This document shows, piece after piece, positions 1 to 16,276 of a DNA stretch of 16,276 nucleotides (position 1 is the first letter of the stretch; each line of letters opens with the position of its first letter). The notes beneath the pieces were generated by a model. It was not told where the DNA came from, made no database searches, and worked only from the letters and a program-made list of their open reading frames with translations. Made by a program: the position numbers and the translations under genes. Source of the DNA: Ginkgo biloba (taxonomy: Eukaryota; Plantae; Ginkgophyta); contig JANKJI020000002.1 in the NCBI GenBank assembly GCA_024626585.2, forward strand, positions 101,858,697-101,874,972. Reading direction: 5' to 3'.

Positions 1-1018
1 TTGTTCTTCTCCCTCTAGTTTTGACTCATCATCACCTTCGGTTCTAGGTCTTTGCAGTTCATTTTTCAGTTCTTCAACTAGTCTCACTAGAGCTTCAACT
101 ACCTAATTTCTATTCTACCTCCTTTGGCTACTCTTAGTGCCATCTTCGAACTTTGGCCACAATCACTTCTTCAAGCTTGGATACACTCCCCAGATAAGAT
201 TTTAACTTGTTCTAATATTAGAGTCACCACTTATGCCAATGTCTTGGCTCTGCGACACTTCTCAATGATCTTTAACTCTCTCTAGTATCAAATGATGTAG
301 AGTCACCTCTTTTCCACAAGATTCAACTAGCTCTAATCCCATATGGCATTGCTTCTACTAATGCCTTGACTCTATAACACTTTCTCCAATGAGTTCTCCT
401 TAGGCCTGATATCAAATGCGGTAACTGCTAAAAGTCCTTAGCTTGGAAAAGCTTCTTCGGTGAGATTTAACCTTACTCTGATACTTGATGGTGCATCCAT
501 CCAACACCTAGATTCTCTAGTTACCATATGATGTAACCTAGGTTTTAGGCACTCAGATATCCTCCCCTTATGTTACTCACTTACACATATAAATCAATAT
601 AGATATGTGGAAGTTCAAAAATAAAAGGTATGTAGTGATCTAGTACATAATTTTATCATAGAATCACACATTCAAGGAAGTGTATGTTGATATAGTGAAG
701 GGTCATGGAGCATGTGAGTGTACACATTATGTCTATAAAAATATGATAAATATCTAAATCTATGTGTGATAGTACAAGTTTGATTTCTCTCTGAATTTCT
801 TTGTTCATGCATCGATATGAATCCAATGACTATTATTATTGAAGAGGCCACAATCATTAAATAACTTTGGAAACTATCTTCTTTACAATATTTGATTTGT
901 AGCCACTTCTTTCCTACAATAATCTCAACTATCATATGAAGATGGAAATAAAAAAAATAACAAAAATTTGATACCTTCATAAATTTGTTTATTGTATAAG
1001 TTTGACTAAGATTTTATC
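1..1018 (-). mobile_element. Degenerate LTR retrotransposon remnant (putative 5' LTR from 486 upward, PBS, gag-like leader)
   Basis: Minus strand reads CATCA-AGTATCAGAGT at 490-475, i.e. an LTR-type ...CA end followed by a degenerate tRNA-iMet PBS (TGGTATCAGAGC). Downstream on - the sequence reads VEALVRLVEELKNELQRPRTEGDDESKLEGEEQ (about 100 down to 1), resembling a gag N-terminal coiled-coil/acidic stretch. The other LTR boundary is not visible and may lie in the gap. Confidence 0.45.
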
Positions 1019-1730
1019 NNNNNNNNNNNNNNNNNNNNNNNNNNNNNNNNNNNNNNNNNNNNNNNNNNNNNNNNNNNNNNNNNNNNNNNNNNNNNNNNNN
1101 NNNNNNNNNNNNNNNNNNNNNNNNNNNNNNNNNNNNNNNNNNNNNNNNNNNNNNNNNNNNNNNNNNNNNNNNNNNNNNNNNNNNNNNNNNNNNNNNNNNN
1201 NNNNNNNNNNNNNNNNNNNNNNNNNNNNNNNNNNNNNNNNNNNNNNNNNNNNNNNNNNNNNNNNNNNNNNNNNNNNNNNNNNNNNNNNNNNNNNNNNNNN
1301 NNNNNNNNNNNNNNNNNNNNNNNNNNNNNNNNNNNNNNNNNNNNNNNNNNNNNNNNNNNNNNNNNNNNNNNNNNNNNNNNNNNNNNNNNNNNNNNNNNNN
1401 NNNNNNNNNNNNNNNNNNNNNNNNNNNNNNNNNNNNNNNNNNNNNNNNNNNNNNNNNNNNNNNNNNNNNNNNNNNNNNNNNNNNNNNNNNNNNNNNNNNN
1501 NNNNNNNNNNNNNNNNNNNNNNNNNNNNNNNNNNNNNNNNNNNNNNNNNNNNNNNNNNNNNNNNNNNNNNNNNNNNNNNNNNNNNNNNNNNNNNNNNNNN
1601 NNNNNNNNNNNNNNNNNNNNNNNNNNNNNNNNNNNNNNNNNNNNNNNNNNNNNNNNNNNNNNNNNNNNNNNNNNNNNNNNNNNNNNNNNNNNNNNNNNNN
1701 NNNNNNNNNNNNNNNNNNNNNNNNNNNNNN
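1019..1730. other. Assembly gap (712 N)
   Basis: Run of N. Confidence 1.
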
Positions 1731-4034
1731 GATGACTCCAATTACTACACAAGACCGTTGATGATCTGAGGTGTATTTGTGCTCTGATATCTCATATGTC
1801 ATCCAATTAGTATCCTTATGCCTTATGCCATTGATTGACATTTCATACCTTATAAACTCTAAGAGGCTCAAAGCCTCTCATACAACAAATTTCATAACCC
1901 CTTCAAGTTCATAACTATAAGCCTCATTTTGGGGTTTTCTTCCAAAATCCTCGATCTCCGAAAACTCAATATTCTTTCGTTTAGTTCTTTGGGGTTGCAT
2001 CCTCCTTAATGCATATTAATAATTTCATTAGGTCTAAGGGGTGTGATTAACTCACATGCCCCTCCTTTCCTTCTGAAGCTCTCAAATCCCCGATCTCCAA
2101 TGATCTTTTATTCTATGACTGGATGCAATGCCTCCATCAACTTCTCCTTAATCTTGGTTTGAATCTGCGATGCTAGGGGTTTTCAAAGGGTGATCTCCAC
2201 TCAAGATCCCTAGTCTCCCAAACTCCTAAAAACTCAAAAATATAAAGTCCATAACATTCCCTAGGTTTAAGCGTCCCATGCCTTTTATTAAATCCATTCT
2301 ATAGATTTAGCAAGTCCGCTAAGAGTAAATTGGGTGCAATCCCCTAAATCTTCGCATATCCAAAAACCTAATATCACACGAACTAAAACATCCATAACTC
2401 CTCGTAAGAGGCTTCACATGGGGCCCTGGGCAACCCCTCTCTTAACTGCTTTGGATTTAGACTTTGGGGCTACGAACTCCAAGCCACCTTCTAGGAAGAT
2501 AACTACTGCACCAAATCTCAAACCTCTGATCTCTGAAATTTAAAGTCAAAAGAATTTGACCCTAGCTAAGTTCTGCACAGATAGATATCAACCCTACTTT
2601 ATCTATCTTTTAGGTCTATGGGGTAACAAAATGTCGATCGAAAATGTTATCGACAAAAACTTGAGACTCTAGATCCCTGAAAGCTTGAAACTTACACCTC
2701 TACCAAAAGATCTTAACAAAATTTTGCACTTCCATAAGTGTCGTAGGGATGCTCCTGCATCATTGTGAGTACTTAGATCTCAAATCTACTCATTTTCAAA
2801 ATGTTACTACACCTAAGAGTATTAACCTCTTGAATAAAGTTGGATTTTATCTATTTATGTATTGAAAGCCTTGGTTCAATGAAATGTACCTAATTTAAAA
2901 GTTCTTCCTATAGAGCTATTGTTCTCTTATGATCCCTACAAGTCTAAAAATTTAAATGATAGATTATAGAAGGGTTTAGATATCTCATAACATCTAAGAG
3001 AAGTCTTCACTACTTTTATTCACTCCCATAATAATTACAATCTTTTACATCAGGTCATAATCCCCTAGGTTGGTCCATCGACTTGAATGGGGATGTAAGG
3101 CTATTGAGACTTAGAGAGGCCTTAAAGAGGACATAAAGATTTGGAAATACCTTGAAGTTATCCTAAACCCCACTTTAGATATGTCCATCTATATACATGG
3201 TCTTTAAAAATAAATGCCCTTTTTGTTAACCTAATGTAGATGAAAAAGAGGATTATAAATATTATCTAACTTTGAAATGGTTGCAAAGTAATCATCTAAC
3301 ATTGAAGCTCATGGTGCCTCTTAGAAAACATAGTTAAAGGTTAGATATTTGATCAAATTACATTTATAATCCATGATTTACATCTAAATCACGCACTACA
3401 CAATGGTTTACCTTTGCAGGAACTTCTGTTCCTCAACCAATAAACATGTAGTTGGAACACTAATATGATGGTCAAGATATCCCCAATAATAACCCTTAAT
3501 ATTTTACCATAATTTTTTTACTTTTTTTTTAAGATAAATTAAAATGAAATAATATATGCAAAGCATTGAATGTTGCACAATGTTAAAGTGGTAGCCCTGC
3601 TAAATGCTTGCAGAGCACTTACAACAAAGCTATGTATTCTATATGTTGATCAATATGCATCTGATATATAGCATTTATAATCACTTAGTGAATGGAAGAA
3701 AGATTTGAAAACTTGACTACTGGTTTTATTAGATCATTATAAGAAAAATCTATTTTGAATAGTTATGTGTATGCTCCAACAAATTCTTTATACACAATTG
3801 AATGTATATAGGAAATTAATACCTTCTTCATGAAACCATCATAGAGGTAGGCATCTCCTACATAAAATGCATAAACAAGTGAGCACTTATAATAATACAT
3901 AGTTTGTAATAACTAGCTTCTTGACCCTCTATCTATAAACTTGTCAATGATGCCATTCGAATTATTTTAGTTCTAATAGTAACGATCTTGTTATTAATGT
4001 TTGATCATTATTCCAAACAGAATATTTCATGTCG

Positions 4035-4605
4035 AGATTGTTTCATTTAGAATATAGTATCCCATTTAGCTATTCCAAATGGGATAGTCCTTGGATAGTC
4101 TCATTTAGCTATGTCCAATTTAGACTGTTTTGGTGTTCCAAATAGGTCAGTCCCCAAATTATCCTATTTGGAATAGCTAAAGAACCCAAATAGGGACTGT
4201 CCCACTTAAAATAGCCAAATGGTCCAAAGGGGACAAAACCAAATCGAACTATCTTGGGATTCTAAACAAGATAGTCTATTCCAAATATGATAGCCCTTAT
4301 ACCCTATTTAGACCATTTGGCTATTCCAAATGGGAGAGTTCCATTTGGAATAGATGAATGGGATAATCTATTTCAAATTCTAAATGGGGTGTCAGGACTA
4401 TCCTATTTGGAACATATTATCCTTTTTTACTAGTTCTGAATGAGACAATCCTAGGACTATCCTATTTGGAATAGCCAAATGAGATTGTCCCATTTGGAAT
4501 AGCCAAACAAGATAATATATTCCAAATGAGACAGTCTTGGCACCCTATTTGGATCGTTTGGATTTTCTAAATGGGAGAGTCTTGGGATGATTCTATTTGG
4601 AATAC
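4035..4605. repeat. Array of short degenerate direct and inverted repeats (TATTCCAAATGGGAYAGTC / GACTATCCYATTTGGAATA); possible DNA-transposon subterminal region
   Basis: The motif recurs many times in both orientations, e.g. 4071 tattccaaatgggatagtc, 4322 tattccaaatgggagagt, 4341 ccatttggaatag, 4455 gactatcctatttggaatagccaaat, 4488 tcccatttggaatagccaaa. Confidence 0.8.
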
Positions 4606-6287
4606 TGATCGAACAAAAATAATCCCAATGATGGAAAAAATATCTCGCCCATCATGATTCTTGCCTTACTGGCTGATTTTGTTGGAGAGTGAGCTTCGTT
4701 GATTATTTTAGATGATACCTACAAGAACTTTGGCACTAAAGTGTACTTCATAGAAGGATATGTTTTCAGACTGATTCCACGAAGTAGTGAATTTATATTA
4801 GTGGCGAGAAGATTGATAGATCTTGGATCACATTTGGTTTACTGAGTATCTTCAAGTCTCTTTTGTATTGATTTTTGTACTAAGTCATAATGGCGACCTA
4901 TGTCACTGGAATCTCATGTAGTTACCAGTGATTGGGCTCATTTGTAGTCATCAATCACTAGGTAACTAGAATTACAAACTATATAATTATGCGGTTATGT
5001 TGTAATTATTTTGTTAAACTATTTCTAGTTAGTTATAGGTAGTTAATTTGACCTTAGGATGTGATGCATAAACATTTCACACTTGCAATGAAAATAGTTG
5101 GACAGTTATTTCTTATTCAAGACCTTGTAGAGTTGTTGGGAATTTATAGAAGGGACCATGTAGATAATAGCAATTATTGGTTGTACCCATAAGTAGTAAT
5201 TTTACACGTTTCTAATTTTATTTTATTGATTCTATTTAGTAGGTAGAGGCCTGGGGAAGGAGACATATAACTGTGGCAAGAAAATATATTGATATCAGTC
5301 ACCTTCACTCTAGTTTCTATCCATTTGTGATGCTTTAAGATTAATTGATATTTTATCATTCATTGAGGTAATTATGCTAATTGTACAGTATTGAGTTATC
5401 TTCTTGAAGTTTATTTCTTTCAATAGGAGATAGATTTATCCCTATCATGATCTTCCAGATAGCTTGGTGGAGAAGGTTTCATATCTCTCTCATCATCTAA
5501 AGTTAATAATACCCCAAATTAATAATTAATGCATGATTTCTATAAAAATAAATTATCATTTTGATGGTATTATCGTGGATGACAAGAATACTAGAAGATT
5601 ATTAGAAGACATCATGTGCACAATAGGCTGTAGTGAAAAGAAGAGAAAGATTGAAAGATCTGCACCATAAGGGAAGGAAGGGTTGATCAAAGATTGTGTT
5701 TGAATAATACAAGCCTTAGAAGATTTAAAGTGCATGAACAAGAAGAAAAAATGTCATAAAAAGTTAAATCTTAGATCGAGAAAGAATTAGTAATCAAGAA
5801 ATTATTGATGTAAAGAGATAAAATCATGGGTGGATTTTAGGGAGCTATGATAATGCTCTCATAATTACTTGACAAAAATGTTCTTTCTTGGTAGAAAAGG
5901 AGAATGAAAAATCATCTACAAGACCAACTCAAGAGGTTTGTTCCTTTTCAAAATTAGAAAAAGTATGGGAAACTTCTAAAGAATTATCATAATGATGGAC
6001 ATTCAGGAGTTTCATCAGGACCATTAAATATTTTATAGAAAATTGTAAGAAGCCCTGAGGAATCCCAAAGCACTTAAAGGAATTTCATATAGAAGAAGGG
6101 ACCTCTAAAATGTTCAAAAGGGATTTGGAGTATGAAAATAAGGAATTCATTGAAGTTAGAGGCTTTAGTAACTACTTTAGTAAAATTTTTACCAATATGA
6201 CACAATTATTTCTTATTTTATAATGAAGACAACATGCTATTCAATTTTTTTTTAATAGTATACTTGGTCTATAAATTTTTAGGTAGG

Positions 6288-6398
6288 TCTGATACCATGA
6301 TGGGAAAATATTGAATGAGGAAGAACTCTTAATTTTTTATTACATTACATGAAGGCATATTTATAATTCAGTGGAGGGCCTAAGAAATTAATTTCACC
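6288..6398 (-). mobile_element. LTR 3' end plus tRNA-iMet primer-binding site of a second LTR retrotransposon remnant
   Basis: Minus strand reads CCCATCA-TGGTATCAGA (plus tctgatacca 6288-6297, tgatggg from 6298): a 10/10 match to the PBS core directly after a CA end. The putative LTR runs into the gap. Confidence 0.5.
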
Positions 6399-6467
6399 NN
6401 NNNNNNNNNNNNNNNNNNNNNNNNNNNNNNNNNNNNNNNNNNNNNNNNNNNNNNNNNNNNNNNNNNN
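6399..6467. other. Assembly gap (69 N)
   Basis: Run of N. Confidence 1.
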
Positions 6468-7208
6468 TTCCATTTTCATCTCGTGGCAGCGAAGCATTGA
6501 ACATATCATCCGTTGAAGAAGAATTCCACTTCATCTTGTGATAGCAAAGCGTTGGTCATCCCCGCCCATTAAAGAATTGGTAATCTTGTTTCTCGTCATT
6601 TTTATATATCTTATTCTTACATTTACTATTACTTGTTATCATATACTTTTGATGGTATTTCTCTAGATATAATATTGTTATCATTGACATTTCTCTATAG
6701 AGGATTATTTATTAGTTGTTGTAAAAAAATTTACACAACACATCGAGACCATCATATCTTTCACGAAAAATAAGTCTTATGGATATCCAAAGCACTTCAA
6801 GGAATTTCAACCAGAAGAAGGACTCTCTAAAAGAGTAAGTTAGCAAAGATGAAAGGTCAAGTCATCATATGAAGTTTGAACCATAAGATGGATGAGTCGA
6901 TAGAATTGAAAGGACAAATCATCATATGCCTTGAATAGTGTGAAAGGCCTTTCAATAAATTTTGAAGGGCTCGAGGCTTTTCAAATTTTAGATTTCTTCA
7001 CCAGGTTACAAGTAGTAGGTGAGTCGAGAGTCTGGCTATAACCTAATCATACCTCTTTTTTTAAATATAGCTACATCTCCCAAATTGTCGATGATTTTTC
7101 ATTGTCTTACTCATGTTTGTGCTCAATTTTCTTCAATTTTTCTACAAATAAAATTCCTTTGTAATTTCTTATATAAAGTCAAAGTTTAGTGTATATACAC
7201 AGAGAGCA

Positions 7209-8110
7209 ATGGAGAGTCATAAGACATAAATAAATTTACTATTGGCTAGGGATTTGAACAATGTCAATGTGTTGAAGAAGACCAAGGCATGATATCAACA
7301 ATGACCCAAGAAATAAACAGAGAACTGCAGTCAACAAGGATAGCCACATAAATCCCACATGGAACCACACCTTGCAATTCACCATTAATAAAGTCGAGCT
7401 ACAAAAAGGCACCCTAATTTTGGAAATTGAAATCCATACAGAGGGCACCTTCGGTGACAAAGAGATAAGCAAAGTGATTGCCCCCTTAAAGGAATTTATT
7501 AAAGACAACAATACTAATAGTGGAAATAAGAAGGTGGAGTTTGTTAGTTATCAAGTGCAAAAGCCCTCTGGGAAACCCAAGGGAATTCTTAATATGTCTA
7601 TTAAATTGGGGGGGAAATTGAAGGTTAAACAAGGTATTATGAGTAGCCTCAAGCAGGGTCATATGGAGGGTTTACAAAAATTAGTAAGAAGGACGAGCCT
7701 ATTACTGCATATCCCACCAATCTGAGTTCTTCTTCTACTTCATACCCATAAGTCATTGTCTATCCTTCTCCTCCTAATGGAAACCAATACTCGATGTGTC
7801 CTTATCCTTATCCACCACAACATGCTTACCACTTACATTAGGATTACCTGCAATCGTACCAAGATTATCCACCCCAAGGTTATCCACCTTAGGGTTATCA
7901 ACAATAATATGTTGTTTACCCTCCTATGGTTCCTCCACATCAACAACACCCACCTAGAAAGAATAAGATGGGATTAAGTTTGGGTGCAGGGTTATTGGGT
8001 GGAGCACTTGGGGGTTTGTTAATTGGGATATGATTATCGATGCTAGTGCGTATGCTCCTGGTTATAATGCGAGATATGACAATTGAGGTGATTTTGGTGG
8101 TGATTTTTAG
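7209..8110 (+). pseudogene. SRC2: SRC2-like C2-domain protein pseudogene (intronless)
   Basis: Read across frames: MESHKT*INLLLARDLNNVNVLKKTKA / INNDPRNKQRTAVNKDSHINPTWNHTLQFT...GDKEISKVIAPLKEF...FVSYQVQKPSGKPKGILNMSIKLG (SRC2-type C2 domain). This is followed by a Pro/Tyr/Gln-rich tract (DEPITAYP...YPPQGYPP*GYQQ*) and the typical tail RKNKMGLSLGAGLLGGALGGLLIG/DMIID...GDFGGDF*. Stops at 7227, 7290 and later, plus frameshifts. TATA-like tatataaa at about 7170. Confidence 0.9.
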
Positions 8111-8139
8111 TAATCTTCATGGAGATTACTAAAATCACC
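8099..8139. repeat. 41-bp near-perfect palindrome over the SRC2 stop codon
   Basis: ggtgatttttagtaatct-tcatgg-agattactaaaatcacc, with one bulge and one T/G pair. Confidence 0.9.
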
Positions 8140-8290
8140 TAGATGTTATTTTTTATGCCCACTTAAGATAACAGGTATTTTTAATAATAATGTGTGTCCA
8201 AAACCCTTTTTCAATTTTATAATGTACATGAGGAATTGATACTCGACTTGGTGATGGTCCCTATAAGAAGCTGTAATAGAAATTCTAAAG

Positions 8291-9043
8291 AGAGTAGAGA
8301 AAGAGGGCCCTGGGTAGTATAATTGGCTAGGCTATAAAGAGTTGCTGGACATGGTGAGAAACCATGGATTGAAGCTTCAAGTTGTCTTGTCTTTTCACTA
8401 GTATGGAGGCAATGTTGGTGACTCTTGCAAGTACGCATATAATAAATCTTTTCTAAAAAGTTTTGGTTTTTGGTAGTTGAGGAAGATTTACAGTTTTGGC
8501 ATTTCAATCTATTTTTTCTTTGAAAAGTTTGTATAGTAGTGTGATACAAGCTATGTTGATCTTTTATGCTAATTTATATGGTTTTTTTCTATGAATTTTT
8601 TGTTCACCACTGTAGCATTCCCCTACCTTATTGGGTACTAGAAGAAATCAAGAAAAACCCAAATATGGTATACAGTAATAAGTCCAAAGGAAAAACCAAG
8701 AATATATTTCTTTAGGTTGTGATACAATAGCTTTACTAAAGGGAAGATCACTAATATAGATTTATGCTGATTATATAAGGAGTTTAGGGATATATTCAGT
8801 GATTTCCTTGGAAATGTGGTAGGTTCCCTTGAGCCTCAAATTGGTTTGGATAATGCAAAACTATGAAACTATTATCAATTATTTATTTATTTGAAATGGT
8901 TTTCTAATTTTTTTCTGAATTGGGCATGCAAAAAATTCAAGTTAGAACGGGGCCATGTGGGGAATTGAGGTAATCCCTCATATGTAGAAAGCAATGGCAC
9001 TTGGTGCTTCCTTAAAATTGGTGAGTTTCAATGCTATGACAAG
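8291..9043 (+). pseudogene. Beta-amylase (GH14, BAM1/BAM3-like) internal fragment: three exons with introns retained
   Basis: Exon about 8291-8430: [43 protein letters not shown]. GT-AG intron 8431-8615. Exon 8616 to about 8818: [52 protein letters not shown]. Exon 8932-9043: KIQVRTGPCGELR/PSYVESNGTWCFLKIGEFQCYDK, then a GT donor. The second acceptor is mutated from AG to AA. Stops and frameshifts are present and both ends of the gene are missing. Confidence 0.93.
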
Positions 9044-9409
9044 GTAGTCCTCTAGGACTCATAATTGCATAAAATAGAATTATTTAATTGTTTATAACCA
9101 TTTTGATGCCTCTAAATAGATTACTTTTAAATGACGAATCTAAAATTTAATATAATTATCGTAACTTTCTCTCTCACACAAGTGCAATGTATCATAATAA
9201 AATTTATGCATTTAAAATATTATATTTAGAAGTCTTTTATTAATTTTAGACTTTATGTAGTGTAAATTTAAATTTGCTTGTTAATTGAAAGGTTATTTTG
9301 TCCTATACTTTTGAAGATGGCAAAGTTTCTTATAATTAAACGCTTTGAATTAAAATGTATAACTACGCTTCAAATTTGATCACTGTGCTTGTCCGATACT
9401 CAAAACCAT

Positions 9410-10044
9410 GAAAATACTACGTTGTCCAAGAATTACTCAATGTGAGCCACGTTTGATTGGACGCATTGTTGTGAACAAAGAATAGGTGGTTTGAATGTGT
9501 GGAATTTTTGTGTAATGACACTGTCAAAATCCGAACAGAATATTTATATTTTGTTTTGTATGAACATTCAGTCATTGGATGGTATACGACTCGGAAACAT
9601 GATATTAAAAATCTTTCTCTAATGGCAAAGTAAGACGAATTAAAAATCTTAATAATAAAGAAATTATATTAATTATAAACAACAATTTGTTATGATAGTT
9701 TTATGCAATCGCAGGTTAAAAACCCATTTTAAAAATCAAAAGATATTTTGAAAAATAAATAATAGTGTTTCATCCTACAACAACATTATCAATTAATTGT
9801 CACTGTATGGACTATTGAAAAAATCTGAAAAAATTACACTAATCTGCCTCCCTCCAATATTCAAAACCAAAAATATACTACGTTATCCAATAATATAACC
9901 AAGAAAATACTACACTATCCGATAATATCTCAATGGGAGCCACCTTTGATTGGACGCAGTGTCGTGAACAAGGAATAGGCAGTTTGAATATGTGTAGAAA
10001 TTTTTGTGTCATCGTACCCTGTCAAATGCTGAACAGAATATTTA
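9410..10044 (+). repeat. Diverged direct repeat of about 140 bp (9410-9546 and 9903-10044)
   Basis: Both copies share gaaaatactac...ctcaatgNgagccacNtttgattggacgca...gtgaacaaNgaatagg...gaacagaatattta. Confidence 0.9.
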
Positions 10045-10610
10045 GCAACGGACTAGTTGTTTCTCGTGGCAAATAATTGCCACAGGTCCCGTCCCTTTCT
10101 TGCTAAACAAAGAAACCAAAGAAACTTCAATTACATTTCAAATTCTTAATTATCAGTTGCACCGTGAGTAAAGGGCAATTTTTTCCAAAGGGACAGTGGC
10201 CAGATGTCTCCCATTTATAACAGGGGCGAGTTTTCCAATTGAGTGGTCTCTGAAACGATCCATTGGTAGTCGTCGGCCCCAAGCTGATAGCCTCGCTCTC
10301 CCTTCTTATTACACATTTAGGCGATGCATCATTAAGGATTCCAATTCTTTGTTTCTATATTAACAATGAGAATAAATTATTTACAGAATTTATCTCAGGA
10401 AATCATTTTTTTTCACTTATTCTTAAGCATAGCGTTGCAATTTACGTTAGGAAAGTAGTTCTTCTGTTATTCCTAATAATTATGTTGGAATTTACCCCAA
10501 GAAACCAATTATTTACAAAATGGACCAATGAACTCAGAAAAAAAGTTAAATTTCTAAAAATCTGAACACTTCCAGGCCACTTAAGCTAATATAATTCCAA
10601 ATATACTCAC

Positions 10611-10790
10611 AGGCAGGTGACCGATGATAGTCAAGTCGTTCTTAGGTGGAGTTTCTTGTACAACAGGGGCGAAATTTCCAGAGAGATACTTTTTCCAGGG
10701 ATCGAACAACTATGTCAATAAGCCAAGAAAGCACCCCACTGGCCGGCCATTCGTGGTTACATTGCTATGTTCAAGCTCCTGCTTCGCCAT
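10611..10790 (-). pseudogene. CCD1: Carotenoid cleavage dioxygenase 1-like exon 1 (orphan fragment)
   Basis: 60 codons: MAKQELEHSNVTTNGRPVGCFLGLLT*LFDPWKKYLSGNFAPVVQETPPKNDLTIIGHLP, followed directly by a GTGAGT donor (10610-10605). YLSGNFAP..ETPP..DL...GHLP is the conserved CCD1 N-terminal motif. In-frame TAG at 10712-10710. The next expected sequence (ECLNGEFVRVGPNP) was not seen in the window. Confidence 0.88.
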
Positions 10791-10870
10791 GGATTCATTT
10801 GACAAAATATTTATTCCCTTGGAAAAATGCTCTTCTTTTCTTGATTGGCTGCAGCAAGAGCATCTTTAAA

Positions 10871-11056
10871 AACTATTTTAACTCCCAGTTCCAAATCACC
10901 CATGAATTTGCAGAACTGTTTTAACTCTCGGTTTCAAATCGCCCATGAGTTCACAGATAGACGACTATACCAAGGGCACTGCAACATTTCGATTCAATAT
11001 CCATGTGTTAATGCTATTCCATATGGTTCAGACGGTTCCAAATCACCGATGAATTT
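10871..11056 (+). repeat. 43-bp tandem repeat (2 copies, 10871-10957) plus a partial third copy (11033-11056)
   Basis: aactattttaactcccagttccaaatcacccatgaatttgcag / aactgttttaactctcggtttcaaatcgcccatgagttcacag / cggttccaaatcaccgatgaattt. Confidence 0.85.
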
Positions 11057-11230
11057 TTAGTTTGCAAGGAAAGGTAACAACATCAAAATCAAATGCATCA
11101 ATTCACAACAGCGCTCAAATCAATTAACAACAACAACATTTATTAAAATGAGGTGACGTTTGGCCAATCATGTGACTCTCGATGCACGAGATATCAAATA
11201 GAAATCAAATGATTTTTTTTTTTTATCGGA

Positions 11231-11484
11231 CCCGAAAGCATTATCAAAGGTGATTTGTAAAGAATATTGAATTATTATTTTTAGTCGGTGGATTGTAATG
11301 TTTTAGTAGTATGGACCCAAAAACATTATCAAAAGTGATTTACAAAGAATATTTAATTATTATTTTTAGTCGGTGGATTGTAATGTATTAGTAGTATAGA
11401 CCCAAAAATATTATCAAAGGTGATTTGCAAAGAATATTTAATTATTATTTTTAATCGGTGGATTGTAATGTTTTAGTAGTATGA
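11231..11484 (-). repeat. Three tandem copies of the Helitron 5' terminus (85, 85 and 84 bp)
   Basis: Units 11231-11315, 11316-11400 and 11401-11484 are near-identical. On - they begin TCCATACTACTAA, TCTATACTACTAA and TCATACTACTAA respectively. Confidence 0.92.
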
Positions 11485-11486
11485 TA

Positions 11487-11730
11487 GTAAATGCTCACTA
11501 CTGCTCTCGGCCGCTGCCCCACATTTACTTCGAATGAACAAAGAAACTTTCGAATAAAAAAAATTTCTCACGCGTAGTCAAGATGTTTTTCGTCTTTTTT
11601 TTTGAGAAGTTGTTTTGTACGAACATTCAGTCATCGGATGGTATACGACTCCTGTAATTGTTCACTACTGCTCGCCAGCTGCTCCACATTTGCTTCGAAG
11701 GAACGAAAAACTTTCGAATAAAAAAAAATT
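11487..11730 (+). repeat. Direct repeat of about 78 bp (11487-11565 and 11654-11730); 11610-11651 also repeats 9551-9592
   Basis: tcactactgctc...gctgcYccacatttRcttcgaa...aaactttcgaataaaaaaaa occurs twice. The 42-bp block ttgttttgtaYgaacattcagtcatYggatggtatacgactc has two mismatches, both at CpG. Confidence 0.9.
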
Positions 11731-12067
11731 GTCAACATACTGCACGGTTAATCATTGGATTCCATCTCTCCTCGTAGGTCCCGCACATGAAGCCAAAAAG
11801 AGCGTTTTTTTGGGCATATCATTGCGTCTATTGTCGCAAGTTCCACTACAGTTGTAAATTAGATTGCGCTGAAAAGATTCGTACACAAATTCACGTGATG
11901 GGATCGATTAGAGCGCGCTCAAAAGATTTGTCAAGAGATTCGTACATAAACCCATGTGATGGAAGATTCCAATGCAGCATACCATAGTTCGGATGATTCC
12001 ACTTTAATTTTTCATATCTAAATTTTGGATAATATTATTGAAATATTTATGCCACAACCGGCTGCGC

Positions 12068-12089
12068 ACGGTCAAAATATTTTGACCGT
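12068..12089. promoter_or_regulatory. Perfect 22-bp palindrome with two inverted W-boxes in the TNL proximal promoter
   Basis: acggtcaaaatattttgaccgt contains GGTCAA (12070-12075) and TTGACC (12082-12087). A TATA-like ctattta lies at about 12112 and the ATG at 12249. Confidence 0.7.
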
Positions 12090-12248
12090 ATTGTGCGCTT
12101 GCGATGTTTTCTATTTAGTTCCCCATTCCAATCTCAACCTTCGTTCATAAACATCCATTCCTTGCTTTCTTCCTTATCGTGTGCGAGGCTCCGTTTCCAT
12201 TGGATTTTCCATCATTTCTTGAGCAATTGCATGCCTGATTAAGATAAT

Positions 12249-12772
12249 ATGGCTCTTGTTAAAGGCTCCCCTGCTTCCTCCTCTCGCCATGTTAATTCAG
12301 AGGAAACTCCAACCAGTACGCGGAGGATGAAGAAATACGTTGTTTTCATCAACCACAGGGGGTTGGACGTGAAGGACACGATAGCATCTCATATTTATGA
12401 TCTCCTTGATCTTCGTGGTGTTCCTACGTTTCTTGACAGAGAAGAATTGGAAGGCGGAGATGACTTTCCGGAGGCCATAAGAGAAGCCATTGCTTTTTCC
12501 ACAGTTCATATTGCCATCTTCTCCCCTCGCTATGGGGAATCAAGTTGGTGTCTACGCGAATTAGCTTTGATGGTTAAAACTGCAGGTGCCACCATCATTC
12601 CCGTCTTCTGGAATGTCACTCCCGAAGAAATTCGGTGGGCTAAGAAGGGAAACTTCGCCGACGCTTTTAGTAAACATTATGAGAGATATTCTCCAGAAAT
12701 TGTGAACGAATGGAAGGATGCCCTAAACCAGGTTTCCAACACTTCTGGCTTGCTATTCAGTGAGTTTAAAGG
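12249..12772 (+). CDS. TNL exon 1: TIR domain
   Basis: YVVFINHRGLDVK...FLDREEL...AIFSPRYGESSWCLRELALM...IIPVFWNVTP...VNEWKDALNQVS. The NADase catalytic Glu position (WCLxEL) is retained. Donor GG|GTAAG. Confidence 0.96.
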
Positions 12773-15700
12773 GTAAGAAATGGTATTATAGTTGAAGTTT
12801 CTTTTTTCTTTTCAGAGTCGATTAGAACACATATATGTGTGTAGTAACATTTCTAATTCCGACTATTCCTTTCAATGGATTTGTTCCTTACACAGAGAGC
12901 TTGCAAGAAAGGTTGTGGATCAAGTGATGAAGAAACTGAGTAGTACCCAAAGATTATATGTACCTGAATCTCCCATTGGATTGGAAAGCCATGTGAACAA
13001 GTTAAAAAATTACATTCTTCGAAGTAGGAGGGCGAAAAAGAATGTGATTTGTGTGGGGATAATCGGAATCGCCGGCATTGGTAAGTCAACTCTTGCAAAA
13101 GCCCTTTTTAACGACATTGGGTCTAATTTTTCGAGATCTGCCTACATAGAAGATGTTAAAGGTCAAGTGGAAACGAATGGATTGCAACACATTCAGAAGA
13201 TCCTCCTTCGGGAATTGCTGCGCTATGGTTTTGAAGTATCCAATTCGAGTCAAGGTCAGCAGATGCTAAGAGATTGGCTGACTCACGAAGATGCTCTTAT
13301 TGTTTACGATAACATTGAATACGATTACCAAATGAATGCTATATTGTTCGAAGATGTTCTCAAACCGGGCAGCACAGTCATAGTCACAACCCGTGACAAA
13401 AGCATATTCGGACGGTGGAATAGTCATCTTGAATATGAATTGACAGGGCTGGCCTATTGGCAATCAAAAGAGCTCCTTTGCAGGCATGCTTTTCACAGTG
13501 ATCGCCCTTCCGCTTACTTCAAAGGCCTGGTGGATCAGTTTGTAGAAGTGTGCAAAGGCTTACCGTTGGCATTAGAGGTCTGTGGCGGTCAGCTTTACAA
13601 ACAATCCCCTGATAAGTGGAAAATTATTTTGAAAAGTTTTTCTCGAATACCAGAGATTCAAAGCATGCTGCGTGTGAGCTGCGAACAACTGAATGAAAAA
13701 CAGAAAGAAATATTCTTAGATATAGCTATTTTCTTTCATGGCCAAAACTGTCAAACAATTACACGGATATGGGAGGAGGAACCAGAGTATTTCTCTTATG
13801 ATCTTGAAATACTCAAAAGAAAGTGTATGATTAAATTGGATTATAATAACATGGTGAGAATGCACGATCTGTTTCGGGAGCTAGGAAGAGCGATTGTCGA
13901 TGAAGAATGCCCCAAATATCCAGGACGCCGCAGTCGCCTCTGGCGGCCCAGTGACGTGAAAGAAGTATTGACAAATTTCACGGTATTTTCCTTGATTAAT
14001 GTTTTCTTTTCTGTATTCATTTCTTTTCCATCTGTATATTTGGTTCCAACTATTATCTTTTATATATATCATTTCCGTGTCGATGTAATGGGAGGCGCAT
14101 CCAACTTATTTTAAATTGGAAAATTACAGAGAGAAAATATATGATTTTGGTCTCTGCAATTAAACATTGCCAAATTTTGTCCAATAAATTCAGGGAACTG
14201 AAAGTGTTCGTGGATTGAGCTTAGTGTCGGGAGGGACAGTGTTATGGGACGAAGACGAACTTGGCAACAGACGTGCTTGGACTACCAATTCATTTGCTAA
14301 TATGAAGGAGCTGGAGCTACTTGAGTTAAAAGACGACTGTTTAAAAGGCGATTTGGGCGAGTTGTCACGAAAGCTCTTATTTCTCCGTTGGACAAATTTT
14401 CCTTATGACCGTGTGCCTGTCGATCTCCACATGAAACAAACAAGGGTTTTAGAGCTACTTGGAGGACCAGTCTCAGGTAATACAACAACTGAATTGAATT
14501 TTCAGTTAGAAATGTCGGGAGAGGTCTAATAATGTTTGTAACTTTTCTGCAGCTTCCATTGAATTTGCGGGAGTTGAATATGAACAATTGTCATTTTCTC
14601 AACAAAGTCCCTCAATGGATAGAAAAGTTGACACGATTGCAGAAAGTGGATTTTTCAGAGTGCATATGTCTGAAAACCATTCCTGAAGACTTTTGTTATC
14701 TGGAAGCGCTGGAAGTTCTAAATTTAAGTTATTGCCGTAATTTGAAGTACCTGCCGCCTGGTATTGGACGGATGAAAAGATTGAAGGATTTGTATTTAAA
14801 TGAGTGTATCAAATTGAAGGTGTTACCAGAGTCATTTGGGGAATTGCCACAATTACAATGCCTTGACATGCGGGGATGCAAGAACGTACAGATAGTGGAG
14901 GGCAGTTTTGGAAACATCTCCACCCTCAGAACAGTGAATTTGCTGGAGTGTGGAAAGTTGGAGACGATGCCAAGCTCGCTCAGTCGTCAACGCTCTCTGA
15001 TGAGTCTTTCTCTTGGCAATTCGAGGGAGACTGTTGTTGGCACAAACTATCGTGTTGGCTTTCCGCTGAAGGAAATACCGACAACTATTGACAATCTCTC
15101 TAGTTTGTCAGTGCTATACATACAAGGATGCCCAGAGCTGAAGGAAATACCGACAACTATTGGCAATCTCTCTAATTTGTCGCACCTAGCCATATCTGGA
15201 TGCCCAGAGCTGAAGGAAATACCGGCAACTATTGGCAATCTCTCTAATTTGTTGGGGCTAACCGTATCTGAATGCCCAGAGCTGAAGGAAATACCGACAA
15301 CTATTGACAATCTCTCTAGTTTGAGGCGGCTAGACATATCTGGATGCCCAGAGCTGAAGGAAATACCGACGACAACTATTGGCAATTTCTCTAGTTTGTC
15401 GAGTCTAGAAATATGTCTATCTAACGATACGATCCTTGGTCTACATCAAATGAAACAACTAAACAGCTTGAAAGTTCACGTGTCATAAGCCTTTTCTCAG
15501 AAAAACCATTGTTGGGTGGAGGTAATTACTTATTCGATACACTCCTTTCTCTGAAGAAGTTATTATGCATTCTCAAATAATTGCTTTCATCAAAATAATT
15601 TAATGTAATCATTGTTTGTCAATCCAGCCGCTAATTTCATCTCCATGCTGTTGGTAACAGAATATGTCTGCTATTAATCACATCCATTTCACTGCGAGCG

Positions 15701-16255
15701 CCATTCCTTATGCAAATGCAATTATCGACCCTTCTTGAAGCAACAAGCCCTGAAAGCATTTGTCAAGAATTAAGATTCGAGGCACCGCCTAGTAGTGAGA
15801 CATGCAGTGCAGTTATCATATGTTTTGTTTCAGGTTTTCTTATTGACAAGTTTGACGGACAATTTCTTTCCCCATGGACTGGAGGGGCTTTTGGAGTTTC
15901 TTTGGGCAATGATAATATGTATTTTGAGGAATCAAAGATAGGGGAGCTAACTAACCTCATAATATTCAAGAGCAAGTGCAGAAAGAGCATATTTATAAAA
16001 GTGGTCCCTCGGTATGACCGGACCATATCTAGAGCGTATCTAAAGAAGGGATGGATGCGAAGGATAAAGGAAGGGGAAGAAGAGATGATTCAACACATTT
16101 GCACTTCTTTTTTTAAACAACTGAGACTACAACATTTACTCCTTGATGGACGGGAACATGCACCATCTCAGTTAAATCTTCGTAGTGTGCATGCTCTTAA
16201 TATTGCCAATTGTAGAATTCGAAGACTTTGCCTGCTATATGACAATCCAATCCAG
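12249..16255 (+). CDS. TIR-NB-ARC-LRR (TNL) disease-resistance gene, at least 5 exons, 3' end beyond the window; 3' half appears disrupted (possible recent pseudogene or assembly errors)
   Basis: Canonical TNL exon layout with GT-AG introns at 12773-12895 (phase 2), 13983-14193 (phase 0), 14477-14552 (or 14470-14552) and 15522-15660, and a further donor at 16256. Confidence 0.93.
12896..13982 (+). CDS. TNL exon 2: NB-ARC domain
   Basis: P-loop GIAGIGKST, kinase-2 LIVYDNIE, RNBS-B GSTVIVTTRD, GLPLALEV, RNBS-D IFLDIAIFF, MHDL, then RSRLW. The acceptor CAG at 12893-12895 is phase-compatible with exon 1. Donor ACG|GTATTT. Confidence 0.96.
14194..14476 (+). CDS. TNL exon 3: NB-LRR linker and first LRRs
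   Basis: Begins GTESVRGLSL after TTCAG and contains SFANMKELELLEL and LLFLRWTNFPYDRVP. The 3' donor is ambiguous: the strong site at 14477 is out of frame and the weak site at 14470 is in frame. Confidence 0.88.
14553..15521 (+). CDS. TNL exon 4: LRR domain (in-frame TAA at 15486-15488; donor at 15522)
   Basis: Acceptor ttttctgcag, followed by about 12-13 repeats of LxxLxLxxCxxLxxLP. Donor GAG|GTAATT after 15521. Confidence 0.92.
15065..15412 (+). repeat. Five tandem 72-bp (24-aa) LRR units
   Basis: gctgaaggaaataccg starts at 15065, 15137, 15209, 15281 and 15353. The fifth unit has an extra Thr codon and is partial. Confidence 0.97.
15661..16255 (+). CDS. TNL exon 5: post-LRR (C-JID-like) domain followed by a new LRR-entry segment
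   Basis: One frame is open from 15635 to the window end and is absent from the ORF track because it has no stop: ...LRFEAPPSSETCSAVIICFVSG...NLIIFKS...YLKKGWMRRIKEGEEEMIQHICTSFFKQLRLQHLLLDGREHAPSQLNLRSVHALNIANCRIRRLCLLYDNPIQ. It is bounded by an AACAG acceptor and a CAG|GTGAG donor. Confidence 0.75.
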
Positions 16256-16276
16256 GTGAGAATTACTATGACGTTT

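Follow-up and report, generated by a model that had tools for sequence, protein, structure and literature searches.

Gene-fragment-carrying non-autonomous Helitrons have been described in maize (HelA/HelB-type; HelitronFinder set, Du et al., 2008, PMC2267711), and definitions of the terminal features of Helitrons are available (PMC2267711, PMC6591975). The maize elements start with a 5' TC followed by (T/C)(C/A)TA(C/T)TA(C/A)(T/C), end with CTAG behind a subterminal palindrome, occupy an A|T target and have neither a TSD nor a TIR. In addition, they contain several unrelated gene fragments, which retain intron junctions and lie in the orientation of the element. A Helitron may also have several 5' ends (PMC6591975, PMC4588551), and both the capture of gene fragments by Helitrons and the annotation of Helitrons in gymnosperms have already been described (PMC13477047). 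Pack-MULEs and other Pack-type TIR transposons represent a second group of small non-autonomous carriers of chimeric gene fragments near genes; Pack-MULEs are characterized by long TIRs and 9-10 bp TSDs.

Here, we analyzed a 16,276-bp stretch of DNA from Ginkgo biloba (the window), for which an earlier note had proposed a Pack-Helitron upstream of an NLR gene. We consider it likely that positions 10053-11484 (minus strand) represent an old non-autonomous Helitron with captured gene fragments (Table 1); an element of this kind is an ordinary type of plant genome feature. It shares all of the above-mentioned characteristics of the maize Helitrons, but resides in a gymnosperm host and has a 5' end that is triplicated as an 85-bp tandem. 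With the multiple-5'-end Helitrons (HelitronScanner; PMC6591975, PMC4588551) it has in common more than one candidate 5' terminus per single 3' terminus, whereas in Ginkgo the candidate ends form an exact head-to-tail array of 85 bp. The long TIRs and the 9-10 bp TSDs of the Pack-MULEs are both absent. The element is classified as non-autonomous because its small ORFs (all ≤100 aa in an element of 1.4 kb) carry no Pfam match to the Rep or helicase domains of RepHel.

Table 1. Positions of the probable Helitron, its parts and its neighbours in the window
Feature	Position	Strand	Details
Probable non-autonomous Helitron, whole	10053-11484	-	1432 bp; 5' end 11484, 3' end 10053; based on termini, shuffle statistics and flank homology breakpoints
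3' terminus CTAG	10053-10056	-	host T (10052) next; direct reading
3' subterminal hairpin GTGGCAA/TTGCCAC	10066-10083	-	7-bp stem, 4-nt loop, 9 nt before CTAG
Three tandem 85-bp 5'-terminal units	11229-11484	-	starts 11484, 11400, 11315; each opens TC(-/T/C)ATACTACTAA
CCD1 exon-1 pseudo-copy	10611-10790	-	ATG 10790, in-frame TAG 10712-10710, ~10 codons missing, last residues GHLP
Splice donor GTGAGT, kept	10605-10610	-	conserved CCD1 exon 1/intron 1 junction
TTP/TZF-type CCCH zinc-finger fragment, second cargo	~10166-10255	-	C-x8-C-x5-C; 1-nt deficit before His codon
Internal 43-bp repeats	10871-11060		two tandem copies 10871-10956 and a degenerate copy 11018-11060
Left flank, host	9883-10052		paralogous to 9389-9546; similar to repeat R (11615-11638) over the last ~23 nt
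Right flank, host, module T1	11487-11570		84.5% identical to T2 at 11654-11734; homology begins 2 nt past the 5' end of the element
Neighbouring TIR-NBS-LRR (TNL) gene	12249-15488	+	TIR ORF 12249-12776, NB-ARC ORF 12792-14114, LRR ORF 14532-15488

At the 3' end, direct reading of the minus strand gave the CTAG followed by the host T, which corresponds to the CTRR 3' terminus of Helitrons. The 18-nt palindrome upstream of it (arms at 10066-10072 and 10077-10083) ends 13 nt from the 3' end, within the 10-15 nt described for the Helitron palindrome of 16-20 nt, with a stem of only 7 bp. We scanned the window for perfect hairpins with CTRR and T at a distance of 4-15 nt downstream, using 100 dinucleotide shuffles as background. 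For a stem of at least 7 bp and a GC count of at least 4, the site at 10066-10083 was the only one in the 16-kb window, compared to 0.07 expected, whereas relaxing the stem to at least 6 bp resulted in three sites with 3.5 expected. This confirms the 3' hairpin plus CTAG that the earlier note had seen. DNA folding also showed the hairpin stem, but its short length of 7 bp, a GC content of 57% and a fold z-score of -1.96 count against a Helitron. In contrast to the maize 3' criterion (two CGs 9-12 nt apart), the Ginkgo hairpin has neither paired CG dinucleotides nor an AA loop, and we treated this as a difference between families and not as a failure. A metagenome scan for the 3' palindrome plus CTAG yielded a single contig, L002. 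It is bacterial and has only the 20-nt palindrome in common with the Ginkgo element, and was rejected as a chance match.

The 5' end also agrees with the Helitron structure. On the minus strand, the element opens with A|TC at 11485|11484-11483 (direct reading), and its last 256 bp (11229-11484) consist of three head-to-tail units of 85 bp with 91-93% identity, which start with TCATACTACTAA, TCTATACTACTAA and TCCATACTACTAA. The search criterion for the 5' end of maize Helitrons, TC[TC][CA]TA[CT]TA[CA][TC][TCA][TA] (Du et al., 2008, PMC2267711), was applied as TCYMTAYTAMYHW with 13 positions, a consensus that stems from a plant very distant from Ginkgo. It matched three times in the window, compared to 0.28 matches expected, and none of 200 shuffles reached three. 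Two of these three matches coincide with the points where the inner units begin (11315 and 11400); these starts agree with the consensus on the minus strand at all 13 positions and lie at the 5' boundary. The outermost unit (11484) is one base short of it, and this missing base together with the origin of the consensus in maize counts against the Helitron interpretation. While the earlier note had pointed to the 5' TC alone, the consensus matches in two units suggest that the 5' end is stronger evidence than had been recognized. Furthermore, the 5' and 3' signals are located on one strand, in the correct order and 1.26-1.43 kb apart.

The triplication of the 85-bp unit probably arose by slippage or unequal exchange. 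The units and the internal 43-bp repeats have a 17-nt motif in common, in inverted orientation. Such subterminal repeats are not standard in Helitrons. Five copies of the motif, CAAATCACC, are located in the element (10871-11060 and 11244-11430): the 43-bp repeats contain three of them (plus strand) and the 85-bp units two (minus strand). Allowing up to one mismatch, 11 matches were counted in the window with 2.9 expected.

Short repeated modules make up the flanking host sequence, the homology of which was analyzed by blastn of the region against the window together with a repeat search. Read on the minus strand, the element is bracketed by a host A (11485) and a host T (10052), and repeat R has AT at the aligned position. 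By repeat search and direct reading, neither a TIR nor a TSD was found at the insertion boundaries, in agreement with the A|T target without duplication that had been claimed before. A local paralog (paralog A, 9389-9546 and 9551-9592) matches 9883-10044 at 80% and 11610-11651 at 95% identity, and the homology of the left flank to it extends up to 8 nt from the CTAG. Taking also the T1/T2 homology of the right flank into account (Table 1), both ends of the element are located 2-8 nt from points at which the homology to local paralogous repeats breaks off. Over its final ~23 nt, the left flank aligns to repeat R up to the junction, where R reads GGA|TGG; 39 of 2000 shuffles reached this similarity (p~0.02).

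In comparison with paralog A alone, the insertion would comprise 10045-11609. Host modules form a ~165-bp tandem in the region 11487-11775 (T-y-R, then T-R), and paralog A is therefore not able to fix the right-hand breakpoint. Excising 10053-11484 results in roughly L-R-T, with a gap of 13 nt relative to R-T2 and of ~24 nt relative to paralog A. For the empty site that the earlier note described, both flanks align to local paralogous sequence, but only with these gaps, and the reconstruction is not a clean one. The gaps, the variability of the host repeats and the p-value of ~0.02 for the left flank and R speak against a Helitron insertion. A 32-bp tandem (9853-9928) is part of the modules L, R and T (9389-9592, 9853-10052 and 11487-11775). 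Neither Rfam nor tRNA scans, run on 9000-12300 and on the window, returned a match, and the flanking repeats are therefore not recognizable as a SINE. Taken together, the termini, the match to a published 5' consensus and the breakpoints of flank homology support the non-autonomous (Pack-)Helitron structure.

These data have to be weighed against two other explanations for the boundaries. First, the region could be a mosaic of gene fragments that was assembled by another route, such as double-strand-break repair with filler DNA, segmental duplication or another Pack-type DNA transposon, and its Helitron-like termini would have arisen by chance. The 5 kb upstream of the TNL gene are indeed full of fragments, including a C2 pseudogene (7276-7722) and a GH14 beta-amylase (8318-8712), the flanks consist of short repeats that vary, and no clean empty site results from the reconstruction. 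We nevertheless regard this origin as unlikely, because the 5' consensus (0.28 expected) and the 3' hairpin with CTAG (0.07 expected) co-occur on one strand in the correct order, each of them at an independent homology breakpoint, and because neither TIR nor TSD is present. Secondly, the 3' end could be real and the 5' boundary misplaced, with the 85-bp array being an unrelated minisatellite, the true 5' end elsewhere or lost, and the element truncated or composite. It is known that 5' ends of Helitrons are hard to call and that multiple candidates are common (PMC6591975); moreover, the outermost unit is one consensus base short and the insertion appears to reach 11609 if paralog A is taken as reference. 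Against this, the T1/T2 homology begins 2 nt past the outermost TC, all three units open with the Helitron 5' motif and the host tandem T-y-R at 11487-11775 accounts for the discrepancy with paralog A, which makes a misplaced boundary quite improbable.

Within the probable Helitron, we analyzed two gene fragments. The first is the CCD1-like exon, which runs from the ATG (10790-10788) to 10611 and the adjoining donor (10610-10605) in the orientation of the element, exactly as had been proposed. Translation from 10790 yields 26 codons up to the TAG at 10712-10710, followed by LFDPWKKYLSGNFAPVVQETPPKNDLTIIGHLP and the GTGAGT. The sequences before and after the stop were searched separately, not as a joined model. 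In the PDB, the 33-aa piece matched a carotenoid 9,10-dioxygenase (residues 49-74 of 543, E=3.3e-5), and a maize NCED only at E=1.4. Among 1.84 billion representatives, nine matches with E<1e-3 were obtained. Six of these have an aligned stretch, and each of the six is an N-terminal sequence of the CCD1 type. Four of the six read GHLP|V... into the intron; Pfam RPE65 is present in two, one of which bears the name carotenoid 9,10(9',10')-cleavage dioxygenase 1-like. A protein search returning CCD1-family sequences had been suggested beforehand as a check, and these matches provide it. The 42-aa CCD1 piece had no relatives among proteins of 23-73 aa in a word search.

At the same exon-intron junction, a plant contig (L001) reads CCT|GTAAGTA. 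The retained exon-intron boundary argues for capture at the DNA level and against retroposition. Aligned by hand with this contig, the Ginkgo copy is ~10 codons short between a conserved G and YLSGNF, and a weak match in an alternative frame (PASGVLSWLIDIV versus P.NGVTSKVIDFV) suggests a pair of frameshifts. A full RPE65-family catalytic domain and an open frame are both absent: exon 1 is the sole part present, with the TAG and the missing codons, and tblastn with a 347-aa CCD1 detected no further CCD1 exon in the 16-kb window. The CCD1 copy is a fragmentary pseudo-exon rather than a gene. The idea of a complete element with a CCD1 exon as cargo has to be modified in this respect; the copy of exon 1 is there, but as a pseudo-exon, and a zinc-finger fragment is carried as well. 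It is extremely improbable that a CCD1 pseudogene decayed in situ without being transposon cargo: the exon does retain its ATG, the donor and adjoining non-coding sequence, but the tblastn search found no other exon in the window and the fragment lies between both termini, beside an unrelated zinc-finger fragment. Promoter-like words (ACGT core, CCAAT, CATGTG) cluster at 11148-11175 on the minus strand, ~370 bp upstream of the CCD1 ATG, and this cluster could be a piece of a captured CCD1 promoter.

The second fragment (~10166-10255, minus strand), which was absent from the earlier description, encodes ...WKTRPCYKWETSGHCPFGKNC... with a C-x8-C-x5-C motif. It matched Pfam zf-CCCH with E=1.3e-5 (25.4 bits, cutoff 20.5) and C3H1/tristetraprolin fingers in the PDB with E-values from 2.4e-6 to 1.2e-5. 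The third Cys codon is separated from the would-be His codon CAC by 8 nt instead of 9, indicating that the zinc finger is frameshifted. Two unrelated gene fragments between the termini, both in the orientation of the element, are the typical look of gene-capturing Helitrons. A 22-nt stretch of the zinc-finger fragment (10216-10237) is identical at 19 of 22 positions to a stretch of the CCD1 fragment (10659-10680), but the two are read in different frames. The zinc-finger copy covers KTRPC, which departs from the usual KTELC. This shared stretch could be due to chance, a conversion patch or a template-switch junction.

Based on established Helitron biology, a possible history of the element can be outlined. 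RepHel supplied in trans would mobilize the element by nicking at the 5' TC and unwinding toward the 3' end until it halts at the subterminal hairpin and CTAG, and the element would then be pasted between a host A and T without target-site duplication. Genomic DNA would have been acquired at the DNA level, comprising the CCD1 first exon, its splice donor and presumably some of the intron, and a TTP-type CCCH zinc-finger fragment would have been acquired as well, both cargoes in the orientation of the element. Later, the 5'-terminal 85 bp may have been triplicated in tandem, which would have created three alternative TC...ATACTACTAA starts, each of them a potential one. Subsequent decay would explain the stop and the deletions in the CCD1 exon and the frameshift in the zinc finger. 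Judging from its sequence, the cargo appears to encode nothing functional. The insertion is probably old and fixed, since the 85-bp units diverge by 7-9% and the cargo is decayed.

On the other side of the element, the ORFs of the TNL gene matched the Pfam domains TIR (5.6e-29), NB-ARC (3e-24) and LRR (2.6e-27). The best relatives of the NB-ARC ORF (12792-14114) are Ginkgo biloba gene models (EukProt Gb_) with up to 78% identity. The ATG of the TNL gene at 12249 is located 765 bp from the element and 1459 bp from the CCD1 ATG in head-to-head orientation; both distances are as given in the earlier note. An influence of the element on the TNL gene is possible and a matter of speculation, and the same applies to the effects suggested in the earlier note, namely imported cis-elements, a divergent transcript, spreading methylation and siRNAs that link the locus to CCD1. 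In a far-reaching version, the element brought the promoter-proximal region and the first exon of CCD1 head-to-head with the TNL gene and is still transcribed. This would give rise to a divergent transcript or one that combines CCD1 and the zinc finger, or else to small RNAs and methylation, with an effect on the TNL promoter or, in trans, on CCD1. We consider this scenario very unlikely.

The element is a hand-verified example which indicates that canonical Helitrons exist in Ginkgo and captured gene fragments there, with a 5' motif as in maize, while the earlier basis for gymnosperm Helitrons was mainly automated genome annotation. For annotation, it follows that none of the pieces of CCD1, zinc finger, C2 and beta-amylase should become a gene call. 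The promoter region of the TNL gene is a patchwork of repeats and pseudogene pieces and as such a starting point for studies of NLR regulation; the finding alone leaves the knowledge of Helitrons and NLRs unchanged.

Four unrelated gene fragments, namely C2, beta-amylase, CCD1 and zinc finger, are located in the 5 kb upstream of the TNL gene. The SRC2-like C2-domain pseudogene (7276-7722, plus strand; Pfam C2 E=2.3e-7) continues to ~8040, where stops interrupt both a proline-rich tail and a hydrophobic end, and appears to be intronless. The beta-amylase pseudogene (Pfam Glyco_hydro_14) consists of pieces at 8318-8398 and 8590-8712 on the plus strand, with intron-like sequence in between as well as stops and frameshifts, and probably extends to ~9050. 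No convincing termini of a second Helitron were found around the C2 and beta-amylase fragments. Further upstream, the region 4060-4600 is densely filled with units of ~28 bp that resemble TTTGGAATAGCCAAA (row 4460-4513 of Tandem Repeats Finder), a field that probably belongs to another repeat element.
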